DNA of 32,000 bases. It comes from an uncultured delta proteobacterium. GTDB lineage: Bacteria > Desulfobacterota > Desulfobaccia > Desulfobaccales > 0-14-0-80-60-11. Shown here in pieces: positions 1-32,000 of this stretch (the stretch's first letter is position 1; each line of letters starts with the position of its first letter). The notes under the pieces are model-generated. The model ran no database searches, was not told where the DNA came from, and worked only from the letters and a program-made list of their open reading frames with translations. Location of the stretch: contig CAVPBF010000004.1 in the NCBI GenBank assembly GCA_963701845.1, forward strand, positions 571,853-603,852, in the 5' to 3' direction. The position numbers and the translations under genes are program-made.

Positions 1-452
1 TTCCCTGGGTTTACCCTATCTCCATGTGTAACAGGACCCCTCTATCCCCGGACCGCCCGGCCGCCAAGCGGCACAAAAGCGGCACAACCACGGTGCTTAG
101 GCGGTCCCGGACCGCTCAGTCAGCGCCACTGCCGCGGACTATATCCAGCAATATAAGGTAATTATGCGCAACAACCTGCGGAATTTTTTCAAGTGCCGGC
201 ACAATTTGCCCCGATCGGGCGTTTTTTTCGGCCTTAAACCCGCGCCCAACCGGGCGTCTCACCCGGAAAACGTTGGAATATGCGCTACTTGGATGGTGTA
301 CAGTTTCTCTTGACCCTAAGTTCCACTTGGCATTAACTTTTTCGCCGCCAGGCCTGGCCTGGCCACCATTTCCGTTCCCAAAAGTGCAGCTTGGGACAGT
401 AAAAAAAGAGCTTTTCAAAAATGATTATCACGTTTGCCAAAAGTTCTTTGCT

Positions 453-506
453 CTTATCCCCTCTCCCCCCAGCGGGGGGCGAGGGTTAGGGTGAGGGGGG
501 GGATAA
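453..506. repeat. C-run/G-run imperfect palindrome (intergenic hairpin element)
   Basis: The sequence is cttatcccctctcccccc-agc-ggggggcgaggg...gggggggataag. The outer arms cttatcccc and ggggataag are reverse complements. Similar elements occur at 596-623 and 2671-2740. Confidence 0.6.
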
Positions 507-595
507 GAAAAAACTTTTGACAACGAGTCTATGAACGAGAAAAAAATGAGGCCCAAATTGATTAACCCGCACCACAAGGCAGTCATTTTCTTCAC

Positions 596-623
596 TCCCT
601 CCCCCTTGAGGGGGGAGGGCTGG
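596..623. repeat. C-run/G-run palindrome (intergenic hairpin element)
   Basis: ccctccccc-ttgag-gggggaggg is a near-perfect inverted repeat followed by G-rich tracts. Confidence 0.6.
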
Positions 624-745
624 GGTGGGGGTGGTGCAGGTAGTTTCTTTCCCTTGCAACGGGATTATCTGTTCTTAAGTTTTTCTAAAGCAGCATATTA
701 CCATGTTGGCTCCGCCCAGTCCCCAAAGATTACGGAAGAAAACCT

Positions 746-1357
746 ATGCCCGAAAATCTAACGGATTTGCCGAAAGGCATTGACCTCAAAGACGAAGACA
801 TCTTCGAGGCCATGAAGAGCATCCCCGGTTACCTGGACATCACCCCCGGAGATTTCAAAGAGGTCTACCGCCTGGCTTACGCCCACGCCCTGGAGCGCCT
901 GAGCCGGGCCGTCACCGCCCGGGAGATCATGACCCGGGAGGTCGTCTCGGTGCATCCGGACACCCCCCTGGCAGAAGTGGCCGCAGCCATGGGCGGCCGC
1001 GGCATCTCCGGGGTGCCGGTGGTGGACGACGCCGGCCGGGTGGTGGGCGTCATCTCGGAAAAGGATTTCCTCACCCACATGGGCGTGGCCAAGCCCCAAA
1101 ATTTCATGGTCCTGGTGGCCTCCTGTCTGCAAAGCAAGGGCTGCGTGGCCCTGCCCATCAAGCAGCGCCGGGCCGTCGACATCATGACCTCCCCCGCGGT
1201 TACCGTGGCTCCGGAGGCCAGTGTTAAAGAAATCGCCGCGCTCTTCACCGGCCGGGGCCTCAACCGGGTGCCGGTGACCGACCCGGCCGGCCGCCTCCTC
1301 GGTCTGGTCAGCCGGGGCGATCTCGTCCGGGCGGCCATGGGCGGGGGAACTCCATGA
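746..1357 (+). CDS. CBS-domain pair protein
   Basis: Two CBS-like repeats are readable: IMTREVVSVHPDTPLAEV...GISGVPVVDDAGRVVGVISEKDF and IMTSPAVTVAPEASVKEI...GLNRVPVTDPAGRLLGLVSRGDL. The stop overlaps the next start by 4 nt (ATGA). Confidence 0.85.
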   Translation: MPENLTDLPKGIDLKDEDIFEAMKSIPGYLDITPGDFKEVYRLAYAHALERLSRAVTAREIMTREVVSVHPDTPLAEVAAAMGGRGISGVPVVDDAGRVVGVISEKDFLTHMGVAKPQNFMVLVASCLQSKGCVALPIKQRRAVDIMTSPAVTVAPEASVKEIAALFTGRGLNRVPVTDPAGRLLGLVSRGDLVRAAMGGGTP

Positions 1358-1893
1358 TGGCCGGTTACTTCCGCAAAATGGCCGGCACCACCCAGAGCCC
1401 GCCCCGGGTGAGCTTAGCCGAGACCCTCTGGTCCTGGCTCGGGGCCTTCCTGGGCATCGGCGCGGTGGCCTGGCTCGACGGCTTTTTGGAAAAGACCGAT
1501 GTGCTTCTGCTCATCGGCTCCTTCGGGGCCTCGGCAGTTTTGATCTACGGCGCCATCAAGAGCCCCCTGGCCCAGCCCCGGAACCTGGTGGGCGGCCACC
1601 TCATCTCCGCCCTTATCGGCGTCAGCGTCTTTTATTTACTCTCCCCCTTCCCCTGGCTGGCCGCGGCCGTGGCCGTGGCCACCAGCATCGCGGTGATGCA
1701 CGCCACCCGGACCCTGCACCCGCCCGGCGGGGCCACCGCCCTGATCTTCGTCATGGGCAGCCCCAAGATCCATCACTTGGGCTATCTCTATGTCCTCATG
1801 CCGGTGGGGGCTGGGGTGGCGATCATGCTCCTGGTGGCCCTGCTGGTCAACAACCTTGCCCCCCGGCGCCGCTACCCGGAATTCTGGTGGTGA
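1354..1893 (+). CDS. HPP-family integral membrane protein
   Basis: Contains the signature RTLHPPGGATALI and several hydrophobic helices. Appears translationally coupled to the upstream CBS gene. Confidence 0.8.
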   Translation: MMAGYFRKMAGTTQSPPRVSLAETLWSWLGAFLGIGAVAWLDGFLEKTDVLLLIGSFGASAVLIYGAIKSPLAQPRNLVGGHLISALIGVSVFYLLSPFPWLAAAVAVATSIAVMHATRTLHPPGGATALIFVMGSPKIHHLGYLYVLMPVGAGVAIMLLVALLVNNLAPRRRYPEFWW

Positions 1894-1925
1894 GCCGTGG
1901 GCCAAGCCAGGCCCCCATGTCAAAA

Positions 1926-1947
1926 GGCAGAACCCTCAGGTCCTGCC
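1926..1947. terminator. Hairpin between convergent genes (possible bidirectional terminator)
   Basis: ggcagaacc-ctca-ggtcctgcc forms a 9-bp stem with one mismatch. It has ttgtt downstream on the + strand and tttt downstream on the - strand. Confidence 0.4.
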
Positions 1948-1972
1948 TTGTTCAGGTCACTGGAGGCGCTGC

Positions 1973-2431
1973 CTATTTTTCGTCTTTTTCCTGGTGATAA
2001 ATCAAAGATACGGTCTGCGACACCCGTTTCGCCCAGGATGGGTCATCCTTGTTCAACTCCACTTCATCATAGAAATCGCTGAAATCATGATCCACTAATT
2101 TGTAAGGAGCTTTGCTTTCGGAATCGAAAAAGGTATGCCGCAATTCATGCCGCAAAACTCTTTCAATATCAGTCTCTTCACAATGTTGCAGCAATTTGCT
2201 GTCGAAAAGAATAATGTAGTCGTAACCGTCTTCCGGCGCTTCATTTCTGGACAGGTATCTCACCAGTTCCGAAGGTTTGACAATTTTCCCCAGAACCACA
2301 GTGCCTTTCGCCATCATCTTCTTTTTATTAATCAGAAACAGGATCTTGGCATTGGCCAGGTGCGGGAAATATTTGCCTTTCAGGTTTTCATACATTTCGT
2401 AAAGGCTGTCCGGAACATCGTCATACTTCAT
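1973..2431 (-). CDS. Small HExxH metallopeptidase-like protein (phage-type)
   Basis: Contains an HELRH motif (VLRHELRHTFFD). The gene is AT-richer than its flanks and lies next to a tRNA-like remnant. Confidence 0.6.
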   Translation of the reverse strand: MKYDDVPDSLYEMYENLKGKYFPHLANAKILFLINKKKMMAKGTVVLGKIVKPSELVRYLSRNEAPEDGYDYIILFDSKLLQHCEETDIERVLRHELRHTFFDSESKAPYKLVDHDFSDFYDEVELNKDDPSWAKRVSQTVSLIYHQEKDEK

Positions 2432-2470
2432 TGAAATTCTCCTTTTTAAAGCATTATTCCATCATCAGGG

Positions 2471-2524
2471 GACCGACACCGAAAGTCGGACTCGAACCGA
2501 TACCAGGAAGAGGATTTTAAGTCC
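2471..2524 (-). other. Degenerate tRNA-like 3' fragment (T-arm plus anticodon-loop-like TAA)
   Basis: The minus strand reads ggacttaaaatcc...tcggttcgagtccga, containing the canonical GGTTCGAGTCC T-loop. There is no D-arm, no matching 5' acceptor strand and no CCA. Confidence 0.35.
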
Positions 2525-2670
2525 GATGCGGTGGGCGGAAGTCAGATAGCCTGCATGGTTGACGCCTTATGGTCGAGCCGGACCTGCTCCCCAAATTATA
2601 AAGGTTCCGCCAATTTCCGCCAATGATAAAGCCTGCGGAATCAGAAATTTATCAAACTGCGACCAGCCTA

Positions 2671-2740
2671 CCCCCCCCCTTTGCAAAGGGGGGGATTTTA
2701 AAGTCCCCTTTTGGAAAAGGGGGATTTAGGGGGATTTTGG
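2671..2740. repeat. Cluster of C/G-tract palindromes and GGGGGATTT direct repeats
   Basis: Two palindromes are present: ccccccctttgcaaaggggggg and tccccttttggaaaagggga. gggggattt occurs three times between about 2690 and 2738. Confidence 0.6.
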
Positions 2741-2853
2741 TTTTCACGGGAAAAGCCTGGGGCGAGCCCGATCTGAACCTCGCCCGGTGCCGTTCATTAC
2801 GCCAGGAGTTCACCACCCGCGGGCCAACTGGAGACCGGGACGATCCCCCCCGG

Positions 2854-3654
2854 TTACTTGGAGGGGCGCGCCTTCTGCCTGGCAAAAAAGGCTTCCAGGG
2901 CCTGCATGTGCTCCGGACTGTGGTGGCAGAGGGCCTGGAAGGCGGCGGAAATCTCCAGGGTTTCTTCCAGGCTCTTGCCCTGGGCCAGACTGAACAGGCG
3001 CTTGGCCAGGCGCAAAATTCTGGCCGGCTGCTTGGCGATCTCGGCCGCCAATTCCAGCGAGCGTTCCAGGAGCCGAGCGTGCGGTACCACTTCGCTCACC
3101 AGGCCGATCCGCAGGGCCTCGGCCGCGTCGATGACCCGGCAGGTGAACGCCAGTTCCAGGGCCTTGGCGTAGCCGATCACCCGGGGCAGAAAATAGGCCC
3201 CGCCATCGCCGGGAATCAGACCCACGGAGACGAAGGTCTCGCCGAAGCGAGCCTGGTCGCTGGCGAGGCGAATATCGCACATGCAGGTCAAATCACAGCC
3301 CGCACCGATGGCCGGGCCGTTGACCGCGGCGATGGTGGGCACATCCAGCCGCTGAAACGCCAGAGGAATCTGCTGAATACCCTGGCGGTAATTATTGCGG
3401 ATCTGGTCCGGGTCGCCCGCGAACATGCCCTGCTTGTTATACATGTCCTTGACGTTGCCGCCGGCCGAAAAGGCGCTGCCCGCGCCGGTGAGGATCATGA
3501 CACTGAGGGCCTCGTCCGCTTGCACCCGCCGGCAGGCGTCCAGGATCTCCTCGATCATGGCCGGCTCCGTGATGGTATTGCGCACATCCGGCCGGTTCAG
3601 GGTGAGGATGGCGATGGTTCCCTGTTGCTCGAAGCTGATTTCCCGATATGTCAT
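2854..3654 (-). CDS. Enoyl-CoA hydratase/isomerase (crotonase) family protein
   Basis: The N-terminus ILTLNRPDVRNTI...MILTGAGSAFSAGGNVKDM and the length (266 aa) are typical of crotonases. Confidence 0.85.
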   Translation of the reverse strand: MTYREISFEQQGTIAILTLNRPDVRNTITEPAMIEEILDACRRVQADEALSVMILTGAGSAFSAGGNVKDMYNKQGMFAGDPDQIRNNYRQGIQQIPLAFQRLDVPTIAAVNGPAIGAGCDLTCMCDIRLASDQARFGETFVSVGLIPGDGGAYFLPRVIGYAKALELAFTCRVIDAAEALRIGLVSEVVPHARLLERSLELAAEIAKQPARILRLAKRLFSLAQGKSLEETLEISAAFQALCHHSPEHMQALEAFFARQKARPSK

Positions 3655-3669
3655 GGCTCTCTTCCCTCC

Positions 3670-5195
3670 TTAAGAGCAAATTTTTTCAATGGCAGCCTTG
3701 ATCTGGCAGGCTCTCCAGCCGAAATCGGTCAGGCAGGCCACGCCTTCCTTAATATAAGCCGCGTCATCAGGGTCGCGCAACAGGTCGACCACCAGCGCTC
3801 GGGCGGCAGCCTGGAGCGCGTCCAGCAGGTCTTTTATTGGCGGGATAGAGATGGGCGTCAAAGCAGAAGAGGATGGTCAGGTCTGAGTTTTTGGCCAGGT
3901 GCACCGCCTGTTGAATTTCTGCCGCCGCCGGCTCGATGGAGACGATTTGAATCGTGGGGTTGAAACCGAATTTCTGAAACTCCTGCCGCACAAATTCCTT
4001 TTCCGGCAAGACTTCCTTTTCGATCATGATCTGCGCATCTTGAGCCGGGAAAATTGCGGCAAGATCACGCCAATGCTTGGTGCTGCGTGCCGCAGCGGCA
4101 GCAATTTTCTCTCATCTTGGAGAACCTGGACGGATTCACGGCAGATTCTGGCCGCCAGCGGGCGCCGGCTGGTTCGGCCGCGGGCTCTCCCCCGGCAAAT
4201 CTTTGGTTCTCGCTTTAATTTCAAGGTCTTCGATCCGGTCGACGCTCTCCTCCAGTTCTTTCAGGGGCAGGTCGCTTGCTTTTATAGGCCTCGAGCAAGT
4301 TTATCGTAAACCTCTTTCTGGGCTTGGAGGTCATGACAAACCAGCAGCAGATCATGTCCCGCCGCGGCAGCTAAGACCCCCGCGTCGCCGATGGGGCAGA
4401 GCGCTTTAATCGCGCCCATTTCCAGATCGTCGCTGGCAATGACCCCCCGGAAATTGAGCTCACCTCTAAGGTAATCGTAAATAATTCTTCTGGAAAAGGT
4501 GGCGATCTTGTTGGGGATCAGGATCGAGTTTGGGATAGTGGGGATGAGAAGACATCACCAGATCAACGCCGGTTGCAATCGCCTGCACAAAAGGCTTGCA
4601 GATGCACCTCCTCCATCTCTTGCCAGGTGGAGTCGATGACCGGCAGTCCCAGATGGGCATCCACTGGGGCATGACCCTTGCCGGGAAAATGCTTGGCGCA
4701 GGCTGACAGGCCGCCCCGTTGCATGCCGGCAATCCGCGCCGCGCCCATTCCGCCACCAAGCGCCAATCTCTGCCGTAGGCACCGAATCCCGATATTCGGG
4801 CTGTAGGCCTCGGTCAAGACATCGAGCACCGGCCCCAGATTCACATCCAGCCCCAGCCGGCGCAGTTCTTTGGCCTCGATCTCGCCCTGCTGCCTGGCAT
4901 AGTCGAGGTTTCCGGCGGTCCCCACCGCCAGATTGTCCGGGAACACGGTAATCCCGTCCCGGAACATGATGACCCGTCCGCCTTCATGGTCCACCGTCAC
5001 CAGCAGTTTGCGGCCGAGAGCCTCTTCCAGATCGGCAATCAGTTTTTTAAGTTGCGGCGGAGAGTCAAAATTGATCCGGTAGAGAATCAGCCCGCCGGCA
5101 TGCAGCTCCTGAAAATGACGGACAATCTTCGGAGTGATCTTGGTTCCGGGAATGCCGATGACCAGCCGTTCTCCCACTAGTTCTGCTAATTTCAT
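3670..5195 (-). pseudogene. GH3 beta-N-acetylhexosaminidase (NagZ-like), multiply frameshifted
   Basis: GH3 motifs are spread over at least four reading frames: VTVDHEGGRV, KHFPGKGHAPVDAHLGLPV, VQAIATGVDLVMSSHPHYP, LRGELNFRGVIASDDLEMGAI, AAAGHDLLLVCH and a C-terminal domain ending at 3670. Shifts lie near 4780, 4745, 4600, 4510 and 4290, with more downstream. Confidence 0.8.
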
Positions 5196-5274
5196 GTCGA
5201 GCTCATTTTAAGGCTGCAGGCGGCGACTGCTCCGGCGAGAAGGCGGGGCCATTTGCCGCCAATCGGCACGAAGT

Positions 5275-5982
5275 TCAGGCCGCCGTGCCTTTCAGATAAG
5301 CCAGTCTCCTGGCCTCGGGCAAGCGCTCGATGGCATACCGGAGCATGGTGCGGGGCATCTGCCGGTAATGTTTCTGCAAGAAAGCTTCCGCCACCGTGGT
5401 CTGGCGCTTTTCCACCTCCCGCAGCATCCAGCCGACGGCCTTGTGGAGCAAATCTTCCGGGTCATTCAACAGCAGGCGGGCAATTCTCAGGGTCTCGTCA
5501 TAGTCCTGCCGCTTAATGAAGTGCAAGGTGGCGATGATGGCCAGGCGCCGCTCCCACCAGTTCCCGGAAGTGGCCAGCCGGGTCAGGGTATCCTTGGGTC
5601 GGTCCTCCAGGTAATGGCCCAGCAGGTGCGGCGCCGAGGCATCCACCAGATCCCAGTTATTGACGAACTGGGTATGTTCCAGGTAGAAACGGTGAAGCTG
5701 ATCTCTGGCGCCTTGGTCGCCTTGATAATATTGACGAATCAGGATCAATAAAACCAGCAGCCGGTCTTCGTGGAAAGCGGATTGGAGTAAGCGTCCAGCC
5801 TTAGCCAGGGAAAGCTCTTGATATTTTTTGGCCATTCCTCGCAAGACCGGGACGCTCAGGCCTCGGAACCGGTCGCCCGCGCCATACTTCCCCGGCCCGG
5901 TCTTAAAAAACCGTTGGAGAATGGCGGCCTGAGAGGCATCTCCCAGGCTTTCGAGCTCTCTCTGGATTTTTGCGATCATCAT
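5275..5982 (-). CDS. DNA alkylation repair (AlkD-like HEAT-repeat) protein
   Basis: FFKTGPGKYGAGDRFRGLSVPVLR, NNWDLVD and WWERR resemble the DNA_alkylation family. The ORF is open to 6033, but the MMIAKIQ start at 5982 is more plausible. Confidence 0.75.
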   Translation of the reverse strand: MMIAKIQRELESLGDASQAAILQRFFKTGPGKYGAGDRFRGLSVPVLRGMAKKYQELSLAKAGRLLQSAFHEDRLLVLLILIRQYYQGDQGARDQLHRFYLEHTQFVNNWDLVDASAPHLLGHYLEDRPKDTLTRLATSGNWWERRLAIIATLHFIKRQDYDETLRIARLLLNDPEDLLHKAVGWMLREVEKRQTTVAEAFLQKHYRQMPRTMLRYAIERLPEARRLAYLKGTAA

Positions 5983-6108
5983 GGCGCGCCTAGAAATAAT
6001 CCATAAAATTCGAACCAGCCATCTTAATATCACCTATCTGAGCCTATTTCTCGCAATTTTTGCAGCTAACAATGCAAAAATCTTTTTGGTACAATAGCTT
6101 GGCTCTCT

Positions 6109-7639
6109 ATGGAAATCCAAACCCTTTTTTCCAGCGGCAGCAGTCTGACCTGGCAGGATTACTCGGTTCTGTCAGTGATTCTCGTCTTGGTGATTTTTGT
6201 CGGCTTTTATTCTGGCAGAGAAGAAAAATCCACCAACGACTTTTTCCTGGGGGGAGAAAAATCCCCTGGTGGGCGGCTGGTCTGGCGTTTGTCGCAGCCG
6301 AAATCAGCGCCCTCACCCTGATTGCGGTGCCCGCCATCGCCTATATGGAAAACTGGGAATATGCCCAGTTTTTTATCGGCGATTTTCTGGCCCGGGTCGC
6401 CATCGCCTTTCTGTTTATCCCGGCTTTTTACCACTATAACTGCACCTCTATTTATGAATTTTTAAAATACCGCTTCGGACCGGAAACCCAAATCGCCGGC
6501 TCGATCCTGTTTTTCATCACGCGTCTGTTGGCTTCCGGCGTCCGGCTGATGGTCGCTTGTCTGGCGGTGAGCATCTTAATCGGCTGGCCTATCCTGCCGA
6601 CTATTGTGCTGTTTTCGGTCATCTGCATTCTCTACGTCGCCTGGGGCGGGATCAAGGCGGTAGTGTGGACCAACGTGATTCAAGGCCTGACCTACGTAAC
6701 TGCGGGGACGGTGGCCATCGGTTTCCTGCTCACCCACATCGACGGCGGCGCCGCGGCCGTGCTGGCGATTGCCGGCGCGCGCCGGAAAACTGAAAATCTT
6801 CAACTGGGGACCGGGGCTGGCGGCAATCGGGATCGGGAGCCTTCCTGAAGAGCCTGTTCACGGATCCCAATCTCTTGGTGCTGGCGACTTTGAATGGCTT
6901 TTTTGGCTCAATGGCGGCCTTTGGGACGGATCAGGAGTCCATGCAGCGACTCCTGACGGTGGAAACGAGACGAGAAAGCCAGAAAACCATGCTGCTGACC
7001 CCCATCGGCAGTTTTCTGATGATGATCATCTTCCTCTCGGTTGGCGCCTGCCTTTATGCCTTCTATGCCCAGCATCCCGGGATGCCTCTGCCGGCAAAAT
7101 TGGACAAAATTTTTCCGCATTTTATCGAGCAGGCGATGCCTCCATACCTGCGAGGGCTGATGCTCTCGGCGCTTGTGCTGGCGAGCTTTGACACGCCTTT
7201 AGGTTCCCTGACCGCTTCCTTTGTCACGGACATCTATCGTCCGGTGCTTTTTAAGTCGGGAACTGAACGCCACTATCTCTTGATTTCCCGAGTCTGTGTG
7301 GTGGTTTTTGGCATTATCCTGGCGTTCATCGCCTTCATTTTCAGCCATTTTGAAAAATTCCTCTGGCTCGCTTTCAAGATCGGCGGGGTCACCTACGGCT
7401 CTTTACTGGGGGTTTTTCTCCTCGGTCTGCTGACCAAAAGGCGCTGCAACCGGGTCAATGTCGCGGCCATGGTTCTGTCCGCGGTTGGCATGCTGGTTCT
7501 GCTGATTCTTTCCGAGACGCACATTTTTCCGCTGGGCTGGACCTGGCTGTTGTTGATCGGCACCTTTTTGACTTTTGCGACCGGTTGGCTTTTTGGCAAA
7601 CCAGCCGAGAGCGCCGCTGACCTCCCTACCCAAAACTGA
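6109..7639 (+). pseudogene. Sodium:solute symporter (SSS) family transporter, frameshifted
   Basis: The N-terminus (STNDFFLGG) is in one frame and RKIPWWAAGLAFVAAEISALT... in another; that shift is at the G6 run near 6248-6253. Further shifts lie near 6776 and 6840. The C-terminal part (FGTDQESMQRLL...) is in the 6875 frame. Confidence 0.8.
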
Positions 7640-7717
7640 GAGATGAGCCGGGAGCAGATTTCCTCGGAGCACCTTAGCGGCGAGCAGCAAGATGGACCCC
7701 AGGCTTTTCAGGACAAT

Positions 7718-7749
7718 AAAAAAGAGGCCGGCAATGAAGCCTAACCTCT
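7718..7749 (-). terminator. Putative terminator downstream of the original tRNA-Leu 3' end
   Basis: The minus strand reads agagg-ttaggcttcattgccgg-cctct followed by tttttt, about 10 nt past the CCA end of the tRNA fragment. Confidence 0.4.
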
Positions 7750-7759
7750 TTGATTGCAT

Positions 7760-7815
7760 TTGGTGCCGGAGGCCGGACTCGAACCGGCACAAGGTTGCCC
7801 TCGGGGGATTTTGAG
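7760..7815 (-). repeat. att-type direct repeat: 3' half of tRNA-Leu(CAA), copy 1
   Basis: The minus strand reads ctcaaaa (anticodon loop, CAA), tcccc, a long variable arm, gccgg-ttcgagt-ccggc (T-arm), then ctccggc-a-cca. It is identical over 56 bp to 19645-19700. No D-arm or 5' acceptor strand follows. Confidence 0.9.
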
Positions 7816-7933
7816 TCAAAACCCCCAGGGACAGTTCCTCGGCGCTCAGGCCCAGGAAAAACTTGAAGAGCAGATTCCAGGTGCACTGCTCTTCAATGTC
7901 CCGGTCCGAGAGGTCGTAGAGAAACTGATCCAT
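7816..7933 (-). pseudogene. N-terminal fragment of an IS5/IS1182-like (DUF772) transposase
   Basis: MDQFLYDLSDRDIEEQCTWNLLFKFFLGLSAEE matches the InsH-type N-terminal motif. The reading frame then runs into the att repeat. Confidence 0.6.
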
Positions 7934-8121
7934 CAGCTACCGAAAAAGACGTTGATTTAACTCAGGGTTTTTATGGCAAACGAGATAACCAGGCATATGT
8001 ACGAGACGAGGGAGACACACTGGAAACAAGCATACTCGAGAAGTTGCACCAAAAGAGCTAAAGCGAACTTCCGACACGTCTTGATGAAGGAATTACTCAA
8101 TATTTCGCAAAGACTGAATCT

Positions 8122-8397
8122 TTGGATTTGAAGAATATTAATAGTAGAGAGGTGGAACATTCTAAGAATATTTCAGATTATGAGCGAGAAGTTGAAATAG
8201 TCTCTAAGCTTGCTGCAACTGTGGGGGCAAAGCTGAATCGGAGCGCCTATTTCGAGGGGAAAAATGAAGTATTAGAAAGTAATGTTGATAACGTGATGGG
8301 CAAAAGCCCTTTCAGGGAGATTAAAGATGTGTTATATAACAAAGATTACGCCAAGGCATCTGCTGTTATTGAAAACTATGATAAAAATGAGAAGTGA
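8122..8397 (+). CDS. Hypothetical small protein
   Basis: A 91-codon AT-rich ORF with a TTG start and no recognisable motif. Confidence 0.3.
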   Translation: MDLKNINSREVEHSKNISDYEREVEIVSKLAATVGAKLNRSAYFEGKNEVLESNVDNVMGKSPFREIKDVLYNKDYAKASAVIENYDKNEK

Positions 8398-8484
8398 TTA
8401 GTGAAATTACCGGGAATTGGTTATTGTCGCCTTTGGCTATCGAGCTCACCGACTCAAGCATCAGTAGAAATTTGAGGTGAAAAA

Positions 8485-8751
8485 ATGTCAGTACCCGCAT
8501 CTACCGGAGGCATCGGCCGGACCTTGATTGTTGGCATCGGTGGCTGTGGTGCCGAGGTAATCAAGAGGGTACGTCGGTTTCTCATCGACCATTTCGGTTG
8601 TTTTGAGAATATCCCTATTGTCCGGTTTCTTTGCCTCGATACCGATCCTCATTCGTTTCGCATGCTGGCCCAAGAAGTTGAGGAAGGCATCTGTCGGCTT
8701 CGGAGAGCTTTGACGTCCGTATCCCTGACGCTTCTGAGTTTATTATGGTGA
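8485..8751 (+). pseudogene. N-terminal fragment of a tubulin/FtsZ-like GTPase (Tubulin_2-like)
   Basis: TLIVGIGGCGAEVIKRVRRFL...VRFLCLDTDP resembles the G-loop start of prokaryotic tubulin-like conflict-system GTPases. Only about 60-80 aa are present before the frame breaks. Confidence 0.5.
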
Positions 8752-11022
8752 AACTACAACATAGAACATCTTGGCGTAACCTCTTAAGGACCTTCTGGAG
8801 GGGGAGGTTGAGGCCACGATGGCAGGATTATCAGTGGTCATTTATTGGCGGAATAGCTCTTGGGTCATTATTTTTGGGCGTTTGGGGATTCCAAATTTAT
8901 TTTTCGTCGAAAAATGAATTGCGCTCTGTTTCTGACCTGATCTATTTGGCTTTGCAGTTGTTCAATTTGAATTCCGGGGCGGTTACTGGGCCGAAACCAT
9001 GGCAGTTGGAGGTGGCAAGATTGTCAGCCCCGACGATAACCGCCTATGCCGCCGTAAAGGCCTTGGCAGTGATCTTTCACGAGCAGATTAAACTCATTCT
9101 CCTAAAATTTCTCAAGGGCCATGTCATAGTATGTGGTATGGGCAACAAGGGCTTCTTGCTGGCCAAGGGGTTTTATGATCAAGGCTACCGCGTAGTGGTA
9201 ATCGAACAAAATAAGGATAACCCCAGGATTGCGCTATTCAGAGAACATGGTGCCATTATCATAGTCGGCAATGCTGCAGATAGAGAAATGCTGAAAAAGG
9301 CCCGGGTTCGTGAGGCAAAATACCTCCTTGCCGTATGTAAAGAAGATGGAGATAACGCCCAAATAGCCATCTATGCTCAGGAACTTATCAATTGCCTCAC
9401 CAAGCATCCCTCCAGCAACATAGTGACCTGTCTGGTACATATTACGAACCCCGAACTCTGCAATCTTCTAAAAGAGCAAGAGATTTTGGCCGGAAAGGTC
9501 GATTTATTCCGGATGGAATTTTTTAATGTCTTTGAAAGCGGTGCGAGAGAATTGATAAATGAATTCCCCGGGTTCACGGAACTGGCCGAGGAAGCGCCAC
9601 ACTTGATGGTGGTTGGCCTGGGATCATTGGGCACAAGTCTAATAATTCGCGCTGCCTTGAATTGGAGATTGGCTCGGGGAAACCATGATAAAAAACTGCG
9701 CATCACCATGATAGACAAAGATGCAGTCCAGAAAAAGGAGTACCTGGACTGGCAGTACCGCCAGCTTAATGATTTCTGGGATCTTACTCCGGTGCCTGTG
9801 GAAATTAACTCACCAGAATTTCTCCAGGGGAAGTTCCTCTCAGAGAGTCATGACTTTTATTTCCTGTCCTGCGTATATGTCTGTCTTGATAATGATTCTG
9901 TTGCGCTCACTGCTGGGTTGGCAGTTTATCAGCATCTCAGAGAACGAAAAATCCCTATAGTAGTTCAGATGAGCCATGATGCCGGACTGGCTTCGCTCTT
10001 GCGAGTTGGGGGTGCCGAGAAAGGCAGCTTCGAGAACCTGCATGCTTTTGGGTTGTTTGATCGAACCTGCACGCCTGACCTGCTCTTTCGCGGGCACCCA
10101 CGAGACTCTATCCAAGGCTATCCATCGGGACTACGTTCGTAACCATGAAAATTTGGGACTAATCATAGAGACCAATGCTTCGTTAGCTTCCTGGGAAGAT
10201 TTGTCTGAGGACCTTAAAGAATCGAACCGTCGTTCAGCCGATGAAATCGGCAGGAAATTGCGAGCAGTCCACTGCGAGGTAGAGCGACTGACGGATTGGA
10301 ACGCCGAATTATTTGAATTCACGCCGGAAGAAATAGAAGTAATGGCCAAAATGGAACACCATAGCTGGATGAACCAACTGAATAAAGAGGGCTGGACGTT
10401 TGCATCGGGACCAAAGGACCTGAAAAAGAAAACCCATCCAGCGTTGGTAATATGGGAGGGACTCTCCAAAGATTTTAAGGATAAAAATCGTGAAAGTGTC
10501 CGTAAAATCCCCGTCCTTCTGGCCGGAGTCGGCTTTCAAGTTCACCGCAAGTGGCCTAATATTCGAGAGAAACTGGCTCGCTATATCCATGAGGAATATC
10601 TCAAGACCCAGCGGGAATGGGGTGAGACCCGGGAGACCAATCCTCACATGGTTCCATGGGAACAACTTCCTGAAAACATTAAGGACTCAAACCGCAATCA
10701 AGCTGACGACGTTAATCACAAACTCAGTGCCATCGGTTGCGGCCTCGAGAGGTTAGCTCCGGCGACTCGTCCTTTTCAATTTAGCCCTGATGAAATAGAA
10801 TTCTTGGCCAGGATGGAGCACGATCGCTGGATGGCAGAGAAAATTCATGATGGCTGGGTTTACGCTCCCGGGCCAAAAGCCCCGGGGAAAAAGACCAATC
10901 CTTATTTACTTCCTTGGGAACGCCTATCAGAAGATATTAAAGAGTTGGATCGCGTCCCGGTTCTTAAACTACCTGATTTTCTTGTCAAAGTAGGGTTACA
11001 GATCTTTCGTTTTAAAGAATAG
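8745..11022 (+). pseudogene. Membrane-anchored TrkA-N (NAD-binding) / tandem RyR-domain protein, one frameshift near 10088
   Basis: Has N-terminal hydrophobic helices. Two Rossmann GxGxxG segments are present (VIVCGMGNKGFLLA, MVVGLGSLGTSL). The frame switches between ...CTPDLLF and GTHETLSKAIHRDY. Two RyR-like units follow (EIEVMAKMEHHSWMNQLNKEGWTF...KNRESVRKIP and EIEFLARMEHDRWMAEKIHDGWVY...ELDRVPV). Confidence 0.7.
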
Positions 11023-11166
11023 AAAGGTTTATTCCCGAGTATGTCGTTATTGAAGTGACCTTGGTCTACCTTGCATTAAACAAGAGGATTGGTCGCCAAA
11101 AAGGAATTTCTTCGGGATCGGACCTCGCACCTCATCAATAATAAATAATTTATCTGGAGGGTATTG

Positions 11167-12102
11167 ATGTTACAAAGTGATGATTTTAATCAATCCTCAA
11201 TATCTAGTAAAAAAAAACCCGCTATTGAGACGATTATTGATACCCATGTTCATCTCGTGACCTTAAACCTTCCTGGAGTGACTTTGGATCAGGCTCCTGA
11301 TGGAACCTCCTTTCAAAGTCCGCCCGAGCTACTTGCAAAGGTGATCCAGACTGAAATGCAAGAAGCGAACATCGAACACGTCCTGGGTATGCCTAGTCCA
11401 ACGGCGGATGAGAATGATCCACTTGGAGTTGCGGGTACGCGACATCTGGCTGCGTTGGTTCCGGGATTGCATCCGGTCGGCTTTGCCAATCCGGAGCGCA
11501 TCGATGAGAAACATCTCGAAAGGGTCGAGGAATCGCTGAGACTTGGTGACGTGATTGCCATTAAGGCGTACCTCGGCTATTTACACCATTACCCCGATAG
11601 TCCTGGTTATCATCCCTATTATCGGCTGGCAGCCAAGTATAAAATTCCGGTAATCTTTCATACGGGAGATACTTATTCCCATCTAGCCAAGCTCAAGTAC
11701 GCTCATCCCTTGACAATTGATGAGGTGGCGGTGGACTTTCCAGAAACCAACTTCGTTATCGCTCACTTGGGGAACCCCTGGTTAGCCGACACGTCCGAAG
11801 TGGTTTACAAGAACAATAAACCAGGAATCAGAGAGAATGTTTGGGCTGATCTCTCGGGCCTCATGGTTGGGTCTGCATCCGATTATGAGAATTATCGTCA
11901 AGAAGGATACTTCGAGGATTTAGGCAAAAAGGTGTGGGAGTTAATCGATTTCACGGAACGGCCTGATCGTTTCTTATTCGGAAGCGACTGGCCATTGTCC
12001 CCGATGAAGGTTTATAGAGACTTTATCGGCGAGCTAATTCCGGAATCATATCACAAAGCGGTGTTTTACGATAACGCCAAGGCTTTGTTTAAGCTCGTTT
12101 AA
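11167..12102 (+). CDS. Amidohydrolase-2 (TIM-barrel metal-dependent hydrolase) family protein
   Basis: Contains IIDTHVHL (HxH), IFHTGD, AHLGNPW and FGSDWP motifs. A GGAGG lies 6 nt upstream of the ATG at 11167 (the ORF is open from a TTG at 11164). Confidence 0.75.
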   Translation: MLQSDDFNQSSISSKKKPAIETIIDTHVHLVTLNLPGVTLDQAPDGTSFQSPPELLAKVIQTEMQEANIEHVLGMPSPTADENDPLGVAGTRHLAALVPGLHPVGFANPERIDEKHLERVEESLRLGDVIAIKAYLGYLHHYPDSPGYHPYYRLAAKYKIPVIFHTGDTYSHLAKLKYAHPLTIDEVAVDFPETNFVIAHLGNPWLADTSEVVYKNNKPGIRENVWADLSGLMVGSASDYENYRQEGYFEDLGKKVWELIDFTERPDRFLFGSDWPLSPMKVYRDFIGELIPESYHKAVFYDNAKALFKLV

Positions 12103-12141
12103 CTTATGGATCTTCTCGGAGTCGGTCCATTGAGAGACTTA

Positions 12142-12287
12142 GGTGGCTGCACGTACAAGGAAGGGGTGTCCTTGGGGAAGTTCGCGGCACCGGAGGACGA
12201 CGGCCGCTTCGCTGAGATGTTGTGCGATGCCACCATCGCCTGGTGCTGCTCATGAAGGGCGTGAGCCAACGTCTGGAGAAGAAATGA
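12142..12287 (+). pseudogene. GC-rich 3' fragment of a second deoxyhypusine-synthase-like gene
   Basis: GGCTYKEGVSLGKFAAPEDDGRFAEMLCDATIAW, then after a frameshift LLMKGVSQRLEKK. This aligns with the C-terminus of the 12700-13782 product (SGCTYKEGVSWGKFLPIEEGGKFAEVLCDATIAWPILLKAVTQRIDKR). Confidence 0.75.
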
Positions 12288-12491
12288 ATTTGTAGCGCCG
12301 GCGCCCGCCGGCGAAGGAGCCACCGAGGGCGGCGATACTACATTCACTCTTTTTTCCTATCGTCCGCCGGGGAGCCCCGCCCGGTAAGCCAAGCCTGGCA
12401 AATGGGAGTCCGGGGAATTGACTGTCCTGATGGTCTGGGGCGGCAAGATCTTCTTGGCGCCAACCGGCACCTTAGCGTAATTTATAAAAAA

Positions 12492-12520
12492 TTGACTTCC
12501 CAATGGAGGTAAGTTAATTT
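12492..12520 (+). promoter_or_regulatory. Possible sigma70-type promoter for the DHS-like operon
   Basis: TTGACT, a 17-nt spacer, then TAATTT, about 180 nt upstream of the ATG at 12700. Confidence 0.3.
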
Positions 12521-12699
12521 AGCTGGATGATTAAGACTATAGTGCACTGCGGTGAACAGCCGCCTGGAGAAGGACATTGTCGACATCAATGCGGCCCTGT
12601 TCGCCAATCTATAGACCCTCATCATGAGCGGCCGCAAGCGTGTCCTGCCATCAAAGTAACAACCTGCCAGACTTCTCAAATCAAATTTAAGGAAAAAAC

Positions 12700-13782
12700 A
12701 TGCGGAGAAAAGCTATAGAATTCCACGATGGAGCCAAAGATGGTCTCAAGCCGTTGGTTCCTTTGGATTTGAATAACATTCACGATTCTGATGAATTGCT
12801 TAAAGCAATGAGCAGCACTGCTTTTGGGGGGCGTTCGTTGGGGGAAGCGGCTGATGTGCTCACCGAAATGGTAAGGGACCCCGATTGTTTAACTGTGGGT
12901 ACCTTTTCTGGTGCCATGAGCGTGGCCAAAATGGGATTGCTCATTTGTGAAATGATCGACCGCGGTTGGCTTAAAGCGGTAGTCTCAACAGGAGCACTGA
13001 TAGCTCACGGATTTATTGAAACCCTTGGCCGGGCACACTACAAATGTCCGGCAAATCGGTCGGATAGGGAATTATATTTACAGGGTTACAACCGCATTTA
13101 TGACACCCTGGAGATGGAAACCAACCTAGATTACGCTGAGGCCATTTTTCGGGAAGTTTTGAGCGGCTTGGACCGAAATCAGGTCTGGTCCTCCCACAGC
13201 CTTTGCAGGGAATTAGGAAGATATCTTGCAGACCACACCACCAGTCCCGGGATTTTGCGGAATGCTTACTTGAAGGGAGTGCCGGTGTTTATTCCGGCTT
13301 TTACCGACTCGGAAATGGGACTGGATATGGCCACCTATATGATGCGGGATGCTTTGCGTAATGGGAAAGAAATTCCCGCCGCCTTGACCGATTGTTCCCT
13401 GCAATTCAACCCGTTCCTGGATTTAGGAGCCTATACCCAGATGGTGTTACCCGCGAAGAGGCTGGGAATTTTCACCATCGGCGGCGGCGTACCTCGAAAC
13501 TGGGGGCAACAGATGGCTCCTTATCTGGAATTGCTTAATTCCCGTTTAAATATAGAGGTTCCGGAGCTTCGCTTCCATTATGGAGTAAGGCTCTGCCCGG
13601 AGCCAGCCCACTGGGGGGGCCTAAGCGGTTGTACATATAAGGAGGGGGTTTCCTGGGGAAAATTTCTCCCTATAGAAGAGGGGGGGAAATTCGCCGAGGT
13701 TCTTTGCGATGCCACTATCGCCTGGCCTATTCTTCTTAAGGCAGTTACTCAGCGAATTGATAAAAGACAAAAAAATAAATAG
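12700..13782 (+). CDS. Deoxyhypusine synthase (DHS)-like NAD-dependent enzyme
   Basis: TFSGAMSVAKMGLL...VVSTGALIAHGFIE...RIYDTLE...VPVFIPAFTDSEMG...IGGGVPRNW...EGVSWGKF follows the DHS family pattern. This includes the SWGK lysine position. Confidence 0.8.
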   Translation: MRRKAIEFHDGAKDGLKPLVPLDLNNIHDSDELLKAMSSTAFGGRSLGEAADVLTEMVRDPDCLTVGTFSGAMSVAKMGLLICEMIDRGWLKAVVSTGALIAHGFIETLGRAHYKCPANRSDRELYLQGYNRIYDTLEMETNLDYAEAIFREVLSGLDRNQVWSSHSLCRELGRYLADHTTSPGILRNAYLKGVPVFIPAFTDSEMGLDMATYMMRDALRNGKEIPAALTDCSLQFNPFLDLGAYTQMVLPAKRLGIFTIGGGVPRNWGQQMAPYLELLNSRLNIEVPELRFHYGVRLCPEPAHWGGLSGCTYKEGVSWGKFLPIEEGGKFAEVLCDATIAWPILLKAVTQRIDKRQKNK

Positions 13783-13788
13783 GTTAGC

Positions 13789-14766
13789 TTGCGGGCTAAC
13801 TTATCTTTAATGGCTGCCAGTGAAATGACCTTAGAACAAAAATCTAGTGAAAATGACGGTGCTCAAGTTATCAATGTCAGACATATCTTCAATGATATGG
13901 TTGATGAGTATGACGATTTATATGATTTATGGTATAGCTACCTCTTTGGTGAGATAGAGCGGGTTATCTTGGAGGAATTCGAGCTAACCTCTAATACCGG
14001 TCTGAATCCCCTCGCTATTGATGTGGGCTGCGGGACTGGCATACAATCCATCACCTTAGCTGCATTGGGATATAAAGTTGTCGGCTTCGACATTGCCGAT
14101 AAACTTATCGAGCAAGCTAAAGTTAAAGTGCAACGAGCCGGAAATAAGCACGAATTTCTGGACATTGATTTTTTGATTGCCGATGGTGAAGCGTTACCTT
14201 TTGAGGATGCAGTCGCAGATTGTGTTAATTGCTGCGGTTCGACGCTCAGTTTTATCCCGAATTGGCGGCAAGCGCTCTCTGAAATGTCCAGGTGCCTTAA
14301 GCCTGGCGGCAGATTGATCCTGGAAGTTGAAGGCAAATGGAATTTTGACTTGTTTTGGGAAATTATCAATGCTATCGGTTTCAATGTCTTTGAGTATGAT
14401 GAACCCTTGCTGGATGCGCTCCAGCATCTCCGCCCGCCGTGGAATGTCGGGCACCATGTCGAATATCCCTTTAAATTGGAATCTGATGAAACCGTGACGA
14501 TGCCGCTAAGATTGTTTGCCGCCGCTGAACTCGAGAAAGAATTACAGCATGTCGGCTTGGTTCAAGTAAAGCGTTGGGGCCTGCATTCCTTGACCAATAT
14601 CATCCCCAGCACCATACTGCATGACTCTCGCCCAGGACCGCTGCTAAAAAAAATGTTTTCTCTTCTATCAAATATCGAGAGACGCTTTAACCAATTCCAA
14701 CCCTTGAACGCCTTCGGCTGCAGTCTTCTGGTAATTGCCGAAAAGAACTATGAGGTGGTTAAATGA
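13789..14766 (+). CDS. Class I SAM-dependent methyltransferase
   Basis: Contains motif I AIDVGCGTGIQS and post-I/II motifs VVGFDIA and LKPGGRLILEV. The start is uncertain (TTG 13789 or ATG 13810). The stop overlaps the next start (ATGA). Confidence 0.8.
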   Translation: MRANLSLMAASEMTLEQKSSENDGAQVINVRHIFNDMVDEYDDLYDLWYSYLFGEIERVILEEFELTSNTGLNPLAIDVGCGTGIQSITLAALGYKVVGFDIADKLIEQAKVKVQRAGNKHEFLDIDFLIADGEALPFEDAVADCVNCCGSTLSFIPNWRQALSEMSRCLKPGGRLILEVEGKWNFDLFWEIINAIGFNVFEYDEPLLDALQHLRPPWNVGHHVEYPFKLESDETVTMPLRLFAAAELEKELQHVGLVQVKRWGLHSLTNIIPSTILHDSRPGPLLKKMFSLLSNIERRFNQFQPLNAFGCSLLVIAEKNYEVVK

Positions 14767-16212
14767 CCGCTAATGGCCAAATAACTGAAAAGTTTGCGGA
14801 GATCGTTACCAAGGCGGCCCAATTTCTATGCGATAGTTATCATGATGGCAGTTGGGGTGCCACCAAGACCACGGCTATGACCATCTGGGCTTTGCAAGAA
14901 TGCGGGGTGGTGGGGAAGCATAAGGGTGTTTTTATCGAGGCCCTGGAGGAATTGATCGAAAAAGAAGGTACGGAGCTCCAAAAAGGACTCTCGTTTGATG
15001 AAGAAATCTGGGAGACGTCAGTGGTATTGATCGCCCTTGCCAAAGTAGATCAAGGGGAATTCAAAGAAAAAATAGAATTGATTAAAAAATGGCTCTTGTC
15101 ACAGATAAGTGAAACTGGGGATAATTTTAATGAAGAACCATGGGAAACCTTATGGGTTCTTACAGCATTATTTGAATCAGATCAAGTTGACGCTGATGAT
15201 TGGGAGATGGTTAAGAAGTGTATAAATTGGGTTTGGGACAAGAGGAATGCACAAGATGTTTTGATCTCTTTGCATAATATGGGGTTTTTACTAGCCGTAT
15301 TGAATTATGCAATAAACTATTCAATACGCAACCCTTCTTTTGATGACAGTGAAGAAATTGAATTGTACAAAAAAGCAGCCAATATTTGTAACAGTTATTT
15401 GATTAAGGAATTTCACGAAAATAAGAAAGCCGGTATGCTTTGGAGCAGCGAACCATGGAGTATCGGGCACATCCTGCATGGCATCACTGAATCTCCCCAG
15501 CGAATAAAATTTTTTAGAGAAGACAATTTAAATAAAGACATTATAAATTGGTATAAAGAAAGCTGGAATGATCCAACAGGGTTTGGCAGTGTTAAGAACA
15601 CGTGCGATACGTTAGTTGGACTGATGAAATATTACCTTAGTAGGGATGTTGAATACAAAAATGGGAGCCGATCCGAGGCAATAGACCGAATTGCAAAAAA
15701 TATTGTTTTAGAAGACGTGGATATACGATCCAAAAAAATGGTGGTATATCCTTTGTGGGGTAAAGGAGTAGAACCAAGAGAGAAAGAAATTGTTTTGTTG
15801 ATGCCGTTCAGTGAAAAATTTGATAAATTGGTAGATAGTATTAAAGAGATTACAAGCTTCAAAGAGCTCGAAGGATGGAGTGTGCGCAGGGCCGATGACA
15901 CATATGACGGAGAAGATGCCATTGATAATATATGGCGCCGTATCAATGCCGCGAGGGTTGTTATTGTGGAATTAACCCGTTTGCGTCCGGCTGTGATGTA
16001 CGAACTTGGGATTACACATACTACTAGGTAAAAAAGTTATTATGATAACTCAGTTTGATCCCAAAAAACTTCCGTTTAATTTAAGGAAACTCGATGTGAT
16101 AAGATATAAACACAATGATTTAAATGATGATGGTGGAAAAGAGAAATTCAAGGTTAAAATTCGTGACACCATAGTTCAAGTATTGAGAAGAAAAAAAGGT
16201 AAACTACAGTAG
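14763..16212 (+). pseudogene. alpha/alpha-toroid (prenyltransferase/terpene-cyclase-like repeat) protein fused to a TIR/nucleoside-2-deoxyribosyltransferase-like domain; 1-nt frameshift near 16020
   Basis: The N-terminus has repeats DGSWGATKTTAMTIWALQE, EIWETSVVLIALA and EPWETLWVLTALF. The C-terminus reads IVLLMPFSEKFD...ARVVIVELTRLRPAVMYELGITH, then in the next frame LLGKKVIMITQ...PFNLRKLDVIRY. Confidence 0.65.
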
Positions 16213-16358
16213 GGAGTAAGGCTCATAACAGGGCGGCCATTTTGACGGCTCACCCAATTACTGCACATAGAGCGGCTAAACCTAAGTAAATTCTACCATA
16301 ATCGTTGGAGCAAAGGCAATAAGCGTTAAAGATACTTCGCATTTACGGGATAAAATCC

Positions 16359-18161
16359 ATGCAAGTCTCTTCTCCCCCCTCCCCGCGCCTTGTTCTCCAT
16401 GTTGGCGTTACCGGTCACAGACCTTCCGGTCTTCAAGGAGGGGATGATGACATATTACGATCCAAAATTCGAGAAGTTCTATCGCTTATAGCTGGTGATG
16501 TTGAAAAAGTGTACAAGGCTTCTCCGGGAATATTCAGTTCTCTCCCTCCCATCTTGCGTCTCATATCTCCCCTGGCGGAGGGTGCCGACCGTATAGTCGC
16601 TGAAGAAGCTTTGGGTTTGGGATATGAACTCCAATGCCCTCTTCCCTTTGAACTCAGCCAGTACGAGCAGGATTTTGATTCTTCCGCGTCCCTTACTGAA
16701 TTTAGTTCCCTGCTGAGTCGAGCGACCACAATATTCGAATTAGATGGAGATCGTGAACAACGACGCTTGGCATATCAAGAGGTAGGCAGAACAGTTCTAA
16801 GCCAATCAGACATACTGGTTGCCATTTGGAATGGGAAGGAACCGCAGGGCCAAGGGGGTACAGGAGAGATCGTTCAAGAAGCCATCCAGAGAAAAATTCC
16901 TACCTGCTGGATTCAGGCCCAGAAGCCTCATCTTATAAATCTACTGGGATATTCGGGCAAACGGGAAAGACCCAGTTGGAATGAAGGGTTACCCCAATAT
17001 ATATCCAATCTGCTCTCTCTCCCCGCACTTAATCAGATTGGTTATGCAAGGAACAAAGAGAAATCCGACCTCAGCCAGGAATTCTTTTCAGAAACTGAAT
17101 GTAAAATAAATGTTGGGTTTCCCTTTAAGTTGTTTCGGGATTTATTGGGTGGAATGGGAATTAGCCGGCCGAAATTCAGAATGCCTGGTTTCGAAGAAGA
17201 AACGTTGGAAGAATGGCAAGAAGTCTGGAATACTTCGCCCGGACTGCCGTCATCCCTGATAGATCAGATAAATAGAGCATTTCTGCTCAAATTTGCGTGG
17301 GCCGATAAGCTGGCCAATTATTATGCTGATTTGTACAGAAGTTCTTTTATTGTTAACTATTTTTTAAGTGGCTGTGCGGTATTAGCTGCCTTGTTGGCTT
17401 ACCCGCTGGAGCTGGGCCATGCAGGTCAAGAATGGTTGGTTCTGACGGAAATTATCTTAATTTCTTTCATTATTCTGACCACATGGTATGGCAAGAGGAA
17501 GCGCTGGCACGAGCGATGGATCGATTACCGCTTTCTCGCCGAGCAATTACGACAAATGCGATTCTTGGCCCCCCTTGGGATATTACTCCCATCCTTTAGC
17601 ATCCCTGCACATCATGCAAATAATGATCTTCACAATAACTGGATAAACTGGTATTTTCGCGCCTCAGCGCGGGAAGCGGGGCTGCCCAATGTCCGAATTG
17701 ACCAGGCATACCTTGAAGCTGGTCGAACACTTCTCACGATAGGAGAGGTAGAAGGACAAATCCATTACCATGAAATAAACGCCAGCCGCTTTCATATTCT
17801 ATCTCATCGACTACATCATCTGGGATTATTGTTATTTGCATTGACTGGTATAGCCTGTTTATCGCACCTTTATTATCACGGTGAATACAGCCGGTGGCTA
17901 ACTTTACTCTCAGGAGTGCTGCCAGCTTTTGGAGCCGCCTTCGCGGGCATCCTGTTCCAGGGAGAGTTTCAGCGCCTGGCTCAACGTTCCGAAGCCATGA
18001 CCAGAGAGTTGGGGCGGATCAATAACAATCTGACAATCCTTCCCGAATTATCTCACGAAAATCTCTGCCTCATGGCCAACGAGGTCGCCAATATTATGAT
18101 AACTGAAGTACTCGATTGGAGGATTTTACTACATGACAGACCGTTGAATCTTCCAGGATGA
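16359..18161 (+). CDS. SLOG-like Rossmannoid domain fused to two SLATT-type 2TM modules (predicted ligand-gated membrane effector)
   Basis: The N-terminus has VGVTGHR...SPLAEGADRIVAEEAL...SDILVAIWNGKEPQGQGGTGEIV (LOG/SLOG-like GGxGT motif). Two hydrophobic helix pairs lie at about 17345-17490 and 17815-17960. The first is followed by an amphipathic RWHERWIDYRFLAEQLRQ and the second by an FQRLAQRSEAMTREL segment. Confidence 0.7.
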   Translation: MQVSSPPSPRLVLHVGVTGHRPSGLQGGDDDILRSKIREVLSLIAGDVEKVYKASPGIFSSLPPILRLISPLAEGADRIVAEEALGLGYELQCPLPFELSQYEQDFDSSASLTEFSSLLSRATTIFELDGDREQRRLAYQEVGRTVLSQSDILVAIWNGKEPQGQGGTGEIVQEAIQRKIPTCWIQAQKPHLINLLGYSGKRERPSWNEGLPQYISNLLSLPALNQIGYARNKEKSDLSQEFFSETECKINVGFPFKLFRDLLGGMGISRPKFRMPGFEEETLEEWQEVWNTSPGLPSSLIDQINRAFLLKFAWADKLANYYADLYRSSFIVNYFLSGCAVLAALLAYPLELGHAGQEWLVLTEIILISFIILTTWYGKRKRWHERWIDYRFLAEQLRQMRFLAPLGILLPSFSIPAHHANNDLHNNWINWYFRASAREAGLPNVRIDQAYLEAGRTLLTIGEVEGQIHYHEINASRFHILSHRLHHLGLLLFALTGIACLSHLYYHGEYSRWLTLLSGVLPAFGAAFAGILFQGEFQRLAQRSEAMTRELGRINNNLTILPELSHENLCLMANEVANIMITEVLDWRILLHDRPLNLPG

Positions 18162-18375
18162 TCCTTTTCATGGAAAAAGTTAAATAAAGAGGGATGTCCT
18201 TTGAAAGGGCCAATCATTATTTTGGCGCCATTTGACATTTAATAGGTTTATTGATAACGTTTACCATTAAAAAAGTTATTGGGCGTTTCAAACAACTATC
18301 CTGAACTGTCATGGATAATTGGTCCCGTGGATCTCCATGCATTTCTGGGTTGACTCAGCTGCCGAACATGAAATA

Positions 18376-18580
18376 ATGACTCCTGAGGAGGTCGCCCAAT
18401 ATCTCCGTAAAAGCCAGAGCTGGGTCTATAAGCACTGACGGGCGCTGGGCGGCAGGAAACTTGGGGGTTCTCTGTTCTTCCCCGGAAAGGAGGACCTCTA
18501 TGAGCATTTATTTTCAGAAGGGCCGGGGGTGGAAGCACGATTTCACCCTCCACGGGAAAAGGTACACGTCCCGCTACACA
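18376..18580 (+). pseudogene. Excisionase-type HTH gene with in-frame TGA
   Basis: MTPEEVAQYLRKSQSWVYKH-TGA(18436-18438)-RALGGRKLGGSLFFPGKEDLYEHL. The stop sits where a Trp (TGG) would be expected. The 3' end is undefined because of the downstream inversion. Confidence 0.55.
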
Positions 18581-19619
18581 CCTGCCTTAGCGCAAAGATT
18601 CTTGAGAACTTCACGCCGATCTATGAACTGCCCTGTCTGTCTCTTTCCTTTTTGGTCCACATAGGAATGCCAGAAGACCCAAGGTTTGGTCTTATCCCGC
18701 TCCAAAAACCTGCGCGACAGGATATGGTAAATTTTCTGAGTCATGGGCACTTTCCTTGGAGTCAAGTGGCCACCTCGTTTCTTGCGGGTGCAGAGCACCA
18801 CATACCGCTGTTCGAGGTTGATGTCTTCCCAAACAAGGCGGTTAATTTCGCTGACCCCATGGTATCCCTCAAAAGCCAGAGATAATCCTGAACTTCTGGA
18901 TCAGCCGGAGCGATCAAATCGTCGATGTCCTCTGGTGATGGTACATAGTTAAGCCTCTTGGCCATGGGCAAGAAACTTAGACCGATTACGGGATTCTCGG
19001 TAAGCCACCCCTTCTTTTTCCCAAAATTAAAGGTGGCCTTGAGATAGCGAATCTCCTTATTTGCAGTAAAGACGGAAACGCTGCTCCTCTCCAAGATGAA
19101 ACACTCCACCATATCGCGGGAAATTTGGCTGCACGTAAGCCCTTTCCACTGCCTAATCCACCTCCGAGCCGATACTTGATAGGTCAGATAGTAACTTTCG
19201 GAGTTATAAGCCTCAACATGGTCTAATCTCCTATTTACCAGATCCAAGAAATCCATGTCGGTCGGGGTTGTCTCCGTCGGCCTCTCTGGTGGTGGGTTCA
19301 GTATCTCCTCCGGTTTTTGGATTTCGACCAGCTTGGCCTCTCTTTTGGTTTGGATATAAGGCCGTTTGGTTTCCATGCCCTTCGGCATGCCGGGGCTTCG
19401 CTGATGGATCACTGCAACATTCCGCTTGGGTCCATCCAGCGTATCCTGGGCCATGAGAACCGAACTACTACCGAAATCTATCTCCACTCCATTAACCGAT
19501 CTGAGTTCGAGGCGATGGCGGTTTATGAACAGGCCAGGGGAAAGTCACACTCAGGTCGGAAAATCCACACTCAGATTCATACTCAGCAAAAGGAAAAGGG
19601 CTTAAGCCCGATGACCTAA
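18500..19619 (+). pseudogene. Tyrosine integrase with inverted central segment and a frameshift
   Basis: On the + strand the N-terminus is MSIYFQKGRGWKHDFTLHGKRYTSRY (18500-18577). The + strand C-terminus is RPFGFHALRHAGASL...GHENRTTTEIYLHS (about 19356-19619). The middle (about 18585-19355) is only readable on the - strand (IQTKREAKLVE...ANKEIRYLKATFNF...LLRDTMG / SEINRLVWEDINLEQRYVVLCTRKKRGGHLTPRKVPM...LCAKAGV), with a frameshift near 18830. Confidence 0.75.
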
Positions 19620-19644
19620 ACCCCTTGTAACTACTTGAAATTAC

Positions 19645-19700
19645 TTGGTGCCGGAGGCCGGACTCGAACCGGCACAAGGTTGCCCTCGGGGGATTTTGAG
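19645..19700 (-). repeat. att-type direct repeat: 3' half of tRNA-Leu(CAA), copy 2
   Basis: Identical over 56 bp to 7760-7815. It lies 25 nt from the integrase stop. The flanking sequence has no tRNA 5' half. Confidence 0.9.
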
Positions 19701-19710
19701 CTCGTGGTGA

Positions 19711-19750
19711 GGGATAAATTAGGATAGTCAAGGATAGACAAAGATAGAGC
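19711..19750 (+). repeat. Four 10-bp-phased GGATAG-like repeats abutting the att core
   Basis: gggataaatt / aggatagtca / aggatagaca / aagatagagc, with exact 10-bp register. Confidence 0.6.
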
Positions 19751-19855
19751 AAATTAAATAAGTTAACATCATGCCTCCTCTTTCGTGATACCTGGGGAAA
19801 CTCAGGGAAAAGAGGGGTTATTTTTGGGGAGATGTTAATAATTGTTAGACAAGGG

Positions 19856-19891
19856 GCGCTGGTGGCCGAAAGGTTGCCGGCGCTTTTTTTT
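19856..19891 (+). terminator. Rho-independent terminator
   Basis: gcgctggtggcc-gaaa-ggttgccggcgc forms a 12-bp stem including G-U pairs with a GAAA loop, followed by a T8 run. Confidence 0.7.
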
Positions 19892-19960
19892 GGCCCTTTT
19901 AATTTTTTTCTTGCAAAGTCTATTAAGTATGATAGGCTATAGCGAAAGGAGGGTATTAAG

Positions 19961-20563
19961 GTGTTTAAAATTGGATACAAAGACATGCAGGCTATCACGG
20001 CGATTGACTATCAGGTGCTGGTGCGTGGAGCGGTCGCATATTTTAAGGAAGACCCCAACTCTCCTAAGGGGGCTGGAAAAGCCCGCAAGTTTGACCTGGA
20101 CGAGGGCTTCATAGTGATGCTCATGGGGTTTATGGCGTCTGACTTTAATGTCAAGTTGCCAGAGGCAAAATTTCTTGTTGCTCAAATCGAAAAGGAAATG
20201 GAGCGCCAGGGGATCATGCCCTCTCAAATCTTTGCGAATCCGGTTAAGGTGCCGCGTCTTATTGTGAGAATTCATCTTAGCAAGGGATCGGGAGTGGGTC
20301 CTCTCCAGGGGCGGGACGCCTATGAATGGCGGCGATACGAGAAGGATCCTCAGGAAACTGTCGTAGAGATACCCGCGTTTGATGCGCCTCCAGGCATCAT
20401 TGTTCCGACAAAGAGCATAGTCAAAGGGGATGAGGGGCCCTATGAGGCTTGGTGGGTTCCGGAAATCCGTTTTGGCCGGAAGGCGGCCGTGCCGCTCGAA
20501 ATCCCGATTTCGGACCTGCTTTCAACTTTTGGCCAGGTTGTGTTGCACGCTGCTTCTAAATAA
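19961..20563 (+). CDS. Hypothetical protein (first gene of island 2)
   Basis: GTG start with AAGGAGG upstream, 200 aa, no recognisable motif. Confidence 0.5.
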   Translation: MFKIGYKDMQAITAIDYQVLVRGAVAYFKEDPNSPKGAGKARKFDLDEGFIVMLMGFMASDFNVKLPEAKFLVAQIEKEMERQGIMPSQIFANPVKVPRLIVRIHLSKGSGVGPLQGRDAYEWRRYEKDPQETVVEIPAFDAPPGIIVPTKSIVKGDEGPYEAWWVPEIRFGRKAAVPLEIPISDLLSTFGQVVLHAASK

Positions 20564-20574
20564 TCGAGGCCTAA

Positions 20575-20832
20575 ATGGCACCTCCAGACCTTTCTCAGGT
20601 ATTGAAAGAACTCCGGGATCTCCGGAAGGAACTCCGGGCGCCGGCAAAGCGGCTGCTTACCGTCGATGAGACGGCGCATTACTTGGGCCTGGCGCCGAAG
20701 ACCGTGAGAAACTCCTTAGGCCCCAAGGCGGCGCGGGCTTTCCCGGTCAAGCCTGTGCGAGTGGCAGGACGGGTGCTATTTCGGCTGGAGGATCTCCAGA
20801 AGTACGTCGACTCCTTGGAGGCAGATGCATGA
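20575..20832 (+). CDS. AlpA/excisionase-type HTH DNA-binding protein
   Basis: LLTVDETAHYLGLAPKTVRNSL, small size, and a position directly upstream of the primase gene. Confidence 0.7.
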   Translation: MAPPDLSQVLKELRDLRKELRAPAKRLLTVDETAHYLGLAPKTVRNSLGPKAARAFPVKPVRVAGRVLFRLEDLQKYVDSLEADA

Positions 20833-20944
20833 AAGCCTTGCTAAAACTCCGGCTTCGCTTCTGGGAACTTTTCACCTATGGAAAATTCCGGTCATGGGCG
20901 AGCTTGGCCCTGGATCGGGCGGTGGTGGCCTTGGAGGCGATGGA

Positions 20945-23218
20945 ATGAACCTCGACAAAATCCCCGTGGATCTGCGCCAGCTAAATCAGTGGGTTATCTG
21001 GCGCTTGGAGGACCGTGATGGAAAGAAAACAAAAGTTCCATATCAGGCCTTAAACCCTCAAGAAATGGCCAGCAGCACCTCAAGAGCTACGTGGGCCAGC
21101 TTTGAACAGGCTATTGCAGCGGCAAAATGTAATGGAAGTTCGGGGATCGGCTTCGTGTTCACGGGGGAAGACCCGTATGTGGGGATCGATATTGATCATG
21201 CAATCGAAGCCGGCGAAATTCATCCCCAGGCGTTGGAAGTTATGCAAGACCTAAATTCTTTTGGAGAATTTTCCCAGAGCAAAACAGGAATTCATATTAT
21301 TGTTAAAGGCAAACTACCACCCGGACGCCGGCGTAAAGGCCATTTGGAAATGTATGATTGTGGCCGGTATTTCTGCATGACCGGGCACCACATAGAAATC
21401 ACCCCCCGCACCATTGAGTCTCGCCAAGCCGAATTGGAGGCCCTCCATGCCCGCGTTTTCGGAAAGGAAAAGAGAGAGGCAAAAACCTCCCCTCCAACCC
21501 TGGGTTTAAGTATGGCCGATTCGGAGATTATCACCAAAGCCAGGACAGCTAAAAATGGAAATAAATTTGACCGACTTATGCAGGGTGATACGAAGGATCA
21601 GAATGGCGATGATAGTGCGGCGGGTCTTGCCCTGTGTTCAATCTTGGCTTTTTGGACCCAAGACCCTCATCAGATCGACCGCATTGTCCGGGCAAGCGCC
21701 CTCTATCGGGATAAATGGGATCGTCAGGACTACCGAGATAGGACTATTAGCAAGGCCCTGGGCGGCGTAACCGAGACCTACCAAGGACCCCGGGGCGAAC
21801 CTCAGGCGAATCAGGCCCCATCCCTTCCGCCAGCGTCAGAAGCCCCGAAGCCTGAAAAAAGGGAAGAGTCCTCAAAGCGGATTATGGGCGTTCCCGATTA
21901 TGGGCTGACCGATCAGGGCAACTCCTACCGCCTCAAGGACCAATGGGGCAAAGAAGTAAGGTGGTGCGATCCGTGGGGGAAGTTTCTTTGCTGGGATGGA
22001 AATCGCTGGGCTATAGATCAGATTCGAAAAATTGAGGTCATGGCCATCGAAACCGTCAAGAGCATCTACTCGGAAGCCTCGCAAATTCGAGACAAGGATG
22101 TCCGGAAGGCCACGGCGGATCATGCCAAGCGCAGCGAAGCCGATAACAAACGGAAGGCGATGCTCTCCAGCGTCAAATGTCTTCTGCCCATTCGCCCGGA
22201 AGAACTCGACCGCAACCCCTATTTGTTCAATGTCTTAAGCGGAGTGATCGACCTCCAGACCGGCGAACTCCGGCCGCATTCCCCAGGAGACTATATTACC
22301 AAGCTGGCGCCGGTCCATTTTGATCCGAAAGCAAAATGCCCTATATGGTGGAGTTTCCTTTCCAAAATTCTCCCGGGGCCAGCCATAGAGTATTTGCAAA
22401 AAGCCATCGGGTACTCTGCAACCGGGGCCACCATAGAGCAAGTTTTTTTTCTGCTCTTCGGCGCCGGCGACAACGGCAAGACGGTTTTCCTCGAGACCAT
22501 CGGCGGCATCCTGGGAGACTATGCCAAGGAAACGGACCCCGAAACCTTCATGGCCAAGAAACACGGCGGGGGCATACCAAACGACCTGGCAGCACTCCGC
22601 GGCGCCCGGTTTGTGAAATCCGTAGAAACTTCAGGCGGCCGACGCATGTCCGAAGTCCGCATTAAGCAGATGACCGGCGGCGACACCTTGACCGCCCGCT
22701 TCCTGCATGCCGAATGGTTTGAGTTTCGGCCGGAGTTTAAGTTATGGCTGGCCACCAACCACAAGCCGGTGATTAAGGATTCGACCCATAGCATGTGGCG
22801 CCGGGTGCGCCTCATTCCTTTCGAGGTTCAAATCCCTAAGGAACAGCAGGATAAGCAACTGACCGAAAAGTTGAGAGACGAATATCCGGGCATTCTTAAT
22901 TGGATCATCGAAGGCGCCCTACTGTGGCAGCACGAAGGTCTGAAACCCCCCGACACCATCCAAGAGGCAACCCAGAGCTACCGGGATGAAATGGACGACC
23001 TGGCCGACTTCCTGAGCGAATGTTGCACCCTGGCACCGGACGATAGAGCCACAGCGACAGAGGTGTTTAATGCTTACCAGGAGTGGGCGAAAGCGGCAGG
23101 GGAAAAGAAACCGATGAGCAAGAGAGGCTTGGGCGTGGCCCTGGGGGAGCGGGGATTTCAAAAAGGTAGAAGCGGAAGCATGAGATTTTGGCAGGGCATC
23201 GGGATTAATGGGGAATGA
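20945..23218 (+). CDS. Prim-Pol / D5-N / P4-family primase-helicase
   Basis: QWVIWRLE...KVPYQ...GIGFVFTGEDPYVGIDIDH (Prim-Pol), DDSAAGLALCSILAFW (PriCT-like) and Walker A LLFGAGDNGKT. The ORF is open from 20825, but a GGAGG lies 7 nt upstream of the ATG at 20945. Confidence 0.85.
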   Translation: MNLDKIPVDLRQLNQWVIWRLEDRDGKKTKVPYQALNPQEMASSTSRATWASFEQAIAAAKCNGSSGIGFVFTGEDPYVGIDIDHAIEAGEIHPQALEVMQDLNSFGEFSQSKTGIHIIVKGKLPPGRRRKGHLEMYDCGRYFCMTGHHIEITPRTIESRQAELEALHARVFGKEKREAKTSPPTLGLSMADSEIITKARTAKNGNKFDRLMQGDTKDQNGDDSAAGLALCSILAFWTQDPHQIDRIVRASALYRDKWDRQDYRDRTISKALGGVTETYQGPRGEPQANQAPSLPPASEAPKPEKREESSKRIMGVPDYGLTDQGNSYRLKDQWGKEVRWCDPWGKFLCWDGNRWAIDQIRKIEVMAIETVKSIYSEASQIRDKDVRKATADHAKRSEADNKRKAMLSSVKCLLPIRPEELDRNPYLFNVLSGVIDLQTGELRPHSPGDYITKLAPVHFDPKAKCPIWWSFLSKILPGPAIEYLQKAIGYSATGATIEQVFFLLFGAGDNGKTVFLETIGGILGDYAKETDPETFMAKKHGGGIPNDLAALRGARFVKSVETSGGRRMSEVRIKQMTGGDTLTARFLHAEWFEFRPEFKLWLATNHKPVIKDSTHSMWRRVRLIPFEVQIPKEQQDKQLTEKLRDEYPGILNWIIEGALLWQHEGLKPPDTIQEATQSYRDEMDDLADFLSECCTLAPDDRATATEVFNAYQEWAKAAGEKKPMSKRGLGVALGERGFQKGRSGSMRFWQGIGINGE

Positions 23219-23326
23219 CGCATGACGCATTGTGACGCAATTTTCGCTATTTCTTACATGAGGCTTAAATTTCTTAGAGAAAACAGGGAAAATGGCCTTT
23301 TATGCGTCATTGGGTGCGATACGTCA
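23216..23326. repeat. TGACGCA repeat cluster (iteron/operator-like)
   Basis: TGACGCA occurs at 23216, 23223 and 23233. Inverted tgcgtca is at 23303-23309 and acgtca at 23321-23326. Confidence 0.6.
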
Positions 23327-23521
23327 TTCCTTCATGTCTGTGACCATAAGCTTTGTGTCTATGACCCTAAGTATCTGTTTTCTCCGGGATTATGGCGATA
23401 ACTAAATTATTATTAAATAGTAATCATTCCTGATATTTGAACCTGGGAAAAACAGAGAAATCGAAGGTTGAACCAAAGGCAAGTGTTAACAAGTAGTTAG
23501 TCAAGGCCGGGAGAGTGAGTA

Positions 23522-24025
23522 ATGGCGGGTTCTAAAAAAGTCACAGGGGATACACCATCCGCAAAGCGGCGGGGTCCGAAACCCAAGCCCGAGGAAAAGA
23601 AGCTGGCCCCGGTCCGCCACGGCCTTTACTGCGATCCGAATAAGGTAAAGGTCGACGGCCGTTCATTCTTTGGCCAGTTGAAACGGAAGATTAAAGGTCA
23701 CTTCCTGGAGTGTTTCAAAGGCAATCCCTCTGCCTTGGTACAGACCCTGGCGGATGGCACGGCAGCAAACCTGATCATGGCGAAGGCATTTCAGGCCGCA
23801 TTTCTGAGGGGTGATAAGTTGCCCCCCAGCATCCTGAGGGACTATGTGGCACTTTGGAACAGTATAAGCCGTGATATTGCCACGCTGTCTGTGATGGCCA
23901 AGGAGAGCGGGAACGGCGATAAGGTTCCATCGTTGCCGGAATACCTCGAGGAACTGAAGAGCGGCATGCAGGTAGTGGCAGACCCCAGTCCAGCCCCGGC
24001 GCCGGAGAAGAAGAGGCTATTTTGA
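23522..24025 (+). CDS. Hypothetical basic N-terminus protein
   Basis: 167 aa with a KRRGPKPKPEEKK N-terminus and a plausible RBS. Function not recognised. Confidence 0.5.
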   Translation: MAGSKKVTGDTPSAKRRGPKPKPEEKKLAPVRHGLYCDPNKVKVDGRSFFGQLKRKIKGHFLECFKGNPSALVQTLADGTAANLIMAKAFQAAFLRGDKLPPSILRDYVALWNSISRDIATLSVMAKESGNGDKVPSLPEYLEELKSGMQVVADPSPAPAPEKKRLF

Positions 24026-24495
24026 AGATCTTAATCGACAAGCGGGAGCAGATGCCATATTTCTTCCGGGGTTTTGAGGGCGTGATCCCGGAGATCACCC
24101 TGTTGCATTGTGGGGACTACTCTTTGCCAGGGTTTGAGGACAAAATAGCCATCGAGAGGAAGGCGCTTCCGGATTTAATCGCTTGTTTAATGGGCGACAA
24201 CAGGATCAGATTTGAGAAGGAACTTGCCAGAGCCAGGCATTTTGAATACTTCGCAGTCGTGATTGAGGCGAGCCTTGCCGACGTCTCCAAGGGTTACTAT
24301 CGCAGTGAAATGAAGCCACAGGCGGCGCTCCAGAGCATCCTAACTTTTGGGATACGTTACCCCCACGCGCATTTCATTTGGTGCGGCAGCCGACTTGCCG
24401 GTGAGTACGTCGTCCATGGCCTGCTCAGCAAATTCTTGCGGGAGATCGGCGAGCGGTATAAGGCGGCCACAAAACGCCAGGCGGACGCAGCGTAA
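24022..24495 (+). CDS. ERCC4-type (XPF/Mus81-like) nuclease domain protein
   Basis: ILIDKREQ...HCGDYSL...IAIERKALPDLIACL follows the D..GDY..ERK pattern. Confidence 0.7.
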   Translation: MKILIDKREQMPYFFRGFEGVIPEITLLHCGDYSLPGFEDKIAIERKALPDLIACLMGDNRIRFEKELARARHFEYFAVVIEASLADVSKGYYRSEMKPQAALQSILTFGIRYPHAHFIWCGSRLAGEYVVHGLLSKFLREIGERYKAATKRQADAA

Positions 24496-24683
24496 TGACA
24501 CGCCCGGACCCCGAACCTGTGCAACTTCAATTCCTCTTTGGGGTTGGCGAGATTGCGGCCTTCCTGCGGTTACCAGAGGCCAAGGTGGAGCGGATGATTG
24601 AGGCCGGCGAACTCCCGGTCAAGAAAGACGGCTTGGGGCGGTTGGTACTGAATACCTTTGATTTTCGGGGAAAATATGAATAA
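24495..24683 (+). CDS. Small excisionase-family HTH protein
   Basis: LFGVGEIAAFLRLPEAKVERMIEAGELPVKKDG, 62 aa. Confidence 0.55.
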   Translation: MTRPDPEPVQLQFLFGVGEIAAFLRLPEAKVERMIEAGELPVKKDGLGRLVLNTFDFRGKYE

Positions 24684-25029
24684 ATATCACTCGGTAATGA
24701 TTACTATTGGCGAGCAAGAATACCGGGCCAGCTTGTGCGGCCGGGACGTTATGAAACTCATTCCTGTGCTCAGTAAATTTAAGAACTATAGAGGCACCCT
24801 CATCGCGGACCTGCCCGTCGAGTTGCAGCGCCTTGACCAAAAAGTGATCCTGGCCGCTCTGCGAAGATATCATCCCGCGGTCACCGTGGGTCAGTTGGAA
24901 GAACTGGATTTTGCTGCCCTCGATGGGATCGCCGTCGAAGTTTTGAAGATGATCAGCGCCCTCAGTCGGGATGGAAAGAAACGCCATTCTAAGCGCATTC
25001 TTGAAGGGGCGCCGAGAGGCTCAGCTTAA
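24676..25029 (+). CDS. Hypothetical protein; position suggests tail assembly chaperone
   Basis: Lies immediately upstream of the tape-measure-like gene. The ATG at 24676 is preceded by GGGGA. The functional assignment rests on position only. Confidence 0.4.
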   Translation: MNKYHSVMITIGEQEYRASLCGRDVMKLIPVLSKFKNYRGTLIADLPVELQRLDQKVILAALRRYHPAVTVGQLEELDFAALDGIAVEVLKMISALSRDGKKRHSKRILEGAPRGSA

Positions 25030-25040
25030 AGGAGAACCCA

Positions 25041-27707
25041 ATGGCAGACCAGGACCAGATTTCAGGGAAAGTTCAAATCGACATTTCGGAGGCGCAGCAG
25101 GCGCTTTCTCAAATCGCTGCGACCTTGCAGCAGACCCAGCAAACCATGGCCGACGGCTTCAAGGGTATGCAGCGCCAGTCCTCCCAGAGCACCCAGCAGA
25201 TCAAGCAGGACTTCGACAAAATGGGCACCGGGGTGGTCGGGGCCATCAAGGACATGCATACCCAGGTCTCTTCGGCCTTCACCTCGCTCAGTTCCACCAT
25301 TACCAAGATTGGCGAGATTGCTATGGGCGTTGGGGCGATCCTGGCCGGCGGCGCGATGTTTAAGGGCGTGGTGGACAAATATGTCGATATGAACTTGCAG
25401 GCCAAGCAACTGAGCGTGGTCATGGGGATAAATGTCTCGGATGCCCAGGCCCTGATCCAATCTTTCGGGCGAGTGGGGGTAGGCGGCGACACCGTGACCA
25501 GCGCCCTTACCCGGATGACCCGGCAACTCAAGACCAATGAGGAGGCCTTTAACGACAACGGGGTCAAGACCCGGGATGCCGGCGGCAGCCTGCTCTCCAT
25601 GAACGATATTCTATTCAACTCCATTGATGCCCTGAAGGGCATGGAGGCCGGGACTGAGCGGAACCTACTGGCCACTACCATCTTCGGCCGGGCCGTCGGG
25701 AACATGCCGGGGTTCCTGCGGATGACCTCGGCCACGGTCGATGAGATGCGCGAGCACCTGGCCAGCCTGGGGATCGCCATTACCGATGTTTCAGTGGCCA
25801 AGGCCCAGCAGTTTCAAATGGGAATGCATGATGTTGAGCTCACCTTCGATGCCATCAAATACAAGATCGGCGAGGCGGTGATTCCGGCCCTGATCAATAT
25901 GTCTAAGGCCTTCGCGGCGGCCGGTCCTGACATTGCCAAATTCGCCGCGGATGCTATCAATTTCTTTGCCTCCATGGTTCGAGGTGCACAAGACCTGCTG
26001 ATGGAGGCGACGGTCGCCGCCAGCAATATCCGGGATGCCTTTCAAGGCACCTGGGAGGCCGTTAGCGCCGGGGCCGCGGCCGTCAAGCAGCGCCTGATGG
26101 AAACCTGTGGGACCGACGTGGTGGGGGCTTTCGCCGCGGGCATGGCCGCCATGAAAGGCTCTCTTCAGGATTGGAAAGAACAGGCCATCCGGGATTCCAA
26201 CGAGGTGCGCTTTGCCATCATGAGCGCCCAACCGGCCATTAAAGGACCTGGCGGCGGCGGCGATCCCTTTGCAAATGCCATGGCGGCCGCCGGGCAGAAG
26301 AGTCAACAGAATGCGGCAGCCGAAACTCCCAGCGGCGGCAATAAGTTTGTGGCCAAGGATGACACCGGCAAAGGCGGCGGCGGGGGTTCGACCCTCCTTC
26401 AGCAGTGGAAAGAGGAACTGGAGAAGATCAAGACCGAAGAGAACGCCTACCTGGACTTCTCCAAGCAGCGGGAAAAGGAGTTCTGGCAGAGCAAGTTGGA
26501 AACCTGCCGGCAGGGCTCCAAGGAATACAGCGCGGTCAATCATGAGATTTTCACCCTCCAGCGGGCCATCGACAAGGACGACGCCGACGCTCACCTGGCC
26601 TCCCTGCATAGCCAGATCGCTTCGGAACGGACGAACTGGGACCAGAAACGCGCCCTGATGGACCAGGCGGTCAGTTACGCCGCGACTAAATACGGGGCCG
26701 ACAGCAAGACCTATAAGGGCGAACTGGACAAGAAACAGGCCTTGGACGTGGCCTACAACAAGTATCAGCAGGACCTCGCGGCCAAGCAGATTGACGACAA
26801 GGCGAAGCTGGCACAGATGGACCTGGCCCGGCAGGAGCAGGAGGTCAAGTTTGAAGAGAGCATGGGCCAGATTTCGGCATCTGCGGCCCTGGCCCGACTA
26901 AGGGCCTTGAAGCAGCAGGAATTGGAGATCGAGCGGCAGGCACTCGTCCAGAAGCAGGCAATTTACAAAGACGATGAGAAACAGCAGGAACTTCTGGCCC
27001 AGCAACTGGCGACTTTCAAGCAAAAGAAATTGACTGAGGAAGATAAGGCCCTCCAGCAGTCGGCCTTAAAAAATAAGCAGACCATTCAGAACTTCATGGC
27101 TCCTATCGAGAGCGCCATCCAAGGGTCCATTATGGGCATCATTCAAGGAACCCAGACCCTAAAGAAGGCGATCCAGAACCTCACGACCTCCGTCCTTTCG
27201 TCTTTTGTCGGCATGTTTGCGAAAATAGCTGAGGAGTGGGTGGCTAGTAAGGTGGCGATGTTGCTTTCCGATCAAGACACAACTCAACAACAGATAAAAG
27301 CCCAGGGCGGCGTCGCTTACATGGAAAACCTGGTGGCCCTTATTCCTACGGTGGGGCCATATGCCGCGCCTGTGGCCGCCGGCGCTTTAACCACCGCGGA
27401 ACTGGCTTTAGCTACGGGTTTGAGTTCGGCCGCCGGCGGTTGGGACGTGCCGGCCGACAGCCTGGCCTTGATCCATCGCAAGGAAATGGTGCTACCGGCC
27501 AGCTTGGCCGAAAATGTCAGGGCCATGACTTCGGCGCCTGGTGGAGGGCAAGGCGGCAGCACGATACACGCCCCCATTAGCGTCACAATAAACCCGACCC
27601 AAGCAATGACCCAGGCCGATTACAACAACCATGCCAGGATGATTGTCAAGGCCCTTAACAAGGAGATTGGACGGCGTGGTCAAAGCCTCGGAGACGGCAG
27701 ATATTAA
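25041..27707 (+). CDS. Phage tail tape-measure-like protein
   Basis: 888 aa. The N-terminal region (LSVVMGINVSDAQALIQSFGRVG...TSALTRMTRQL...FNDNGVKTRDAGGSLLSMNDILF...TTIFGRA) resembles the TMP core. It also has Gly-rich linkers, a long coiled-coil and a C-terminal LIHRKEMVLPA. Confidence 0.7.
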   Translation: MADQDQISGKVQIDISEAQQALSQIAATLQQTQQTMADGFKGMQRQSSQSTQQIKQDFDKMGTGVVGAIKDMHTQVSSAFTSLSSTITKIGEIAMGVGAILAGGAMFKGVVDKYVDMNLQAKQLSVVMGINVSDAQALIQSFGRVGVGGDTVTSALTRMTRQLKTNEEAFNDNGVKTRDAGGSLLSMNDILFNSIDALKGMEAGTERNLLATTIFGRAVGNMPGFLRMTSATVDEMREHLASLGIAITDVSVAKAQQFQMGMHDVELTFDAIKYKIGEAVIPALINMSKAFAAAGPDIAKFAADAINFFASMVRGAQDLLMEATVAASNIRDAFQGTWEAVSAGAAAVKQRLMETCGTDVVGAFAAGMAAMKGSLQDWKEQAIRDSNEVRFAIMSAQPAIKGPGGGGDPFANAMAAAGQKSQQNAAAETPSGGNKFVAKDDTGKGGGGGSTLLQQWKEELEKIKTEENAYLDFSKQREKEFWQSKLETCRQGSKEYSAVNHEIFTLQRAIDKDDADAHLASLHSQIASERTNWDQKRALMDQAVSYAATKYGADSKTYKGELDKKQALDVAYNKYQQDLAAKQIDDKAKLAQMDLARQEQEVKFEESMGQISASAALARLRALKQQELEIERQALVQKQAIYKDDEKQQELLAQQLATFKQKKLTEEDKALQQSALKNKQTIQNFMAPIESAIQGSIMGIIQGTQTLKKAIQNLTTSVLSSFVGMFAKIAEEWVASKVAMLLSDQDTTQQQIKAQGGVAYMENLVALIPTVGPYAAPVAAGALTTAELALATGLSSAAGGWDVPADSLALIHRKEMVLPASLAENVRAMTSAPGGGQGGSTIHAPISVTINPTQAMTQADYNNHARMIVKALNKEIGRRGQSLGDGRY

Positions 27708-27814
27708 CCACGCCTCACGGCGTCAACCCCGGCGCAAGCCTGTGGGGGAGACCGGCCGCGGGGATTAACCATAGCAGGAAAAGTCAAAAATCGCAGCACA
27801 TAAAGGAGAATGTC

Positions 27815-28996
27815 ATGCAACAACTAAAAAAATTTCTTGAAGATATAGGCGGTAAACTGCCGGAAATGAAAAACGAAATTGCGGCGCTCCAAAGTCAGGT
27901 CCGGGCCCGCTCGTGGGCCAATATGCCCGGCGTGAATGAGGGCAAAGAGAAGTTCAGCATGTTCAAGACCCTCACCGCCATCAAAACCAATGACTGGTCC
28001 GAAGCCGGTTATGAGAAAGCGGTCATGGATGAGGCCAAAAAAAAGTCCATGGGCTACACCAGTGACACGGCCGGCGGCTACCTCGTGCCGCAGCAAGCAA
28101 TCGCGGAACTGATCGAATTGCTCTTGCCGCGGTCCTGTTGTCTCGAAATGGGCGCCAGGCTCCTGCCGAATCTCATGGGCAACCCTGTGACCTTCCCGAA
28201 GCAGACCGGCGGCGCCACGATCTACTGGATCGGCGACAATACCTCCGTCACCCCGAGCGACCTGACTTTCGCGCAGCTCTCCCTGGTCCCCCACAAGGCC
28301 ATGGCGCTGATCCAGGTGTCTAACTCATTGATAAGAATGGCTTTACCGGCCGCCGAGCAAATCATAAATGAAGACATCGCCCGGCAACTGGCCCTGGCGA
28401 TTGACCTGGCGGCCCTGCGCGGCACCGGCTCCGCTAACCAGCCCCTGGGCATTGCCAATACCAAAGATATTGGCACGGCTTCGGGGCTCACCAGTGGAAA
28501 CGGCAACGGGAAGCTCCTTAGCCTCAACATTTTCGACGACTGTGAATATAGCTTGGCCGCGGCTAATGCCCTGGCCGAGCCGGGGGGGAGCTACGGCTAC
28601 ATTTTCCATCCGGCGGTGCGGCGAATCCTGAAAAAAATCAAAATCGGGATGTACTCGGGCGATGCCGGCGTGTTGCCCCTGGTCTCGTTTCTGGACGAAC
28701 TTGGGGTAAGCACGGATCAGTCGATCCGGAACCGTTTGGGTTACCCCTTCGCCTGTACCACGCAGATCCCGGTCAACCTGAGCGCCGGGAGTTACACCGA
28801 TTGCACCGAGATTTATTTCGGGAATTGGGCGGAACTCTTGATCGGTCAATGGGCCGGCCTGCGCATTCAGGCCTCCGACGTGGCAGGAACTGCCTTCGCC
28901 GCCGATCAGACGTGGATTCGGATCATCGCCGAGATCGACGTGGGCCTGCGGCATCCGCAGTCTTTCTGCTTGGTCAACGATATAAGCTCAACTTAA
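27815..28996 (+). CDS. HK97-family major capsid protein
   Basis: N-terminal helical delta-like region, AGGYLVPQQ, and a typical length of 393 aa. AAGGAG RBS upstream. Confidence 0.8.
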   Translation: MQQLKKFLEDIGGKLPEMKNEIAALQSQVRARSWANMPGVNEGKEKFSMFKTLTAIKTNDWSEAGYEKAVMDEAKKKSMGYTSDTAGGYLVPQQAIAELIELLLPRSCCLEMGARLLPNLMGNPVTFPKQTGGATIYWIGDNTSVTPSDLTFAQLSLVPHKAMALIQVSNSLIRMALPAAEQIINEDIARQLALAIDLAALRGTGSANQPLGIANTKDIGTASGLTSGNGNGKLLSLNIFDDCEYSLAAANALAEPGGSYGYIFHPAVRRILKKIKIGMYSGDAGVLPLVSFLDELGVSTDQSIRNRLGYPFACTTQIPVNLSAGSYTDCTEIYFGNWAELLIGQWAGLRIQASDVAGTAFAADQTWIRIIAEIDVGLRHPQSFCLVNDISST

Positions 28997-29195
28997 CCCC
29001 AACCGGAGAGGTCACGTGAGGTCGCGGCCTCTCCGTCTACATAATTTGGCGGCCTCGCACCAGGGCCGCCAAAATCCAGGGGCGTGAAGGCGACTGAAGA
29101 GCCCCCCGCAGTCGTTAATAGTAGCGCCGGGGCCCCTGGAAGCCAGTTTCCCGGTTGCCAAGACGGGGGGCATCTTTTACCCAAGGGAGCACAGC

Positions 29196-29492
29196 ATGTC
29201 ACCTCAGGAAAAAAAACTCTTGGCCGGCCTCCAGGAGCAGCTTGAAATCCTCAAGGCACAGCCGACGGAGGAAGGATTTTACAAGCTGGCCCACGACCTC
29301 GAGGCCTACCGGGATTTCGTCCGGGATCACCTGGAAACCGTCGAGGAATCGCCAATTCTTGACCTTCAAAATATTGCCCACGACCTGGCCCGTAAAGCCT
29401 TCGAAAGGCAGATTATTGGTGAGCGGCTGCTTTGTGATATAGGCAACCTCGCGTGCAGCCTGATCGTTGTCAGCACGCCGATCATGTTCTGA
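29196..29492 (+). CDS. Hypothetical helical protein (small-terminase position)
   Basis: 98 aa, directly upstream of the large terminase gene. Confidence 0.4.
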   Translation: MSPQEKKLLAGLQEQLEILKAQPTEEGFYKLAHDLEAYRDFVRDHLETVEESPILDLQNIAHDLARKAFERQIIGERLLCDIGNLACSLIVVSTPIMF

Positions 29493-29495
29493 GCC

Positions 29496-30908
29496 ATGAA
29501 TATTATCGAGGCCATCCAAGACCCGCACCTTTTCAAGTCCCTCTTCAAAGACCTGGAGACCTGGCAAAGCTGGCTCGTTTTTCTCAAGGCTCTCTTCGCT
29601 CTCCCCATGACCCGGGAAGAACTGGCGCTCTATCAGCAGTGCACAGGCCGCCAGACGCCGCCCAAGCAACAATTCCGGGAGGCTTGGGTACCAACAGGGG
29701 TAAGGTCGGGGAAGTCCTTTATCGCCGCCCTGGTGGCCGTGTTCCTGGCTTGCTTCCGGGACTACCGGCCCTACCTGGCCCCCGGCGAGCGTGCCCATAT
29801 CCTGATTGTGGCGGCTGACCGTAGCCAAGCCCAAAATATCCTTCGTTATGTAAAAGGCTTCCTGGCCTCCATCCCGATGCTGTCCCGGCTTGTTGAAAGC
29901 GAAAAGGCAGAGAGTATCGACTTATCGAACATGGTCACCGTCACCGTCGCCACCTGCTCCTACCGGACCACGAGAGGATTTACCGCTGCTGCTGTTTTGG
30001 CCGATGAAATTGCCTTTTGGGCCTCTGATGACGGCGCCAACCCCGCCACAGAGGTCTTGCGGGCGCTCCGGCCCCGGCTGGCCACGATACCGAATTCGCT
30101 GCTCCTGGCGATCAGCAGCCCCTATGCCAGGTCAGGACCCTTGTGGCAGGCCTTCCAAGATCACCACGGGAAGGATGAATCGGACGTCCTCTGCTGGCAG
30201 GCCGCCACGCGCACCATGAACCCCACCATTCCCCAGGCCCTCATTGACCGGGATATGGCCCTTGACCCTGAGGCGGCGCGGGGTGAATGGCTGGCGGAAT
30301 TTCGGAGTGACTTGGAGGCCTTCCTACCCATTGAGGCTATCCAGGCCGTGGTCATGCCGGGGCGGTATGAACTGGCACCCTTGAAGGGCATCCGCTATTC
30401 GGCCTTCGTGGACCCCTCAGGCGGCCGGCGAGACGCGGCAACCCTGGCCATAGGGCACAAGGAAGTGCACCCGGAAGGTAAGCGGATCGTGGTGGACGTG
30501 GCCCGGGCCTGGAAATCTCCCCATGACCCTGGAGTTGTGGCCGCGGACATGGCAAACTTGCTCAGAGCCTACCGGGTGCGGCGGGTGACCGGCGACCGGT
30601 ACGGCGGCGCCTGGCCGGAGACCGAATTCTCCAAGCACGGGATCGGGTATGATCCTTCAGACCGAGACAAGAGCGCCTTGTATCTCGCCTTCCTGCCCAT
30701 GGTCTTAAGCGGTCAATGCGAGTTGCCGGATAGCAAACACCTCTTTAACGAACTCCGGGCCCTGGAGCGCCGGACCCGGAAGGGCGGCCGTGACCTGGTG
30801 GACCATCCGCCCAAGGGACACGATGACCTGGCGAACGCCGTGGCGGGGATCTGTGCCAACCTGGGGGCGGAGTTGGGCCGGACCCGGGCGGGGGTGAGAT
30901 GGATTTGA
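29496..30908 (+). CDS. Terminase large subunit
   Basis: Walker A GVRSGKS, Walker B AAVLADEIAFW, and a C-terminal nuclease-like region FVDPSGGRRDAATLAIGH...GDRYGG...HDDLANA. Confidence 0.8.
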   Translation: MNIIEAIQDPHLFKSLFKDLETWQSWLVFLKALFALPMTREELALYQQCTGRQTPPKQQFREAWVPTGVRSGKSFIAALVAVFLACFRDYRPYLAPGERAHILIVAADRSQAQNILRYVKGFLASIPMLSRLVESEKAESIDLSNMVTVTVATCSYRTTRGFTAAAVLADEIAFWASDDGANPATEVLRALRPRLATIPNSLLLAISSPYARSGPLWQAFQDHHGKDESDVLCWQAATRTMNPTIPQALIDRDMALDPEAARGEWLAEFRSDLEAFLPIEAIQAVVMPGRYELAPLKGIRYSAFVDPSGGRRDAATLAIGHKEVHPEGKRIVVDVARAWKSPHDPGVVAADMANLLRAYRVRRVTGDRYGGAWPETEFSKHGIGYDPSDRDKSALYLAFLPMVLSGQCELPDSKHLFNELRALERRTRKGGRDLVDHPPKGHDDLANAVAGICANLGAELGRTRAGVRWI

Positions 30909-31105
30909 CCATGGGGCCTGTAAAAGCGATCCGGGCCAAATGCCTTGACTGCGCCGGCGGCATGAAAGAGGTCCGGCTGTGCTCAACCGAGTCATGCCCC
31001 CTCTATCCCTACCGCATGGGGAAGAACCCAAGCCGGGCCGGAATTGGAGGCCGTCAAATCCCCCCGGATTCGCTAAAAATCCCTAACTCAAGTTGCGAAA
31101 AATGA
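30899..31105 (+). CDS. Small Cys-rich phage protein
   Basis: IRAKCLDCAGG...RLCSTESCPLYPYRMGKNP, a CxxC...CxxxC pattern. Confidence 0.55.
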   Translation: MDLTMGPVKAIRAKCLDCAGGMKEVRLCSTESCPLYPYRMGKNPSRAGIGGRQIPPDSLKIPNSSCEK

Positions 31106-31199
31106 GAAAACTTTTTTAATGAAGGTGGTAGGCCAGGGGGAACTTGAGGCGGGGCATAGAATCCTTTTTCAGCCCTGCCTATTTTTTTGAAAATAATCC

Positions 31200-31229
31200 T
31201 TGACAATCATATACTCTCGGTATTATATT
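31200..31229 (+). promoter_or_regulatory. Sigma70-like promoter with duplicated TTGACAATCAT
   Basis: TTGACA at 31200-31205, a 17-nt spacer, then TTATAT / overlapping TATATT. The 11-mer ttgacaatcat recurs at 31228-31238. Confidence 0.5.
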
Positions 31230-31256
31230 GACAATCATCAAGAGAAAGGGGGCAAT

Positions 31257-31373
31257 GTGAAAATCACCATCAAAACATGTAAACGGTGCGGTCACGAATG
31301 GGCGACTAAAAAGGATAATCCAATTGTATGTCCTAAGTGTAAATCGCCTTACTGGAATAAGGAGCGGAAATAA
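31257..31373 (+). CDS. 38-aa zinc-ribbon protein
   Basis: GTG start after GAAAGGGGG. VKITIKTCKRCGHEWATKKDNPIVCPKCKSPYWNKERK has two CxxC pairs. It is below the ORF-track length cutoff. Confidence 0.5.
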   Translation: MKITIKTCKRCGHEWATKKDNPIVCPKCKSPYWNKERK

Positions 31374-31449
31374 AACAGACCGGCCCAGGTGGGAGATGCA
31401 CCCAGGACCGGCCCTAACCATCCACAAACCTTTATAGGAGGTTCATGTC

Positions 31450-31704
31450 ATGGCTGAGCAAGATTCTACCACAAAACCCTTGAATGACGTAGCTAAGGCG
31501 ATGGACATTTTAGGGAGCATAGCCGGCATCTCATACCACGCGATGGTTGCCGCGGAGGGCAGCGCACACGGGCCAGAAGGAATGAAGCAGCTTTTAAAGG
31601 AAATGGATTCGCCTTGGGTGGTGGAAAATTTTCAAGAAAATGCTTTCCAAGCTATTCTCAAATTGGCCGGTGAAGCATACCACCTGCTTCTTGAACATTC
31701 TTAA
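31450..31704 (+). CDS. Hypothetical protein
   Basis: 84 aa with AGGAGG upstream. Confidence 0.5.
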   Translation: MAEQDSTTKPLNDVAKAMDILGSIAGISYHAMVAAEGSAHGPEGMKQLLKEMDSPWVVENFQENAFQAILKLAGEAYHLLLEHS

Positions 31705-31802
31705 ATTTACAAAAATAGTCTCAAAAATGAGACTACTGCAAAGATTAAAACCCGGGGGGGAGGGGCCCGGCCTCTCCCCTTCCAAGGCCTGGAGGCCCAC
31801 CA

Positions 31803-31960
31803 TGAGACACAGGAGCACCCGGGGCTGGCTTTATTGGATGGCCCGAATGTTAGGCGACCTCAACGCCATTCAGCACGGCCCCCATGCCATTGAACGGCGG
31901 GTTGAGCGCCGGCTGGTGGGGAAGATGTGCGGCCGCTGCCTGTGGCGGATTTTTAGGTAA
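31803..31960 (+). CDS. Small basic phage-associated protein
   Basis: MRHRSTRGWLYWMARMLGDLNAIQHGPHAIERRVERRLVGKM...WRIFR resembles a recurrent small phage ORF pattern (ARLLGD..A...G....R..RR..G). The track's upstream extension from 31640 overlaps the previous gene. Confidence 0.4.
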
Positions 31961-31971
31961 GGAGACGAATC

Positions 31972-32000
31972 ATGGCGATCTTAGCTGAGTGTCCGCGGTG
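31972..32000 (+). CDS. Start of an unidentified gene (partial at window edge)
   Basis: An ATG 8 nt after AAGGAG. Only 9 codons are visible. Confidence 0.3.

What the first reader, a model, noticed from the sequence alone, without database searches (positions are those of the whole stretch)
12700..18161. Candidate undescribed Thoeris-like nucleotide-signalling defence cluster with DHS-like and methyltransferase accessory enzymes
Four co-directional genes sit on a tRNA-integrated island. They are a DHS-like NAD enzyme, a SAM methyltransferase (6-nt gap), a toroid plus TIR/NDT-like protein (ATGA overlap), and a SLOG plus 2xSLATT membrane protein (146-nt gap). In Thoeris, a TIR protein makes an ADPR-derived signal that the SLOG domain of ThsA senses. 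SLATT domains were predicted as pore-forming effectors linked to SLOG and SMODS. This locus would combine a TIR-like generator, a SLOG sensor and a membrane effector. The DHS-like enzyme (NAD-dependent aminobutyl transferase chemistry) and the methyltransferase are not part of any defence system I know of. They could modify the signal, a polyamine or a target. One caveat is that the TIR-like gene carries a 1-nt frameshift, so this copy may be inactive.
Basis: partly seen in the sequence, partly recalled or inferred. Interest (0 to 1): 0.85.

Follow-up and report, generated by a model that had tools for sequence, protein, structure and literature searches.

The report
Polyamine-linked NAD-signalling defence island, TIR-less
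An 11.8-kb mobile island carries a candidate, undescribed anti-phage module in which a polyamine-type enzyme, a dedicated methyltransferase and a ring-shaped sensor fused to an NAD/nucleotide-cleaving domain sit beside two membrane proteins whose domains are known to bind ADP-ribose-derived immune signals.

Summary
They lie on an island bounded by perfect 56-nt repeats that look like a tRNA 3' half.

The unit is larger than reported. Upstream lies a frameshifted membrane TrkA_N(RCK)-RyR gene, which recurs beside tNDT genes elsewhere.

The four-gene set as a whole occurs only here, but its pairs recur across nine independent tNDT loci:
- DHS-tNDT: 4 of 9 loci.
- Orthologous methyltransferase next to a toroid gene: 5 loci, bacteria and archaea.
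- RyR-tNDT: 3 of 9.
- SLATT-tNDT: 2 of 9.

The same toroid is elsewhere fused to TIR_2, to a CAP12/Pycsar-type TIR, or to a membrane anchor inside an arginine decarboxylase-DHS-agmatinase operon. The NDT-like domain is homologous to the enzymatic domain of the type VIII Thoeris effector ThsI.

There is no TIR gene in the window. SLOG-4TM homologues elsewhere sit beside TIR genes.

Best reading: a TIR-less, polyamine-linked variant of NAD/ADPR signalling defence. Whether tNDT makes the signal or acts as an effector is unresolved, and this copy may be inactive.

The parts
7760..7815 (-). Left copy of a perfect 56-nt direct repeat (att-like). On the minus strand it reads as the anticodon-loop-to-CCA part of a tRNA.
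   Evidence: the repeat finder family D2, 100% identity. Sequence read. No full tRNA by ARAGORN or Rfam.
8745..11022 (+). Membrane TrkA_N (RCK-type NAD-binding) protein with RyR (R12-like) repeats. It is split into two overlapping ORFs by a frameshift near 10085-10095.
   Evidence: Pfam TrkA_N 9e-19 and RyR 3e-31. tblastn to the intact 574-aa L001 homologue switches frame at 10073/10078. An N-terminal hydrophobic helix and HxxW...(H/N)P...(D/N)R motifs were found. PDB sequence search with the L001 homologue hits KtrA/TrkA RCK domains, the RyR Repeat12 domain and, weakly, MthK 49-194.
11164..12102 (+). Amidohydrolase_2 family gene. It is seen only in this locus and its role is unknown.
   Evidence: Pfam PF04909, E=1.7e-27. 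It is absent from all related loci.
12117..12285 (+). Decayed, high-GC remnant of the 3' end of another DHS-like gene (DS').
   Evidence: Translation. tblastn shows 74-80% identity to DS residues 308-342. blastn matches the L008 remnant. GC is 61.6%, against 49.5% for the intact DS.
12700..13782 (+). DHS-like enzyme of a divergent DHS/SpeY clade. The gene is intact.
   Evidence: Pfam DS 5e-74. Below all NCBIfam cut-offs. 75% identical to the DS genes next to tNDT in L004 and L008, and 30-32% identical to the canonical DS of L018/L021. The SWGK motif is kept.
13789..14766 (+). Toroid-associated class I SAM methyltransferase, intact. The probable start is the ATG at 13825.
   Evidence: Pfam hit. 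74% identical to the L001 methyltransferase. 37-38% identical over about 310 aa (E about 1e-66) to methyltransferases adjoining toroid genes in Ca. Methanoperedens and a Hyphomicrobiales MAG. A generic methyltransferase control aligned over only 37 aa.
14763..16212 (+). tNDT: an alpha/alpha-toroid domain (about residues 1-310) fused to a DrHyd / NDT-like N-glycosidase domain (about 335-482). It carries a 1-nt insertion between 16012 and 16027.
   Evidence: Frameshift repair. AF2 plus Foldseek. The glutamate of the YELG motif is invariant. The C-terminal domain of P0001 is 30% identical (E=3e-13) to the DrHyd domain of a ThsI-type protein that adjoins a ThsB_TIR gene on plasmid pA7J1.
16359..18161 (+). 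SLOG (YpsA-like) domain plus two SLATT modules with four TM helices. The gene is intact.
   Evidence: NCBIfam SLATT_1 passes its cut-off; SLATT_4 is below its cut-off. AF2 pLDDT 92.4 and Foldseek hits to YpsA and DprA. The family has at least 884 members, with invariant glycine-rich loops G16/G19/H20/R21 and G166/G167/T168.
18296..19619 (.). Tyrosine integrase, broken. The N-terminal part lies on the minus strand with frameshifts. The catalytic C-terminal part lies on the plus strand, implying an inversion.
   Evidence: ORF translations read directly. No profile search was run on these ORFs.
19645..19700 (-). Right copy of the 56-nt direct repeat. It forms the junction with the adjacent prophage.
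   Evidence: Phage genes (D5_N primase, capsid, terminase) lie from 20.8 to 31 kb.

Best explanation
The 11.8-kb island inserted in a tRNA gene carries a TIR-less variant of an NAD+/ADP-ribose-type conflict (anti-phage) system.

Core and flanks
- The core is a co-transcribed triad: a divergent DHS/SpeY-like polyamine enzyme, a dedicated SAM methyltransferase, and the toroid-DrHyd protein (tNDT).
- It is flanked by two membrane proteins with ADPR-signal-binding domains: TM-RCK-RyR and SLOG-2xSLATT.

Proposed mechanism
1. The DHS-like enzyme, with the methyltransferase, makes a polyamine-type cation (diagmatine/homospermidine-like, possibly N-methylated). The tryptophan- and acid-rich toroid cavity binds or monitors this cation.
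2. On infection, the toroid releases or activates the C-terminal DrHyd domain. This domain occupies the slot that TIR domains occupy in sister proteins. It cleaves the N-glycosidic bond of NAD+ (or a nucleotide).
3. The ADPR-type product is read by the RyR and SLOG domains, which open the channel-like TM-RCK-RyR protein and the SLATT pores. The membrane is depolarised and the infection aborts.

What is shown: the folds and domains, the island, the recurrence of the gene pairs, the swap between DrHyd, TIR_2 and CAP12/Pycsar-type TIR on the same toroid, the toroid inside a polyamine operon, and the homology of the DrHyd domain to that of ThsI.

What is inferred: the ligand of the toroid, the substrate and product of the DrHyd domain, signal reception by RyR and SLOG in this locus, and the defence function itself.
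For: 1. Domain identities are confirmed.

2. tNDT is rare: about 15 clusters at 50% identity among 1.84 billion representative proteins. Its neighbours nevertheless recur across nine independent loci:
- DS immediately upstream in the window, L004, L007 and L008.
- TrkA_N-RyR or a small RyR protein in the window, L001 and L005/6.
- A SLATT protein in the window and L016.
- A TIR protein in L005.

3. An orthologous methyltransferase adjoins toroid genes in the window, L001, L026, L028 and L029, spanning bacteria and archaea.

4. The same toroid is fused to TIR_2 in P0144 and P0147 (1e-26) and to a CAP12/Pycsar-type TIR in L027 (8e-24). DrHyd is therefore interchangeable with TIR-class NAD-processing domains.

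5. A toroid-TM protein sits between DS and agmatinase, after a pyruvoyl arginine decarboxylase, in L018-L021. Bacterial DHS homologues (SpeY) make N1,N9-bis(guanidino)homospermidine (diagmatine) from agmatine (PMC13625781).

6. RyR/R12-domain proteins bind or hydrolyse 2'/3'cADPR (PMC13232231). The small RyR proteins of L001 and L009 carry H/W/H/D at exactly the spacing of the RyDEP residues. The same RyR family adjoins SLOG-SLATT plus TIR in L009.

7. SLOG-4TM homologues sit beside TIR genes in L009, L010, L011 and L014. This shows they act in TIR-type signalling.

8. In the window, L001 and L016 there are receiver-type proteins and a tNDT but no canonical TIR.

9. The setting is a low-GC cargo island next to a prophage. 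The archaeal toroid-methyltransferase pairs lie next to AbiEii, MNT and IS genes.
Against: - No locus other than the window combines all the components.
- Five tNDT loci (L004, L007, L008, L015, L017) show no receiver or effector gene within the DNA available. Most of those contigs are short.
- The closest characterised relative of the DrHyd domain is in ThsI, which is described as an effector and not a generator. Its PDB neighbours are nucleotide N-glycosidases (BcmB, DNPH1, NDT), not ADP-ribosyl cyclases.
- Small stand-alone relatives of the DrHyd domain on plasmids have no signalling partners nearby.
- PADLOC recognises nothing beyond a generic methyltransferase hit.
- TIR plus 'SLOG and 4TM' candidates gave no defence in E. 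coli (Table S2 of 10.64898/2025.12.03.692087).
- In the window, tNDT and TrkA_N-RyR are frameshifted. The toroid genes of L008 and L029 are broken too.
- The polyamine ligand and the nature of the signal are pure inference.
Confidence: 0.42

Rival explanations
1. tNDT is a self-contained sensor-effector. The toroid senses the trigger, and the DrHyd domain depletes NAD+ or nucleotides, as proposed for ThsI. The TM-RCK-RyR and SLOG-2xSLATT genes are separate ADPR-responsive effectors. Their TIR generator has been lost from this island or acts in trans. On this reading the cluster is a defence-island patchwork, partly decayed.
For: - The DrHyd domain is homologous to the enzymatic domain of ThsI, which sits next to a ThsB_TIR gene on pA7J1.
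- tNDT occurs without any receiver in L004, L007, L008, L015 and L017.
- DrHyd relatives occur as stand-alone proteins on plasmids.
- SLOG-4TM homologues normally have an adjacent TIR gene, which is missing here.
- In L005 a TIR protein follows tNDT.
- Two genes are frameshifted and the integrase is broken.
Against: - RyR proteins adjoin tNDT in three loci whose tNDTs are only 33-55% identical. SLATT proteins adjoin tNDT in two. This is hard to ascribe to chance for such a rare gene.
- The window, L001 and L016 have receivers but no TIR, which leaves tNDT as the only candidate source of a ligand.
Confidence: 0.3
2. The DHS-methyltransferase-toroid genes are a polyamine or secondary-metabolite pathway and not a defence system. 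They make and handle a modified polyamine. The DrHyd domain is a metabolic N-glycosidase or transferase, as BcmB/MilB are in nucleoside-antibiotic pathways. The island merely carries metabolic cargo.
For: - The toroid-TM gene is embedded in a housekeeping-looking operon of arginine decarboxylase, DS and agmatinase, next to mfd.
- In L004 the DS-tNDT pair sits beside an agmatinase gene.
- The best small-domain PDB matches include the biosynthetic CMP N-glycosidase BcmB.
- The bacimethrin pathway (own knowledge) pairs an N-glycosidase with a methyltransferase.
Against: - The toroid is fused to TIR_2 and to a CAP12/Pycsar-type TIR in sister proteins. These are hallmark conflict-system domains.
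- Neighbours include RyR, SLATT, TIR, AbiEii, IS and integrase genes.
- tNDT has a strongly foreign GC content (35-39%) and occurs on islands.
- The gene is extremely rare and patchily distributed.
Confidence: 0.12
3. This particular copy is a non-functional relic: a decaying island whose genes no longer work together. This reading is compatible with any of the explanations above for the ancestral function.
For: - There are frameshifts in tNDT and TrkA_N-RyR.
- The integrase is broken and partly inverted.
- A DS remnant is present.
- Other genes in the window are also split, namely the SSF transporter and the GH3 gene.
Against: - DS, the methyltransferase and SLOG-SLATT are full-length and keep the residues conserved in their families.
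- The source is a 2.07-Mb metagenomic contig. The many split genes, including chromosomal ones, could therefore be assembly indels. Each broken gene needs only one base to be repaired.
Confidence: 0.35

Closest known systems
Type VIII Thoeris: ThsB TIR plus ThsI ('CMP hydrolase' + TPR-S). bioRxiv 10.64898/2025.12.03.692087.
   Same: The tNDT catalytic domain is homologous to the ThsI-type DrHyd domain. P0001 shows 30% identity, E=3e-13, across the NPNxxYELGIxH motif, against the pA7J1 protein that adjoins a ThsB_TIR gene. Both proteins join a helical-repeat sensor domain to this enzyme domain.
   Different: The sensor is an alpha/alpha toroid and not TPR-S. The domain order is reversed. Only 1 of 9 tNDT loci has a TIR gene. 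ThsI systems have no DHS-like or methyltransferase partners.
Type VII Thoeris (TIR + SLATT effector ThsH), and the untested-positive candidate 'SLOG and 4TM' effectors from the same preprint.
   Same: Gene 4 is a SLOG plus 4-TM (2xSLATT) protein. Its homologues sit next to TIR genes, as in those systems.
   Different: The window has no TIR. [quoted passage not shown] The two 'SLOG and 4TM' systems tested gave no defence in E. coli (Table S2). I could not obtain those effector sequences, so I could not test whether they belong to the same family as gene 4.
Type I Thoeris ThsA (SIR2-SLOG).
   Same: A SLOG domain serves as the presumed receiver of an ADPR-derived signal.
   Different: The output is a SLATT membrane module and not SIR2. 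By fold, the SLOG here is YpsA-like.
RyDEP, the phage RyR(R12)-domain proteins (PMC13232231).
   Same: Both contain the Pfam RyR domain. The small RyR proteins in the sister loci L001 and L009 keep H/W/H/D at the spacing of RyDEP H75/W78/H100/D117. They are strikingly similar to animal RyR2 Repeat12 (E=2e-52).
   Different: Here the domains are host- or island-encoded. They are fused to a membrane RCK protein or stand beside TIR, SLATT and tNDT genes. They would therefore be receivers or buffers of a host system, not phage counter-defence. The window's repeats carry the HWHN and HWND variants of the motif.
SpeY/DHS homospermidine pathway: arginine decarboxylase, SpeY and ureohydrolase (PMC13625781).
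   Same: The DS fold and the catalytic-lysine motif are shared. In L004 the DS gene adjoins an agmatinase gene. In L018/L021 the toroid gene lies inside such an operon.
   Different: The window's DS belongs to a divergent clade below all curated cut-offs. The island has no arginine decarboxylase or ureohydrolase. The DS is coupled to a methyltransferase and a toroid-DrHyd protein.
TIR-DrHyd-SLOG Rossmannoid class and the predicted SLATT effector systems described by Aravind and colleagues (summarised in PMC9503650).
   Same: That framework predicts DrHyd domains acting as NADases or cyclases equivalent to TIR. It also predicts SLOG sensors and SLATT pores regulated by ADPR derivatives.
   Different: The papers I could read describe no toroid sensor, dedicated methyltransferase, DHS-like enzyme or RCK-RyR membrane protein as components.

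Membership tests
Thoeris (any type) | A TIR-domain ThsB protein that makes the ADPR-derived signal. | tested here: not met
   No TIR Pfam hit among the eight proteins scanned across 8745-18161. tblastn with four TIR proteins from sister loci finds nothing in the window.
Thoeris (any type) | An effector with a signal-binding domain encoded next to the TIR gene. | tested here: inconclusive
   SLOG-2xSLATT and RyR proteins are present, but no TIR is adjacent here. Homologues of gene 4 do adjoin TIR genes in L009-L011 and L014.
Thoeris (any type) | Phage-triggered signal production and protection. | not testable with these tools
   Requires plaque assays and LC-MS.
ThsI (type VIII Thoeris effector) | DrHyd / 'CMP hydrolase' enzymatic domain. 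| tested here: met
   BLASTP of P0001 gives E=3e-13 and 30% identity to the pA7J1 ThsI-type protein. Foldseek hits BcmB, DNPH1 and NDT.
ThsI (type VIII Thoeris effector) | TPR-S (PF20308) sensor domain. | tested here: not met
   No TPR-S hit. The N-terminal domain is an alpha/alpha toroid.
SLATT effectors | 2-TM SLATT domain above the curated cut-off. | tested here: met
   NCBIfam SLATT_1 scores 58.3 bits against a cut-off of 41. The second module (SLATT_4, 19.4 bits against 55) does not pass. Four hydrophobic helices are predicted.
SLOG superfamily | Rossmannoid SLOG fold with glycine-rich nucleotide loops. | tested here: met
   Foldseek hits YpsA (2nx2) with E=1.4e-4 and TM 0.67, plus DprA and TM1055. 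G16/G19 and G166/G167/T168 are invariant. There is no Pfam SLOG hit.
Deoxyhypusine synthase / SpeY | DS fold and catalytic lysine. | tested here: met
   Pfam DS scores 249.6 bits. The SWGK motif is present.
Deoxyhypusine synthase / SpeY | [quoted passage not shown] | tested here: not met
   The best score is 232.8 bits against a cut-off of 434. The SpeY-type model scores 171 against 500.
Nucleoside 2-deoxyribosyltransferase / DrHyd superfamily | Flavodoxin-like fold with a catalytic glutamate in the xxYELG-type motif. | tested here: met
   Foldseek TM 0.6-0.7 to NDT, DNPH1 and BcmB. E414 is invariant. The Pfam PF05014 hit is only weak, E=0.004.
RyR / R12 domain (RyDEP family) | Pfam RyR domain with the H, W, H, D ligand and catalytic residues. 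| tested here: inconclusive
   Pfam RyR scores 107.9 bits. The window's repeats carry HWHN and HWND variants. The small RyR proteins of L001 and L009 have all four residues at the RyDEP spacing. No RyDEP sequence was available for a direct alignment.
RCK-gated K+ channels (MthK/Kch type) | Pore with a TVGYG-type selectivity filter followed by an RCK domain. | tested here: not met
   The TrkA_N domain is present. PDB sequence search with the L001 homologue gives a weak hit to MthK residues 49-194. On direct reading, the conserved loop is SGA(V/L)xG and not a K+ filter.

The most novel reading that the evidence does not exclude
The DHS-like enzyme and the methyltransferase make a (methylated) diagmatine/homospermidine-type cation. 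The toroid-DrHyd protein uses this cation as a co-substrate and transfers ADP-ribose (or ribosyl) onto it. This would be analogous to His-ADPR in type II Thoeris and to the base-exchange chemistry of NDT and CD38. The product would be a new polyamine-nucleotide second messenger. That messenger would gate a bacterial RCK-RyR membrane channel and SLOG-SLATT pores. Such an arrangement would be a prokaryotic counterpart of cADPR-to-ryanodine-receptor signalling, and would tie polyamine metabolism to innate immunity.
Probability: 0.1. Interest if true: 0.95.

Novelty: new variant of a known kind. Interest (0 to 1): 0.72.

Why it matters
If real, this adds a new input branch to TIR/Thoeris-type immunity. 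The new parts are:
- an alpha/alpha-toroid sensor;
- its own conserved methyltransferase, found in both bacteria and archaea;
- a DHS/SpeY-like polyamine enzyme.

These are coupled to interchangeable NAD-processing heads (DrHyd, TIR_2, CAP12/Pycsar-type TIR). Polyamine metabolism has not, in the literature I could search, been tied to nucleotide immune signalling.

The locus also places host-encoded RyR-domain proteins beside NAD-processing enzymes. One of them is fused to a channel-like RCK membrane protein. The long-debated idea that RyR Repeat12-type domains sense cADPR-like ligands would thereby become testable in a simple bacterial system.

There is a practical gain as well. The methyltransferase-toroid pair is a searchable marker for finding more such systems.

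Tried and rejected
- PADLOC (2023) on eight island proteins returned only a generic methyltransferase match to mad2 and a chance Cas10g hit, so no known system is recognised.
- ARAGORN and Rfam, at gathering and at E<=1, found no tRNA. The tRNA link rests on reading the 56-nt repeats.
- tblastn for TIR, arginase and small-RyR remnants in the window found none.
- A phmmer search of repaired tNDT against the PDB gave no hit. Pfam gave only weak NDT, TED and SHC hits.
- The first GTDB scan with tNDT patterns found nothing. A viral-contig scan also found nothing, so there is no sign the gene is phage-borne.
- I considered whether the DS gene is only an insertion-site accident (homology-facilitated recombination into a resident DS). 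I rejected this as the sole explanation. The DS-toroid gene order recurs with a DS only 30% identical, in L018/L021. In addition, DS, methyltransferase and tNDT are tightly packed in the window, with an ATGA overlap between the last two genes.
- I considered whether the methyltransferase is a generic neighbour. I rejected this because of the full-length orthology across five toroid loci, against a generic control.
- The PDB neighbours of the methyltransferase and of DS are uninformative about substrate.
- blastn found no shared non-coding sequence between loci, apart from the DS remnant.
- Promoter and terminator scans are at background level.
- P0009, the exact gene 4 product, could not be traced to its contig. 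The source organism is therefore unknown. The nearest named homologues of gene 4 are from Thermodesulfobacteriota / Deltaproteobacteria MAGs.

Full report
**1. The observation**

- Gene 1 (12700-13782) is a Pfam DS protein, E=5e-74. [quoted passage not shown] It keeps the catalytic-lysine motif SWGK.
- Gene 2 is a class I SAM methyltransferase.
- Gene 3 is broken by one extra base between 16012 and 16027. Removing one base gives a 482-aa protein that reads through the conserved YELGITHTLGKKVIMI motif.
- Gene 4 has an NCBIfam SLATT_1 hit above its cut-off. A second, SLATT_4-like module scores 19.4 bits against a cut-off of 55, so it rests mainly on the model and on hydrophobicity. Four hydrophobic helices are predicted.

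Structure prediction settled the folds that had no Pfam support.
- The intact homologue P0001 is 55% identical by BLASTP (58% in the MAFFT alignment). Its model, pLDDT 75.6, has an N-terminal alpha/alpha toroid and a C-terminal NDT / DNPH1 / CMP-N-glycosidase fold. TIR is a weaker match.
- The model of gene 4, pLDDT 92.4, has a YpsA/DprA-type SLOG domain at residues 12-196.

ARAGORN and Rfam find no tRNA. However, perfect 56-nt direct repeats at 7760-7815 and 19645-19700 read as the anticodon-loop-to-CCA part of a tRNA. They bracket an 11.8-kb low-GC segment with an integrase at its right end, followed by a prophage.

**2. The unit is larger than reported**

Upstream, 8745-10142 and 9976-11022 are two frames of one gene. 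It encodes a membrane protein with a TrkA_N (RCK-type) domain and RyR repeats. Intact versions occur next to tNDT homologues:
- L001: TrkA_N-RyR, a 95-aa RyR protein, methyltransferase, tNDT.
- L005/L006: TrkA_N-RyR, tNDT, then a canonical TIR_2 protein.

Between this gene and the DHS-like gene lie an Amidohydro_2 gene, unique to this locus, and a decayed high-GC remnant of another DS gene.

**3. How conserved the cluster is**

tNDT is very rare. A word-indexed search of 5.8 billion proteins found three full-length relatives. An exhaustive profile search of 1.84 billion representatives found about fifteen clusters. The DrHyd domain alone occurs in more than 25,000 proteins.

I obtained nine independent tNDT loci. 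None repeats the four-gene block, but the pairs recur:

| Partner of tNDT | Loci | Count |
|---|---|---|
| DS immediately upstream | window, L004, L007, L008 | 4 of 9 |
| RyR protein | window, L001, L005/6 | 3 of 9 |
| SLATT protein | window, L016 | 2 of 9 |
| Orthologous methyltransferase | window, L001 | 2 of 9 |
| TIR protein | L005/6 | 1 of 9 |

In L004, L008 and the window, the intact DS (47-51% GC) and tNDT (35-39% GC) are foreign relative to a high-GC (59-63%) DS 3' remnant. In L004 and L008 that remnant lies downstream of tNDT. In L004 the flanking agmatinase and sigma-54 activator genes are 63-64% GC. In the window the remnant lies upstream of the intact DS. DS plus tNDT therefore moved as a cassette, and in L004 and L008 it displaced the resident DS.

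**4. The toroid is the hub**

- A GTDB scan found toroid-only genes in two Ca. Methanoperedens MAGs and in a Hyphomicrobiales MAG. Each lies next to a methyltransferase of about 320 aa, separated by an IS in one case.
- That methyltransferase is a full-length orthologue of the window's: 37-38% identity over about 310 aa, E about 1e-66. A generic methyltransferase control aligned over only 37 aa.
- The same toroid is fused to TIR_2 in P0144 and P0147 and to a CAP12/Pycsar-type TIR in a Bacteroidetes MAG.
- It is fused to a membrane anchor in P0240 and P0286. Those genes sit in the operon pyruvoyl arginine decarboxylase - DS - toroid - agmatinase, with an unrelated methyltransferase following in L018, next to mfd.
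- Bacterial DHS homologues (SpeY) couple two agmatines into diagmatine, which a ureohydrolase converts to homospermidine (PMC13625781).
- The DS-then-toroid order is thus kept between DS genes that are only 30% identical. This argues for functional coupling to a polyamine-type molecule.
- The invariant toroid residues are dominated by tryptophan and acidic motifs (EVWDT, EPWET, EPWSIG). I read this, by inference only, as suited to binding an organic cation.

**5. The output and the receivers**

- The tNDT C-terminal domain (tested with P0001) aligns at 30% identity, E=3e-13, across the catalytic motif, with the N-terminal domain of a protein on Pseudomonas plasmid pA7J1. That protein carries TPR-S and is followed by a ThsB_TIR gene.
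- This is the architecture of type VIII Thoeris (ThsI plus ThsB), whose signal is canonical cADPR (10.64898/2025.12.03.692087).
- Gene 4 belongs to a common family with at least 884 members. Members sit beside TIR genes in L009, L010, L011 and a Caballeronia plasmid.
- The same preprint lists 'SLOG and 4TM' as a candidate Thoeris effector. Two examples gave no defence in E. coli.
- RyR (R12) domains were shown in 2026 to bind or hydrolyse 2'/3'cADPR (PMC13232231).
- The small RyR proteins of L001 and L009 keep H, W, H and D at exactly the spacing of RyDEP H75/W78/H100/D117. They resemble animal RyR2 Repeat12 (E=2e-52).
- The window's repeats carry the HWHN and HWND variants.
- L009 links the networks directly: TIR-TPR, RyR, SLOG-SLATT, TIR.

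**6. Mechanism**

I favour, at about 0.4, a TIR-less NAD/ADPR signalling system. The toroid, tuned by the product of the DHS-like enzyme and the methyltransferase, controls a DrHyd domain that stands in for TIR. The product of that domain is read by the RyR and SLOG domains of two membrane effectors. The argument rests on two points. The toroid shows a swap between DrHyd and TIR-class domains. And the window, L001 and L016 have receivers and a tNDT but no TIR.

The main rival, at about 0.3, is that tNDT is a stand-alone sensor-effector like ThsI, and that the receivers are orphans of a lost TIR. Five tNDT loci lack receivers within the DNA available. Plasmid-borne DrHyd relatives stand alone.

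A purely metabolic reading is less likely, at about 0.12, given the TIR fusions and the neighbourhoods rich in mobile, toxin-antitoxin and IS genes.

Independently of these, this copy may be dead. tNDT, TrkA_N-RyR and the integrase are all broken. But chromosomal genes in the window are split too (SSF and GH3), and the source is a 2-Mb metagenomic contig. Assembly indels therefore cannot be excluded.

**7. Novelty**

Searches of the available literature found nothing that links DHS-like enzymes or terpene-cyclase-like toroids to TIR or anti-phage systems. PADLOC does not recognise the locus.

The components SLOG, SLATT, DrHyd and RyR belong to a known kind of system. The toroid sensor, its dedicated methyltransferase and the DHS-like partner are new. 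I file the locus as a new variant of a known kind. It is not a member of Thoeris, because the defining TIR is absent.

Noticed in passing
window 12117-12285; L004 6049-6270; L008 2338-2604: High-GC (59-63%) 3' remnants of a DS gene lie next to a foreign DS (47-51% GC) plus tNDT (35-39% GC) cassette. In L004 and L008 the remnant follows tNDT and is an open 73-79-codon ORF. The cassette appears to have displaced most of a resident DS gene. How this happened is unclear: one-sided homologous recombination, or targeted insertion.
   Followed up: partly
window 7760-7815 and 19645-19700: Perfect 56-nt direct repeats look like the 3' part of a tRNA, with an apparent CAA anticodon loop (tRNA-Leu-like). 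No complete tRNA lies in the window. The arrangement suggests two elements, the island and the prophage, integrated in tandem at one tRNA gene whose 5' half lies beyond 32 kb.
   Followed up: partly
window 18296-19619: The integrase is fragmented. The N-terminal SAM-like part is on the minus strand with frameshifts. The catalytic C-terminal part (HxLRH...Y region) is on the plus strand, implying an internal inversion.
   Followed up: no
window 6060-7639 and 4563-5195: Chromosomal genes outside the island are also split or truncated. The sodium:solute symporter is in two or three frames, and the GH3 gene has only its N-terminal half. Either the assembly carries many indels or the genome is accumulating pseudogenes.
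   Followed up: no
L010 5237-10213; L011 5141-10207: Thermodesulfobacteriota MAGs carry a conserved three-gene set: a paralogous SLOG-SLATT-like protein (585-617 aa), the SLOG-2xSLATT protein, and a TIR-DUF4189 protein. It lies in an otherwise housekeeping neighbourhood next to ribonucleotide reductase.
   Followed up: partly
L009 4020-10098: One locus carries a TIR-TPR protein (823 aa), a 94-aa RyR protein, SLOG-2xSLATT and a second TIR protein in a row. A host-encoded RyR protein with the full RyDEP-type residue set therefore sits inside a TIR system. It could be a signal buffer or an off-switch.
   Followed up: partly
L001 5961-6248: A 95-aa bacterial RyR protein aligns over its whole length with each Repeat12 and Repeat34 unit of animal RyR1/2/3 (E about 1e-52 overall). 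That is unusually close for a bacterial-animal pair.
   Followed up: no
L008 878-2309; L029 2302-3221: Toroid genes in two other assemblies are also frameshifted, and in L029 an IS separates the toroid from its methyltransferase. Recurrent inactivation might reflect toxicity.
   Followed up: no
L016 3377-6297: Downstream of the SLATT-tNDT pair lie a DUF4062 protein and a 784-aa TPR protein. From memory, DUF4062 is a TIR/NDT-like domain. These may form a second signalling pair in the same locus.
   Followed up: no
window 8745-9100; L001 4194-4500: The N-terminal membrane region of the TrkA_N-RyR proteins has a conserved motif, IYLxxxLF...SGA(V/L)xG..PW.LE.AR, between hydrophobic helices. It resembles a pore helix and loop but lacks a K+ selectivity filter. 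The L001 homologue aligns weakly to MthK residues 49-194.
   Followed up: partly
window 11164-12102: The Amidohydro_2 gene lies between the RyR gene and the DS remnant. It has no counterpart in any related locus, and its role, if any, is unknown.
   Followed up: no

What the first reader, a model, noticed from the sequence alone, without database searches (positions are those of the whole stretch)
16359..18161. SLOG-like sensor fused to two tandem 2TM (SLATT-like) modules
The roughly 190-aa N-terminus has LOG/SLOG hallmarks: a GxTGHR start, AEGADRI, and GGTGEIV where LOG proteins carry GGxGT. The C-terminal 300 aa contain two separate helix pairs. Each pair is followed by an amphipathic, Arg/Glu-rich helix. 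A duplicated 2TM module on one polypeptide suggests a pseudo-dimeric pore gated by ligand binding to the cytosolic domain. The gene is intact, unlike several of its neighbours.
Basis: partly seen in the sequence, partly recalled or inferred. Interest (0 to 1): 0.7.

Follow-up and report, generated by a model that had tools for sequence, protein, structure and literature searches.

The report
TIR-linked SLOG sensor with membrane-pore domains
This intact gene encodes a membrane protein whose cytoplasmic nucleotide-sensor (SLOG) domain is fused to two pore-type (SLATT) helical hairpins; its relatives almost always sit beside TIR immune-signal genes, so it is probably the cell-killing arm of an uncharacterised Thoeris-like anti-phage system, although here its partner genes are missing or broken.

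Summary
ORF 16359-18161(+) encodes 600 aa with the quoted motifs and four hydrophobic helices in two pairs. An AlphaFold model (pLDDT 92-93) shows an N-terminal SLOG fold, with best PDB match YpsA (E 1.3e-7, TM 0.62-0.69), followed by DprA, LOG and ThsA-SLOG. Helix pair 1 passes the SLATT_1 and DUF4231 thresholds. Pair 2 matches Pfam SLATT_1 below threshold here but above it in a homolog. The two modules are not detectably similar to each other, so a duplication is not shown. The family is large: at least 884 proteins and at least 553 species genomes. NCBI annotates its members only as 'DUF4231', and PADLOC has no model for it. In 82 homolog loci, 47 have a TIR gene and 25 have a RyR-domain gene within 6 kb; 58 have at least one. 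Standalone copies of this SLOG lie in TIR-caspase operons. The best reading is a Thoeris-like effector gated by a TIR-made ADP-ribose-derived signal. The window has no TIR, its TrkA_N-RyR partner is frameshifted, and a frameshifted TIR-related DrHyd gene lies directly upstream. I rate it a new variant of a known kind. It is distinct from the '4TM SLOG' candidates of a 2025 preprint. No experiment supports the proposed mechanism.

The parts
16359..18161 (+). Complete ORF, 600 aa: a SLOG domain, a linker and two SLATT-type 2TM modules
   Evidence: ORF listing. Homologs, mostly aligned over about the full length. AF2 full-length model with pLDDT 91.9 and pTM 0.91.
16359..16946 (+). N-terminal SLOG (YpsA-like Rossmannoid) domain, residues 1-196; predicted cytoplasmic ligand sensor
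   Evidence: Alternating beta/alpha elements. Foldseek top hit is YpsA 2nx2 (E 1.3e-7, TMq 0.62); DprA, ShosA, TM1055/LOG, MCP, TRPM N-terminal domains and ThsA-SLOG all follow with probability 0.8-1.0.
16404..16421 (+). GVTGHR loop after strand 1 (residues 16-21); G16, G19, H20 and R21 are invariant in the family
   Evidence: Alignments A1 and A3. G16, T18, G19 and H20 are also kept in the standalone SLOGs of TIR-caspase operons.
16575..16595 (+). AEGADRI motif (residues 73-79); A73, G75 and D77 are invariant
16854..16880 (+). GGTGEIVQE motif (residues 166-174); G166, G167 and T168 are invariant and E174 is at least 90% conserved
17250..17576 (+). SLATT module 1 (residues 298-406): long helix, TM1 328-350, TM2 355-378, then the basic amphipathic helix 383-406
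   Evidence: Pfam DUF4231 over residues 314-402, 31.4 bits (GA 24.7). NCBIfam SLATT_1 over 313-403, 58.3 bits for the whole protein (cut-off 41). 56 of 57 family members hit DUF4231.
17703..18134 (+). SLATT-type module 2 (residues 449-592): long helix, TM3 487-506, TM4 513-534, then helices 537-559 and 566-592
   Evidence: Pfam SLATT_1 over residues 464-582, E 0.003-0.007, below GA. The same region in homologs matches profile positions 6-122 of 122 at 23-29 bits, one of them above GA. 27 of 57 members hit at E<=0.01.
8745..11022 (+). TrkA_N-RyR gene split into two overlapping ORFs (frameshift at about nt 10087, RyR module duplicated). The intact form is a recurrent neighbour of this family.
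   Evidence: Pfam TrkA_N 68 bits and RyR 108 bits. The two ORFs together match single 600-730-aa proteins next to the family in 17 loci.
14763..16212 (+). Gene immediately upstream: alpha/alpha-toroid-like N-terminus plus a nucleoside-2-deoxyribosyltransferase-like (DrHyd) C-terminus, frameshifted at about nt 16020. It is not a recurrent partner in other loci.
   Evidence: Frames shown. Full-length homologs are 463-495 aa. Nuc_deoxyrib_tr hits in 8 of 10 sampled homologs, 2 above GA. No homolog in the 82 loci.
18762..19619 (.). Integrase remnants on both strands, marking the edge of the low-GC island and occupying the position where the closest relatives carry a TIR gene
   Evidence: Phage_int_SAM_5 and Phage_integrase fragments. 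GC profile. A TIR gene sits at +1 in L001, L002, L003 and L020.

Best explanation
The gene encodes the effector of a Thoeris-like, TIR-based nucleotide-signalling defence system. The architecture is shown: a cytoplasmic YpsA-like SLOG domain with a strictly conserved pocket (GxTGHR, AEGxD, GGT), followed by two SLATT-type transmembrane hairpins with N-in/C-in topology. It is also shown that family members are strongly and repeatedly linked to TIR-domain genes and to RyR-domain genes, and that standalone copies of the same SLOG subfamily lie in TIR-caspase operons. The rest is inferred. On phage infection a neighbouring TIR protein would convert NAD+ into an ADP-ribose-derived signal, probably a cADPR isomer. 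The SLOG domain would bind that signal, as ThsA's SLOG binds 3'cADPR. Binding would drive rearrangement or oligomerisation of the four SLATT helices into a membrane-permeabilising assembly, causing growth arrest or death of the infected cell. The host RyR-domain partners (TrkA_N-RyR fusions or ~90-108-aa RyR-only proteins) probably bind or hydrolyse the same signal, acting as a second sensor or effector or as an off-switch. In this particular window the system looks incomplete. No TIR gene lies within 32 kb, the TrkA_N-RyR partner is frameshifted and sits 5 kb away, and integrase debris occupies the position where close relatives carry the TIR gene. The intact gene is therefore either an orphan effector or is served by a signal generator elsewhere, possibly the adjacent (frameshifted) DrHyd-domain gene.
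For: Architecture: SLATT and TM helices; SLOG fold, including the ThsA-SLOG/3'cADPR structure 7uxs at probability 0.98. Pocket conservation across the fused and standalone forms. TIR linkage: a TIR gene is immediately downstream in L001 and L002 (Pfam TIR_2 at 80.7 bits). A TIR HMM finds a TIR within +-3 genes in 43 of 82 loci and within 6 kb in 47 of 82. In the RefSeq-annotated Caballeronia plasmid the order is 'DUF4231 protein' - 'TIR protein' - WD40. Standalone SLOG homologs (31-34% identical) lie in TIR-caspase-SLOG(-TIR) operons on B. subtilis pBS72 and on a Rhizobium binae plasmid. RyR linkage: 25 of 82 loci carry a RyR gene, and 58 of 82 carry TIR and/or RyR (40 of the 52 loci with full flanks). 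Literature: RyR/PF02026 domains bind or cleave 2'/3'cADPR (PMC13232231). [quoted passage not shown] Status in the window.
Against: There is no experimental evidence for this family. No TIR is present in the window. About 29% of loci show neither TIR nor RyR within 6 kb. Partner position and strand vary widely (+1, +2 on the opposite strand, -2, -3), so many of these are not simple operons. The TIR partners are large multidomain proteins (fused to TPR, FGE-sulfatase, DUF4189 or PDZ), unlike typical short ThsB proteins; they could be NADase effectors rather than signal makers, a caveat the preprint itself raises for its unverified types. PADLOC has no model for the family. The analogous 'SLOG and 4TM' candidates tested in the preprint gave no defence in E. 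coli (its Table S2). The conserved His, Arg, Asp and Glu residues in the pocket are equally compatible with catalysis. I had no model coordinates and could not inspect the pocket or the helix packing.
Confidence: 0.6

Rival explanations
1. The SLOG domain is an enzyme rather than a sensor. It would be a LOG/YpsA-type N-glycosidase, or an ADPR-derivative-processing enzyme, anchored at the membrane by the SLATT helices. It would degrade or mature the TIR product (signal turnover or signal generation) instead of gating a pore.
For: The invariant polar residues H20, R21, D77, D151 and E174 sit in the pocket motifs. LOG-clade SLOGs are glycosidases, and some SLOGs are predicted to process ADPr derivatives (PMC9503650, section 3.4.4). 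The standalone SLOG in TIR-caspase operons has no effector domain of its own, so it may be a modifier.
Against: The closest structural relatives (YpsA, DprA, ThsA-SLOG) are binding modules, not enzymes. The invariant R21 of the fused family is not kept in the standalone forms. Fusion to SLATT, a domain repeatedly found as the terminal effector of nucleotide-signalling systems, fits a sensor-effector arrangement better. The LOG motif spacing (PGGxGTxxE, from my own knowledge) is not reproduced: here the Glu lies six residues after the Thr.
Confidence: 0.15
2. The family is not an immune effector. It would be a physiological signalling or ion-homeostasis module, a ligand-gated membrane protein working with the TrkA_N(NAD-binding)-RyR membrane protein to couple NAD-metabolite levels to ion flux or stress responses.
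For: There is tight pairing with TrkA_N-RyR genes in 17 mostly acidobacterial loci, several of which have no TIR within 6 kb (L008, L011, L013, L014, L017). TrkA_N is a classical regulator domain of K+ transport (Pfam description). The family is common in free-living soil phyla on large chromosomal contigs.
Against: TIR, STAND NTPases (nSTAND1, NACHT), TPR, caspase and WD40 neighbours are typical conflict-system components. The window copy lies in a low-GC island next to integrase and primase genes. Other members are on mobilizable plasmids. RyR domains now have a demonstrated role in Thoeris signalling (PMC13232231).
Confidence: 0.12
3. It is a CBASS-type or other non-TIR effector. The SLOG domain would sense a cyclic oligonucleotide or another nucleotide made by a SMODS/CD-NTase or a different generator, and the TIR neighbours would be co-resident NADase effectors.
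For: SLATT was named for its association with SMODS as well as SLOG, and SLATT proteins serve as effectors in CBASS (preprint 10.64898/2025.12.03.692087, section 8). TIR domains can be effectors rather than signal makers (same preprint, Limitations).
Against: No recurrent nucleotidyltransferase cluster appeared among neighbours within +-3 genes of the 82 loci; the largest clusters are TIR/TPR/RyR, Band_7 and ChlI-like ATPases. The same SLOG subfamily occurs with TIR+caspase, an arrangement resembling the known TIR-signalling type IV Thoeris.
Confidence: 0.08

Closest known systems
Type VII Thoeris effector ThsH (TIR + SLATT; Yirmiya et al., bioRxiv 10.64898/2025.12.03.692087)
   Same: Both are SLATT-type transmembrane effectors encoded beside a TIR gene. 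ThsH toxicity is triggered by a TIR-made nucleotide (canonical cADPR), and it is predicted to oligomerise in the membrane.
   Different: ThsH is described only as a SLATT protein whose ligand pockets form between protomers; no SLOG domain is mentioned. The window protein has a dedicated ~196-aa SLOG sensor and two non-identical SLATT modules on one chain. I could not obtain ThsH sequences, so homology of the SLATT parts was not tested.
Type I Thoeris effector ThsA (SIR2-SLOG)
   Same: It has a SLOG domain that binds the TIR product 3'cADPR. The BcThsA SLOG/3'cADPR structure 7uxs matches the window's N-terminal model at probability 0.98.
   Different: ThsA's output domain is a SIR2 NADase rather than a membrane module. 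The structural similarity is much weaker than to YpsA (TMq 0.41 against 0.62), so this is a different SLOG clade.
YpsA / DUF1273 (PF06908), B. subtilis, PDB 2nx2
   Same: It is the best structural match (E 1.3e-7, TM 0.62/0.69, 186 aligned columns). A standalone relative of the window's SLOG is annotated DUF1273 by NCBI and hits Pfam YpsA at E 0.0023.
   Different: YpsA is a soluble single-domain protein. None of the 57 family members reaches even E 0.01 against the Pfam YpsA model, and sequence identity to 2nx2 is 16%.
'4TM SLOG' / 'SLOG and 4TM' putative Thoeris effectors (same preprint, Tables S1 and S2; unverified, no defence seen in E. coli)
   Same: The layout on paper is the same: a SLOG-like cytoplasmic part plus four TM helices, encoded next to a TIR gene.
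   Different: The effector found next to a TIR of that clade (L089 5210-6004; its TIR is 61% identical to a Table S1 entry) is only 264 aa. It has a short 'LLGGGDST' SLOG-like region and four contiguous TM helices, and it shows no detectable similarity to the window protein (no HMM hit; BLAST E 5.7). Its TIRs are short and of a different clade. This is therefore an analogous family, not the same one. I could not obtain the exact effectors tested in the preprint.
SLATT families of Burroughs et al. 2015 (Pfam SLATT_1-6, DUF4231; NCBIfam NF0336xx)
   Same: Module 1 passes the NCBIfam SLATT_1 and Pfam DUF4231 thresholds, and module 2 matches Pfam SLATT_1 across the whole profile. [quoted passage not shown]
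   Different: Here two different SLATT-type modules sit in tandem on one polypeptide behind a YpsA-like SLOG that no library model recognises. The 2015 paper is not in the held library, so I could not check whether it depicts exactly this architecture.

Membership tests
SLATT (2TM effector) - module 1 | Profile match above the curated threshold to a SLATT-family model | tested here: met
   NCBIfam NF033634 SLATT_1 scores 58.3 bits against a cut-off of 41 (best stretch 313-403). Pfam DUF4231 scores 31.4 bits against 24.7. 56 of 57 homologs hit DUF4231.
SLATT (2TM effector) - module 1 | Two adjacent TM helices joined by a short loop and flanked by cytoplasmic helices | tested here: met
   TM helices 328-350 and 355-378, a 4-residue loop, and the basic stretch KRKRWHERW after TM2.
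SLATT (2TM effector) - module 2 | Profile match above the curated threshold to a SLATT-family model | tested here: inconclusive
   The window scores 16.9-17.9 bits against Pfam SLATT_1 (GA 26.3) and 19.4 against NCBIfam SLATT_4 (cut-off 55). The homologous region of P0061 scores 28.9 bits, above GA, and four others tested score 16-24 bits (three of them 23-24), covering most or all of the profile (positions 6-8 to 107-122 of 122). 27 of 57 members hit at E<=0.01.
Tandem duplication of one SLATT module | Detectable homology between module 1 and module 2 | tested here: not met
   hhalign of family sub-alignments (residues 296-412 against 445-600) gives probability 0.13 and E 0.44. The alignment is shallow (Neff 3.3), so an ancient duplication is not excluded.
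SLOG superfamily | Rossmannoid three-layer alpha/beta fold that most resembles known SLOG structures | tested here: met
   Domain model with pLDDT 93.4. Foldseek hits: YpsA E 1.3e-7 with TM 0.62/0.69; DprA, ShosA, TM1055, MCP, TRPM2/4/5 N-terminal domains, ThsA-SLOG and type-II LOG all at probability 0.8-1.0.
SLOG superfamily | Conserved Gly-rich loop after strand 1 and a GGxGT/GGT-type motif before a late helix (feature list from my own knowledge of Burroughs 2015 and PMC9503650, section 3.3.3) | tested here: met
   GVTGHR follows strand E12-19, and GGT(166-168) precedes helix 168-177. All are invariant in 57 sequences.
SLOG superfamily | Sequence-profile match to a curated SLOG family (Pfam LOG, YpsA, DprA, STALD, TPALS, LSDAT and others) | tested here: not met
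   No Pfam or NCBIfam hit on residues 1-300, even at E<=1 for the window and E<=0.01 for 57 homologs. No PDB sequence hit with the single sequence or with profiles.
YpsA / DUF1273 family (PF06908) | Match to the family HMM above the gathering score | tested here: not met
   None of 57 members hit. The standalone Rhizobium relative reaches only 18.4 bits against GA 27.7. The window domain is related in fold and works like a YpsA-clade SLOG, but it is not a member of the Pfam family.
Thoeris-type defence system | A TIR-domain (ThsB-like) gene encoded next to the effector | tested here: not met
   In the window, no TIR hit at E<=10 in six-frame translation of all 32 kb, and no remnant of the relatives' TIR genes. 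In the family, 47 of 82 loci have a TIR within 6 kb and 43 of 82 within +-3 genes. The feature is therefore met for the family but not for this locus.
Thoeris-type defence system | The effector carries a domain that binds the TIR-made signal | not testable with these tools
   A SLOG fold with a conserved pocket is present. Ligand binding needs biochemistry.
Thoeris-type defence system | Confers phage resistance that depends on both genes | not testable with these tools
   No experiment was possible. PADLOC-DB v2 has no model that matches.

The most novel reading that the evidence does not exclude
The family defines an undescribed multi-component Thoeris type that is widespread in soil and sediment phyla. 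A TIR protein would make a cADPR-type signal, and a SLOG-(DUF4231+SLATT_1) protein would be the membrane-breaching effector, sometimes as a heteromer with a tandem paralog whose pocket is degenerate. Host-encoded RyR-domain proteins (TrkA_N-RyR membrane proteins or ~90-108-aa RyR-only proteins) would act as a built-in signal sensor or signal-degrading regulator. That would be the host counterpart of the phage RyDEP enzymes. In the window the TIR may have been replaced by a DrHyd-domain (TIR-related) generator encoded immediately upstream.
Probability: 0.25. Interest if true: 0.75.

Novelty: new variant of a known kind. Interest (0 to 1): 0.55.

Why it matters
TIR-based nucleotide signalling (Thoeris) is being expanded rapidly, and eleven types had been validated by late 2025. 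This family would add an effector that combines the type I sensor (SLOG) with a type VII-style output (SLATT) on one chain. It occurs in at least 553 species, mostly poorly studied environmental phyla that were probably under-sampled by screens centred on E. coli and Bacillus relatives. Public records annotate its members only as 'DUF4231' or hypothetical. Its recurrent pairing with host RyR-domain genes is timely, because RyR domains were shown in 2026 to bind and cleave cADPR isomers in phages. A host-side role in regulating the same signals would be new and is directly testable. For this genome specifically, the result is more modest: an intact effector gene in a decaying, horizontally acquired island.

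Tried and rejected
(1) Sequence-level identification of the N-terminal domain failed. Pfam, NCBIfam and PADLOC scans and three PDB sequence or profile searches found nothing. Only structure prediction with Foldseek, and tblastn against plasmids, gave answers.

(2) Internal duplication of the SLATT modules is not supported by hhalign.

(3) I tried several routes to test whether the family equals the preprint's 'SLOG and 4TM' effectors. The exact TIRs were not in the protein collection. One related TIR contig lacked the effector. Reading three parts of Table S1 showed that only a few rows are '4TM SLOG'. A related TIR locus (L089) finally gave a 264-aa effector that is unrelated in sequence. I rejected identity with that class, with the caveat that the tested proteins themselves were not seen.

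(4) Actinobacterial plasmid hits (Streptomyces, Nonomuraea) turned out to be standalone SLOGs, not 4TM fusions.

(5) The exact-sequence look-ups for the window protein found no encoding contig and no accession or name, so the source organism remains unknown.

(6) Burroughs et al. 2015 is not in the held library, so statements about it rest on later papers that cite it and on my own knowledge.

(7) The promoter and terminator scan around the gene was uninformative: 8 promoter-like sites against 4.3 +/- 2.4 expected.

(8) The window's amidohydrolase, deoxyhypusine-synthase-like, methyltransferase and toroid-DrHyd genes have no counterparts in the 82 homolog loci. I rejected them as conserved system components. 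The PADLOC 'mad2' hit of the methyltransferase covers only the generic SAM-MTase region.

(9) No tRNA was found in the window to mark an integration site.
Full report
OBSERVATION. The window has an ATG-initiated ORF at 16359-18161 on the + strand encoding 600 aa. The quoted motifs are present: GVTGHR at residues 16-21, AEGADRI at 73-79 and GGTGEIV at 166-172. A hydropathy scan finds exactly four strongly hydrophobic segments arranged as two pairs, 328-350 with 355-378 and 487-506 with 513-534. Each pair is followed by an Arg/Glu-rich stretch. The ORF is a real gene. A search of 5.8 billion proteins returned at least 884 homologs, and most of the 120 best listed are aligned over 93-100% of the query and are about 560-800 aa long, most near 600. 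In a 57-sequence alignment, 38 columns are invariant, clustered in the N-terminal motifs and around the TM helices.

WHAT THE PARTS ARE. Module 1 (residues ~298-406) passes curated thresholds. NCBIfam SLATT_1 scores 58.3 bits (cut-off 41) and Pfam DUF4231 scores 31.4 bits (GA 24.7). 56 of 57 family members hit DUF4231.

Module 2 (~449-592) matches Pfam SLATT_1 over most of the profile, but at only 17-18 bits in the window copy. The same region scores 28.9 bits (above GA) in one homolog and 16-24 bits in four others tested, and 27 of 57 members hit at E<=0.01. I accept module 2 as SLATT-type on family-level evidence. The two modules are not detectably similar to each other (hhalign probability 0.13). 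'Two different SLATT-type modules in tandem' is therefore the accurate description, and 'duplication' is not shown.

No sequence library recognises the N-terminal ~196 residues. AlphaFold2 with the family alignment gives a confident model: full length pLDDT 91.9 and pTM 0.91, domain alone pLDDT 93.4. It shows an alternating beta/alpha Rossmannoid domain followed by two long helical hairpins. Foldseek of the isolated domain against the PDB puts B. subtilis YpsA (2nx2) first (E 1.3e-7, TM 0.62/0.69). DprA, ShosA, TM1055, the Moco-carrier protein, the TRPM N-terminal domains, the 3'cADPR-bound ThsA SLOG domain (probability 0.98) and type-II LOG follow, and every hit with probability >=0.9 is a SLOG-superfamily member (the full-length search agrees).

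Independent sequence support comes from tblastn against plasmids. The domain alone hits ~160-aa proteins at 29-34% identity, one of which RefSeq annotates as 'DUF1273 domain-containing protein', i.e. the YpsA family. These standalone proteins keep the G-x-T-G-H, L-A-x-G-A-D, D151, W157 and G-G-T positions. The charge distribution places the SLOG domain and both post-hairpin helices in the cytoplasm: KRKRWHERW follows TM2 and the inter-helix loops are short.

GENOMIC CONTEXT IN RELATIVES. I fetched 82 loci containing family members: two by exact look-up and 80 from species-representative genomes, in which at least 553 stretches encode a relative. The phyla include Acidobacteriota, Thermodesulfobacteriota, Planctomycetota, Alphaproteobacteria, Gemmatimonadota, Verrucomicrobiota and Nitrospirota.

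An HMM built from Pfam-verified TIR_2 neighbours finds a TIR domain within +-3 genes in 43 loci and within 6 kb in 47. The TIR proteins are varied: TIR-DUF4189, TIR-PDZ, TIR-FGE-sulfatase and TIR-TPR. STAND NTPases (nSTAND1-WD40 and DUF4062-NACHT-TPR) also occur. A RefSeq-annotated plasmid of Caballeronia shows the order 'DUF4231 protein' - 'TIR protein' - 'WD40 protein'.

RyR-domain (PF02026) genes occur in 25 loci, either as 600-730-aa TrkA_N-RyR proteins (17 loci) or as 88-108-aa RyR-only genes. 58 of 82 loci have TIR and/or RyR, as do 40 of the 52 loci with at least 4 kb on both sides. I did not compute a matched background. The preprint cited below finds Thoeris systems in about 8% of genomes, so I infer these frequencies are far above chance.

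The standalone SLOG homologs lie in TIR - caspase - SLOG (- TIR) operons on B. subtilis pBS72 and on a Rhizobium binae plasmid. This arrangement resembles type IV Thoeris with an extra gene. In the three closest chromosomal relatives (L002, L003, L020) the gene immediately upstream is a divergent paralog. It has the same SLOG-plus-4TM architecture (family HMM E 1e-17 to 1e-19) but degenerate pocket motifs.

CONTEXT IN THE WINDOW. The gene lies at the 3' edge of a low-GC block, 0.38-0.51 between about 8 and 20 kb against mostly 0.51-0.66 in the flanking sequence. Downstream are integrase fragments on both strands, then an excisionase-like ORF and a D5-type primase-helicase. No TIR domain is detectable anywhere in the 32 kb, and there is no remnant of the relatives' TIR genes.

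The window does carry the other recurrent partner. ORFs 8745-10142 (TrkA_N) and 9976-11022 (RyR) together align to single TrkA_N-RyR proteins of the homolog loci, with a frame change at about nt 10087 and a duplicated RyR module.

Four same-strand genes lie between this partner and the SLATT gene: an Amidohydro_2 protein, a deoxyhypusine-synthase-like protein, a SAM methyltransferase and a 422+68-aa gene. None has a counterpart in the other 82 loci. The last of them is immediately upstream and is one frameshifted gene, since full-length homologs are 463-495 aa. Its C-terminal domain is nucleoside-2-deoxyribosyltransferase-like: 8 of 10 sampled homologs hit it, two above GA, and elsewhere it is fused to AbiTii, cNMP-binding or PP2C domains. 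This DrHyd superfamily is grouped with TIR and SLOG in one clade, and some members are NADases or ADP-ribosyl cyclases (PMC9503650, section 3.3.3). I cannot say whether the frameshifts are genuine or are assembly errors.

MECHANISM. The following are shown: the architecture, the conserved pocket, and the linkage to TIR and RyR genes. [quoted passage not shown]

The following is inferred. A TIR partner makes an ADPR-derived signal, the SLOG pocket binds it, and the SLATT helices rearrange or oligomerise to permeabilise the membrane, giving abortive infection. Host RyR proteins would sense or degrade the same signal. I had no coordinates to examine helix packing, and higher-order oligomerisation is likely by analogy with ThsH.

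For this locus, the effector is intact but its partners are absent or disrupted. It may be an orphan, it may be served in trans, or, speculatively, it may be coupled to the adjacent DrHyd gene.

COMPARISON WITH WHAT IS KNOWN, AND NOVELTY. SLOG-SLATT association is a known concept; it is in the domain's name. TIR+SLOG and TIR+SLATT systems are both validated. This particular family is annotated only as DUF4231 or hypothetical, has no PADLOC model, and is not among the eleven validated Thoeris types.

The 2025 preprint lists a putative 'SLOG and 4TM' effector class. It tested two examples in E. coli and saw no defence (Table S2). The effector I could retrieve next to a TIR of that clade is a 264-aa protein with no detectable similarity to the window protein, and its TIRs differ from those flanking this family. 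I therefore treat it as an analogous but separate family, with the caveat that I never saw the exact tested proteins. Overall I rate the finding a new variant of a known kind.

VERDICT. My confidence in the domain architecture is about 0.95, in the TIR/RyR linkage of the family about 0.85, and in the full sensor-to-pore defence mechanism about 0.6. Interest is 0.55. This is a credible, testable candidate for a further Thoeris-type effector with an unexplored host RyR connection, but it is conceptually anticipated and is represented here by an apparently incomplete locus.

Noticed in passing
window 8745-11022 (+): A TrkA_N-RyR gene is split into two overlapping ORFs by a frame change at about nt 10087. 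Its RyR module is present twice (10087-10548 and 10558-11010). Intact 600-730-aa versions sit next to SLOG-SLATT genes in 17 other loci. Host-encoded RyR domains in TIR-containing loci may relate to the recently described phage RyDEP cADPR glycosidases.
   Followed up: partly
window 14763-16212 (+): A frameshifted gene (at about nt 16020, right after a YELG motif) encodes an alpha/alpha-toroid-like N-terminal region with weak squalene-cyclase/TED similarity, fused to a nucleoside-2-deoxyribosyltransferase-like (DrHyd) domain. 1062 relatives were found. Elsewhere the DrHyd domain is fused to AbiTii, cNMP-binding, PP2C and PMT domains, which suggests a conflict-system module of its own.
   Followed up: partly
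L002 6141-7994, L003 1860-3713, L020 4951-6852: In the three closest chromosomal relatives, the gene directly upstream of the SLOG-SLATT gene is a divergent paralog. It has the same SLOG-plus-4TM architecture but lacks the GxTGHR, AEGAD and GGT pocket motifs. This suggests a heteromeric effector with one sensing and one non-sensing subunit, followed by TIR-DUF4189.
   Followed up: partly
L084 3638-5492 (B. subtilis pBS72); L086 2620-4989 (Rhizobium binae p4): TIR - caspase-family - standalone SLOG (- second TIR) operons occur on plasmids. They resemble type IV Thoeris (TIR + caspase-like protease) with an added ~160-aa YpsA-like SLOG gene of unknown role.
   Followed up: partly
window 18762-19619: Two integrase remnants lie on opposite strands and overlap in coordinates: an N-terminal SAM-like domain on the - strand (18762-19487) and a catalytic C-terminal fragment on the + strand (19317-19619). 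This suggests nested or rearranged mobile-element insertions at the island edge.
   Followed up: no
window 20575-23218 (+): An excisionase-like small ORF is followed by a 797-aa D5_N / NrS-1 polymerase HBD / Pox_D5 primase-helicase. A second mobile element (satellite- or prophage-like) therefore abuts the low-GC island.
   Followed up: no
window 11164-14766 (+): A same-strand trio of Amidohydro_2, a deoxyhypusine-synthase-like protein (249.6 bits) and a SAM methyltransferase lies between the TrkA_N-RyR and DrHyd genes. The methyltransferase hits PADLOC 'mad2' through its generic MTase region only. None of the three recurs near the family elsewhere, and their function in the island is unknown.
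   Followed up: partly
L089 5210-6684: A 264-aa protein with a short SLOG-like 'LLGGGDST' region and four contiguous TM helices overlaps a downstream short TIR gene. This is probably the preprint's unverified '4TM SLOG' Thoeris class. Its gene start may be mis-called, because about 600 nt upstream carry no called gene.
   Followed up: partly
L048, L053, L061, L073, L079 (+1 genes): In marine alphaproteobacterial loci the downstream gene is an FGE-sulfatase-domain protein whose N-terminus matches TIR_2 only weakly (E 4.9e-4 in L048). My TIR HMM did not count these, so the TIR association is probably underestimated.
   Followed up: no
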